In this document: positions 1 to 64,000 of the stretch, one piece after another
How the letters are laid out: each line of letters begins with the position of its first letter
How positions within the stretch are numbered: position 1 is the stretch's first letter
Assembly: GCF_006345805.1 (NCBI RefSeq)
Contig: NC_043002.1
Span: 79,050,001-79,114,000 of the forward strand
Reading direction: 5' to 3'
Length of the DNA: 64,000 bases
From: Octopus sinensis
Taxonomy: Eukaryota
Made by a program: the position numbers and the translations under genes
Notes under the pieces: generated by a model
Told to the model about the DNA's origin: nothing
Database searches by the model: none
The model's input: only the letters and a program-made list of their open reading frames with translations

Positions 1-337
1 CTGCAAAGTGATACTCTCATCGTTGCTTTCACGAGAAACTCTAATAAGAATGGAACATGTCCAGAATTGTCTCCCCCTATTGCCACAATCATTAAAATAA
101 TATTGGCGTTGTTCTCCATTGCCACTTATAGATTTTATTAATGCTCATCGTATTGAATATGTTGGCACTACCTTAACTATTGTGTCTTATGCGGATGGTG
201 TCTCTCAGTAATTAACCTCAATGATACATATTTTTTATATACTAAATTCATAGCTGAGTTCATCAACCACCTTCGAATTTGGAAAACAAAAATGTGACGT
301 TGACTGGTGGACAAAAGCAAAAGCTGGGTTAGCTGAA

Positions 338-753
338 GGATCTTTTCGGTTTGAATGGCAGTTTTTTTCTAGCGGTGTTATATGAAAATGTCACCCATAA
401 TTATGATCCTAGTATCGATCTATTGCATTTCAATCTGTTTTAGGGTTAGGGTTAGGGGTGGGGGAAGGGTATCTTTTTTTCTTCACAAATGTAAATAAAC
501 CCAATCTGTTTCTTAAACGAGGAACATATTCATACGCCACAGAATGTTTTCACCTCAATAGACGTCATTGATTGGTTGAAATTGCAGAAATTGAAGAAAT
601 AAACAACAAATATCTTACAAACTATAGAATTTTCTCAATAAAGCCAAGAGAAAAAGATGTTTTATAAACACATTCTACCAGTATACAAGGTTTAAAAGTG
701 TTTAGTTATGTGGAAATTATATAAAAAAACTGCCGTTCAAACCGAAAAGATCC
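338..753. mobile_element. 416-bp MITE with ~31-bp TIRs and 8-bp TSD
   Basis: Left GGATCTTTTCGGTTTGAATGGCAGTTTTTTT versus reverse complement of right AAAAAAACTGCCGTTCAAACCGAAAAGATCC (1 mismatch); TAGCTGAA duplicated at 330-337 and 754-761; internal (TTAGGG)3 at 440-457. Confidence 0.9.
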
Positions 754-1248
754 TAGCTGAAAGCTTTGCATTGTTTTTGCTAAATGATGCATTGTTCATT
801 AAACTGTTTTGAGGTCAAATAAGTAAGGGTACATTTTTATATTAACACCCGCACGATTTTCACTAACAAAAAAAACTCGGATTTTTTTTGCGTGGAATCA
901 AGTACTCTGACCTCCTAATATGCTGCAAATCCCTTATTTTGGTTTGGAAGAAAGGAGGGGGGGTCCCCCTCCACATCCCAGAATCATTGACATTTTTTTA
1001 TCGCTGAATGAATTCCTGTGACGTCCTAATGTACTACAAACCCTTTCTGGGATCCAAAAAACGGAGTGGGGTGAGGTGGAAGCCTCGGAAATTTCACCTA
1101 CACGGTTTTCACTAAGAAAATATATATAAATTGTGCCTAAATTAATTTTTGTGATGGGGATGGGAGAGAAAGATAAACGATTTAAATTAAATATATCTTA
1201 ATTGGTGTGTGAGAAAGTATATATATTCCGATGATAAAATATAGTATC

Positions 1249-1309
1249 TTTTTTTTTTTCTGTAGTTTCAGCTCAGAGCTGCGGCCATGCTGATGCACTG
1301 CTGTTTTAG
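1249..1309 (-). mobile_element. LINE/SINE 3' tail plus A11 fused to the U6 3' end
   Basis: Minus strand CTAAAACAGCAGTGCATCAGCATGGCCGCAGCTCTGAGCTGAAACTACAG-A11 resembles the GTGCTCCAGCATGGCCGCAG..CTGAAAC tail of the SINE family and the CR1-like LINE in this window. Confidence 0.75.
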
Positions 1310-1412
1310 AAAAATATGGAATGCTTCACGAATTTGCGTGTCATCCTTGCGCAGGGGTTTTGGTAATCTTCTCTGTATCGTTCCAATTTTAGAATATGTA
1401 CTGCCGTAGCTT
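1310..1412 (-). ncRNA. U6: U6 snRNA copy, probably a retro-pseudogene
   Basis: Minus strand reads CGGCAGTACATATTCTAAAATTGGAACGATACAGAGAAGATT...CCCCTGCGCAAGGATGACACGCAAATTCGTGAAGCATTCCATATTTTT, matching canonical U6. The ACAGAGA box is intact; TTAGCATGG is changed to TTACCAAAA. Confidence 0.95.
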
Positions 1413-1700
1413 AGTTTCAGTATTAAAGTGAAAATATCTGACTTTACAATAGAGATATTATTGTTTCACTTTTGACACGTAATACTGAAATAGTGGAGGA
1501 GATATGATATTGCTCTGGGCTGGCACTAGGCAGGAAGTTAAAACATTTTTTGGCCTATGACACTACATGGACCTTAAGTAAGGCATGTGTAAAATTTGAA
1601 TGAAATTGGTTGTGTAGTTCTCAAGTTTTAGGGATTCACACACACACACTCATGCACATTCTCATCTTTATATATATAGATATATATGTGTGTGTGTGTG

Positions 1701-2481
1701 TATTGTATGAAGGAACTGTAATGCAGGAAAATAAGAAAAGGTTCACCTACCTTCTCATTGCCTGCCATCCAGCTGTATTAATTTCAAAATTCACACCCTG
1801 CCCATCACACCTAATGAAAGCAACTGTTGATACCAATTCCTCTAGCTTGCTCTCGTCAAGTCTGTTCTTGGCAAATGCACCCAGGCAAAAGAACACGATC
1901 CTGGTCTTCCTTCCTTCACTTCCCCTTTCACCCTTCCTGCTCCAGTCAGGCCTCTTGACTATTGACGTCATAGCTCTTTCTTTCCAGCTCATCTCATCCC
2001 TACATTCCCCCCCCCACCTGATCTCCAAGATCACCTCTTCACTTTACTCTATGTCAAAATCTGCCATCCACCTGTGCTCAGTTGCTCTTCCTTGTCTATC
2101 TCAAGGTACAGCACCAGCATGCTTCCCTCCAGGTACAGGGCCACGAGATCTGCTACATCATTGATGCCTTGTAGCCTGGCCACTAATTTGATCTTACAGA
2201 TCCAGGCCACTATATCGCCTCTGCCGTAGAAAGGTCTAATGGCATCGCTTCCAATCCTTTTCTTCACTGCCATTGCGTGGAAGGGGATAACAACAGAGAA
2301 ATATACTCACACACTAGTGCCAAAATAGCTTGTTGTATGAGGAAACTGTAATGTGGGGAAATAAGAAACAGTTCACCTACCTTCTTGTTGTCGGCTGTCC
2401 AGGTGTACTGAGCCCAAAACTTTTACCCTGCCCGTTGCACCCAATGAAAGCAGCTGCTAATACCAATCCCTCTAGCTCTCT
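1701..2481 (-). mobile_element. Degenerate Gypsy-like LTR element remnant: gag fragment between two ~150-bp direct repeats
   Basis: Diverged direct repeats at 1701-1851 and 2331-2481; ORF 2049-2273(-) IRPFYGRGDIVAWICKIKLVARLQGINDVADLVALYLEG resembles the N-terminus of Gypsy gag (from recall). Confidence 0.55.
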
Positions 2482-2504
2482 CAGACATACCCTCAGTTGT
2501 GCAG

Positions 2505-3370
2505 TCAGCCACTCTCACCAGCTATGCTGATGATACAAAAGTATCTCAGACATACTAAACCTGCAAAATGACCTACATGCAATATACAAATGGGCTGATG
2601 AAAATAACATGCAGTTCAATGCTGATAAGTTTCAAGCACTTCAATATCAGCCCACAAACAGACCACAATCGGAATACATAGAACTATGGACTGGTGCAAT
2701 TCCACAATTAGAATCAGTGCATGATCTGGCAATCCACATGATAAATGATGCAACATTCCATGTGCATATTATCATGATGGCAACATTGTGGATAGATTCT
2801 TGGATCATCCAGAACCAGAAATAAAGATACTTTGCAACTCCTATGGAATACTTTTGTTCTCAGACATCTAGATTACTGCTCTTGACTGTGGTTGCCACAG
2901 AGCATCAAGCTGGTGGCGGAACTTGAGGCAATCCAGCACCACTACACAAAGAAGATTGACTTGGGGAAACAGATGAGCTACTGTGAGAGACTACAAGAAC
3001 TGAAGCTCTACTCCGTGGATAGATGGAAGATCCTGGAAAGTCTAACTCCCAACTTTGGAATTAAAAGTTATACAAACCATTGAACTGGATGGCACTGCAT
3101 AATACCCTGCTACAGCTTGGGTCTCAGGAGTCCACAACTGTTTAACATCCTGCTAAAAAACCTCAGAGATTTTCAAGTTGTAGACATGGAAACCTTCAAA
3201 AGCACCTGGACAAATTTCTATCTGAAATCCCAGATGGAGGCACAAAGAAGAGCAGATCCATTTAGCTTGCTTCTTCACCAAAGACAGTACAGAAAGGAGA
3301 CCCAAAAACACTGAAAGGGAGTGCTCCAGCATGGCCCCAGCCTTTGGCTGAAACCAGTAACAGAATAAAA
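2505..3370 (+). mobile_element. CR1/L2-like LINE, 5'-truncated, RT C-terminus and 3' tail, frameshifted
   Basis: SYADDTKV, MQFNADKFQALQY, ELEAIQHHYTKKI..MSYCERLQELKLYS motifs; ends in GTGCTCCAGCATGGCCCCAGCCTTTGGCTGAAACCAGTAACAGAATAAAA. Confidence 0.8.
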
Positions 3371-3443
3371 CAACATAAAATACATACACACACACGTATT
3401 TATGTATATATATACACACATATATACATACATACATACATAC

Positions 3444-3487
<44 letters not shown>

Positions 3488-3488
<1 letters not shown>

Positions 3489-3714
3489 GGGGGGAGATGA
3501 AAAGTTACTGGCTTTGGGTAAAAGAAAATACAAGAGGATCAGTTAATTATGATATTATTCAACATATTCCCCCCTCAGATTCATACACTTATCACACTTA
3601 TAGCAGCGGTCCTTCAATTTTTTCCAAGCCTTGCAAAAGAATTCGGAAGGTTGGGCCTCCAAGCAGGCCTTTTGCCAAACCCTTAAAAGCCAAGAACTTT
3701 TCAGCACCTCCTCA
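3488..3714. mobile_element. mariner-derived MITE (~227 bp) in TA context
   Basis: TA-CGGGGGGAGATGAAAAGTTACTGGCT ... AGCCAAGAACTTTTCAGCACCTCCTCA-TA inverted ends; related copy at 26636-26826. Confidence 0.75.
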
Positions 3715-3837
3715 TATCACACACACACACACACACACACACACATGCACACATATGTATATGTAAACACACATACACACATGCATACAAATGTATGTAT
3801 ATATGTATGTATTAAGGTATATATATTTAATATATAT

Positions 3838-4290
3838 AGATAATATGGACGCCGCTCGGGCTCAAAAATTGAACCATTATGAAAACATCCTCGAGGAATG
3901 TGAAGACGCAGGCTGGAAAGTGGAACATTTTCCTATTGAAGTCGGATGTAGAGGGTTTGTTGGATACAGCGTGAGACAACTGTTGTTATCGCTAGGCCTA
4001 ACTCATCGTAAAGTCAATACCACCATGACTGATATCCAATCTACAGTGGAGAAGGCTAGCCACTGGATTTGGTTAAAAAGAGAAGATGAGCGATGGCTAG
4101 AAGTATATTGAGTTCTTCATAACCAGCTGATCTAGCAAGCGGGGCCTCATATCAGTGAGTGGGGCTGGTGCGCATTGATGCCGTCGAGAGGTAGGCCCCG
4201 AAACTCCTGATGATCCCATACACTTGCTAGCTTCCAGTATACGGAGCTTTTAACTGGTAGCACTTGCATGTGCAAGTTGTTTGCAAGGTT
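3838..4290 (+). mobile_element. Hero/NeSL-like non-LTR retrotransposon 3' end (restriction-like endonuclease C-terminus plus 3' UTR)
   Basis: DNMDAARAQKLNHY..LEECEDAGWKVEHFPIEVGCRGFVG..KASHWIWLKR is typical of the RLE C-terminus; second copy at 48140-48615. Confidence 0.8.
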
Positions 4291-4715
4291 CTTCACTTTG
4301 AATTTAGATATAAAGATTGATAATGTTTGTCATTTAATCTATTAATGTTGATCTTCCACTTTATGTTGTTTGTTTTACTAGTAACATTGTGTAATAAAAT
4401 GCTGCATGTCGCTAGAGTTATATTACCTTGGTTGTGTAGGTATTTGACCTATTTACTGAACTTGAGCACATTGTTCAGTTGAATGTTTCTTTTTATGAAA
4501 AGAGGTGTTGCCATTTTACTTGTTAAATTTATACCAGAACATTATTTGAATTATCAATAATTGGATGGAAAAATGTAAAAGGCAGAACCCCCTAGGATAT
4601 CATGATTTAAATTATTAATAATCTCTTTGAGATTAATAAAGCAATAAATTTAGATGAAGACTGGAATGAGATTGTGTGATATTCATTCATATGTTTTTCA
4701 TAGGATATTAATGAT

Positions 4716-5505
4716 ACATGCATACATACATACATACATACATACATACATACATACATACATACATACATACATACATACATACATACTTATATACATA
4801 CCTACATACACATATATGCATGTATATATACATATATATACATTCATACATACCTGCATACATGCATATGTTTGTTACATTCATACATGCATACAGTCAT
4901 ATACATTCATGCATATTTGCATACATATATATATATATGTATGTCCATACATACATATGGACAAGTGCACTTATATACATACATACAGGCATACACACAA
5001 ATATACATACATATAGGCATGCATAACTGCATACATATACAGTCATCCATAATTGCATGCATACATGCATACATATGTACATATGTACATACATACATAT
5101 GTACATACATACATGCATGCATACATACATACACGTACATTCATACATACATGCATGCATTCATGCATATATACATACATACACACACACATTCACACAT
5201 ACATACATACACATACATACACACACATACATACATACACACTACATACATACATACATACATACATACAAATAAACAAACTAAAAAACAAAAATACAAA
5301 TTTGATGAATAATGAGCCCAGCCCTTGATAAACATAGACATCTGCAGATATTGCAGAGCAAGATTCTCTATCCACATACATATAATATATGTATGCATTT
5401 GTACATACATAAAGCATATTTACATATATGTATACATGCATACACACGCATATGCATGCTTGCATACATACATACATACATACAAACAAACTAGCAAAAC
5501 CTGAA
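4716..5505. repeat. (TACA)n/(TA)n compound microsatellite
   Basis: Directly visible; explains the IHTY/MYVC ORFs. Confidence 0.95.
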
Positions 5506-5517
5506 ATTTCAACATCA

Positions 5518-5655
5518 GGTGCAGGCGTGGCTGTCTGATAAGTTCCGGGTTCAGTTCCCACTGCATAGCACCTTGGGCATGTGTCTTCTACTATAGCCTT
5601 CACGTCTGACCAAAGCCTTGTGAGTGGATTTTGTAGACAGAAACTGAAAGAAGCA
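5518..5655 (+). mobile_element. tRNA/CORE-like SINE (family A), partial
   Basis: GGCGTGGCTGT..GGGTTCAGTTCCCACTGCATAGCACCTTGGGCA..GAAACTGAAAGAAGC; same family as 22105-22511. Confidence 0.8.
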
Positions 5656-5679
5656 CATTGCTTATATATATATATATAT

Positions 5680-5682
<3 letters not shown>

Positions 5683-5710
<28 letters not shown>

Positions 5711-5995
5711 ACATCATCACTGTTTAACGTCCACTTTCCATGCTGGCATGGGTTAGATGGTTTGACTGAGGACTGACAAACCAGGAGGCTGCACCAGGCT
5801 CCAATCTGATCAGCCAAGATTTCTACAGCTGGATGCCCTTCCTACTGCTAACTTCTCTGAGAGTGTAGTGGATGATTTTTATGTGCCACTGGCACAGGGC
5901 CCAGTCAGGTGGCACTGGCATCGACCATGCTCAAATGGTTCATTTTACATGCCACCGGCATGCTTGTATGGTGCTTTTTACATTCCACAGGCACT
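5683..5995 (-). mobile_element. SINE family D ending in (GAT)n
   Basis: Reverse complement of the element at 57680-57872 (AAGGGCATCCAGCTGTAGAAA..GCATGGAAA..GGAC.TTAAAC.ATGATG). Confidence 0.75.
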
Positions 5996-6169
5996 GTGTA
6001 CCACTGGGGCTGGCCCCTGCCTGGTTGGCTCCTGCCTGGCTGACTCCTGCCTGACCTGCTCCTGCCTGGCTGGCTTAACAACTGGTATTGCTATAAATCC
6101 TGGTTGAGAATCACTCCTTTAAAGTGGCAACAACATAAACAACCAGAATGACTAACAACTAGAATATTA

Positions 6170-6560
6170 GCTCTCTCTTTGATGAATATGCTTTTGCAAC
6201 ATAGGAACAAGAAATAGCTATAAAATACATGATGCAAAAGGGCTAGATATGCAGATAAACCATTTAGATGCAGTAACTAATGCAGACTCTGTGGAGTTAA
6301 TATTGAGGATAATATCAGTAACTTCTCAAAAATGTCCTCACAATATTACCTACCTATGAGACATGATGTTCATGGCTAGAATGCTATATAATGAAATGAT
6401 CAGGATGAATAATCCTAAGAAAACAATTATAAGAAACTAAAGTTGTGTAGAGGAGATAACGACACATAATTTGAAAAAATACTGGTGCTATGTCCCAGTA
6501 ATAGTTGAAGTCAGTTGTCCAACAGATGACAAGACAATGTTAAATGTTAGTGAAAGTCTA
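6170..6560 (+). mobile_element. Decayed R4/Dong-like non-LTR fragment (CCHC and RLE region)
   Basis: Broken frames give QEIAIKYMMQK, CRLCGVNIED..KMSSQYYLPMRHDV and IVEVSCPTDD. Confidence 0.55.
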
Positions 6561-7080
6561 CTTTCTTTGTTAACTCTTTTGATTTCCACTGCATCTCTTA
6601 TGTGTCCAGAGTTTGTACAGGTCTCACTGTATGGGATTTCTATCAACACTTTTTCTACATATTGAAAAGAACCATTTCCTGGAGAGAATATTGTCCTGTC
6701 TGTTTTTCCTGCTTACTAGAAGTTTGGTCTTTGCTAATTTAACTTCAAAGCCCTTTGATTCTAGGTTTTTGCTGAAATTTATTTACTAATTTTGTAAGAA
6801 CAAGGTCAACTGCATAGGTGAGTTCCCATTGGCAAATGGTCTTAGATTCCTCTTTTATGGCGTGAGGAACTAATAGGAGGGCACTGAGAACTGCGTGCTG
6901 CTGAACTCCTACATGAACAATAAATCCATTACTACTTGTTGCTAATTCTTAGCATACTGACAGTACCTCTGTACATGGCTTGAACAGTTCCCATAAGCTA
7001 CTTCTAGCTTTTACAACAGTCACCAAATTAGGGAATGAAAAACCCTATCAAAGGGTTTCTCCAAGTCAACAGCAGTTTAT

Positions 7081-7386
7081 TCTGTTGTGTCTGGGGAGAG
7101 TCTTTTTTCTTTTGTGCCTTGTAATTTAACACACTCACTGGTAAAATTTCCACTTATTCCTTATTTTTATTTTCCTAAATTTTTTGTTGTGTCTTGCAAC
7201 CTATAGAAAGTGTGCCAAACAGACATTGGAGCAAGACACAATCCCCCAAACACACACAAGACTATTGAAAAGGTTGCAAGATGCAAGGAAAATTTTAGGA
7301 AAATAAAAATAAGTGGAAATTTTACTGGTGAGTGTATTAAATTATAAGGCACAAAAAGAAAATGACTCTCCCAGGACACAACAGGA
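7081..7386. repeat. Foldback element, ~120-bp inverted arms with ~68-bp spacer
   Basis: 7081-7202 is the diverged reverse complement of 7271-7386. Confidence 0.85.
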
Positions 7387-8788
7387 TATGCTTCAACACA
7401 CGAACTCACATAAAGACTCTTGCAAACAAAATCCCAAAACGAAACAGCAGTTTAATTTTGGCTAAATACTTCTCCCACAGTTGCCTTGCTAGAAAGAGAG
7501 CATTAGTAGTACTTCAGTTATCTCCCCCTCTCCCTTGAACCACTTACTATTGACACTAATACATCATTTTTAATACCCATTCTATCATCAATCACCCTGC
7601 TTTTGTTCACCACTAATTACATTCACCCCTATGTACCTCTGAGCATGTCCTTTATCACTATACATCCATCACTCTCCCTCTACATTCTTGCAACCACTAC
7701 CTATCATTTCCCTATCTCTCATCCTTCCCCTTCGACTGTTTTGTTATTATTCTGCTGTTCTTCTACTGTCAGTCATCACTTCCATTCCTCATTTTTCATC
7801 ACTTCTCCACCTATTCACTTTTACTATCATTCACCTCTCCACCATTTGTATCACTTCTACATCTATAACCATCTCTCACTCTCTCCCTTCCTCCCTCTCT
7901 CTACACTCTTGCAACTTATATCCATCCACCCTTCTATACAACTTCTTACACTTTAAGAGTACACTCTGGCATCACTGACTTTATATCACGCTCTAGCTCC
8001 GTCCCAACTACTCCTACTCTTATACAATATGTTGCTGTCCCTTCTAACATAATTTAACTCCTCAACTCTAACAGAAGGCCATCTCTCTCTCTCTTAACTA
8101 TATTATCTCTCAGTTTAGAAGGGATTTTAGTCTTACAAGTAGAATGGTGACCTCGCTAGTGTTGATGTTACAAAGGAAATAAAAAACCTCCTCTGCATTT
8201 TGTAAAGTGGCTGACATTAGGTTAGGAAGAGCATCCAGCTATAGAAAGTGTGCCAAGCAGACATTGGAGCAAGACACGATTTTCCCAAACACAACTATCA
8301 TTATTTGCATATCACTGTCTCTGTTTATTCAAGCCTTTGAAATGCCTTGCCAACGCAAATAGTTACTATGATACTCACACCATGACTAAACTTATTGATA
8401 ATAAAATCATGTCACTTAACTGTCTGATCTCATACTTTCATTATGATTGTATTTCGTGAAAACGTGTGCTTTGGTTAGCTGAATGCTGAACTGTCAGCAG
8501 TTATATACTCAATAGCAAGTAGCATATTTTACCATTTAGTAAATATTAAAAAGGCACATATATTTTATTCAAACAGTTGCTTGTAATACAGTTTGCTGAA
8601 CTAAAAAACTCAATGATTATCACTCTTAGATTTTCTGACATGGCTGTTGAGTGCAGGCATGGCTGTGCAATTGAGATGTGTGCTTTTCAGACACATGGTT
8701 TCAGTCTCACCTCGTGGCACCTTGGGCAAGTATCATGTGCTAATCAAAGCTTTGTGAATGGGTTTGGTTGATGTAAAGTGAAAGAAGC

Positions 8789-8831
<43 letters not shown>

Positions 8832-9572
8832 CTCTTTTACTTGTTTCAGTCATTTGACTGCAGCCATGCTGGAACATTGCCTTAGGTCAAAGAAATCAAC
8901 CCAGGGACTTATTCTTTGAAGTTGTGGTGAAGAAACAGAGCCGATTGAGGCACATGTCGTGTAAGAAGTTGTGGCTACTATGCTGCTGCCGGTCACTTGA
9001 TGCAGGAAGTTCTCACAGGTTGTGCTTGCTGGTGAAGTAATTCACAAACAGTGAGATAGAACCTGTGCGATGGTTGTTGGTTGCTGTGTACGTAGAGAGA
9101 TGTTGTTGACAATGTTAAGATGGAGGTGATGAAGAAGGAGATTGCTGTATGATGTTAGTGGAGTGTAGATAAGTCTCCATGTGGCTGCTGGTGTTGTCAC
9201 TGGAACTGGCTGTGTGCTCTGTGGTCAGTGGTTAGACCTTAGAAGGTCTAGAACCGAAAGATGAATACGGTGTTGAAACTAGCTTTTTACAGGGACCAGG
9301 CAGCACAAACGGAGATTTAGAAGAGACTGTCTCACGTGACCTTATCAGAAAGCTGAGATTGGTTGGGTTGCACATTGGCGCATAATAGAGTAAGAGACAA
9401 ATTGTGCCAATACCAACCAATCAAAGTAGTGGACACAACAGGGTCCAAGCAGCTGAAGCCTAGCTGTTATCTACTACATCCGTATTTATGTATATATATA
9501 ACAGAGAGAAAGAGTCCGCTACAAACTGATAGAGAAAAAATGCAGTTTGGTAACGAAAATGTTAAGGGTTTA

Positions 9573-9930
9573 GGCACAGGCATGGCTGTGTGGTAAGGAG
9601 TTTGCTTCCCAACAACATAGTTTTGTGTTTAGTCCCACTGCATGGTACCTTGGACAAGTGTCTTCTACTATAGCCAACCAAAACCTTGTGAGTAGATTTG
9701 ATAGATGGAAACTGAAAGAAGCTTGTATGAATGTATGTGTGTCTTTGTTCTCCCACCAGTTGATAACTAGTGTCAGTGTATATATGGTCCCATTAGTTAG
9801 TAGCTCAGCAAATAGAATAAGTACAAGGCTTTAAAAAAATATAAGTACCAGGGTCAATTCATATTCTTCAAGCTGGTGCTCCAACATGGCCGCAGTCTAA
9901 TGATTGAAAGAAGTAAAAGAGTAGTAGAAA
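9573..9930 (+). mobile_element. SINE family A, near full length
   Basis: tRNA-like head, CORE-like ACCTTGGACAAGTGTCTT, tail GGTGCTCCAACATGGCCGCAGTC..GTAAAAGAG. Further partial copies at ~8653-8792, 12385-12545, 14120-14345 and 26130-26320. Confidence 0.85.
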
Positions 9931-9967
9931 ATATATATATATATATACATACATATACATATATATA

Positions 9968-10238
9968 GGTGAACTCACTTCCTGAGCGTTAAACTAATAC
10001 ATGTTTGTTGTTTACACACCCATCTTTTTTTGTTTTGTTTTGTAAATTCCAACTATATGACCTCGTGTGTACCGTTGGCGATTTTTTTTCCTCTGTCTTC
10101 CCTTCTCCTATGTTTCCGATGAAGAGCTCCGCTCGAAACGTCAAACCCTCCTTCTTTCCTGAGCGTCCAATAATACTATATTTGTTCCACGTCCTCGCGT
10201 TGTTGTGTTTTTTTGTGCTTTCTTGTTTTGATTAACTT
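9968..10238 (+). mobile_element. Penelope-type short repeat (pLTR-like), 1.5 monomers, with a hammerhead variant at 10112-10146
   Basis: GTTT-CCGATGA-AGAGCTCCGCTC-GAAACGTC-AAAC; flanked on both sides by (TA)n; homologous to 26906-27106. Confidence 0.7.
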
Positions 10239-10264
10239 TATATATATATATATATATATATATG

Positions 10265-12262
10265 ACACGGCTGTCCCTCATCCCAGGGTCTCAGAGGCCC
10301 ACACCTCCCACACCCTCAGAGTTGGCACATTGAAAGGTAGGTCGGGAGAGATTGTAGAGCTGCTTGAACGGAGACGTGTGGATTTATGCTGCATCCAGGA
10401 AGTAAGGTGGAGAGGAGGTTCCGCAGGCAAGGACCACAGGTACAAGATTTTCTGGGCAGGGAACACTGACGAGGTTGGGGGCGTGGGTATACTTCTTGTG
10501 GAGAAATGGGTAGATAAGGTAATCGAGGTAGTCAGAGTAAGTGACAAAGTAATTAAAATTAGATTAGTCCTTTACCATAGGTCAGCTACCATCATCTCGG
10601 CATATGCCCCTCAACCAGGGCTACCGGAAGGACAAAAAGACCAATTCTATGACACCCTATTGCGGACTACCTCGTTGACAAATGACAGTGACCTTCTCTT
10701 CGTGGCAGGTGATTTCAATGGACATGTTGGACAGCATGTCGGGGGCTTCCATGGCGTTCATGGAGGCTACGGTTTTGGCTCTCGTAATGAGGAGGGAACC
10801 AGCTGCTGGAGTTCTGCGATGCAAATGACCTTATGGTCTGCAATACCAACTTCAGGAAACCCCCCTCCACCTACCGTTCTGGCAGACACACTAGCCAGAT
10901 TGACTACATCCTTGCCAGAAAAAGGGAAAGAGGGCTGCTTATAAATGCCAAAACTTTCCAGGCGAAGAATGTACTCCTCAACATAGATTAGTAGTTAGCG
11001 ACTTCAGGATCAGAGCTAAATGGTTGCCCAGAAGACCAGCTTGGAGGAGAAGGGTCTGGAAGCTTAAATCCTGCAAATGGACAGAGATTTAGAGACATAC
11101 TACTCGAAGCCTTTGACGAAATAGAAGGGATATAGCTTCACTTAATGTGGAAGACAACTGGAGATTTCTACGGGACAATCTGCTGACAGCCACTGACCAG
11201 ATCTGTGGATGGAGCAAAGTACCATCTCGACCCAGAGTAACATGGTGGTGAACACTGTGGTTGACAGGGCTATTAGACAAAAGAGACAGGCTTGGAAGGA
11301 CTGGAAGAACGGTGGTAGCAGGGAATTATATCAGACAGCCAGAAGGGAAGCTAGGAGACAGTTTTATTTAGCCAGAGGGAAGCGGATAAGAAAGAATTTG
11401 CCAATGTTCTGGGCCGTGAGGATGTAAGACTTGAGGTATTTCGTGTTGCAAGACAGTGTGTGAGAGAGAATCGTGATGTGGTAGGAGAAAGTGTGTTCGC
11501 ATGGATGATGGTTCACTTGCGCTAAATGAGGATGCAAAGAGAGAGGTTTGGAGATGCCACTATGAAAGGTTGCTGAATAAAGAAAATGAATGGGATAAAG
11601 AGAGTCTGCCGAATGTCAACCCAACAGAGGGACCAGCCATCCGAGTTGAAAATTCTTTGGTAGTTAAAGCAATTAGAAGCATGAAGACAGGGAAAGCCCC
11701 AGGCCCATCAGGAATTACTGCAGAGATGCTCAAAATATCTGGCAGTGTCGGCTATAACCTAGTCACCCATATAGTCAACCAGGTGATACACGAAGGAGTC
11801 ATACCCAATGACTGGTGTAGCAGCATACTAGTCAACTGCTACAAAGGTAAAGGTGATGCCCTAGATACAAATAATTACAGAGGTATCAAGCTGTTGGATC
11901 AGGTAATGAAGGTTACGGAGAGGGTCATAGCCCAACTAATTAGAGAGAGAGTTAGTTTAGATGAGATGCAGTTTGGGTTCGTGCCAGGGAAAAGTACCAC
12001 TGATGCATATTCCTGGTAAGGCAGCTGCAGGAGAATACCTAGCCAAAGATAAGCCCCTGTACCTGGCTTTCGTTGACATGGAGAAAGCCTTTGATAGGGT
12101 CCCCCGATCCCCTTATCTGGTGGTCAATGAGGAAACTAGGGATAGATGAATGGCTGGTGAGGGCTGTGCAAGCCATGTACAGAGAGATGCCGTAAGTAAG
12201 GTTAGGGTTGGCAACATGTACACAGAAGAATTCAAAGTAGAGGTTGGGGTCCACCAGGGTTC
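10265..12262 (+). mobile_element. RTE-clade LINE (APE endonuclease plus RT), frameshifted, cut by an assembly gap
   Basis: LCCIQEVRWRG, SAYAPQ and GDFNGHVG (APE); KAPGPSG, NYRGIKLL, QFGFVPGKSTTDA, AFVDMEKAFDRVPR and VGVHQG (RT). Confidence 0.95.
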
Positions 12263-12362
12263 NNNNNNNNNNNNNNNNNNNNNNNNNNNNNNNNNNNNNN
12301 NNNNNNNNNNNNNNNNNNNNNNNNNNNNNNNNNNNNNNNNNNNNNNNNNNNNNNNNNNNNNN
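12263..12362. other. Assembly gap (100 N)
   Basis: Run of N. Confidence 1.
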
Positions 12363-12789
12363 ATTTATGCATTTATACATATAGACGCAGGCGTGGCTGT
12401 GGGATAAGAAGCTTGCTTCCCAAACACATGGTTCCATTTTCAGTCCCACTGCCTGGCACCTTGGTCTCGCGTCTTCTACTATTAGCCTCGTGTCGACGAA
12501 TGCCTTGAGTGGATTTCGTAGACGGAAACTGAAAGAAACCCCGTGATATATGTATACAAATATATTTGTATATATCTTTTTGTGTAAGTTTGAAACTGGG
12601 ATTGAATGTGGTACTTGCTATTTCTAGCAATGTAGGTACTACCCAGCACCCTCAGTCAAAATTAGGGATGATTGAATTTTACGTTTTTGGTTTTGAATTG
12701 TGAATAACTGCCTGAGTTATTTTGTAATTTCCTCATTAACATTTCACTAAATCAGCCATAAATTTAAATGGTAAATATATATATATATA

Positions 12790-12884
12790 TATACTGACAG
12801 TCTGGATTTAGCTAAACAATTCGGCGATGGAGTAGTCACTACTGATAAGGCGAAACTAGTCTAATCCGGTGATCTGTCAGTATA
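12790..12884. repeat. ~95-bp mini foldback element in (TA)n
   Basis: TATACTGACAG..CTGGATTTAG ... CTAATCCGG..CTGTCAGTATA inverted ends. Confidence 0.6.
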
Positions 12885-12987
12885 TAAAAATGTGTATCCT
12901 TGCAGTTCTAAGGTTCTAACTCTTATTTCTAGAGATAAAGTGCTACCCAAACCATCAGTCGCAATTTGTGACGGTTGAGCTTGTAAT

Positions 12988-13020
<33 letters not shown>

Positions 13021-13060
13021 TATATTATATATATATATATAATATATATATATACATATA

Positions 13061-13462
13061 TCGTGGCACTATGTCGGTTATGACGACGTGGTTCCAGTTG
13101 ATCCGGTCAACAAGACAGCCTGCTCGTGAAATTAACGTGCAAGTGGCTGAGCACTCCACAGACACGAGTAATTTAACGTAGTTCTCTGGGAGATTCATGA
13201 CACAGAGTGACACAGAGTGTGACACAGAGTGTGACAAAACAGGCCCTTTGAAATACAGGTACAACAGAAACAGGAAGAAAGAGTGAGAGAAATTTACGGG
13301 GAAAGAGTAAAGCAGGGTTCGCCACCCCGAGCCCCTGCCGAAACCTCCTGAAACTTTAGGCGTTTTTGTTCAATAAATACTCACAATGCCCTGTCTGGGA
13401 ATCGAAACCGCGATTCTACGACCGCGCGTCGGCTACCCTAACCACTGGGCCATTGCGCCTCC
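13061..13462 (-). mobile_element. tRNA-derived SINE (family F)
   Basis: Minus-strand head GGCGCAATGGCCCAGTGGTTAGG (A box) ... GGTTTCGATTCC (B box); 3' part also at 18233-18437. Confidence 0.8.
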
Positions 13463-13552
13463 ATACACACACACAAACCCACACGCACACATACCTACAT
13501 GCTCATGCATACACATATACAGACAGATATATATTATATATATATATATTAT

Positions 13553-13581
<29 letters not shown>

Positions 13582-13583
<2 letters not shown>

Positions 13584-13809
13584 TAAGTTAGAGATAAAAC
13601 CACTATTAGGCAAATCATACAATGAAAAATTTAAGCCAATACATAAGATTAATTAATTTATATTATTTTAAATATATATCAAAATTATTAAAAAAAGATA
13701 ATGAGTATAACACAATAATTTTGATATATATTTAAAATAATATAAATTAGTATTGGCTTAAATTTTCATTGTATGATTTGCCTAATAGTGGTTTTATCTC
13801 TAACTTAAT
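13582..13809. repeat. AT-rich near-perfect foldback (~228 bp)
   Basis: ATTAAGTTAGAGATAAAACCACTATTAGGCAAATCATACAATGAAAA(A)TTTAAGCCAATA and its reverse complement at the other end; inner arms also pair. Confidence 0.9.
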
Positions 13810-13895
13810 GTAATATAATATTTTACTATAAAATTGGATTCAATCCTAAATCTGATTTTTCCCTGTAAGTTTGGATTTATTCCCTAATATTTTAT

Positions 13896-13934
<39 letters not shown>

Positions 13935-13950
13935 GCATACATGTATATGA

Positions 13951-14009
<59 letters not shown>

Positions 14010-14344
14010 GCACGACAACCCCCGGCTTCAACCAATATCCTCAGGGTACCGATGCTTTGAGTGTGAATTTGGCAGTCGGTAATTGTGCGTTAGCCCGTTG
14101 ATTACGTGTGTTTGTGTGTATGTGCGCGATTTTGCTTTTGTTCTTGTCTTCCATCACTGCTTGACAACGGGTGCAGGTTTGTTTATTTCCCAGCAACATA
14201 GGGGTTCGCCAAAAGGAGTCGATTGAATAAGTCCCAGATTTAAGAAAAGAATGTCTACTAGGTTCGATTTGTTAAACCAAATTCTTCAAGACTGTGCACC
14301 AGCATGACCGCGGTCCAATGACTGAAAGAAGAAAAACATCAAAG

Positions 14345-14632
14345 ATACACACAGACACTCACACACACACAGACGCAAACCTGCACACGCACATACACAC
14401 ACACAAACATTTTCGCGTATATTTGTGTTGGTTTGTCTTTCCCCTGTGTGTGTATGTATATATATATGTGTGTGTGTGTGTATGTTTGTGTGTGTGTGTG
14501 TGTGTGTGTCTGTTTGTTTGTGTGTGTGTGTCTGTTTGTTTGTGTGTGTGTGTGTGTGTGTTTGTGTGTGTATGTATATATATGTGTGTGTGTGTGTCTG
14601 TTTGTTTGTGTGTGTGTCTGTTTGTTTGTGTG

Positions 14633-14697
<65 letters not shown>
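14345..14697. repeat. (CA)n/(TG)n microsatellite with TTTG interruptions
   Basis: Directly visible. Confidence 0.95.
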
Positions 14698-14699
14698 AG

Positions 14700-14998
14700 T
14701 GTTACGTGAGATGTACAGAACTGAATATTGAAAGTCGTTAGAATTTTGGAAAGAATTTATTTATTATATCTTCATTTTCATATTGGCGCTTTCGTTCGTC
14801 TTTTCAATAAGATCGGTACCCACTACACATATCTTTTTCTCTCCTTGTTTCTCTCCTTGTTTTTTTTCTGTGTCCCTTTCTGTAGAAGAGCGTGGGCTCG
14901 AAACGTAAAAGACTTTTTCAATTCCTGAGCATTATACTAATAATCTGTTTGTTTTCTACACCACCTGTCTTCGTCTTTTGTTTTTGTCGTGAATTTCC

Positions 14999-15000
<2 letters not shown>
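14700..15000 (+). mobile_element. Penelope-type short repeat, second family, with a hammerhead-like motif at 14876-14911
   Basis: CTTT-CTGTAGA-AGAGCGTGGGCTC-GAAACGTA-AAAG, followed by a TTCCTGAGC..TAATA tail and (TA)n. Confidence 0.65.
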
Positions 15001-15042
<42 letters not shown>

Positions 15043-15071
15043 TATATATTTTATATATATATATATATTAT

Positions 15072-15124
<53 letters not shown>

Positions 15125-15520
15125 ATGTATGTATATATAACATGTATACATATCATAAAAGCTATATTTCTGTCATATCTGGCGAAACGAAAGCAAACTT
15201 CCGGTTCACCTAGAAGCAAACATAAATGTTTTATATCAACGTCTGCAATTGGAAAATATTAACGCTGTTGTATACAGATTTCTACATTTCTAGTATTAAA
15301 ATTAGAACTTTATATTGCCATCTAATTTACGCATAGAAGAATGTTTATCATCGACGAGATCACTTAAAATCCGTTAGTTTAGAAATAAAATCCCTTGTAA
15401 TGATGGTTCTGCACGGAATTACAGACACCTCCAAGATATTTTTGCTGTCAGAAATGCAATAAGACAGTAATTAGCTAATTATAAATCTATAACTAACTAC
15501 ACTAATAGTGATTTAGAATT

Positions 15521-15661
15521 TTGGTTCAACTGGTACTTATTGTATCAAGCCTAAAAGGACGAAAGTCGACTTAGGCGGAATTTGAACTCAGAACATAACG
15601 GCAGAAGAAATATTGCTAAGCATTTCGCCCGGCGTGCCAACGTTTCTGCCAGCACGCCGCC
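15521..15661 (-). mobile_element. SINE family B (Meta-like domain)
   Basis: Reverse complement of GGCGGCG.GCTGGCAGAAACGTT..GAGTTCAAATTCCGCC..GTCGAC..ATAAGTACCAGTTG; further copies at 35355-35565 and 42670-42838. Confidence 0.8.
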
Positions 15662-16799
15662 ATGTGGAGTAGTTCGGGATGATTGGTGAAACGACAGGTT
15701 AGATCAGTTTGCTTTCGAATCTCCTCTGAAGCAGAATCTTTTTTTTTTTTTTTTTGCATTGAGCTCCAGTTTTTGTTCGTGTACCCACCAAGTAAACCCT
15801 GAATGTTTAGAATTCATTCAACCTATGTCTGTTTCCATATTTGTTTTTAGAATTACGTATCCTGGACTACATTACACAATGTATCGATTTCTATGACATT
15901 AGAATGGGATTTGAGGGATATTTGGCTGTTAATACTAACCATTTTAGTAACCAGGTAGAAGCTCAGACTATTCCTTCCTTTCATCTGTGTGAACTTGAAG
16001 CAATATCAGAACACATATTTGTCAGAGCAGAACAACTTCTCAGGTTTTAGAAAGCAAATAAATGTGATTTAATGGCGTTTATACTTTTCAGAAAAATACA
16101 ATAGATTTATAAGACACAAGAAATTATGTTCCACTCAAGAACTGGAATTGAATTTCGGAATCAGGTGTTCGATTAAGGGATACATATTTCTATAGTAACA
16201 GTAATGTCAATTTAATCTACCAAAATATGTTTGGTACTAACTATTTTATTGACCCAGGGGGAATAAAAAAGACAAACAAAAAGAAGCAAAGTCGCCCAAA
16301 GTTGGATTTGAATTTAGAATATAGCGAAAGGAGATTAAAAACTACAAAAGAATTAGTCCAATGCTGTGCCATTTCTCCGCATGGTTTAATATTACAATAA
16401 ACTTGTTAACGGTGGAATGGTAAACTAACTGAATTCTTTTATTAGACTATCAAAGAAGATTTCGTTTAGCGGAAATGTGCCGTAACAGTTTTTCATGTTA
16501 AGAATTAAAGAAAGCGATGCATGCAGGCAATCTAATTTACAAATTTACCTATGCCTTGAAAGTCGGTAATGTTACGTACACAGATCAAACGCAAATAAAT
16601 AAGCATAAAGACAAGAAGTGGTACCTAAATGTTAGCAAAAGGGCATAGGGTTACTTCGTCATCTAGTGCTGCCGTTTGTCGATTTGTGCTCAATCGTTTC
16701 TGCTTTTGCTTATTTGTTTTAGACATACACACACACACACTTACACGTATAGAGGTATATACATATACGCATACACAAATACGTGCATACATTGATATT

Positions 16800-16807
16800 T
16801 AGATAGG

Positions 16808-16874
<67 letters not shown>

Positions 16875-16878
16875 ATAG

Positions 16879-16941
<63 letters not shown>

Positions 16942-17042
16942 CAGTGATATTTTAAGTATATATGATATAGATAGATGGACAGACAGACACACAAACAGAC
17001 AGACTAATAACTTTCTTTATTGGCCACACAGGGCTGATAGAC

Positions 17043-17116
<74 letters not shown>

Positions 17117-17300
17117 CTATACCGTGGTCTTTTACGTATATATGATATCGACAGACAGGCAGACAGATGAATAGATAGATGGATAGATAGATAGATTGAT
17201 AGACAGATAGATATAGCGTGGTCTTTTAGGTGTATATGATATCGACAGACAGACAGTCAGACAGACAGACAGACAGACATAAAGACAGACAGACAGACAT

Positions 17301-17372
<72 letters not shown>
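16800..17372. repeat. (GATA)n/(GACA)n compound microsatellite with recurring ~45-bp spacers
   Basis: Directly visible. Confidence 0.9.
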
Positions 17373-17373
<1 letters not shown>

Positions 17374-17703
17374 AACCGTCCACAAAATCTATGGTCGCCT
17401 TTAAACACAATAGAAGCTTATATATGCGTTGATTATTTTTATTACTATTATATTATCATCATCATCATCATCATCATATATATATATATATATATATATA
17501 AGTTTAATGCACAAATATATGTATTTAACTAATCCGGTGGTACTAACAAAAAAGGTCAGGCTGCAAGCAACATACTTAACCAATACAGTGGAGCGTAAAA
17601 TATAGTCTACGTAGTGGAAATTCAGTAATTCCAATTAGTAATGACTTTTTTCATAACTCTTGACTGACTATTTGTTTTACTATATTATATATATATTATA
17701 TAT

Positions 17704-17739
<36 letters not shown>

Positions 17740-17751
17740 CATATCCATATA

Positions 17752-18115
17752 GGCACAGGAGTGGCTGCGTGACACCTTGGGCCAGTGTCTTCTACTATAA
17801 CCTCAGGCCGACCAAAGCCTTGTGAGTGGATTTGGTAGACGGATACTGAAACAAGCCCGTCGTATATATGTATATATATATCTATATATATATATGTATT
17901 TGTGCGTATATGTTTGTGTTTGTCCCCCCCAACATTGCCGATGTTGGTGTGTTAAAGTCTCCGTAACTTAGCGATTCGGCATAAGACACCGATAGAATAA
18001 GTACTAGGCTTATAAAAAGTAAGTCCTGGGGTCGGTTTGCTCGACTAAAGGCGGTGCTCCTGCATGGCCAAAGTCAAATGACTGAAACGAGTAAAAGAAT
18101 AAAAGAGTAAAGAGT
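17752..18115 (+). mobile_element. SINE family A, full length
   Basis: Head GGCACAGGAGTGGCTG, CORE-like CACCTTGGGCCAGTGTCTT, internal (TA)/(TG), tail GGCGGTGCTCC.GCATGGCC..GACTGAAAC.AGTAAAAG. Confidence 0.85.
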
Positions 18116-21100
18116 AGAACATATATTTGTATATATATATATATATGTGGGTGTGTGTGTGTGTGTATGTGTGTGTGTGTGTGTGTGAGTGAGTGTGTGT
18201 GTGTGTGTGTGTGCGTGTGTGTGTGTGTGTGTGTCATGGCACTCCGTCGGTTACGACGACCAGGGTTCCAGTTGACACGATCAACGGAACAACCTGCTCG
18301 TGAAATTAAAGTGCAAATGGCTGAGCATTTTACAGACACGTGTACCCTTAACGTAGTTCTCGGATGATTCAGTGTTAAACAGAATGTACAACAGAAACAG
18401 GAAGAAAGAGTGAGAGAAAGTTGTGGTGAAAGAGTACAAACTATTATTATTTTTTTTTTTTTGTCATAAACTACCAATCAAGTACTAGGCTGTTTTGTAT
18501 GGGCTAGAGCCTTTCTCTCAATTGCTAAACTCGTACCTAAACAAGAAACTATTCCTTTTTCGTCTTTTTTTTAATTCAGTGACTAGGCTGCGGCCTTACT
18601 GAAATACAGTATATGAAGGGTTTTATCGATCTAAGTACTTTCTCAGTTTGGTACTTTGTTTAGAAAGTTACAAGGTATAAAGATACACAGCATGAACACA
18701 CCACGGATATGAGTCAATATATACACAGGCCCGAATACAGAGATATACATATATATGTGTGTGCATGCATACGAATATATATGTATATACATATACATAT
18801 ATGCATATATAGATATACATATACATGCTCTGTTACTGTCTTGGAACTTTCTAAGAAGACGGCGTCAACAGCATTCGAAATCAAATAGTATAGATTTGAA
18901 ACTACGTGCACTAATGCATTTAATCCAATACTTCATTATCCTCCCTATTTACACTACCCACATATACGACTAATTAAGCACAGTAATTATACAGCTGACG
19001 AATTACTACAGCTTCCTATCAATAAATGTAACAATTTTTCATGGGAGGTTGTTATCAGTTATGCAAATCTAAAGCTTAAGTTATCCTTTCTTCTCTTTTA
19101 TTTTGTAAAACAAATTTACAAGCTTAGTTTTGATGGGTAAAAGATAGGTATATGGCTGCTAAACCGAAACATTACCAGCTTTGATAGGCTCAATTTGCTT
19201 TACGGACTATAAAACTTCTGCTGTATCTGTAACGTGAAATATGCTTGGTATTTCAGCCATACTCATTAAATACTTATTCCTTGTAGTTATGGATTTGCGT
19301 TTTTTCTGGAGCTTTTACTACTTATCGGAGCTTTCTTTCTCCCAAACCCCGCTATCGTGAAATATCTCAGTTATATAAATAAACAACAAATTCTATAGAG
19401 TTTTATAGTTATTCGCTGTTTGTGTTTTAAGATAATTATTCTTTGGTTTATGGAGCAACAAATTGCTTGGAAGAATAACTAATGTATGTGTGGGTGGAGA
19501 GCCCGTATGTAGTGGCTTGAACTTATAGGGATAGTAGTTAGATATTTCTCAAATCGCACACTACTGTTTTATACAAGAGAATGATACATTGATAAAAGAA
19601 GTGCAAGACAAATCTCTACAAAGACAGAACGGATCAGTAGCGATTGAGAGCTAAACAAGAACTTTTGAAAAAAAGACTATATAATGATACCATTATTATG
19701 ATAATGCTGGTATCTAAAGATACTAATATTATCATAATATATAGAGATATTACTGCTACCTAAAGATGTAAGTAATGTCTGTACAATATGATAATGTTTT
19801 TATTTAAAATAATATCATGAATAATCAGTGTTTCAGATCCTGATAGATTTTTATTGCTTATTGTTTCACTTTTTGTATGGTTTTTCTGCTTCAGTTTGTA
19901 AAACAAAAACAACGCGCTGTAGAATTAGAAAATTATTGTTTGAAGCAATTACGCAAGACACTTAATGGCTAAACACAAGCACGCACACACAAACACAAAA
20001 CCAATGTACACCCTATAAACTTCTACCATAAATTCTTTATCTATTGAACAAAAGAAACCAGGAGATTAATTTCTTAATTATGGCATACGTTAGAATAATT
20101 TAACAATGTGTCTATTAAACTTGTGCGGTAGAGACTGAACTATTGAGTTTATTATATATAAGAGTAATTTATCTAGTAAGCCATTATGCGCGTTCCATAT
20201 CTGTGAAACTTGCTATATTACAACATTAATCAGTCCATAAAAATTATGCAAGAGACAGTTAGATATAGATTTTCTTTTCAGCTTGCCTCATGTTCAGTTT
20301 CCCAGCAGAATATATTCATTTGACTCAAATTTATTAAAACAGGATGCTTTTTCATAACCTCTTTGATCCATTGGAATCATAAAATTAATCGTTAATTATA
20401 TATTTTTAATAACACGGAATCAAACGTGTAAGAGATTAATTAATCTCATTAGATCATAAATATTATCCACTTGTTTAATTATTAACCATTCAGAATAGAT
20501 GGGCAGCGTTTATGGCCGCTGCAAATAATCCAACTCCAGACTGTGGCAATCCATTAGAAGAGACTTTTAACTCATATAACATTACAAGAAAGTCTTGCTT
20601 GTCTCCATGAATCAAAGAAAATAGTCATTTTGTGATAGAAAACAACTCTAAAGTGAAATTATTGATTGAACAGAAATAATCATAATCAGTTCTTATGCTT
20701 CAATGGCGAAAGAAACCAAAGAAAACTTATGGACTCAGCGAGAGAGAATATCTCGAATTGATCTGATATCGTAGTTTCATAAGATACCATATTGTACATG
20801 AAATAAAATTATTCTGCCTATAAAAGCAACGCGATATACACAGCGGGTTCGAAACCCAACGGCAACATGACTAAGTAATCCAGTGCATTAACCACTTGAC
20901 CACGTCATACACTTCACCTTTAATTCTTACGAATTACATGTTCTTTTTTTGTTGTCATTTAGTCCCATATCAACACTGATTGAAAGAATGAACTATCAAA
21001 TGCTTCGAGCCGTGACATTCCTGTTTTAGCTTTGTAAGTCTTGGACTCTACCAATGACTCCCAAACTGTTTCTAGCTGCTGCCCTCTTGGCACCCAGGCC

Positions 21101-22020
21101 ACATTCCTGGTGCCCCGCCATTCACCACCACAAACATAGACGACTCTCCGCATCAAATTCAAAACAACAGTACTTCACAAGTATAGCTTAAGCTAATTAA
21201 CCCATCATTTTATTGTTTTTACATATAACGCCCCCTATTGGCCGCCCCATTATCGACCCCACTTTCCTTTAGCGCCCCAGTGGATCTTTTTAATGCCCCT
21301 AAAGGAGCAGTACCGACCACTTTGTGAACCACTGAGCTATACAGTCCCGTATGTCTTGTAGTTTTTTTTTTAATATGGCTAAATGTGTTTTAATCGAAGT
21401 ACATTTGGTTATTTCTAGCAATGCGAAGTGACCATACAACTCAATTGCTGCTTTTGACTAGTACATTGAAAGCAGCAGATAAACTTGGCGTCACACTATA
21501 CTTTGAAAAATGTAAGGTTCCAATGATGTTACACTTTGAACGAGAAAAGAATCTAAACCTTTTTACAGTCCCAGGTGGATTGGTATTAGAAGGATTAAAT
21601 AACTCAATTGGAAAACAAATCATTACTACGCACTCTATTCCCAAGGAACTTACATTAGATCTATAAGGTAAGGCGGGAGATTCATGCACTGAAAGGCGTA
21701 CAGAAAATAAACAAATAAATGATGATTAATTTAAATTTACTGCATTGGTAGAGAACGGAAAAAGCAAAGCTAGCCGTCAGCTGATGGCGACTGTCAAATA
21801 TTCAAAGTAAAGGGTGCTAGGGTTATAATTTCACGAAATTTATAATCTCTCAAAGTTAAGTTACATACTGATGTCTGCCAGAAATTACACACACTGCTCT
21901 GATGATGATGGTGATGATGATGATAATGAAGATGACGACATACACCTGTGGGACGACATTTGGCCCATCACATTTCATTAGGTAAAGGTAACAAATGTGG
22001 TGCATATGTGTGTACGTTAA

Positions 22021-22079
<59 letters not shown>

Positions 22080-22104
22080 TTATTTATCTATCTATCTATA
22101 TATA

Positions 22105-22511
22105 GGCGCAGTAGTGGCTGTGTGGTAAGTAGCTTGCTAACCAACCACATGGTTCCGGGTTCAGACCCACTGCGTGGCATCTTGGCAAGTGTTTTCTGCT
22201 ATAGCCCCGGGCCAAACAATGCCTTGTGAGTGGATTTGGTAGACGGAAACTGAAAGAAGCCTGTCGTATATATGTATATATATATATGGTATTTGTATGG
22301 TGTGTGTTTGTGTGTCTGTCCCCCTAGCATTGCTTGACAACCGATGCTGGCGTGTTTACGTCCCCGTCACTTAGCGTTCGGCAAAAGAGACCGATAGAAT
22401 AAGTACTGGGCTACAAAGAATAAGTCCCGGGGTTGATTTGCTCGACTAAAGGCGGTGCTCCGCATGCCGCAGTCAAATGACTGAAACAAGTAAAAGAGTA
22501 AAGAGTAAGAG
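22105..22511 (+). mobile_element. SINE family A, full length
   Basis: GGCGCAGTAGTGGCTGTGTGGTAAG..GGTTCCGGGTTCAGACCC..CATCTTGGCAAGTG..GGCGGTGCTCCGCATGCCGCAGTCAAATGACTGAAACAAGTAAAAGAG. Confidence 0.9.
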
Positions 22512-22517
22512 TATATA

Positions 22518-23752
22518 CGAGGGACGTTCAATAAGTAATGCCTCTGACCCACTTGCAGTTGTTTGATCTAGCTGAAATTTTGCAGGTGCAATTATTTATA
22601 TCTCTATAGAGTAAGTGGCAAATTACAGCTCTGAATTAATTGTGGTTTCTGATTTACAGGTGTTTGAACCGAGTCAAGTGTGAAATGGAGCCTGTTGAGT
22701 GTCGAGCAGTGATCCGGTTTTTGGATTTGAAAGGACGCACACCACGGGAGACTTTTGATGAAATGAAAAGTAACTTATGGTGATGATGCCCCATCATATG
22801 ACCTTGTAAAACGCTGGCATCGTGAATTCAAACATGGTCGGAACTCTGTGAAACAGCTCCCAGATCTGGTCGCCCCCTTCTGCCATTGATGAGGCATCTA
22901 TCCGTCAAGTTGAGGCTGCCATTTTGGAGATTCGACGCATAATTATTCGCCAAATAGCCCATGAGGTCATGATTAGTACCGGGTCTGTGGAAACTATCAT
23001 TCATGACCATTGCATATGCAAAAGGTGTCTGCCAGATGGATTCCAGGTTGCTCACGCCTTTCCAGAAGAAAAACGCGTAGCGTAGATTGCTCGAGAGTGA
23101 ATTGGAGATGTGCCAAGAAGATGAGTCAAAATTTTTCAAAAGACTGATTACACAGGATGAAACCTGGGTCCATCACGATGATCCAGAGACCAAAGTCCAG
23201 TCAATGCAGTGGAAGCACCGTGACTCACCCCTCCAAAGAAGGCAAGGGTGCAGCCCTCCGCTGGCAAGGTCATGCTCACAGTCTTCTGGGACCAGGACGG
23301 AGTAGTGATGACAGATTTCCTGGCAAAGGGTACCACAATTGCAGGAGCCTATTATGCTTCACTTTTGAGGAAATTAAGAGAAGTTATCAAAATCAAGAGG
23401 CGGGGCAAGATCAGCAAAGGCATCCTCCTCCTGCAGGACAACGCTCCGGTCCACAACTCGCGTGTCGCCAGATCAGAAGCACAGGCGTATGGCTATGAAC
23501 TCCTCCCCAAGTTGTTTTTGAAAGGAAAGCGTTTCCCAGATGATGCAGCCTTGATTTCTGAAGTCACGTTGAGGTTGGAGGACCAAGCTGGGTTCTTCTA
23601 CAAAAACGGTCTCCAGAGCCGCATCAAACGATGGGAGAAATGCGTAACTCTGGGTGGTTCCTATGTAGAAAAAGACTAATAACTGTACCAAGTTTCGTTG
23701 CTCTACTGCTATGAGAAGTGGGTCAGGGGCATTACTTATTGAACGCCCCTCG
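22518..23752 (+). mobile_element. mariner transposon (irritans/Hsmar2-like), 1235 bp, defective transposase
   Basis: TIRs CGAGGGACGTTCAATAAGTAATGCCTCTGACCCACT and its reverse complement (2 mismatches), TA TSD; MEPVECRAVIRF, VSARWIP, ITQDETWVHH, LLLQDNAPVH; frameshifts; YSPDLAPSD motif missing. Confidence 0.97.
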
Positions 23753-23967
23753 TATATATATAAACATGCATAAGTATATATAGTTTATTATAAAAGCTGC
23801 AAGATATCCACATAACTGTTACTCAGAGTTTCGCGTTCCAGTTCTTTGGACAGTTTTGGTGAATATTTTATGAATATTTTGAAAGCATATTACTCTACCC
23901 TTCGTATTCGAGCACTAATTTTTCCACATTGTTTTTCACTTATAAGCCTACCTGTGTGTGTGTTTAA

Positions 23968-23973
23968 ATAGAC

Positions 23974-24053
<80 letters not shown>

Positions 24054-24058
24054 GGATA
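23968..24058. repeat. (GATA)n microsatellite
   Basis: Directly visible; similar tracts at 22020-22100, 26005-26125 and 39410-39750. Confidence 0.95.
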
Positions 24059-24911
24059 ACATTAAGCAGGAACTCATATCGCAATGCCGTTCATTCGAAA
24101 AACACCACCAATTTATTTTCTTACTGTATTTCTATTATTCCCTAGCTAATACCTGTATCCTTGGCCGATATAATTTTCGGCCAAGGATTAAACAGAGGTA
24201 AAATAACAACAATAACAACAACGAAACCATATTATACAAATTTACCTCCTCTTAAGAGAACTAACTGAGTGTGTCAAATAAATATAAAAATAATGTAGAA
24301 AAATTGTAACGTGAATAAATACATATTACACAGAATGTCATCCTGGCCAGTAAAATTTGAGTGAAGTAGAAACAAATAGGAAACGATTCAATTCAACGTG
24401 AAAGCATCAAAGCTGTTCAGATATAATAATATGCTGCTTAGAAATTAGAAACAAGAAAGAATTCAGGCTTTTGTGTAAGAAAAGAGGCGCTATTGCTTAG
24501 AAATAGCGTTTAATATGAATATTTGAGTTGAGGTTTCCGATTGCGTTATTATAGCAAAGAATTGGTGCCGAAGATATTCCAAGAAAACGTTCTGGTTTAC
24601 TTATGTGCACATCCTACATACATAGAGTTTTTAAGAATCAAACAAGCGTGACTTTATGTTGGTAAGTGTGGTGGTTGGTTTCTGATGGGTTGGAATATGT
24701 GTATGTGTGTGCGTGTGTGTGTGCCTGCATACTTATTTATGTGTGTGCTTTCTATATACGTTTGTATATAAGCATGTATATGCGTGTGTGAGTATGTGTG
24801 TCTCAGTGTGTGTCTGTACATACATATATATTACTATGCACATGCATATATATATATGGATATAGATGCATATATGTGCGTATATCTATATATATATATT
24901 ATATATATATA

Positions 24912-24947
<36 letters not shown>

Positions 24948-25199
24948 TTTATATACGTTCCTATGTATGTATGTGTCGACATACACATGCATGGTTATGG
25001 GTATATATATATGAGTGCATGTGTAAGTGGGTGTTTAAACACACGCACATGCACATAGAGAAAGAGAAAGGAAGAGAGACAGGCAGACAACACACACACA
25101 CATACACACAAACACACTCAGACGTACAAAGTCTCACATACACACTCACTCATACATGCAAACACATAGCGATTCAGAAGTCTCTGCAACATTGAAATG

Positions 25200-25255
<56 letters not shown>

Positions 25256-25295
25256 TGTGTGTTTGTGTGTGTGTGTGTTTGTGCGTGTGTGGTGT

Positions 25296-25355
<60 letters not shown>

Positions 25356-25359
25356 ATTA

Positions 25360-25552
25360 TGACAATTATTCGGTAGCCATGATAAAGCTCCGAGTTTCGG
25401 ATGTCGGGGCGGGAACCTACGCCGCCATCTCTTCAGTTATCCGGCCTTGATAGCATTTTTTCGATGTCCGAATAACTGAAGACATAGCGACGTGGGTTTC
25501 CGCCCTAACATCCGAAACTCGGAGTTTTATCACGGCTACCGAATAATTGTCA
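25360..25552. mobile_element. 193-bp foldback MITE with TA TSD
   Basis: TA-TGACAATTATTCGGTAGCCATGATAAAGCTCCGAGTTTCGGATGT...ACATCCGAAACTCGGAGTTTTATCACGGCTACCGAATAATTGTCA-TA; arms pair over ~85 bp. Confidence 0.9.
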
Positions 25553-25635
25553 TATATTATATATCTACAGATAAATTCGTCTATTTACATAATATCGAGG
25601 TCTCTTTCATTATTTTATTGTCTTGGCATTTCTAT

Positions 25636-25673
<38 letters not shown>

Positions 25674-25973
25674 TCATTTTATATTTCTTTTTCATTCATC
25701 TTATTTTTAATTCTGTCTTAATATTCTTTTTGTTAATTTGTTGATATATCTTAAAACGAATACTGTTTTATACATATTTTAGAGGATTATCGTTATCAAA
25801 ACATGAGAGGACATTCGTTATGCTATATAGGACTCAATAAAACGGTTGTTCCGTTCAAGTGTCTGAGAATGTCTAGCTCAATCGCCGTGGCTGGCCAAGA
25901 TGTCTACAGACTGCTTGAAGTTCTACCGAAATAACTTACCCGTTACAGTAAGGACAGTTAATGAATGAAGTGG

Positions 25974-26005
<32 letters not shown>

Positions 26006-26015
26006 GATAGATAGA

Positions 26016-26126
<111 letters not shown>

Positions 26127-26366
26127 TAGTTATTTGTGTGTGTTTGTTCCTGCACATCCCGACATCGTTTGACAACTGATGCTGCTGTGTTTACGTCCTC
26201 GTAACATAGGGGTTCGGGGCAAGAGACCGACAGAAGAAGCGCCAAGTCCAGGGGTCATTTCTTCGACTGAAAGGCGGTGCTCCAGCATGGCCACAGTCAA
26301 ACGACTGAAACAAATAATAGAGGAATATACATATATATACACACACACACACATCTGTGTGTGTGT

Positions 26367-26615
26367 GGAGGCGCGTGGCTTAGTGGTAAGGGTGTCAGCA
26401 CCATGATCGTAAGATTGTGGTTTCGATACCTAGACCGGGCGACGCGTTGTGTTCTTTAGCAAAACACTTCATTTCACGTTGCTCCAGTCCACTCAGCTGG
26501 CAAAAATGAACAACGCTGCGATGGACTGGCGTACCGTTCAGCTGGGGGAACACATACGCCATAGAAACCAGGAAACCGGGCCCATGAGCCTGGCTAGGCT
26601 TTAAAATGGGCGCAT
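26367..26615 (+). mobile_element. tRNA-derived SINE (family E) with a V-domain-like segment
   Basis: A box TGGCTTAGTGG, B box GGTTTCGATACC; GCGATGGACTGGCGTACCGTTCAG resembles the V-SINE core (from recall). Confidence 0.7.
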
Positions 26616-26635
26616 TTATATATATATACACACAC

Positions 26636-26826
26636 ATGGAGAATGCTGAAAAGTTCTTGACTTTGGATAAAAGAAAATACTATGAGGTTAGTTAATTATG
26701 ATTTTCTTCAGCATATTCCCGTCTCAGGTTCACACACTTACTGAAGGGTTCCTTCAATTTTTCAAAACGCTGTAAAAAATAAGCGCGGGAGCTTAAGCCT
26801 CTAAGCAGGTCTCTTAACCCAGGAAC
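26636..26826. mobile_element. mariner-derived MITE, second copy of the 3488-3714 family
   Basis: GCTGAAAAGTTCTTGACTTTGGATAAAAGAAAATAC..GTTAATTATGAT.. aligns with 3495-3660. Confidence 0.7.
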
Positions 26827-26905
26827 TTTATATACATATATATATATATATATATATTATATATGTGTATATATATATATATATATATAATATATATATT
26901 ATAAT

Positions 26906-27106
26906 GTGACCGCGTGTGCACCGTTGCGATTTTTTTCCTCCGTCTTCCCTTCTTTGGATCTTTCATTTTCCTATGTTTCTGACGAAGAGCTCCGCTCGAA
27001 ACGTTAAACCCTCCTACTTTCCTTCTTTCCTGAGCGTCCAATAATACTATACTTGTTCCACGTCCTCGTGTTATGTTTTCTCTTTTTGTTTTCATGTTTG
27101 GTTAAC
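26906..27106 (+). mobile_element. Penelope-type short repeat carrying a minimal hammerhead
   Basis: Homologous to 10058-10238; (TA)n on both sides. Confidence 0.75.
26975..27009 (+). ncRNA. Minimal type I hammerhead ribozyme
   Basis: GTTT(stem I)-CTGACGA(core)-A-GAGC TCC GCTC(stem II)-GAAA-CG-TT(GUH site)-AAAC(stem I); palindromic ACGT stem III. Confidence 0.75.
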
Positions 27107-27201
27107 TATATATATATATAGACATACGTACTATAAATATATATATATGTATGTTATATATATATAATATATATATATATAATATATAATATATATATAT
27201 A

Positions 27202-27243
<42 letters not shown>

Positions 27244-27894
27244 ATATATATATAAACGTATGCTGTATGTTACGTACAAACAAGGGGATCTCCCACTGAG
27301 AACGTAGCATATTTTTTCATAATGTAATATTTGTTTCATTTCCCATTTTTTATACACTCATAAGTAACGTAAGGGATTTCTTGTACGAAACATGATTATC
27401 TTGTCACACTGAGATATGGTAAAACCGCAATTGTTTTTAGTTTTTTCCCTGGCCTGACAATGCTTTGTATTGCCAGATATATAAAATACCTATTCCACGT
27501 TTTCAGATTATACGCATTATGCAAATTAGTCTAATTAGTTTAGGTGAGTCATAGTTCATATGCACTTTAAGACTGATAAAGCCGACAATCTCTTTGTGAA
27601 TACGGTATGGATAATCTTTTCTAATGAAGGTTTGCAGAAGCAAGACCAAACAATGAACGATCCAACATTTTCCAGCAACAGTGGAATAGAAGCCCGTGGT
27701 TAACGATTTTGTTTACTTTCCGCAGCGTCGATGAAATAAAATTTTTATTAAAATAAAACGAGTTCAAAAAAATTTACATGCGAAATAATTTGAAATGATG
27801 TACAGTAGATTATGCATTAATATATACAAATACAAAAATAAAGGTACACATCCATACGTAAACAAACACAGCATATATGCATACTTTTATATAT

Positions 27895-28282
27895 ATGTGT
27901 GTGTGTAAGAGAGAGAGAGACAGAGAGAGAGAGAGTTTGTGTGCGTGCGTATGTGCCTATACACACGCAAAACACACATAGAGGATATATCTGTATATCT
28001 ATTTTTTCATATGCACATGCACAGACACAAATACACTTAATCTTTTTTTTCATTCTCTCTCTCTTTATCTCTCACACTCTCTCTCTCTCTATCTCTCTCC
28101 TCTCTCTCTCTCTCTCTCTCAAACACCAATATGTTCTTAAACACCAGCAAATACACACCTATACACATATAAACATACACATGTATATACAACCCGGCAA
28201 GCACACACAGAGACACACACTTACACTTAAAAATATATACATATGTATATACGTATGCATATACATGTGTATAGTTACACAC

Positions 28283-28330
<48 letters not shown>

Positions 28331-28352
28331 ATATACGTATCTGTGTGTGTAT

Positions 28353-28386
<34 letters not shown>

Positions 28387-28546
28387 GATAGATACATATA
28401 TATATGCATACATATATATGTATGTATATATATATATACATACAAATATATATACATAGCCATACGTATACATACCTATAATGTATATATTATAATGTAG
28501 ATATCTACTATATTTATATATATACATATATATATATATATATTAT

Positions 28547-28577
<31 letters not shown>

Positions 28578-28669
28578 TGTGTGTGTGTGTGTGTGAGTGC
28601 GTATGTATATATGTACGTACATGCACATATACATACACACACACATACATACATACATACATACATACA

Positions 28670-28702
<33 letters not shown>

Positions 28703-29039
28703 TCACGCATTCCCGAATATCCTCTCACCGATCGCGGAGATATTTCTTTCCAGTTCAACGAAGCAGAACAATAGACTTTGGATAATTCGGTTGTGAATCA
28801 ATAATTTTGGCGTATCAACATCATCGCGGTAGTGTCATTACTACAATTGGCTGTGTTAAAAACACTGTTGAAATAATGGCGGTTTTTATATATGAAAATC
28901 ATACAGCAATTAAAATGTTGTTTGAATGGGATTCATTTGCGAAGAACAATGCACTATACTTAAGACTCAGTTTGTATCATTCGTATATACGTCTGTATGT
29001 ACGGTGCGTTTGGATGTAATTATGTGTGTATATATACAT

Positions 29040-29072
<33 letters not shown>

Positions 29073-29480
29073 TATGTATATATATATATATGTATATATA
29101 TATGTATATATATATATGTATATGTATATATATATGTATATATATATGTATATATATATATGTATATGTATATATGTGTATGTGTGTGTGAGAGAGAGGG
29201 AGAGAGTGTGTATGTGTGATGGTGTGTGTGCATATATATGTGTGTGTGTATATATACACGTTCATATATATATTTATGTATATATGTATGTATGTGTGTA
29301 TATGCGTGATCACGTGTGTATGCGTGTTGAGGTTACTTGTATCCCTATTATTATTATCCCTATTATTATTATTATTATTATTATTATTATCATCATCATC
29401 ATGTCTGCGTGGATGCGTCAGCTTATATGTGCATATATGTGCGTATGCGTTTGTGTGTGCGTGTATGTGTGCTCATGTGT

Positions 29481-29513
<33 letters not shown>

Positions 29514-29517
29514 ATAA

Positions 29518-29580
<63 letters not shown>

Positions 29581-29640
29581 CATACATACATTCATATATA
29601 TAATATATATATATATAATATATATATATTATATATATAC
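27895..29640. repeat. Large compound (TA)/(CA)/(TACA)/(TAT) microsatellite block
   Basis: Directly visible, with one ~300-bp unique island at 28700-29000. Confidence 0.9.
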
Positions 29641-29752
29641 ACACGAGTGTGTATTTTGCGCATGCAAGTAGTGTATATGTTAATTCAAATATTTGAAGAA
29701 ATCTGTCTGAAGCAGAAAATAAAATCCAGAGACAGTCAGACAGACAGACAGA

Positions 29753-29862
29753 AGAGAGGGAGAGGGAAGGTGAGAGGGAGAGGGAAGGTGAGAGGGAGAG
29801 GGAAGGTGAGAGGGAGAGGGAAGGTGAGAGGGAGAGGGAAGGTGAGAGGGAGAGGGAAGGTG
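29753..29862. repeat. 18-bp purine minisatellite (GAGAGGGAGAGGGAAGGT) x ~6
   Basis: Directly visible; translates as RGRGKV repeats. Confidence 0.9.
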
Positions 29863-30317
29863 GGAGAAAGTGAAAGATGCATTAAGGGAGAAGTATATAA
29901 TATTGTGTACACTAGTTCTATTGATGTGGTTTAAATAGTTTTTTAAAAAATCAATTGTTAAATCCACGAAAGCATTTGTATGTATGTATGTATGTATGTA
30001 TGTATGTATGTATGTATGTTCGTATGTATGTATGTATGTATGCATGCATGTATGTATGTATGTATGTATGTATGTATGTATGTATGTATGCATGTATGTA
30101 TGTATGTGAGGGTGTACTCTGTTTGGTGTACTCTCAGTTGTTTAGTAGGTCAGTGAAGTTACCTGAAATATAATTAACTATCGCATTTGAGGTGTGAAGA
30201 GAGTCGGCTTAATAGATTTATGAATATATACACACGCCTCAAATCAAAGATGGTGGATTGTGCATTGCTCCAATTGTACGCATATAAATTCACATAAACA
30301 CACATACACACACACAT

Positions 30318-30357
<40 letters not shown>

Positions 30358-30989
30358 TAAGGTATGTAGAAAAATACAACATGGACAAGAACGTATAACT
30401 CATAGAAGACGATACAATAAACATGGACAGGACATTCGAACCCCTCAGTCTTCAGTCAAGAACCGGATCATCGTAGTAATTTCGGCTGATTAATGCGTTG
30501 GTGATTACGTAGGGCACGTCATCTGTTTGTTCTAAAGGTGAAACAAGAACACGAATATACGGTTGATTGAATGGAATCGGATGGAATCAATCCAGTTCAC
30601 TGTAAGCTTAGAATTATTGGTGGATATTTCCTTCAAACTCGGGATGTATGAAAGGCAAAGTCGGCCGAGGGGGAAGTCTGAACTGGGGAGAACATCTTGG
30701 AATATAACTAAATTCTGGAAGGCAAGATATATTTGTTTCTCTACCGATTCCGCTATACAGAACTCACAAGATTTCTTTTAGTTCTAAAGGCGTAATATTT
30801 ACGTAGAGATGTACGTGATTGTGCGTGCCTGTGTGAATGTGTGTATGTACTGTGTAAGTGCGCATGTATGTGTATGTCTTTTTTTGTGCGTATTCATATT
30901 TATAAATATTTTTGTTGTTTTTGTAATATCTCAGAAAATAATTAAAAATTCACATTTTTTATCAAAATATTGTATATATATATATATAT

Positions 30990-31670
30990 AATTACTCAAC
31001 CCTGCCTGGTGCATACCTATTCAAGTACCTGATTCTATCTGAATCCTCATCTTACTTTATATATATGTGTGTGTATGGGTGTGTTTGCGTGTGTTTGTCT
31101 GTGTGAGTGCGCGCGTGTTTGTGTAAGCATTTCCTCTATTTACATAATATTGAGGTCTCTTTCTTTCTTTTGTTATCTTACCGTCTTATCAATATATATA
31201 TATATATATATATATGTACGTTCATATACACTCATATTTTACTGAAGTTAAAATGACTTCACAAACTCTTACTTTCGTATAACCGATCCTCGGACAATCG
31301 AGAGTATTATGCGTGCGTGTATAAGTCATTTGATCATCAAACGCCGAAGGAATTTACGACTTATCGGTCACCCTAGAATATACCGACAAAGTACTATTCA
31401 AAGTAACATGTGATCTTGAAAGCCTCTTAGGCGCTAAATATTCGTAGGTTTCGTTTTCTCTGTGTACACAACTGAAATATCCCATCTGATATTTCGACTC
31501 TCACCAACCATTAACCGGAACCACAGGAATTACTCAACCCTGCCTGGTGCATACCTATTCAAGTACCTGATTCTATCTGAATCCTCATCTTACTTTATAT
31601 ATATATATATGTGTATGGGTGTGTTTGTGTGTGTTTGTCTGTGTGAGTGCGCGCGTGTTTGTGTAAGCAT
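30990..31670. repeat. ~140-bp near-identical local direct repeat (30990-31130 and 31528-31670)
   Basis: AATTACTCAACCCTGCCTGGTGCATACC...GTGTAAGCAT occurs twice, differing mainly in the (TA)n/(TG)n tract. Confidence 0.9.
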
Positions 31671-32926
31671 ATATGCATGCATGAATGTGAATGTGTGAGT
31701 ATGTGCAATCATGTATGAGTGTATGCGTGTGGTGTGTGTGACTGTGTGTGTGTGTTTGTGTGTTTGTGTGTCTGTGTGTCTGTGTGTGTGGAGAACGTTT
31801 TTACAATACACATTTGCTTCTAATCTGAAAAGATGTCTGCATCCAATACAGAAAATTACTAGCAACATTGAAATCTTCACATGTGTGCAATTCCTTGCGT
31901 CCATTCCGCGCCGTATTGTATATCGCACTGTCTTTGGGCTGTTGAGAGCAGCATGTCAGTTGTTCCCATGGTAAGGGGCTGTTAGTGTTTCCTTCAAGTG
32001 TTATTCATATCTGGTAAGTGCGACCTTAATAGTGGTCGCTCCTCTCGACTCTGTTTCATATTACAATATTTCCCCTTCAGAGGGACAGACAGACAGACAG
32101 ACAGACAGTGAGAAAAGGAGGGTGGGGAGTGGGAAAACTCTAGAAGAAGAAGAGACAGAAATATGTATTGGGCTCCAGTCCTTGATTGGTATTTTATTTA
32201 CCAGCCCCGAAACTAGGAAATGTTACGTTGATCTCGGTGGGATTCGAACTGCAAGTTTTTCTATCAAATTATCTGACGACTCTACCGCTTCGCTGTAATA
32301 AACAACGTAGTGTTTCCTTCAAAGGTCAACCAGCCAAGAGTTAACCGTCTTTTTATACGGAACCATTTCCTATTAAACATTATTAGACCTAAAGTGCTGC
32401 CTTGTTTAGCACCATATGGTAGCCAGCAGGGCGTTTTAATAGAGTCCACTCTCTGACCACCTTCTTGTTACTGATATTAATCTCCCTTATCTGTTTCACT
32501 GGTCTAATTAGTAACGTTAAAGGTCATGACAACTGTCCACATTTACCTAATCATCTTAATTATTATGTCTCGATAAAAGTTTTATCAAACTCTCGATTCA
32601 TTGAAACAATCTTACTAACGTTTACCATTTCTTTTCCAGAAGTTCAGTCGGGGGTTACGGAAAGAACCACATCTTTCTTCGCATGAATATTTGAAAATGT
32701 CATCATACGTCCGAAAATGCGTATGTATGTATTATTACCTACTCTCTCCTCTTTCTCCTTCTCCTTCTCTTCCTCCTCATCATCTTGATCATCATCCTCA
32801 TCTACATCCTCCTCCTCTCTTCTTCTTCTTCTTCTTCTTCTTCTTCTTCTTCTTCTTCTTCTTCTTCTTCTTCTTCTTCTTCTTCTTCTTCTTCTTCTTC
32901 TTCTTCTTTATATTATTATTATTATT

Positions 32927-34708
32927 AAAATTGTTTTGACTCTCGCTGTTCTATTTGCGGTTGTTCTTTACTTGAAAGCAGGCAATAACAAATCACCAAC
33001 GGTTTCAAGTAGTGCCTTCTTCTGTGACACAGACAATACTCTCCTTAGAATGCGAGATGTACCCAACAATGCTGTCTTCTGGATCACTTCGAGCCTGACG
33101 GCAGCTCCTATATTCTTAATAGGATTTTCAAAGCCTTTGGAAGCTGCTCTTAATGCTCCTTATACCACAGGTATCACTATTATTTTCCTCATGCCCCGTA
33201 ACTTTCCTATCTCGTCCCGCAGTGGCTAGTATTTCTCACCCTTTTTGAAACGCCTGGTATGGCTACATTTATTATGTTTGCTTCGTTTTCATCTTTATGG
33301 ATGATCACGATATCTGGCCGTCAGGCCTCTATGACTTGATCGCACTGTATGTTAAAATCCCAGAGTATTTTGTAATGTTCGTTTGCCATTACTCGTCTGA
33401 CTTGTGTTCATACCATTTTTGGACTCTCGAGGTTTGCTTTACCGCCCAACAGCCAGTGGACATATCTGGCCACATCGTCGTGTCTCCTTTTATATTCACG
33501 TTGTGCGTGAATATGGCTTATACTTTCTCCCTTCTCAGAGCACATTCTGCATTGTGGCGAGCCAGTGCCTTCATCAATATGATATTTGGAGTAGTTTGTT
33601 CTGAGAGCCTGTTCTTGAGTGCTGCACACTAATGTCTCATTGGGCTCTGAAGTCTCCTTTCTGTAGCCATTGCCAGGTTCTATTCCAATCAATCTCATCT
33701 TTATTCTTCAAGAACTGACGGGTCATTTTCTTGTCCGGCCAAATTTTCTCCATCAGCTCTCTCTGGTCTTTCTTGAATCGTGTTGGTTCTACGGTTTCGT
33801 TCACTTTAAGGTTTCCTGCATTTTCACTGCATCAATCATTTCTTTTTTACTCTCCTTGACATACCAAGCCAGGATATTCTCCTTTTCCCTTACACAACCT
33901 TCACAACACACCCTCTTCCTCCTTCTTTCCTCCTTACATAGAATCTTAACACATCACTCTTGGGGTGTAGTTCCTTGTTCATTGTCATTAATTTACGTGT
34001 TCCCCAGTATATCTCTTGTAATTCATTCTCCTTCCAAGATACCATTCCTGTCCCATATCTCATCAAAGTCACCGCCCATATGTTAATCGCTCTAATCGTA
34101 TAGCGGCCATTTAGCTTCGATTGAAGCACAAGCAGAGTTCTCCTCAAATATTCTTTCCTGTACATTTGTTTCATCATGTGTTCATTCATCTTATTTCTTT
34201 CAGTGATACTCAGGTACTTATATCCTTCCTCTCCGACGTCCTTTATAGTTTCGCCACTTTCCAGCTTGATCTCATGGCGTTTACTGGTTTCCCCCCTTTT
34301 GAAAATCCTTACACCACATTTCTCGATCCCAAACTCCATGCCAATATCTTTGCTAATCATCTGCACAGTTGTCGTCAAACTCTCAATTTCTTTTTCAGTC
34401 TTAGCAAATAGCATTAGATCATCCATAAACCACAGGTTGTTTATTTTCACCCTTCCTAGCATGTATCCCACACGCGTCTTTCTTAAAACGCTGGTTAGTG
34501 GCAGTATATGCAGACAACAAATAGTAGAGGCGACAGATTGTCCCCTTAAAAGATTCTTCTTTCGATATTTACCTCTCCCAGCTTAACTCCTCATACTGTG
34601 AGTTCAGTTCGCCACGTTGCCATTCAGTTTTGTATTAACTTCAGGATATTGTTGGAGACCTAAAGCAGTTTAAGGCATTCAATGATCCACGTGTGTTGGA
34701 CCATGTCT
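32927..34708 (-). mobile_element. R4/Dong-clade non-LTR retrotransposon, 5'-truncated, decayed
   Basis: RT INNLWFMDDLMLF; CRMCSEKGESISHI..EYKRRHDDVARYVHW (CCHC); C-terminal VIPVV.GAL..IQKTALLGTSRILRRVL. Confidence 0.85.
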
Positions 34709-34724
34709 GTTGTTGTTGTTGTTG

Positions 34725-34763
<39 letters not shown>

Positions 34764-34764
<1 letters not shown>

Positions 34765-35031
34765 TTTTTTTTTTCTTCTTCTTTCAAATTTGCTATCATT
34801 TCTTGCCGAGTGTCTTCCCGACTCCTAGGGCAAAGAAACACATAGTATACATTGGTAGGCCATTAAACCAAACTCAGTAGTTCGTTCAATTTTTTTTTTT
34901 TTTTTTTTTTTTAAAGTTAACTTAAAATACATGAGCAGCAACAGTTCTCACATCGACAATGCTCTTCTCAATACGTGTGATGTACCAGTTAAGACAATCT
35001 TTTGCACTTCTTGCAGGGATGGTAAGCCAGG
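34764..35031 (-). mobile_element. Second R4/Dong-like 3' end fragment
   Basis: Minus strand PGLPSLQEVQKIVLTGTSHVLRRALSM* plus 3' UTR; (TAT)n on both sides. Confidence 0.65.
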
Positions 35032-35081
<50 letters not shown>

Positions 35082-35566
35082 CATCATCATTATTATTGTT
35101 ATTATTATTCATATACACTCAACAGATTAGACTGTTGGAAAAAGAAAAAGAATCCTAACATCGGGTTACAACATGTTGCCTTAGATGTCAAGAACCCTCC
35201 TATCTGGTTACAGCAAGTAACTTTCGATGCCAAGAACCCTCCTAAGTATCCTAACTGTCCTTAATAATACTGGTTTCTGCAGCTGCACTAAACTGGGTTT
35301 TATGCTTATTTCCTCTTTCCATCAGTTCAGATCTTTAGAGATTATTATTATCAAGGCGGCGAGTTGGCAGAATCGTTAGCATGCCGTACAAAATGCTTAG
35401 CAGCATATTGTCCGTCCTTACGTTCTGAATTCAAATTCCGCCGTGGTTGACTTTGTCTTTCATCCTTTAGGGGTCGATAAATTAAGTACCAATGAAGCAA
35501 TGGGGTCGGTGTAATCGACTAGTTTCCTCCCACAAAATTTCAGGCCTTGTGCCTATAGTAGAAATG

Positions 35567-35623
<57 letters not shown>

Positions 35624-35677
35624 GTAATAATAATAACAACAACAACAACTATTATTATTATTATTATTATTATTATA

Positions 35678-35712
<35 letters not shown>

Positions 35713-36139
35713 TATCAACATCATCATCATCATTATCATTACCATCATCAGCATCATCAACAGCAGCATCATTTTTGACATAAGAAGTTTGAAAATGCAG
35801 ATGAACCGGTCCTTACAACATTACGTACTCTAGGCTATTGGTTTTAGTACGGGCGTAAATTATGCTAGAATTATCTGCAGCTGGAAATGGCTTCATTTGG
35901 TGAACATAAATATATACAGCTACGAAACTTAGTTCTGTTCTTTGTTTTTTGTTTTTTTTCGTGCTGCTTTCTCAAAATACTAACAAATTAAAGGAGGAGT
36001 AAATATCGTTAAGTTAATCAGGAGTACGCAGAAGTGAGTTGCACTTCTAGACAGTGTGAGAGAAAAGCCATCAATATTATCAAGTGATTACATATATTGA
36101 GTGCGCAATTATTTCTGATTTATGGATTAACTGATTAAC

Positions 36140-36744
36140 GAGAGTGATGAAAATCAAATATCCAATCAACATCATGGTATTTAGAATGATCACTAGTGAT
36201 GGCGACGTTATGCCTCCATACATATTCCTACACGGCCTCTCACTCAACATGGAGGCCTACATCAAGTGCCTGGAGGCGGCAGTCCTGCCCTGGGTCAAGA
36301 GGGTGTCTACTGGAAGAACCTATGTCTGGCAACAGGACTCTGCACCATGCAACACAAGCAGAAGAACCCAGTCATAGCTGTCAAACAATTTTTGCGACTA
36401 AATCACACCTAACAAATGACCACCTAACACTCCAGACTGCAAACTCCTTGATTAGTATGTGTAGAGCGCAGTTGAGCAAGAGACCAACATTTTCTCCTTG
36501 TAACACCAAAGATGACCTGAAGGCAAGGATTATGGCTGCATTCACCAACTTAAACAAGGAGACAGTCCAGAAGAATTGCAGGAGATTCTGGAGTCGTCTG
36601 GAAGCCGGGGTTGAAGCCAATGGCGATTTTATTGAATATATTTGCTCATTAGTATTTCAAGATATGTTTTTGTAATTTTGGTAAATATATCTGTTAAAGT
36701 GAAATATCGCGTAATTTGGACAACAGTTTATTCACCGCACCCTG
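36140..36744 (+). mobile_element. maT/DD37D-like transposase C-terminal fragment with right TIR
   Basis: VWQQDSAPC, degenerate WPPNSPDCNPLDY motif; ends TTCACCGCACCCTG-TA (CAGGGTG-type TIR). Confidence 0.75.
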
Positions 36745-36746
36745 TA

Positions 36747-37075
36747 TTTATTCAAAGTTTCCATCAAAGCAACCCAACATAACAGGGGCAATCTCAGAAT
36801 TATGGAAGCTGCCCTTATAAACAAATTGAGAGCAGCCACTAACAACATGAAGGAACTACACGAAGCAGACTGGTTGCTATAGCAATACCATTCCGCGCTT
36901 GTAACCTTCCTCCTTTTTGCCCTGTCGCCCCCTCCCGCCACACACAAATCTGAGCAACAGCCTTTTCCAACTACCACCGTTCCGAATGTCCTGAAGAAGG
37001 GATTTTCACCCCGAAATATAGAAATACAAGGTCTTAGTGCAAATTTGTTTTCTTTTCCTTTTGTAGTTTACTTTG
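36747..37075 (+). mobile_element. Penelope-like element 3' fragment: GIY-YIG C-terminus plus pLTR with hammerhead (36986-37025)
   Basis: Plus frame NLRIMEAALINKLRAATN resembles the end of the PLE endonuclease; then ATGTC-CTGAAGA-AGGGATTTTCACCCC-GAAATATA-GAAAT. Confidence 0.6.
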
Positions 37076-37387
37076 CACCTTCTCGTATTTTTCCAGCCTT
37101 ACACAACTATATTCTTTAAATTATACCTCACAATGCTTCAGCTAAACTACCTCATTTTAATATATATGTATGTGTGTGTGTGTATGAACTCAGGATTTAC
37201 CCATCGCGTAGAATACATTAAAATTGTTTATCTTAAATACTTGCAAATTCATCTGATGCGGTCAGACAGGACTTAGACTATACTGGAGTCCTGGAACAGT
37301 AGCAGCTTTAATATATTATCCCTGTCTATTCAATGTGTGCATACACATACACACACACATGTATATACATATCTAAAGAAATATATC

Positions 37388-37418
<31 letters not shown>

Positions 37419-37932
37419 ATACATAATTATATATTAAACTTGCACACACACACATACACACACGTACACACGCAGGTATGATAGACTCTCCCGCCGGTTT
37501 CGTCGTATGAGCATCCTATAACTTACAATTTCTTTGTCAGTCATAACGTTTATGTCGAATGTCATATTTGAGTGCCACCAAAAATTTTCAAAGAAGCCCC
37601 CAGATGTTACAAGTTTGAAGATTATGAGTGAGTGCAGGCGACATATTTCCGGCCGATTTTCTCCTATATCTAGCATCCCTAAGCCTGTTAATGCATATAA
37701 GACGGCAATGGACATTATATCATGCAAATAGATTAAGGTCACAACAATTTGTCTTCTTTTCCTTTCACTGTACTTTTCTATGAAGCTCAGCTTTTACCGT
37801 TAGGGTGTAATCGACACCCCTCTCACTAGGAAATCATCTAATTTTCTTTGTTATAGAGTCTGTTGTCTGTGCTAGTCAAGTAAATATTGTAAGTCAATGT
37901 AGAGTTAAATATTTTACTCTGAAGCAAAGTTA

Positions 37933-38272
37933 CATGGCTCAGTGTTAAGAGCGCCAGGCTCACAATCATGAGGTAGTAAGTTCGATTCCCGGACCGGGCT
38001 GTGTGTTGTGTTCGTGAGCAAGACACTTTATTTCACGTTGCTCCATTTTACTCAGCTGTAGAAATGTGTTGTGACGTCACTGGTGCCAAACTGTACCGGC
38101 ATTTGCCTTCCTCTTGGATATCATCGGTAGCATGAAGAGGGGAGGCTAGTATGCATGGACAACTGCTGGTCTTCCATAAACAACCTTGCCCAGACTTGTG
38201 CTTCGGAGGGTAAATTTTTAGGTTTAATCCCATGGTCATTCATGACTGAAGGAGGGGGTCTTTACCCTTTAC
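37933..38272 (+). mobile_element. tRNA-derived SINE (family C)
   Basis: A box TGGCTCAGTG, B box AGTTCGATTCC; second copy at 48686-49035. Confidence 0.85.
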
Positions 38273-39453
38273 TATGAAGCATAAATACTTTAATTTCAAA
38301 TGGTAATTTTATATTTATATTCACATTCCTTAGAACGTACAGAAAGCATTCCAAACAATAATAAATCTTTGTAATGTATAAGCATAAAGCAATATATTTT
38401 TCTTGTGTGATTTAAGTGTCAAGTTTTGATATTCACACCTTCTTACGCGAATTATCGATGTAAATATTACAGCTCTGTTTAGGAATCGAAACCGGGTTGG
38501 GTTATTAGCTTACGAAATAATACTACAGTACTGCAGTATGGTGCATGCCACAAGCTGTTTTGAAAGAATTGGGGGAATAGATAAAAACTTCACGAAAACA
38601 AAACCGAAAGCAAAAATAGTTTGATTCCTCGTCAGTATTTTCGAGAAAGGAAAATTCCAGATAGAATATCTTTTATTCAAACAAATCAACACTGTGTGGA
38701 AATAAAGAAAATAATATGAATAAATAAAAGACAATTGGGAGAAAAGAAAAATAATATGATAATAAACACCTTATCTTCCTATGCAGAAGATGTCGAATTT
38801 CAAGGGAGATAATCAAGTTTCATTTATACATTTTATTATATTATTTCAAGTATAGGAAATGAAAACCAAAAACAACAGAGAAGCGAAAATGTAAAATATT
38901 TTTAAAATATTCAAGACAAATATATCATTCTAAAAGAAAAAGCAAATAATGTTAAAATATGGAAGAAAAGCAGAGCTAAATGAAATAATTGTGTGTGAAT
39001 TAATTCTAATGCATGCAGAAGCTTAACAACATGGAATAAGTCGAAAGATTTATGGGTAAAGAACCATAGAAGCATTGGCTTAATTTCTCTCCAATGGAAA
39101 CCAACAGTGCTTACTGACTTCGATTTTCTGCGATACAAATTAAAAGATATAGTTTATGATGTTGCTGTTTTTTATTTTATTTCTTTTTTTTTCTATATAT
39201 TTTTTATATTTATTTTTTTCGTTTATGTTTTTTTTCATTCGACATCAAAGTAACTATTTTTATTATTTTTTTTTCCTATTCTCGTTTTCTTGCCCTTTGC
39301 CCTCCATTCAGCTTTACTTTATTTCTTTTTTTTTTGTTTCTTTCATCTTTCTTTCTATTTTTCTATATTTTTCCTTGTGTCGCTCTCTCTTTCTCGCTTA
39401 TTATTTCCCTGATTCTGTCTATCTATCTACATATTTATCCATCTATCTGTCCG

Positions 39454-39486
<33 letters not shown>

Positions 39487-39556
39487 TTACCTACTATCTA
39501 TCTACCTACCTACATATCTATCTATCTATCTATCCATCTATCTATCTATCTGTCTG

Positions 39557-39597
<41 letters not shown>

Positions 39598-39672
39598 TTA
39601 CCTATCTATCTATCTATCTATCTACCTACCTACATATCTATCTATCTATCCATCTATCTATCTATCCGTCTG

Positions 39673-39744
<72 letters not shown>

Positions 39745-40232
39745 ATCTATCTAATTCCCTATATTTTCATATTTATGCCGTTCTTGTCTTTTACACTCTC
39801 ACTCTCTCTCTCTTTGCTTCCTCTCTCCTCCCCCTGCCCTCTCTCTCTCTCTCTCTCTCTCTTTCTCCCTGTCTCTCCTTTCCTCCATTTTTCGCTCCGC
39901 CAACTTATTCTCACAATATTTATGTCCTCAGTAACATAGATATCTTTCAAATTTCCTTTCTTTTATTGATATCTACTCGTGATATCTTTCTTTTTTTTTC
40001 TTTTTCACATAATCTCTTACATACATACTTGCGTGTGTGTGTCTACATATGTGCGTGTGTGTGTCTACGTAGCATGCATGTATATACATAGCTCTGTGCA
40101 TATACATATATATGTGTTTACATATCAATATATATATGCATACATATTAACACGTGTACACACACACATACATACATATATACATACATACATACACACA
40201 CACATACGTACATACATACATACATACATACA

Positions 40233-40265
<33 letters not shown>

Positions 40266-40355
40266 GTATGCATACATATATAGATATGTATGCATATCTA
40301 TATGTATATATATGTGTGAGTGTGTATGTTTCTGTATATACGTATGTATATGTTT

Positions 40356-40392
<37 letters not shown>

Positions 40393-41082
40393 GTATATGT
40401 ATAAATATTTATGTATGTATATATGTGTGTATGTAAGTATGTATGTGTATGTGTGTATATACATATACATATATGTGTGTGTGTGTGTATGTATATCATA
40501 TATATATTATATGTATATATATTCATACATACATACATACATACATGCATACATATTTTTCCTCCATGGTTTGTATGAATTATTTGGAATCCACCTAATA
40601 TTGAATATTGTTCGTCATCATGTGGATACTCCACGTGTTCTTCAACATCAACTATATGAAGAAATTGACAAATGCCAACTCTGTATTGAAGTCGATCGAG
40701 ATGACCGACAAAATATTAAAAACACCCAACGTTGCCAGTTTGTTCGGCGATCCGATGGCCAATTCCTGCTTGACTGTCTATTAGCCTATCATCCTCCCAA
40801 ACATCATCATTCTGAGTGTCGGTGTCTGCCAATGTTTCTTAACCAGAGCTTACACAATCCTTGTTGTTTCTATAAGGTTTTGAGGATTCACACATGCAAA
40901 ATAGTTGAATGGAAAGCCGCAGTAGCATGTCAAAAATCCATGGAAGCATTTTGTAATAGAAATTTCTATTGCCAGAAACAGTAAAGTCTCTTTCTCTGAT
41001 GTTTTACATAGTTTAACATATTTCGAGCGACTGAAAAGCTTTTTTTTTTTTCGGGACGTACTATTGCAAACTTACACAAGTA

Positions 41083-41513
41083 AGCTTAGGAGTAGCTGTG
41101 TGTTAAGTAGCTTCCTTACGAACCACATGGTTCTGGGTTCAGTTTCACAGCGTGGCACCTTGGGCGAGTGTCTTCTACTATAGCCTAGAGCCGACCAAAG
41201 CCTCGTGAGCGGATTGAGTAGGCGGAAACTGAAAGAAGCCCGTCGTATATATGTATATACATACATATATATAAATATAGGTATGTATGTGTGTGTATAT
41301 GTTTGTGTGTCTGTGTTTGTCCCCTCAACATCGCTTGACAACCGATGCTGGTGTGTTTACATGCCCATAACTTGGCAGATCGGCAAAGGAGACCGATAGA
41401 ATAAGTACTGGGCTTACAAAGAATAAGTCCTGGGGATGATTTGCTCGATTAAAGGCGGTGCTCCAGTATGACCACAGTCAAATGGCTGAAACAAATAAAA
41501 GAGTAAAAGAGTA
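41083..41513 (+). mobile_element. SINE family A, full length
   Basis: Collinear with 22105-22511. Confidence 0.9.
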
Positions 41514-43350
41514 AGTGATCGTGTGAGAAACAAAATAGGGGTTTTGAAGGAAGTACCTAAGAAATTAGTTTTTATAGGTTATCGAATGGTTATGGGGGGG
41601 GATGTCCACCAAAATAAAATAGTAATCAAAGAGATTCATCGATAAAACATGGTTGAGAACACATTATTGACGTCCACGATCATCATGTTCATAGTGTTGA
41701 TGATGATGATTATGATGATGACAACGACGACGACGACTCTATGAGAACATAAATCGTTTATGTTCTGTCAGACCCGGTCACAGCTTCCACCGACGCCTCC
41801 CAATATGACTACAATAACAGCAACAACTAAAAGTCTTGCCTCTTCTTGCAACCCCCTTATCACTACCACTACCACCACCACCACTACTACTACTACCATC
41901 ATTAACATGACCGTAAGTGGTGTCACGAACGTCACCAACTTAAGACTCGGACGGTGCAACGGAATATGTGAGCCTTCACCAAATCAAGTCCCAGGCAAGT
42001 GTAAATTGCGGTTGATAAATAACAAAAGACTATTCGTTGTATTATCGTTTGAATATCGCGTGTGCTGGATATCAATCATTCGGATTTATTACCAGATTAC
42101 TATTAAATTTACATAACTGATTATTATTCTCTTCTTTTTCTTGTTTTTTTTTTTTTGTTTTTTTTTTCTTCAGATTAGCAGTATGCGATTTCGTCGGTTC
42201 ATTAGATAGTCACTTTGCTTTATTGGAAGAACGTTTTACATGAGATCCATTTGCCGCGTATGGCTTGCTCAGACTTTCCATTGGTTTAGTTTAGTTTGTC
42301 GACTAATTAGAACACCCTTTAATTAAAATAACTATTCCTACATCGGATTATTGAGACATCAGATAATATTCCATGTGTTAGATAATTGCTAGATTAAATT
42401 ACTGCTTAATTGGATTATGGGTTAACATCCAAAATGTCACTTGCTCGGGAATATAAAGTAAAGTTTTTTGATTTATTATATATTAAGATTATTGGATTAT
42501 CAGATTTAGCAGTTGATCGGAAATATTACAGAGAATCAGAGCATCAATTAATTAGGATAACAGTTGATTAGATTTTCATTTAAAGGACAAACGTTGTTCA
42601 TTAAAAAAAACCCATCACATGTTGAAAATTGTCTGAGGTTTGCTAATGGGTTGGTTTATATATACCGGATAAATATTTCGTCTGTCTTTACGTTCTGAAT
42701 TCAAATTCCGCCAAGGTCGACTTTGTCTTTCATCCTTTTGGGGTCGATAAATTAAGTACCAGTTGCGTACTGATTTCGATATAATCGACAGGCGCCCACC
42801 CCGCAAAATTTCGGCCCTTGTGCCTAGAGTAGAAAAGTAAATATACCAGATAATATTTATTGCATATATGGCAGAATCTTTAGCACACCGGTCAAAAGAA
42901 TTAGCAGCATTTCATTCTGAGTTCAAATTCCGCACAGATACACACATAGATTCATGCATTACCTGCGCTAAATATTGGCTTCAAATATTGGCACAAGGCA
43001 CGGAATTTCGGTGAAGCGAGTAAATTGCTTACATCGAACCCGAAACTCGACTTTGGTCGAGGTCGATCTGACTTTTGGGTTCGATATAAATGATTTACCC
43101 GCTTCACCTTGTGCCAAAATTTGGCCTCTTTGCCAAAACTTGAAACCAGTACTTAGTGCAGATTATGCAGGTATCTATGTGCGTATTTGTAAACACACAC
43201 ACACAGGGGATCTGGATGTCTCATAATGACAGGATACGTTTTAATCGCAACTAAAATTGGAACAGATATATGTATTATGAAATGTGTCTGCTACATCACT
43301 ATGGCCACCATCTACATAACTAAGAGACAACATGCGTGTAGGTATATATA

Positions 43351-43591
43351 CAGGGTTGGCCATAAGTCACCCGACAGTAAATCAAAAATATTTTATATAT
43401 ACTTGATATTCAATTTTATTTATTCATTCCAGTTATGAATATTTAATAATTGAATGCTGTGAGTTAAAATCACCGGTTTTTTTTCAACAGTTGTCTATTT
43501 ATTAGCAAAGTTTCATATAAAATAATTTTTTGTTTTAGTCTTGGAATTGTATGGCTTCGATTTACTGTCAGGTGAATTTTGGCCAACCCTA
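43351..43591. mobile_element. Tc1/maT-type MITE (~241 bp)
   Basis: TA-CAGGGTTGGCCATAAGTCACCCGACAGTAAATC ... GATTTACTGTCAGGTGAATTTTGGCCAACCCTA inverted ends. Confidence 0.85.
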
Positions 43592-43595
43592 CATG

Positions 43596-43687
<92 letters not shown>

Positions 43688-43697
43688 CATATACATA

Positions 43698-43733
<36 letters not shown>

Positions 43734-43750
43734 TATACATATATATGTAT

Positions 43751-43782
<32 letters not shown>

Positions 43783-43802
43783 GCTATATATATATATATA
43801 AT

Positions 43803-43865
<63 letters not shown>

Positions 43866-44366
43866 GATTATCGATTAATTGTTGAATGATTAGTGACAGA
43901 GTGACACATTGGAGCCCTGTCATTTATTTTTCGATTAGAAGTCTGCATTTGACATTCAGTGGTTATAAATTTACGAGGGAAATGGCATCTTCTGGCTACC
44001 ACTTGCTCTTCATTCTTTTTAACCATCACGCGCGATATCATCATCATCACCACCACTACCACCACCACAATCATCATCACCATCATCATCATCATCATCG
44101 TAATTATCATCATAATTGTCATTATCATAATCACTATCATCATCAATATCATCATCATTACCATCACAATTATCATTATCAACATCATCATAATTGTCAT
44201 TATCATCATCATCAACATCAACATAATCATCGTCACCGTCACCGTGGCCCGTCGTCGTCAAGGTCCCCATCATCTACATTATCCCCATCGTCATCCTCGT
44301 CGTCATCATCCTAATGCAAGTAAGCATGCATGTACGTATGGATGGGTTGGATGGATGAAAGGATTT

Positions 44367-44461
44367 ACCCTCCTTCTTTCCTTCTTTCCTGAGCGTCCAA
44401 TAATACTATATTTCTTCCACGTCCTCGCGTTGTGTTTTATTGTGCTTTCTTGTTTGGATTA

Positions 44462-44466
<5 letters not shown>
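44367..44466 (+). mobile_element. 3' half of the hammerhead-bearing Penelope-type repeat
   Basis: ACCCTCCTTCTTTCC..CCTGAGCGTCCAATAATACTATATTTCTTCCACGTCCTCGCGTTG..GGATTAACTT-(TA)n matches 10145-10238. Confidence 0.8.
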
Positions 44467-44497
<31 letters not shown>

Positions 44498-44506
44498 CAT
44501 ACATAC

Positions 44507-45585
44507 AAGTATCTGTTGAACAATTCATAGGCTGACCATGGAATGTGGTCAAATGAGGTTTATTTTCCCTTGCGTTTCACACACTGCTAGAGCATTGTCC
44601 TGATGAAACAACACTCATTTCGTCAGATTGACTGGGCGTTCGGTCTTGATAACGTTTCGTAACTTCTTCAAGATGTTGGTATAGTATTCAATATTGATGG
44701 TGTGGTTCTTTTGAAGATAGTGAATAAACACAATGTCTTCTTTGGAGCTGGTTAGAAGGAGTGTTTCCACTGTATAGTTTGTCGCTTTGTCTCTGACTCA
44801 AAAGGATGAAGCCAACACTCATTGTGGGTTAAGAAACGTGCAATGAAACCATCTGGATCTGCTTCAAACTCTGTTGGATTTCCCCTTGATGTGACCAGCT
44901 TGGTGCGCTTTTGATCAGGTATCTGAAAACGTAGCACCCTCCGAACATGTTCCTTCGTCATGACAAGTTCATCGTGCAGAATATTCTCAACTCTCTCACG
45001 TAATAATCTAATAACATTGGCTGATCCATTTATAGTCAATCGCTATATGAAAATCTAATCAACTGTTATCCTAATTAATTGATGCTCTGATTCTCTGTAA
45101 CATTTCCGATCAACTGCTAAATCTGATAATCCAATAATCTTAATACCATATCATCCATCACCATGTGGTGAACACGATCAATGTATCCCTTGGTGGTGGC
45201 ATCCGCAGGATGTCCAGACCTTGGGTTATCTTCAAGACTCTCCATTCTAAATTCTCCCCTCCTAAATTCAGCTGACTATATTTGCACTGTTGATAAGCTA
45301 GAGCATCATCCCTTAATTTAGCAACAATGTCAGCACGAATACCCTTGCAGGCTAAGCCGTTTTTATGCAGGTACTTGATAACATCACGATGCCAAATTTT
45401 TGTCCAGTTTCAAGAGAAATCCTTGTTAGTTACATTTGAAGTCTTCTTTGAATAGTCAGATGTCAGTTTACCTGGAAATAAACAAGGCAGTTATTAAGAA
45501 GAATTGAAATTAACGCATGCAAGATTTCACAGCTCTAGCATCACTCCTTCGTAGTCAGCCTATGGATGTTTCAGCGCTCACTTTT
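44507..45585 (-). mobile_element. mariner deletion derivative with a 99-bp foreign insertion
   Basis: Degenerate TIRs (TTGAACAATTCATAGGCTGAC / GTCAGCCTATGGATGTTTCAG); minus frames SGHPADAT..RVHHMVMDD, RVENILHDEL, ETKRQTIQWKH, VLFHQDNA; C-terminus missing. Confidence 0.8.
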
Positions 45586-46447
45586 ATGTGTGGTGGCGCT
45601 GGTGGTGGTAGAAAAGATTTTCTCATTTGTTTACTTGGCTAATGAACATTGTTGCTAATGTAGTTGCTGTTGTCTAACACCAACCGACATAAGATCAAAG
45701 GGGTTTCCAACTGTGACAATACTGTCCTGCCTGGTAGCACATTATCAAATTTGCTCATAGAATGTGATATGAAGTAGAGGCGGTAGCATGTAACATGAAG
45801 TAGTTTACCTGCTATTTCTAGCCATCAACCGACCACATAATTTTCCTCCATGTTGTTATTACTAATATTATTGCTGCTACCACTGCTACTGCTGGTAGTG
45901 CTACTCCTACAACTGCTACTACTGCTGCTACTGCTGCTGTTCCGCTGCTATCATTGCTCCCGCTGCATCGCTGCTTCTGGTGTCGTAGTTAATGTTTATC
46001 TGAGCCATTGCTGTTACTCTTACTCTTACTACTGCTCTTAACGCTGCTGGTTCAGCAGTTGCTGCTGCTGCTGCTGTTGGTGCTGCTACTGCTTATACTG
46101 TCGCTGCTGCTGATTCAACTGCTGCTGCCGCTGCTACTGCTGCTGCCGCTGCTACTGCTACTGTCACCGCTACTGCTCTTGCTCTTTGGAATAGTGTGAA
46201 CGTTATTCGTCATGTTATTTAATTCCTTCTGAGCTGTCATAGAGCAGGCATGCCATCGGAAATGTTTCAACCGTGACCATTCTATCGATATTTCAGATTC
46301 CAGGATCCAATAACTCTTTAATGAAAAACAGTAGGGATGCGATTTAAAGGTAACTTCGCTGCTATTTCTAACATCTCCAACAGTTTTATTCAGACTCGCT
46401 CGCTCACCTCATAGTGTTATTGTTGTTCTTCATATTTAACACATGCA

Positions 46448-48125
46448 AGGCGGCGAGTTGGCAGAAACATTAGCACGCCGGGCGAAATGCTTAGCAGTGT
46501 TTCGTCTGCCGTTACGTTGTGAGTTCAAATACCGCCGAGGTCGATTTTACCTTTCATCCTTTCGGGGTCGATAAATTAAGTACCAGATGAATACTGGGGT
46601 CGATGTAATCGACTTAATCCGTTTGTCTGTCCTTGTTTGTCTTCTCTGTGTTTAGCCCCTCGTGGGTAGTAAAGAAATAGAAACAGGCATTTCGTCTGCC
46701 GCTATGTTCTGAGTTCAAATTCCGCCGAGGTCGACTTTACCTTTCATCCTTTCGGGGTCGATTAAATAAGTACCAGTTACGCACTGGGGTAGATATAATT
46801 GACTTAATCCGTTTGTCTGTCCTTGTTTGTCCTATCTATGTTTAGCCCCTTGCGGGCAATAAAGAAATAAGAAACGTGAACACGCCGGGCGAAATGCTTA
46901 GCGGTATTTCATCTGCCGTTACGTTGTGAATTCACATTCCGCCGAGGTCGACTTTGCCTTTCATTCTTTCGGGGCCGATTAAATAAGTTCCAGTTACGCA
47001 CTGGGGTCGATATAATCGATTTAATCCATTTGTCTGTCCTTGTTTGTCCTTCCTGTGTCCTTAGCCTCTTGTGGGTAGTAAAGAAATAGGTATTTCGTCT
47101 GTCTTCACGTTCTGAGTTCAAATTCCGCCGAGGTCGACTTTGCCTTTTATCCTTTCGGGGTCGATAAATTAAGTAACAGTTGCGTACTGCGGTCGACCTA
47201 ATTGACTGGTCCCCTCCCTCAAAATTTCGGGCCTTGTGCCTAGAGTAGAAAAGAATATTTAACACTTGGTTAGGGCGGCGAGATTGTAGAATCGTTACTG
47301 TGCGTAGCAAAATGTTTAGCGGCATTTCGCCCGTCTTTACGTTCTGAGTTTAAACTCCGCCGGAGTCGACTTTGCTTTTCATACTTTATGGGTTAATAAA
47401 ATAAGTACCAGTTGAACACTGGGGTTGATGTAATTGGAAACCAATATTAACCTCTGAAAGACAGTGAAATGGCAGAAAAGTTTGCGTACCGGAGAAAATT
47501 CTTAGCAACATTTCGTCCGACTTTAAATTCTAAGTTCAAATTCTGCCGATCAAATTCTGCTTCTCGTTCTTTGGAGTTCAATAAAATAAGTACCAGATGA
47601 AAACTGGGATCAATGTAAACAGCTCACCCCTCCCCTAAATTTGCTGGCTCTGTGCCAAAATTCGAAACCAATCTTAAATGTCTGGTTAAGGCGGTGAACT
47701 GGCAGAATCGTTGGTACACCGGACAAAATTCTTAAGGGCATTTCATCCGTCTTTACGCTCTGAGTTCAAATTCCACCGGGGTCGACTTTGCTTTTCATAT
47801 TTTAGGGGTCGATAAAATAAGTACCAGTTGAACACTGGGGTTGACGTAATTGACTAGCCAGCACCCTCCCCCCGATATTACTGGCCTTGTGCTAGAATTT
47901 GAAACCAGTATAAACACCTGAAAAGCAGCGAGGTGGCAGAAACGTTAGCGTGCTCAGAGGAAAATGCTTAGCACTATTTCATCCTACTTTACGTTCTGAG
48001 TTCAAATTCCGGCCAAATCTACTTTGCTATTCATCCTTTCGACATCGATAAAATATGTACCATTTGAGCACTGGGATCGGTGTAATCGACTTACTCTCCC
48101 TACCCCAAAATTGAAATCAATATTT
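46448..48125 (+). repeat. Head-to-tail array of ~8 SINE family B units
   Basis: Unit starts near 46448, 46686, 46880, 47089, 47274, 47465, 47690 and 47925; each has GAGTT.AAATTCC..GTCGACTTTG..TTTCATCC..GGGTCGATAA.ATAAGTACCAG. Confidence 0.85.
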
Positions 48126-48139
48126 AACACCTGGTCAAA

Positions 48140-48615
48140 CCTTATTGGCGTTCCGTCCGTGATGAAGATAACATGGACGCCGCTCGGGCTCGAAAGATTC
48201 CTCGAGGAACGTGAGGACGGTGTGGCTGGAAAGTGGAGCATTTTCCAATCGAAGTTGGATGCAGAGGATTTGTTGGACACAGTGTGAGACGACTGTTGTT
48301 ATCGTTAAGCCTAACTCATCATAAAGTCAATACCACCATGAGCGATATCCAAACTACAGTGGAGAAGGCTAGCCCCTGGATTTGGTTAAAAAGAGACGAT
48401 GAGCAATGGCTAGAGAAATAGTGAGCTTTATTTAATAACCAGTTGTTCTAGCAAGCGGGGCCTCATATCAGTGAGGAGGGCCGGTGCGCATTGATGCCGT
48501 CGAAAGGTAGGCCCCGAAACGGCGAGCATTCTCTCCTGATGACCTCATACACTTGCTGGCTTCCGGTATGCGGAGTTCTTGGCTGGTAGCACTTGCATGT
48601 GCAAGTTGTTTCTAA
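48140..48615 (+). mobile_element. Hero/NeSL-like 3' end, second copy
   Basis: EHFPIEVGCRGFVGHSVRRLLLSL..KASPWIWLKRDDEQW plus a 3' UTR homologous to 4110-4290. Confidence 0.8.
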
Positions 48616-48685
48616 GACAGCGATATCTAGGTCTACGTTCGTCAAATGTAAACTTCAATTTCTAAAACCGTAGTGCTTGATTGTG

Positions 48686-49035
48686 AAGCCGCATGGCGCA
48701 GTGGTTAGAGCGTCGGGCTCACAATCATGAGATAGTGAGTTCGATTCCCTGACCGGCTTGTGTGTTGCGTTCTTGAGCAAGACGCTTTATGTCGCGTTGC
48801 TCCAATTCACTCAGCCGTAGAAATGAGTTGCGGTGTCACTGGTCTCAAACTGTACCAGACTTTGCCTTTCCCTTGGATAACATCGGTAGCGTGGAGAAAG
48901 GAGGCTGGTATGCATGGACGACTACTGGTCTTCCATAAACAACCTTACCCGGACTTGTACCTGGGATGGGAACTTCCCATGGTCATTCATGAGGAAGATG
49001 GTCTGTACCCTAGTGTTCGATTTGAGGGAGTCTTT
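48686..49035 (+). mobile_element. SINE family C
   Basis: GCATGGCGCAGTGGTTAGAGCG..GAGTTCGATTCC; collinear with 37933-38272. Confidence 0.85.
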
Positions 49036-50759
49036 TCTGCCATTTCTAACATTTCAAATGACCGTCCACAGACACTCACATCTCGTGGTGTTATCATTAT
49101 TGTTTTTATTTAACCCTTGGTCAAACCTGAGCGAGTATACCTATAAACAAAATCTTATCATTCGAATCATTTCGTCTCTTTGTATACTTAGGGCTACGTT
49201 CTTCAATGTATGTTTTAATTTATGAATCAGGTGCGTGTAATTTGAGGGAGATCTGATTACTATTTCTGATAGGTCAAATATCTATGAAGATGCTCTTTCA
49301 ACGCTTCGTGTTCTTGTTGTTGTTGTCGATGCTAGTGGTGGCAGCGGCGGCGGTGGTGGTTATGGGTGTGGTGGTGGTGGTGGTGGGGGTTTGACAGCAA
49401 CGGCTGGTGCTTCGGATGCAGTATTGATGTTTACTGCAGATGATGGCAGAGTCGGTGCTGGCGGCGATGATGTCGTTTTTTAACCCAAGGTCAGGCCTGA
49501 TCCAGGTGGCACGTGCACAAAGACATCACAGTCTATGTTTCATTTATGTGTCCTTCTATTTTCAAGCTACTCAGGAGCACTTTGGGTGAGATTTAACTGG
49601 CATTTCTTGCAAGTCAATTGCTTAGGGATTATCTCGAGGGTGTGTCGTATCTGTTTGGTTTAAAAATTACAGGGAACATGGCTGCTAAAAAGTCTCACTG
49701 CTGCCATTGCTGCTACTGCTGCTGAAGGTGTTGATACTATTACTGTTGCTGCTGTTTCTGCCGTTGCTGCTGCAACTGTCACTTATAGTGCTGCTGTTGC
49801 TACTGTTATATAATTCGGGTAGAAAGTGATGTAGAGAATGACATCACAAAATATGCTCAATGAATGGATATTTACCTCTTAGTTGTAGAAATGAAGGCCT
49901 GAGCCAAGCGGTCATCGTTAGCGAATCTCAAGAACTTAACGGTTAATTTCACGGACAAAAGTTCATTTCTATCATACGTTTACGGATGGCAGTACTGGTT
50001 GTGTATCGGTAGTGGATTTGGTGGTAGTGGTGGAAGTAGAGATGCCGGTGGTGACGGAAGAGATGGCGGTGGCGATGGTGACGGTGACGGTGATGGTGGT
50101 GGTGGTTGTGGTGGTGGTTGTGGTGGTGGTGGTGGTGGTGGTGGTGGTGATGGTGGTGGAGAAAATCGTGGAGATGTGGAGAAAGTGGTGATGGTGTTGG
50201 GTGGTAGTTGTAGCTTTCGCAATGGTGATGGTGCTTGCAGTAGGGATGGTTGTGGTGGGGGATATTGTGGTTGTGGTAGAGGTGGTGGTGGTGGTGGTGG
50301 TAGAGGAGGTGGTGGTGGTGGTGGTTGTGGCTTTAGTGGTGGTAGTATTGATTGTGTTTGTAATGTTGGTGGTGGTTATGCATGTACTGATGGTGGTAGT
50401 AGTGGTGGTAGAGTAGGCAGCTGTGGTGATAGTAGTAGTGGTTGCGGTGATGGTAAAATCTTTGATCTTTGTTAACTGTTATATAGTTTTAAACGTTGTT
50501 TTAAAGTTTATTCGCGTTGCTGCCGCTATTACGCTTACTGTTACTGGTTTTAACGACGCTGATTCAACAGACCGATAATTATAGCCACTCCAGCCGTGAC
50601 TATCCCATTATTTTATTCTTAAGATGTATTTTATATTTAAGTACATTGTTCAATGTACCTTCCATTCATCAAACATACAACAATTTAAAAGGAACGGTAA
50701 ACAGACCAATCACACCGGTATGGAAATCTCGCTGGACAGGCGTTCACCTTAGCAGCTTT

Positions 50760-51400
50760 TTGGGACCCTAATACCTATAATATTTATTTATTGATAGCAA
50801 GCAACAGCATACAGAATGTAGATTGGGCCCCTAGACCCGTGAAGATTCTGGACAAATCAATACATTGAGCCCTATGGTATTTAGTTAGTAACTACAAGTT
50901 ACAGCTTTCATAGCTAAGAACTAGGTCTCCAGTCACGAGCGGTAGCCCTGCACATCAATTCACTGAACCCTAAAGTAACTATTTATTGACAGCAACCCAA
51001 AGCATGTATAGTAAGAACTGGGCTCTTACTATACATACAGATCAGTACACTGGGCCCTATTATATTTATTTACGGACAGTAAACTGAAGCATGCATAGAG
51101 AAGAATTTAGGCCCTTACATCAGTGAGGACACCTGGTAAATCAATGCATTGGGGTTTATACTATCTATTGAAATCAAGATAAGAACAGCGCCCTAGACCT
51201 GCGTTAACTCAGATCAGTATTCTGGGCCCTATAATACTTATTTACTGAGAACAATTCAAAGCATGTATTGAGTAGAATTGAGCCCCTACATTGAAGAAGA
51301 CAGAGAGTAAACCAATGGATTGGGTCATGTACTATTTATGGACAACGAGTCACAGCAGACATAGATCAGAATCGGGTCACGCCATTCGTGAGCTCCCTTG
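50760..51400. repeat. Old degenerate ~90-bp tandem repeat, ~7 units
   Basis: Recurring ATCA.TAC.CTGGGCCCTA..TATTTATT.A..GACA..AAAGCATG.ATAG..AAGAA at 74-100-bp spacing. Confidence 0.6.
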
Positions 51401-51719
51401 GACTACTGCCCTGTCTGCTAGCAGCTTAAGACATCATTGGGCCTACGTTGACCATGGGCGCTGTCACATCTTCCAAAGCCTACTCAACTAAAAGCAAAAT
51501 TCAGAAAATAGATTTGACTGCTGATTCTAATAAGTCGAAGGACCAAGTAAGAAAAAACCTTCTTACCAATCTGGTAATTCTTGCAGTTGTTGGTGCCATT
51601 GCAGTTATTGGTGCCATCGCAGTTATTGGTGCCATTGGTGTGTCTTTTAGTCGTTGTTCTTTGTTTGTCGTTGCTGTTATTAATTAAAATGGTTTTAAAT
51701 TGATACTGTTCTCAAGGCT

Positions 51720-51928
51720 TGATTGTTATTGCTATCGATATTGTTGTTGTTGTTGTTGTTGTTTTTAATGCTGTCACAGTTGTTGCTCTTGCGGCCGTAC
51801 CAATTGTTGTTGTTATTGTTGTTGTTGCTGCTGCTGCTGTTGTTTTTATTGCTGCTGCAGTTCTATCTTTACTGCTGTTGCTGCCGCCGCCGCTGCGTTT
51901 TGTTTTTTGGTTGTAGTTGTTGTTTTCA

Positions 51929-51961
<33 letters not shown>

Positions 51962-52509
51962 CTCCTGCTGTTACTGTTGTTACTGCTGCTTTAACATGGT
52001 TGTTGTTATTGTTATTGTTGTTGTTGTTGTTCATAGGAGGAATGATGATGGTGATACAACGGCGATGATGAGGACAACAACGACCACGATGGTAACGATG
52101 ATCAATTTCATGATGACGACAACCACAATGCCGACGACTATAATGATGATGAGGAGGAGGAGGAGGAGGAGGACGATGATTATGATGATGACGATGATGA
52201 TGGTGAGGATGATGAAGATGAATGACGATGGTAATAGTGGTGCTGGTGACGCTGGTGCTGGTGGTTTTGGTGATGGTAATAACGATGATTACGGCGTGCA
52301 ATATGATCACGACGATTGTGGGGGGGTGAGTGCTGGTGGTGTGATGGTGGTGATGGTGATGATGGTGTTGGCGGTGGTGGGGTGTTAACAGTGGTGGCAG
52401 TGGTGATGATGCTGATGACGATGAGGTTGATGATGATGATCACGATAATGATGACGCTAATGATGACGACGCTGATGACGACGATGATGACGATGATGAT
52501 GATGATGAC

Positions 52510-52542
<33 letters not shown>

Positions 52543-52591
52543 AATGATGATGACGATGACGCCGACGACGATGATGCTCGTGCTAATGATA

Positions 52592-52622
<31 letters not shown>

Positions 52623-54162
52623 CGATGACGATGATGATGCTGATGCTGATGCTGATGCTGATGCTGATGGTGACGACGATGACGACGATACTGACGTCCA
52701 TGATAACGTTGTAAGAAGGAAGAGAATTTTTATGATGGTAACCACTGCTGCTGTTGCAGATGCTGCAGTTATTGATTCTATAATCTTTGCTGACGATGTT
52801 TATTGATTTTTGTTTATTGTTTATGCCCATTGTGTGTGCGTGGTGGTGGCGGCCGCGGCGACGGTGGCGGCGGGGTGGATGGGGGGTGAAAGCGGGGGGT
52901 GGAGGCGGCGGTATGGGAGGGGGGGCTTTTTTAATATATTTTCGTGGTGATTCTGGTAGTGCTAGGAATGGGAGTGGAAGTGGGAGTGGGGGGGGGGGGC
53001 GTGCGGAGGTGGAATGTGTGGCTGCGGAATTTGTTATGTTCATTGCTCTCATATTGCTCTATATCACTTGCTCCTCACTTCTCTCTCTCTCTCTCTCTCT
53101 CTCTCTTCACACTCTCTCTCTCCCTCTCTCTCGCTCTCTCATTCTCTCTCCCCATTTATATATACATATATATATTTGTGCGTAAATATATATATTTATA
53201 TATATATATACACATAGACTTATCATTTATATATATAATACATAAACGTACATATATATCAATATTTATACACATATATGTATAAGTATATACATATAAG
53301 TATACACACACATATATATACATATGTATATATATATGTATGTATATATATATACATATATATATATATGTATATACATGCATATATATGTATATACATA
53401 TATGTATATATATATATGTGTGTGTATATAAACATATATATATATATATACAAATATATATATGCATATATGTATATACATATATATACATATATATACA
53501 TATATATATATATATAGGTATATACATATATATATATACATGTATATACATAGATGTATACGCATATGTATACATACACATACATACGTACATGTGTGTG
53601 TGTGCGTGTGTGTGTGTGCGTGTTTCCTCGTATACCAATTTGATATCTATATGTTTTTGTTTATTGCTGGTTTTGTAATTTCATTGGCGATGTTATTGTT
53701 GTTTATGTTCATGTCTGTATCGATGACAACGATGACGATGATGATGATCATCATCATCGTCATCATCATTTTGATGGTGGTTGTGATGGTTGTTGTTGTT
53801 GCTGTTGAGATGGTGGTGGTGGTGGTGGTGGTGGTGGTGGTGGTGGTGGTAGTCGTCGTCGTCGTCATAGTAGTAGTAATGATGATGGTGATGATGATGA
53901 TGATGATATTCTTGTTAATTTTGCTGAGTCTTTTGTATTTTATTTTATATCATTTTCATATTTTTTATTTTATTTTATTTTTTTTTGTATGTGTTTTGTG
54001 TTCCGGTTTTTGTTTTTGCAGACGTTGAATCTGCTCCTGCAGATATTAATAATGGTCGTTGGTGGTCACATTCATTACCATCACGTCCTCCACCAACAGC
54101 CCAGCAACTACCCCAACCTTTACCGTCACCACCATCACTACCACCATTGCCATCACTACCAA

Positions 54163-54201
<39 letters not shown>

Positions 54202-54363
54202 GAGCATCATCACCATCCCCATCATTATTATCATCATTACCGTCATCATCATCGTAACCAACATTATCATAATCGTCAACATTATAATCGTTATCATCGT
54301 CGTCATCATCTTCATTGGCATCATCATTAGCGTCTTCATGATGAATGATGATGACAATAAACA

Positions 54364-54398
<35 letters not shown>

Positions 54399-54434
54399 AA
54401 TCATCATCATCATAATCATCATGATAATCATCAT

Positions 54435-54467
<33 letters not shown>

Positions 54468-54703
54468 GACCATCGCCATCATCGTCATCTTCATTATTGA
54501 TCTTAAGATCTTTCGTCTTGAGAGGGTATTACTGCATGTATTTTCCTTGGATAGAAGCTATAATGGCGGTTATAGGGTTACTAATTACTGCTGAAATGTT
54601 TAGTGATAAGACTTTTTTTCTACTATTCATGATGGCGACAACGACGTTGGCGATGATGATGATGATGATGAGGATGATGATGATGATGGTGGTGGTGGTG
54701 GTG

Positions 54704-54735
<32 letters not shown>

Positions 54736-55342
54736 GGTGGTCGTGGTCGTCGTCGTCGTCGTGGTCGTGGTGTGGTGATGGTGGTGGCGGCGTTGGCGGC
54801 GGCGATGGTGGTGGTGGTGGGGTGGTGGTGGTGGTGGTAGTCGTCGTCGTCGTCATAGTAGTAGTAATGATGATGGTGATGATGATGATGATGATATTCT
54901 TGTTAATTTTGCTGAGTCTTTTGTATTTTATTTTATATCATTTTCATATTTTTTATTTTATTTTATTTTTTTTTGTATGTGTTTTGTGTTCCGGTTTTTG
55001 TTTTTGCAGACGTTGAATCTGCTCCTGCAGATATTAATAATGGTCGTTGGTGGTCACATTCATTACCATCACGTCCTCCACCAACAGCCCAGCAACTACC
55101 CCAACCTTTACCGTCACCACCATCACTACCACCATTGCCATCACTACCAACATCATCATCATCATCATCATCATCATCATGAGCATCATCACCATCCCCA
55201 TCATTATTATCATCATTACCGTCATCATCATCGTAACCAACATTATCATAATCGTCAACATTATAATCGTTATCATCGTCGTCATCATCTTCATTGGCAT
55301 CATCATTAGCGTCTTCATGATGAATGATGATGACAATAAACA

Positions 55343-55377
<35 letters not shown>

Positions 55378-55413
55378 AATCATCATCATCATAATCATCA
55401 TGATAATCATCAT

Positions 55414-55446
<33 letters not shown>

Positions 55447-55679
55447 GACCATCGCCATCATCGTCATCTTCATTATTGATCTTAAGATCTTTCGTCTTGA
55501 GAGGGTATTACTGCATGTATTTTCCTTGGATAGAAGCTATAATGGCGGTTATAGGGTTACTAATTACTGCTGAAATGTTTAGTGATAAGACTTTTTTTCT
55601 ACTATTCATGATGGCGACAACGACGTTGGCGATGATGATGATGATGAGGATGATGATGATGATGGTGGTGGTGGTGGTG

Positions 55680-55711
<32 letters not shown>

Positions 55712-56005
55712 GGTGGTCGTGGTCGTCGTCGTGGTCGTGGTGTGGTGATGGTGGTGGCGGCGTTGGCGGCGGCGATGGTGGTGGTGGTGATGGTGCTGCT
55801 GCTAGTAGTGGTGGTGATGATGCTGACGATGAGGGTGATAATGATGATGATGATGCTGATGACGACGATGACAACGACGAAGATGATGATGACGATGAAT
55901 GATGAATGGTGATGATGATGGCGATGATGACGTCGATGAAGATGGGGATGATGATGATGATGATGATGACGACGATGATGAAGCAATTGGAAACAGGGAT
56001 GATGA
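51720..56005. repeat. ~4.3-kb low-complexity block of trinucleotide (GAT/GGT/GTC/CAT/GCT) and (TA)n repeats
   Basis: Directly visible; all ORFs here are homopolymeric read-through. A similar GGT block lies at 49990-50460. Confidence 0.95.
53851..55789. repeat. ~0.98-kb tandem duplication (53851-54838 and 54839-55789)
   Basis: Unique segments are identical in both copies; differences are in repeat tract lengths. Confidence 0.9.
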
Positions 56006-56883
56006 GAACAATGATTATAAAGAATGAAAGATAGAATAGGTTAAATATTTGGAAGGAGGAGGAAAGAAGCATTTTTAATGATTAAGACTTAGAACTAGGA
56101 CTGCTTTGGCGCTTTTGCTCTTTGATATTAATCATTCTCTCAGAATTACTGAAAATATTTCCTCCTAATTTCTAACCACTTGAGAAACATTTAGCTCCGT
56201 GCTTTTTCTACTGTTTTGTCTCCCAATGGCACATAATATTGCAATAATAGATAATGTGTCTGGAAGATTATCAGGGCTCTTTGTGTTTGGTAAGTTAAAT
56301 ATAATTGACTGAAAGATTCAACAACTTTAGAAACGTCCTCAATTTTAATCTTCAGTTATTTACAGTTTGATTTAATTAAACTAAAATTGCTGTTGTCGAT
56401 TTAATTAACTAAAATTGCGAACGTGGAAGACAGCGTAGAAATTTGGATGTAGTTCTGGCAGTTCCCAGGGATTCACCTACCCTTAAGTATTGAACGATTG
56501 TCGTTGCATAGAATGAAACTACATTCGAAAGAATTCAGGATGATACACATACCGCCATTATCATACCTAGAAGAGGTACTCCCTACTGACTTGTATAAAT
56601 CACTTACAGATACACTGCCTCTGACTTACAAGTACGTTGTTTCAACTTTCTACCTTTTTGACCACGACTATAATGGCCTCTGATTCTCAGAGTTGGCTGA
56701 GCTCGTGTCAATTCTTCTTCGTCATTTGTGCACTCATCACAGTTGTTCTGCCCAACATCCAGTGGCCCAGCAACAAAATTTGCTAAGGGGGTGAAAACCC
56801 GGGTCCTAATTTTTTTTATGAAAAATGTGGATTTTTCCAGTGTTAACATTAAAACAAATGCAGATATGATAATTTTTATTATT

Positions 56884-57360
56884 ATGAGGGTCGGCTGAAA
56901 TGTTCATAATCTGAGCAAGACACTCTCAATGGAATGTGACCAAATGAAGTTCATTTTCTAACATAGTTCCTCTTACTGTCCACACACTTCCATTAGTAGT
57001 TGCAGTGCTTGGGTCTCACTGGTGAAGGAGCTTTTCTGTTGATCAAAATGGTCATCAACAACAGATAAGATGTTCTCATCATAGTGATACTGGTGCTCAG
57101 CTGAGTGTTTTTCTATGTTGGGAAACAGATGATAACCAGAAGGAACCAAATCACTAACACAGAGAGCATGATCAACCGGTTCAAAGCCAGTCACATACAG
57201 CAGCCATTGAAACCAAGGATTTGTTTGCTGAAGCATTGTCCTAATGAAACAGTTTTTCTGGGTGTTTGGTCTTGATAGCCTTTCATAACTGCCTTAGGAA
57301 GTTGGTATTGAAATTTTCCATTGATGGTATGATCATTTTGAAGATAGCCAATAAACACAA
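56884..57360 (-). mobile_element. mariner 3' fragment with TIR
   Basis: TATGAGGGTCGGCTGAAATGTTCATA TIR; minus-strand DLVPSGYHLFPNIEKH..VVDDHFDQQ is a decayed form of DLAPSDYHLFP. Confidence 0.75.
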
Positions 57361-57679
57361 TATTTTTTGCATTAATGCATAGTATATATAATAATGTTAA
57401 GTATATTTTGCAAATTAAAATGTTTAATTTTGGAAATGTATCAAGCAGAGCTAAAATAAGCAGTAAAAATACAAATAGCAAGTATTTCAAAATGTGGGAC
57501 ACTACATGACAAAAACTAACAAAAAAGGGAAGAAAATAGTGCTGCTTGTATTCCAAAGGTACAATGAGAAGGCTCAGGAGAAGGATAGAGAGATGGGATA
57601 GAGGGAAGGAAGTTAGAAGGAAAGAAAAGAATGAAAGTGAAAAGATAAATTGGGGATCTGAAATGAGTACTAGGCAGGA

Positions 57680-57872
57680 AATTGGCCCCTGTGCCGGTAG
57701 CACGTAAAAATAGCACCCACTACACTCTCAGAGTGGTTGGCGTTAGTTAGGGCATCCAGCTGTAGAAACACTGCCAGATCAGACTGGAGCCTGGTGCAGC
57801 CTCCTGGCTTCCCAGGCCCCAGTCGAACCATTCAACCTATTCTAGCATGGAAAATGGACATTAAACGATGAT
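57680..57872 (+). mobile_element. SINE family D
   Basis: GCACGTAAAAATAGCACCCACTACACTCTCAGAGTGGTTGGCGTTAG..GGGCATCCAGCTGTAGAAAC..AAACGATGATG. Confidence 0.8.
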
Positions 57873-58329
57873 GTCTTAACTATGCATTGGTCAAGTAGAA
57901 AAACGATGAGTGACAAAAATTGGATTGTCTTTTGGTATTAAAAAAGTGAAGAAAGAGAGTAGAGAAGGTTCGGAAAGAGCAAGTAGGAAGAAAAAGAGAG
58001 TGCGGAGAAATAAGAGAGTAAAGATAGACAGTAGGTAGTTGACAGAGATGGACAGAGGAAGAAATGGAAGGCAGTAAAGAGAGAAAAGCAGCAGATAGGT
58101 AGAGAGGTAGATAGAGGGGAGAGGAGAAGGACAGAGAAATAGATAGAAAAGAGAGACAGTCTTGCACCAAATATTGAACACTGCGTAGGGTACCACTGAG
58201 TGGGAACAGAAGTGAGTGTGTGACATTACATTGACTAACAGACCTAAAATACTGCACTGAAAGTAAAAAAACACACATATATAATGATAAAGGAAATTGT
58301 TGTATACAGTGCTCAGGTGCACTACAACT

Positions 58330-59155
58330 AAAAAGGAAAAAAATGGCCACCAGGTGTACTGTTGGCGGATTTCAGGACACATGGAAGTTTTGAAGGATGT
58401 AGTGTCTTGACAGCTAACAACTGATGCATGTGGTTTATTCCATGTTTCTGCAATTCTGAGCATGAAAAATTGTTTCCGAAAGTCATGGGTGCTGTGTTGT
58501 TTTTGATTTTATAAGCATGTCCGTGAGTGTTTGTCATATGGAATTCAAAAAGTTACCCAAGGTTGTTGTTGTTGGAAATATGGTGGATAATCTTGTGGGT
58601 GTCAATCAAGACAGTTGCCAGACGTCTGGGCTTCAATGTATCCACGTCCAGGAATACAAGACGTTCAGAGTATGGTAGATGTCTGACGGTGGGTATTTGC
58701 TTTGTTGCACATTTCTGAACAGTTTCCAGGAGATTTATATGCTGAGAAAGAGAGGGGTTCCAGACTGGTGATGCGAATTCCAAGTGTGGATATACCATTG
58801 TTGTATGCAGTTTTAAATAGATAACTGGAGAGTGGCTGACAAAGGTCTTACTGAGTGATGCTAGCATCCCATCAGCCTTTTTGACATTCTTAGATATGTG
58901 GTTTGTCCAATGCAGATTGTTGTTTACAATAATACCCAGAACATGTCCACCACAAGACTTCTTGAGGTAGGTGTTGCTGAAGCATTATTTAAAAGCTGGT
59001 TTTTTCCTTCCAAAATGCATGGTGACACACTTGTCTACAGATAGCTTGAGTTGCCAGTCAGAGGTCCACTGCAGCAGTGTATCCAGATCTGATTGCAGGA
59101 TAGTATGTTCTTTTTATTTCAGGGTACAGCTTGGTATCATCTGCATATTTCAACA
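58330..59155 (-). mobile_element. CR1-like LINE 3' fragment
   Basis: LHTTMVYPHLEFASPVWNPSL..LLETVQKCATK..LPYSERL..RRL; ADDTKLY near 59140. Confidence 0.8.
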
Positions 59156-59157
59156 CT

Positions 59158-60961
59158 AAATTTTCCAGGAAGTTTTCCAGCAAATTTCCCGGAAGTTAGA
59201 AAATCCCCGGAACGTCCCAGGAGGTTTTCGACGAAATTTCCAGGAAGTTAGAAAATCCTCGCAACTTTCCAGGACGTTTTCGACCAAATTTCTCGTAAGT
59301 TAGAAACCGTCGGATATTTACAGACACTTTTCGAATAAGCATCCCAGAAGTTAGAAAACCCTCGGAACTTCCCAGGTAGTTCTCGACCAAATTTCCCGGA
59401 AGTTAGAAAATCCTCGGACATTTCCAGAAACTTTTCGACCAAATATCCCGGAAGTAAGAAAATCATCGGAACTTTTTGGGAAGTTTTCGACCAAGTTTCC
59501 CAGAAGCTTGAAAATCATCGGAACTTTCCAGAAACTTTTCGACCAGATATCCCTGAAGTTAGAAAATCATCGGAACTTTCCAGAAACTTTTCGACCAAAT
59601 ACCCCTGAAGTTAGAAAATCCTCGGAACTTTCCAGAAACTTTTCGACCAAATATCCCTCAAGTTAGAAAATCCTCGAAACTTCTCGATGGAATTTTCGAC
59701 CAAATTTCCCGAAAGTTAGAAAATACTCGTAACTTTCAGGGAACTTTCCGACCAAATATCCCGGAAGTTAGAAAATCCTCGGAACTTCCCAGAAAGTTTT
59801 AGACCAAATTTCCCGGAAGTTAGAAAAACTCGGATCTTTCCAGGAAGTTTTCAACCAAATTTCCCGGAAGTTATAAAATCTTTGGAACTACCCAGGAAGC
59901 CTTTGACGAAATTTCCCGGAAGTTAGAAAGTCATCGGAAATGTCCAAAAAGTGTTCGGCCAAATTTCCCTGAAGTTAAAAATCCTCGGAACATTCGATGA
60001 CATTTTTGACTAAATATCCCGGAAGTTAGGAAATCCTCGGAGCTTTTCAGGAAATTGTCAACCAAATTACGAGGAAGTTAAAACATCCTCGAAAGGTTCG
60101 AGGAAATTTTTGACCAAGTTTCCTGGAATCTAGAAATTCCGCGGAAATTTCCAGAAACTTTTCGTCCAAATTTCCCGGAAGTTAAAAAACCCTCAGAACT
60201 TTCCAGAGACGCTTCTGCCAAATACCCGGTAAGTTAGAAAATCATCGGTACTTCCCAGGAAGATTTCGAGAAAATTTCCATGAAGTTAGAAAATCTTCGG
60301 GACTTCCCGATGAGATTTTTGACCAAATTTCCCGAAAGTTACGAGTAACTTTCGGGGAACATTTCGACCAGATATGCTGGAATTTAAAAAATCCTCGGAA
60401 CTTTCCAGGAAGTTTTCTATCAAATTTCCCGGAAGTTAGAAAATCCTCGGAACTGTCCAGGAAAATTTCGACCAAGTATCCCGCAAGTGAGAAAATTCTC
60501 GGAACTTCCCAGAAAGTTTTCGACCAAATTTTCCGGAAGTTAGAAAGTTATCGGAACTCCCCAGGAAATTTTTGACCAAATTTCCCAGATGTTATAAAAT
60601 ATAGGGAACTTTCCAGGTTTTCGACCAACTTTCCGGGAAATTAGAAAATCCTCGGTACGTTCCAGTAAATTTTCTGTCAAATTTCCCGGAAGTTAGAAAA
60701 TCCTCAGAACTTTCCAGGAAGCGTTTGATCACATTTCCTGGAACTTAGAAAATCCTTGTAACTTTCCAGGAAATTTTTGACCAAATATCCCAGAACTTAA
60801 AAAATCCCCGGAAGTTCCCAGGAACATTTTGACCAAATTTACCGGAAGCTAGAAAATCCTCGGAACTTCCCAGGAAGTTTTCGATCAAATTTCTCGGAAG
60901 TTAAAAAATCCTCGGAACTTTCCAGGAAATGCTTGATCAAATTTCTCGGAAGTTAGAAAAT
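59158..60961. repeat. 52-bp satellite, ~35 copies
   Basis: Consensus AAATTTCCCGGAAGTTAGAAAATCCTCGGAACTTTCCAGGAAGTTTTCGACC. Confidence 0.95.
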
Positions 60962-61329
60962 TTAACTGAAGGTATTTTACCAGTGGTCATTCCTTGTAAC
61001 CCTTCAATTTCTTCTATGAGACCGGATGCGTAAGAACATTAAAATTTAAGCATTAATTTATACTGCTCAGAACTAGCGTTTTCCCTAAAAATAAAACTAA
61101 CTACCGGTTCCCTTGTCATGAATGTTCATAGGATGCAGCCTATGAGTTTGCTGCATTTAAAGGTTAGTTTGATAAATATGGCTGATGAAAAATGCATCAT
61201 TTGACATGATTACACCCAAGTCCTGTATGTTTATTAGTGCTCTGAATCACTATGTTATCTTGTGTCAAATATTGCGATTTGGGTGAATTTGTTTGTAACG
61301 AAGATGCTGAAACTTTGATGTACTAATTT

Positions 61330-61990
61330 TCGTATTTTTTCTCGTTTAGATCCTAGCGATCGATATTCTTGTGTAATTAATTCCCTGATGTATACGACGT
61401 ATTACAGGTAACTTAGAGAGAAATCCATTTGCAGTGATAGGTTGACTCCTACCATATGGTGAGTTAAAAAACCATTCTTCGACTTTTCCTAAATTATGAC
61501 AGATGATTCCATGATCAGTCTTGTCAAACACCTTAACAATATCAAGATTTTAACAGTCAATGATCTTTCCCCTTAAGAGATTATTAGAGGTAGTGTTATG
61601 ATGCTGTAAGAATTGTGACAGGCAACTTCGTTCAGTCCGAAACCTAAACCTATACCGAGTGTCATCTAAGTTGTCTTCCTCCAGGAATGTTGTTACTTTT
61701 TGTCTTTGGACAAGGCATTGGATAATTTTAGACGTGTAAGACGTGAGGGAAACAGGTCTGTAATTTTTAGCTTCAGCACTGCTATCTCCTTTGTACCTAT
61801 ATAGGTTTTATTATAGCTTCTTTCAATAGTCTCGGGAATATGGCGGTATCTGGCGACTTTTGAAACAGTACCTTTAATGATTTCATGAGCTGGTTTTTGC
61901 ACGTTTTGAGCAATATAACTGGAATACTATTTGGTACAGATGCTGAGTTTGGGCCTAAATCATGAATAGTCGCAAGTATATCAACTTCCA
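61330..61990 (-). mobile_element. CR1-like RT fragment (older family)
   Basis: GPNSASVPNSIPVILLKTCK, KEAIIKPI, KNYRPVSLTS and FDKTDHGII across broken frames. Confidence 0.75.
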
Positions 61991-63060
61991 TGATACTAAT
62001 TTTAAGTTGTGTCTCTGCACTTGAGTTGTGGGATCAAAGACTTCGCTTGGATTATGCACGGGACTGCGATACGAACAGAGAATGCGGCCTTCCACCTGTT
62101 GAAACAAATGTGTCGGGGATAGAGTTTGCGATCATGCCTACGAAGACCTCTATCTGGCGCAGGGGTGACAATCTCCGCAAATGGTAGGCTTACATGTCCG
62201 TTGAATATGTTGAAAGTCGGATGAGGTCTCCCTGCATCCTCCGTCGTTTGAGTGAAGGCAATGCCAACCGTCGGAGATGTTCCTCTTAGACAAGCCCGCG
62301 CCCATTCGGGTGGCCAAGTGCTGAACCCATTCCAGGTGCTGAATGTCTTTCTGGAGATATGGGTTTGAGGTATGGATGTAATATTCGAGGATGGGTCGCA
62401 CTAGAGTGATATATACAGGCCAAAAGACATACATTGAAAGGTTAGCAAAGGATCGTTGGATGAGGAAAAGATTCCTTCTGGCTTTGTTCGCCGCCTCGAT
62501 ACCCTGCCGTGGTAGTTTGAAAGTAGTATCGATCATTATGCTGAGATCCTTTTCTTCACTGACCATCTTAAGATGCTGATGTTTCTGGCCAATTGTCAAG
62601 GGAGAGTTTGGAGGTGAACCTATTGGCAAATGGCTGCATTTTGAGGCGTTCAAGTTCAGATTCCATTCTTCCGCCCAATTCCAAGCTCGGTTCAGCGACA
62701 ATTGGAGTATGTCGTATTGATTCATAGGTGAAGCAAGTTTGACGTCATCTGCAAATAGGAGAACTCTTCCATCAAGAAAATCTGACAGGTCGTTGATATA
62801 GAGAAGGAAAAGTATTGGCCCCAGCACCGACCCCTGGGGAACACCGCTGCATGCATTCGTCTCCGCTGAGAGATCACCATTTATCTGCACCCAAAAGGTT
62901 CGATAGCTCAGGAAGGAAGAAATCCGCAAAGTCAACAATGGATGAATCTTGAATGCTCGAAGTTTGTGCAAGAGAAGTCAGTGATTAACGGAGTCAAATG
63001 CCTTTGCGAAGTCCAAAAATACCACGCCCACCAAGTCTTTTTCATCCATTCTTGTAATCT
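61991..63060 (-). mobile_element. CR1-like LINE RT region, 5'-truncated
   Basis: 273-aa ORF with SGVPQGSVLGPILFLLYINDL, LLFADDVKL and LVRPILEY; upstream VFLDFAKAFDSVNH. Confidence 0.9.
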
Positions 63061-63069
63061 TGTAATTCT

Positions 63070-63400
63070 TGGTCCTTGTAATCCATCCTTCTTGAAGGAG
63101 AAGATTTGTTAGGCAAGATCTTCAGGGTAGAAATCCATGCTGCGAGTCGGATATTTTTTAGTACCATATAGAGATAATTGTATAATGCTTTGGTTGGAAA
63201 TAGCTGTGGGAATGACATGATCATTGTGAATAAAAACAAAGTCGAGTATGCTATTTTCCCCTAATTGGACAGGTAATAATTTGTTGTATGGGAAATTCTT
63301 TTGTTGTATCGAGGAAAGGGTTCATATCAACTTCAAAGAACTTGAGAGAGATGACAGACTGAGAGAAAACAAGAACCTTCACACATTTTCAGCATTGCAA
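63070..63400 (-). mobile_element. Possible LINE APE-domain remnant
   Basis: Minus frame GENSILDFVFIHN resembles the end of an APE domain; heavily decayed. Confidence 0.35.
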
Positions 63401-64000
63401 GATTTTGAAGTTATTTTTGTCAGAACAGAGCTGTCTTCAAGAATCCAAGTAATGCTATGTATTGAAGAGTAGCCGTAGATGCTGGTCATATTGTTGTTCT
63501 TGCTGTTTGCTGCCACTGTTGTTGTTGTCACATACTTTTTATTTTGACGCTACTTTGCTTCAGAAGTTGGTTAGTCATAAATTCCCTTGGGGATTTTAAG
63601 CCCAGCTTCATCACTTTTATTTATTTATTTTCGTTCTTTGTTTTTGCTTCTTATACAGATAATTTTTTAGACACTATTTTCTGAAACTGGTAAAATTATG
63701 TAGGGTGTGCAAATTTTGATCTTGCACCACCTGAAAATTCCAAAGGGTGCAGGTGCACCCACTGCACCCCCTGTTCCCGGGCCCTTGCCAACATCCCAAC
63801 ACCTCGGCCATCAGGAATTTTCCTTCCAGATCATGTCTTATCCACATGTGTTAACTTGCAAAATTCAACAGAAACATTGACGTCATCAGTTACAAGGGTC
63901 TAGAAGAACCGACAAAAGCCACAGGATCTGCCCTTTCCTCCAAACCACACAAATAAAATTATGATATGTCTTTAACAGCTATAAAAACAAAGCGCTTTCA

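What the first reader, a model, noticed from the sequence alone, without database searches (positions are those of the whole stretch)
1249..1412. U6 snRNA fused at its U5 end to a LINE/SINE 3' tail: chimeric retrocopy or a U6-headed SINE
Seen: on the minus strand a near full-length U6 ends in exactly TTTTT, followed without a spacer by a ~50-nt tail (GTGCATCAGCATGGCCGCAG..CTGAAACTA) and A11. The tail is homologous to the 3' end of the CR1-like LINE at 3316-3370 and to the family A SINE tail. The AGC catalytic triad region is replaced (TTAGCATGG to TTACCAAAA), so this copy is unlikely to splice. Known: U6/L1 chimeras in mammals join U6 at 4-5 terminal U's to LINE RNA, and snRNA-headed SINEs (SINEU) exist in crocodilians. 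Inference: the same process may operate here with a CR1/L2-type partner, or U6 may have founded a SINE. I could not identify a clear TSD. CTGAAACTA also occurs just 5' of U6, a possible microhomology.
Basis: partly seen in the sequence, partly recalled or inferred. Interest (0 to 1): 0.75.

Follow-up and report, generated by a model that had tools for sequence, protein, structure and literature searches.

The report
Dead U6 copy fused to LINE tail
This is a broken, retro-copied U6 spliceosomal RNA gene fused at its natural end to the last ~50-60 bases of an octopus LINE retrotransposon; such by-products of LINE reverse transcription are already known from vertebrates, so it is a real but fairly ordinary find.

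Summary
On the minus strand, U6 snRNA (Rfam 93 bits) ends in TTTTT at 1310. A LINE/SINE-type 3' tail follows directly (1309-1260), then A11 (1259-1249).

- The first 6 nt of U6 are missing; U6 homology is 1410-1310.
- 11 nt (CTAAAACAGCA) lie between T5 and GTGCATC. They align only loosely to the tail.
- CTGAAACTA is a significant 9-nt direct repeat (1420-1412 and 1271-1263) and is a candidate target-site duplication.

The genome is octopus-like. The tail keeps both hairpins of the family, with compensatory changes. It is closer to LINE tails, in the window and in an Octopus vulgaris copy, than to the tRNA-derived SINE tails.

Best reading (0.75): a one-off, dead-on-arrival chimeric retropseudogene. 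It was made when the LINE reverse transcriptase copied a LINE tail and then continued on U6, or copied a pre-ligated U6-tail RNA.

The U6-headed SINE reading is not supported. A T5 Pol III terminator sits between head and tail, U6 has no internal promoter, and there is one copy in about 85 kb. Genome-wide copy number could not be measured with these tools.

U6 chimeras with L2, RTE and their SINEs are already described in platypus and Anolis, so this is a new member of a known kind.

The parts
1412..1420 (-). Upstream copy of the 9-nt direct repeat CTGAAACTA. It is separated from the U6 homology by one A (1411). Candidate 5' target-site duplication.
   Evidence: the longest exact match between the 40 nt upstream of U6 and the region 3' of T5. 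P = 0.0064 for a match of 9 nt or more between a random 40-mer of the window and the 50-nt tail.
1310..1410 (-). U6 snRNA retrocopy, nt 7-107 of U6. The ACAGAGA box is intact at 1376-1370. The copy ends in T5 at 1314-1310. The first 6 nt of U6 are absent.
   Evidence: Rfam RF00026, 93.3 bits; the model hit 1417-1310 includes 7 non-homologous nt. (8 mismatches to human U6 over nt 7-107; nt 1-6 all mismatch).
1358..1364 (-). Disrupted AGC catalytic-triad region. AGCATGG is replaced by ACCAAAA (changes at U6 nt 54, 57, 58, 59).
1299..1309 (-). 11 nt, CTAAAACAGCA, directly after T5. Probably the 5' edge of the LINE-derived tail (compare CTGAAAGGGA in the LINE and CTAAAGGCG in the SINE). Not significant alone, so untemplated or other origin is not excluded.
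   Evidence: alignment A1; the nhmmer alignment begins only at 1301; the shared LINE/SINE module begins at LINE 3310.
1260..1298 (-). Core of the LINE-type 3' tail, GTGCATCAGCATGGCCGCAGCTCTGAGCTGAAACTACAG. Hairpin 1: GUGC-AUCA-GCAU (1298-1287, outer pairs 1301-1300 with 1285-1284). Hairpin 2: CAGCU-CUG-AGCUG (1281-1269).
1263..1271 (-). Downstream copy of CTGAAACTA. It overlaps the conserved CTGAAAC of the tail, so it can be tail-derived, target-derived, or both (microhomology).
1249..1259 (-). A11 run. Either the A-rich 3' end of the LINE tail or pre-existing target DNA.
   Evidence: sequence; the O. vulgaris LINE copy continues CTGAAACTGGAAAAATCAAAATC after the same motif.
2520..3370 (+). 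Degenerate, 5'-truncated LINE fragment (YADD motif to 3' end) of the family that supplied the tail. The tail module shared with the SINEs is 3310-3370.
   Evidence: frame-shifted RT C-terminus; homologues P0001 and P0002; LINE/SINE homology starts at 3310; 74% identical over 2844-3386 to an O. vulgaris LINE copy.

Best explanation
This is a single, non-functional chimeric retropseudogene.

Proposed mechanism:
1. An octopus LINE of the 'stringent' type started target-primed reverse transcription on a LINE 3' tail. Such a LINE's reverse transcriptase recognises a structured 3' tail, which it shares with the local tRNA-derived SINE.
2. It copied roughly the last 40-60 nt, covering both hairpins.
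3. Synthesis then continued on U6 snRNA from its natural U5 3' end. This happened either by template switching, or because U6 had already been ligated to a tail fragment (the RtcB route shown for U6/L1).
4. Synthesis stopped 6 nt short of the U6 5' end, and the cDNA was integrated.
5. The 9-nt repeat CTGAAACTA on both sides is most simply a target-site duplication. Its 3' copy coincides with the tail's CTGAAAC. That would mean the nicked target DNA base-paired with the tail RNA to prime synthesis, possibly inside an older tail remnant.
6. The copy had no promoter and later accumulated about 8% substitutions, including loss of the AGC triad.

Shown: U6 identity and extent, tail homology and hairpins, the exact junction, the direct repeat.
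Inferred: target-primed reverse transcription (TPRT), the switch or ligation step, the priming by microhomology.
For: - U6: 93.3 bits, ends at T5. nt 1-6 are absent, so this is not a decayed gene with its 5' end.
- The tail is found by a profile that excludes it, E 8.9e-6.
- It keeps both family hairpins: 96% of cells are paired, against 20-45% when the partners are slid. Two pairs in hairpin 2 carry compensatory changes: CAGUC/GACUG in SINEs, CAGCC/GGCUG in the window LINE, CAGCU/AGCUG here.
- The tail is nearer to LINE tails than to SINE tails. Window LINE 26/33 core positions; SINEs 21-24/33. An O. vulgaris LINE copy of the same family matches 46/56 and shares TGAGCTGAAACT plus an A-rich end.
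- The 9-nt flanking repeat has P = 0.006.
- With about 10 tails per 64 kb, an independent tail starting within 2 nt of the U6 end on the same strand is expected with P about 4e-4.
- Precedent: in platypus and Anolis, U6 chimeras with L2, RTE and their SINEs are mostly 5'-truncated U6 plus a short LINE piece, with 1-9 bp TSDs (PMC4476161). RtcB ligation of U6 to L1 RNA is shown in PMC6789731.
Against: - Only one locus was seen. No empty orthologous site and no second copy could be examined.
- The TSD is ambiguous because its 3' copy lies inside the tail homology. The A11 may be tail or target.
- The tail is only about 79-84% identical to the two LINE tails at hand, so the true donor subfamily was not seen.
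- The first 8-11 nt after T5 are not demonstrably tail-derived.
- The LINE's clade and its 'stringent' behaviour are inferred from the shared structured tail, not tested.
Confidence: 0.75

Rival explanations
1. The unit is one copy of a U6-headed SINE-like retroposon family. It would be analogous to SINEU: a U6 head, a LINE-derived tail, amplified by the LINE machinery.
For: - The head-plus-LINE-tail architecture is that of a SINE. The tail keeps the hairpins that the LINE enzyme presumably recognises.
- The junction falls within about 1 nt of where the local tRNA-SINE body meets the same tail module.
- Copy number in the genome could not be measured.
Against: - T5 lies between head and tail and would terminate Pol III before the tail.
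- snRNA genes have no reported internal promoter (PMC4494074).
- Rfam finds a single U6 in 64 kb and none in 20.7 kb of O. vulgaris. The tRNA-SINE has 8 copies in the window.
- The head is plain U6 with no family-specific body.
Confidence: 0.07
2. Two independent events: an older U6 pseudogene, and later a severely 5'-truncated LINE or SINE tail that happened to insert right after it.
For: Tails are dense here, about 10 per 64 kb. Short 5'-truncated copies are usual for this kind of LINE.
Against: - The tail would have to start within a couple of bases of the U6 end, on the same strand: P about 4e-4 per U6 copy.
- The U6 has no poly(A) or TSD of its own.
- The only significant direct repeat brackets U6 and tail together.
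Confidence: 0.04
3. The same chimera mechanism, but the tail donor was a SINE RNA rather than the LINE RNA, as in U6-Mon-1 and U6-AnolisSINE2.
For: - SINE transcripts are likely far more abundant than LINE RNA.
- CTAAA right after T5 matches the SINE's CTAAAGG.
- Some diverged SINE-like tails carry GGCCGCAGC and an A-run (18609-18558).
Against: - Core identity is higher to LINE tails, 26/33 against 21-24/33.
- Hairpin 2 has the LINE-type 3-nt loop and the C-G pair.
- The motif TGAGCTGAAACT is shared with the O. vulgaris LINE copy.
- No SINE body sequence is present.
Confidence: 0.15

Closest known systems
U6-L2 / U6-Mon-1 chimeras of platypus and U6-L2, U6-RTE, U6-AnolisSINE2 chimeras of Anolis (Doucet et al. 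2015, PMC4476161)
   Same: A U6 copy, usually 5'-truncated, joined at its 3' end to a short 3' piece of a LINE that needs its own tail, or of its SINE partner. No free poly(A)-only U6 copies. Short TSDs of 1-9 bp linked to priming on the tail repeat.
   Different: The host is an invertebrate (octopus). The LINE family and its two-hairpin tail are different and unnamed here. Only one copy was seen.
Mammalian U6/L1 chimeric pseudogenes (Buzdin 2002; Garcia-Perez 2007; Moldovan et al. 2019, PMC6789731)
   Same: The junction is at the terminal oligo-U of mature U6. The product is a dead pseudogene. Template switching or RtcB ligation explains the join.
   Different: L1 is a 'relaxed' LINE with poly(A) priming. 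Its L1 pieces have very variable length and its TSDs are long. Here the piece is just the structured tail module.
SINEU of crocodilians (Kojima 2015, PMC4494074)
   Same: An snRNA-derived 5' part on a retroposon body. Probably born from a template switch onto an snRNA.
   Different: SINEU heads are U1 or U2, not U6. SINEU are multi-copy families with subfamily structure and master copies. No amplification was seen here.
Tripartite chimeric pseudogenes of Magnaporthe (PMC2104539)
   Same: More than one template jump during LINE reverse transcription. A second jump could in principle explain the CTGAAACTA piece 5' of U6.
   Different: A second jump onto a tail RNA should bring that RNA's A-rich 3' end next to U6. 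That is not what is seen.
The tRNA-derived SINE of this same genome (8 copies in the window)
   Same: Carries the same LINE-derived tail module, beginning at nearly the same point as in the U6 chimera.
   Different: It has a tRNA-like head with a B box, a body with an internal microsatellite, many copies, and the CAGTC/GACTG form of hairpin 2.

Membership tests
U6/LINE chimeric retropseudogene | 5' part is a sense copy of U6 snRNA ending at its natural oligo-U 3' end | tested here: met
   RF00026 at 93.3 bits, model positions up to 105/105, ends TTTTT at 1310.
U6/LINE chimeric retropseudogene | 3' part is the 3' end of a LINE (or partner SINE), same orientation, abutting U6 without genomic spacer | tested here: met
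   The core 1301-1263 is significant. The first 8-11 nt after T5 are only loosely alignable.
U6/LINE chimeric retropseudogene | One target-site duplication brackets the whole chimera | tested here: inconclusive
   The 9-nt repeat CTGAAACTA (P 0.006) brackets U6 plus 38 nt of tail, but its 3' copy lies inside the tail homology. No repeat follows A11.
U6/LINE chimeric retropseudogene | Empty site in a related genome or individual | not testable with these tools
   No eukaryotic genome can be searched by DNA. Exact-ORF look-ups were not on record. The O. vulgaris locus L122 is a paralogous TE copy, not the syntenic region.
snRNA-headed SINE (SINEU-like) | Many copies sharing the same junction and diagnostic substitutions | tested here: inconclusive
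   One U6 in 64 kb and none in 20.7 kb of O. vulgaris. The public scans were uninformative.
snRNA-headed SINE (SINEU-like) | Can be transcribed through head and tail (internal promoter, no terminator inside) | tested here: not met
   T5 at 1314-1310 lies between head and tail. No internal promoter is reported for snRNA genes (PMC4494074). This rests on sequence plus literature, not on an assay.
snRNA-headed SINE (SINEU-like) | 3' tail shared with a partner LINE | tested here: met
Functional U6 snRNA gene | Intact 5' stem-loop, ACAGAGA box and AGC triad | tested here: not met
   ACAGAGA is present, but the AGC triad reads ACC and nt 1-6 are missing.
Described LINE 3' elements in Rfam (e.g. UnaL2 3' element) | Match of the tail to a curated covariance model | tested here: not met
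   at E up to 5 nothing but U6 and microsatellite noise appears in 1150-3450.
   Pfam gives no hit for the C-terminal 190 aa. There are only two unnamed homologues. A different LINE in the window is named 'jockey' by its O. vulgaris homologue.

The most novel reading that the evidence does not exclude
The U6/tail join falls within about 1 nt of the point where the body of the local tRNA-derived SINE meets the same LINE tail module (LINE 3310/3311). If that is not chance, this tail has a preferred breakpoint. It could be a template-switch hot spot just past the two hairpins. Or it could be a discrete cleaved tail RNA with a 5'-OH that is ligated to small RNAs. In either case heads (tRNA, U6, others) would be fused recurrently at that point. 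The locus would then be a by-product of the process that gave birth to the dominant octopus SINE, and a genome-wide census could catch further heads on the same tail.
Probability: 0.12. Interest if true: 0.6.

Novelty: new member of a known kind. Interest (0 to 1): 0.3.

Why it matters
The locus suggests that joining U6 to a retrotransposon tail also operates in a cephalopod, with a LINE that shares a structured tail with its SINE partner. This process is well documented for L1 in mammals and for L2 and RTE in platypus and Anolis. I found no report of it in molluscs among the papers searched. Octopus genomes are dominated by SINEs carrying this same tail. A census of U6-tail and other small-RNA-tail chimeras could date LINE activity and show how new SINE heads are captured. 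As a single dead pseudogene it has no likely function of its own.

Tried and rejected
1. The metagenome-contig scan with a U6-end/tail pattern returned 120 or more loci, and all hit one conserved bacterial gene. None has a U6 body.
2. The genome-contig scan with a longer U6+tail pattern gave 0 hits.
3. Exact look-ups of ORFs next to U6 (2049-2273, 1610-2164) were not on record, so the same locus could not be fetched from other assemblies.
4. The protein search with the LINE C-terminus gave only two short ENA contigs.
5. A protein search included the antisense peptide that spans the U6/tail junction. It found only U6-antisense ORFs from other organisms. The apparent similarity in P0123 belongs to a different repeat on a Tara Oceans scaffold.
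6. L122 (O. vulgaris) first looked syntenic with window 56.8-63.8 kb. Collinearity stops at the ends of a ~7 kb LINE, so it is a paralogous TE copy, not the orthologous region.
7. The alternative TSD AGATA../ATATTTT was rejected. It is a 7-nt AT-rich match, 27 nt from U6 and 8 nt past the A-run.
8. A first null model for the repeat was inflated by poly(A) and (TA)n matches, and was redone on the non-repetitive tail.
9. Alignment A2 put the U6 tail one column out of register in hairpin 2. A1 was used for the pair counts instead.
10. The tail has no match to Rfam LINE 3' elements.

Full report
**What is there**

Read on the minus strand, the sequence from 1420 down to 1249 is:

- CTGAAACTA (1420-1412)
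- A (1411)
- U6 (1410-1310)
- CTAAAACAGCA (1309-1299)
- GTGCATCAGCATGGCCGCAGCTCTGAGCTGAAACTACAG (1298-1260)
- A11 (1259-1249)

Rfam's U6 model matches 1417-1310 at 93.3 bits (E 1e-22) over the full model. It is the only family reaching its gathering score in the window.

Against human U6, written from general knowledge, nt 7-107 show 8 mismatches. Four of them are clustered at nt 54, 57, 58 and 59 and destroy the AGC triad. The ACAGAGA box is intact. The six positions where U6 nt 1-6 should be all mismatch. So the copy is 5'-truncated and is not a worn-out gene. It ends in exactly five T.

**The tail**

The motif GTGCTCCAGCATGGCC-N11/12-CTGAAAC recurs at three kinds of site in the window:

- the end of a degenerate, frame-shifted LINE fragment (2520-3370);
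- the end of eight copies of a roughly 390-nt SINE with a tRNA-like head;
- a more diverged SINE-like copy at 18609-18558.

An nhmmer profile built from six of these tails, without the U6 tail, finds 1301-1263 at E 8.9e-6.

RNAalifold predicts two small hairpins, and the U6 tail folds into both on its own. On the seven-sequence alignment, 96% of cells are paired, against 20-45% when partners are slid by 1-3 columns. Two pairs of hairpin 2 carry compensatory changes: CAGUC/GACUG in SINEs, CAGCC/GGCUG in the window's LINE, CAGCU/AGCUG in the U6 tail. With seven related sequences this is modest evidence. It still suggests the U6 tail was copied from a working variant of the element that is not itself in the window.

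No Rfam LINE 3' element matches the tail.

**Which donor**

- In the core from GTGC to CTGAAAC, the U6 tail matches the window's LINE at 26/33 positions and the SINEs at 21-24/33.
- It has the LINE-type 3-nt loop.
- A 20.7-kb stretch of Octopus vulgaris chromosome OX597821.1 (L122) holds a LINE copy. That copy aligns to window 2844-3386 at 74% identity through the ORF end, the 3' UTR and the tail.
- Its tail shares TGAGCTGAAACT with the U6 tail, followed by an A-rich (AAATC)n end, and matches at 46/56 positions.

The donor was therefore most likely LINE RNA of a subfamily not seen here. A SINE donor is not excluded.

**Organism**

An RT ORF at 62150-62971 has its best hit (76%) to a protein named 'RNA-directed DNA polymerase from mobile element jockey [Octopus vulgaris]'. 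A ~7-kb LINE is shared with O. vulgaris at 80-90% identity. The window is from an octopus or a close relative. The species was not determined.

**The junction**

- LINE/SINE homology begins at LINE 3310 in three of six pairwise alignments.
- The first base after the U6 T5 aligns to LINE 3311.
- This coincidence is interesting but weak. The first 8-11 nt after T5 are not significantly tail-like on their own, and the boundary rests on one degenerate LINE copy.

**The flanking repeat**

CTGAAACTA occurs 1 nt upstream of the U6 homology and again inside the tail, where CTGAAAC is the most conserved tail motif. Only 0.64% of random 40-mers of this window share 9 nt or more with the 50-nt tail, and here the match also sits next to the U6 5' end. 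There are three possible readings.

- **(a) It is the target-site duplication.** The nicked bottom strand (5'-TAGTTTCAG-3'OH) base-paired with CUGAAACUA of the tail RNA and primed cDNA synthesis. The top strand was cut 9 nt downstream. The A11 then belongs to the target, which may itself be the remnant of an older tail. That would explain both the 9-nt identity and the tail-like A-rich continuation. This is my preferred reading. Short TSDs linked to priming on the tail are what Doucet et al. report for U6-L2 chimeras.
- **(b) The tail runs to A11 and the upstream 9-mer comes from a second template jump.** This is less likely. A jump onto a tail RNA's 3' end should place the A-rich end, not CTGAAACTA, next to U6.
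- **(c) Chance.**

Only an empty site can decide between them.

**SINE or one-off**

Against a U6-headed SINE:

- The T5 run between head and tail is a Pol III terminator.
- snRNA genes have no reported internal promoter (Kojima 2015).
- Only one U6 occurs in 64 kb and none in L122, while the tRNA-SINE has eight copies in the window.
- The head is plain U6.

Against two independent insertions:

- With about 10 tails per 64 kb, a tail starting within 2 nt of the U6 end on the same strand has P of about 4e-4.
- The U6 has no poly(A) or TSD of its own.

I therefore commit to a one-off chimeric retropseudogene at confidence 0.75. It was formed by template switching from the LINE tail to the U6 3' end during target-primed reverse transcription, or by reverse transcription of a U6-tail RNA joined beforehand by RtcB-type ligation (Moldovan et al. 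2019). The two sub-mechanisms cannot be told apart from DNA.

**What is known**

- Doucet et al. 2015 found U6-L2 and U6-Mon-1 chimeras in platypus, and U6-L1, U6-L2, U6-RTE and U6-AnolisSINE2 chimeras in Anolis.
- They concluded that LINEs needing their own tail make U6 pseudogenes only as chimeras. These are mostly 5'-truncated U6 plus a short LINE piece, with 1-9 bp TSDs. The present locus fits that description point by point.
- I found no paper reporting such chimeras in molluscs, but the library is not exhaustive.
- Hence: a new member of a known kind, of modest interest.

**Limits**

No tool here searches eukaryotic genomes by DNA.

- The prokaryote genome scan found nothing.
- Three protein searches and five contig look-ups did not reach the orthologous locus.

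Copy number, the empty site and the exact donor subfamily therefore remain open.

Noticed in passing
window 3328-3338 versus U6 consensus nt 53-63: The LINE tail contains AGCATGGCCCC, identical to the U6 segment that carries the AGC triad (AGCAUGGCCCC). The SINE tails share 9 of these bases. In the chimeric U6 copy this very segment is the one replaced by ACCAAAACCCC. It may be coincidence (roughly 1e-3 to 1e-2, judged after the fact).
   Followed up: partly
window 8826-8895(-), 9860-9923, 14281-14343, 18037-18104, 22438-22503, 26260-26325, 41441-41508, 18558-18609(-): Copies of a roughly 390-nt SINE. It has a tRNA-like head (GGTTCnGGGTTCAG B-box-like motif), an internal TG/TA microsatellite and the LINE-type two-hairpin tail. 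Most copies sit next to (TA)n or (CA)n runs. ARAGORN calls no tRNA in the window.
   Followed up: partly
window 56760-63787 (-) and L122 8513-15691: A ~7-kb LINE-like element shared with Octopus vulgaris chromosome OX597821.1 at 80-90% identity. It has an RT ORF at 62150-62971 and contains an array of about 36 copies of a 52-nt tandem repeat (59147-61048). It lacks the tail motif studied here, so it is a different LINE family.
   Followed up: partly
window 1700-2500: Two partial copies, in tandem, of a gag-like coding sequence on the minus strand (ORFs 2049-2273 and 1747-2034; second copy around 2330-2500). It is 58% identical to the N-terminus of a gag-aspartic protease protein (P0126). It abuts the 5' end of the LINE fragment.
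   Followed up: partly
window 440-457: Three perfect TTAGGG telomere-type repeats followed by G-rich sequence. This is an interstitial telomere-like tract.
   Followed up: no
window 314-371 and 720-772: An inverted repeat of about 55 nt (GGATCTTTTCGGTTTGAA[T/C]GGCAGTTTTTTT core, nearly perfect) flanking about 350 nt. It could be a MITE-like element or a foldback.
   Followed up: partly
window 12263-12362: A run of 100 N (assembly gap) inside an RTE/L1-like LINE with an endonuclease domain (10213-10944) and the start of an RT (11501-12019).
   Followed up: no
L123 (Tara Oceans scaffold TARA_SAMEA6031743_METAG-scaffold_177496), 412-3251 (-): Five degenerate U6 copies (54-95 bits) in 3.3 kb. Each is followed by a conserved unit beginning TTTTCAGCAATATCAAGTG. 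This is a clustered U6-plus-downstream repeat in an unknown marine eukaryote, unrelated to the octopus tail.
   Followed up: partly
L001-L120 (marine metagenome contigs): The pattern TTCCATATTTTT-N15-CAGCATGRCC is a conserved stretch of a widespread bacterial gene in marine metagenomes. It is a trap for anyone searching U6-tail junctions with short patterns.
   Followed up: partly
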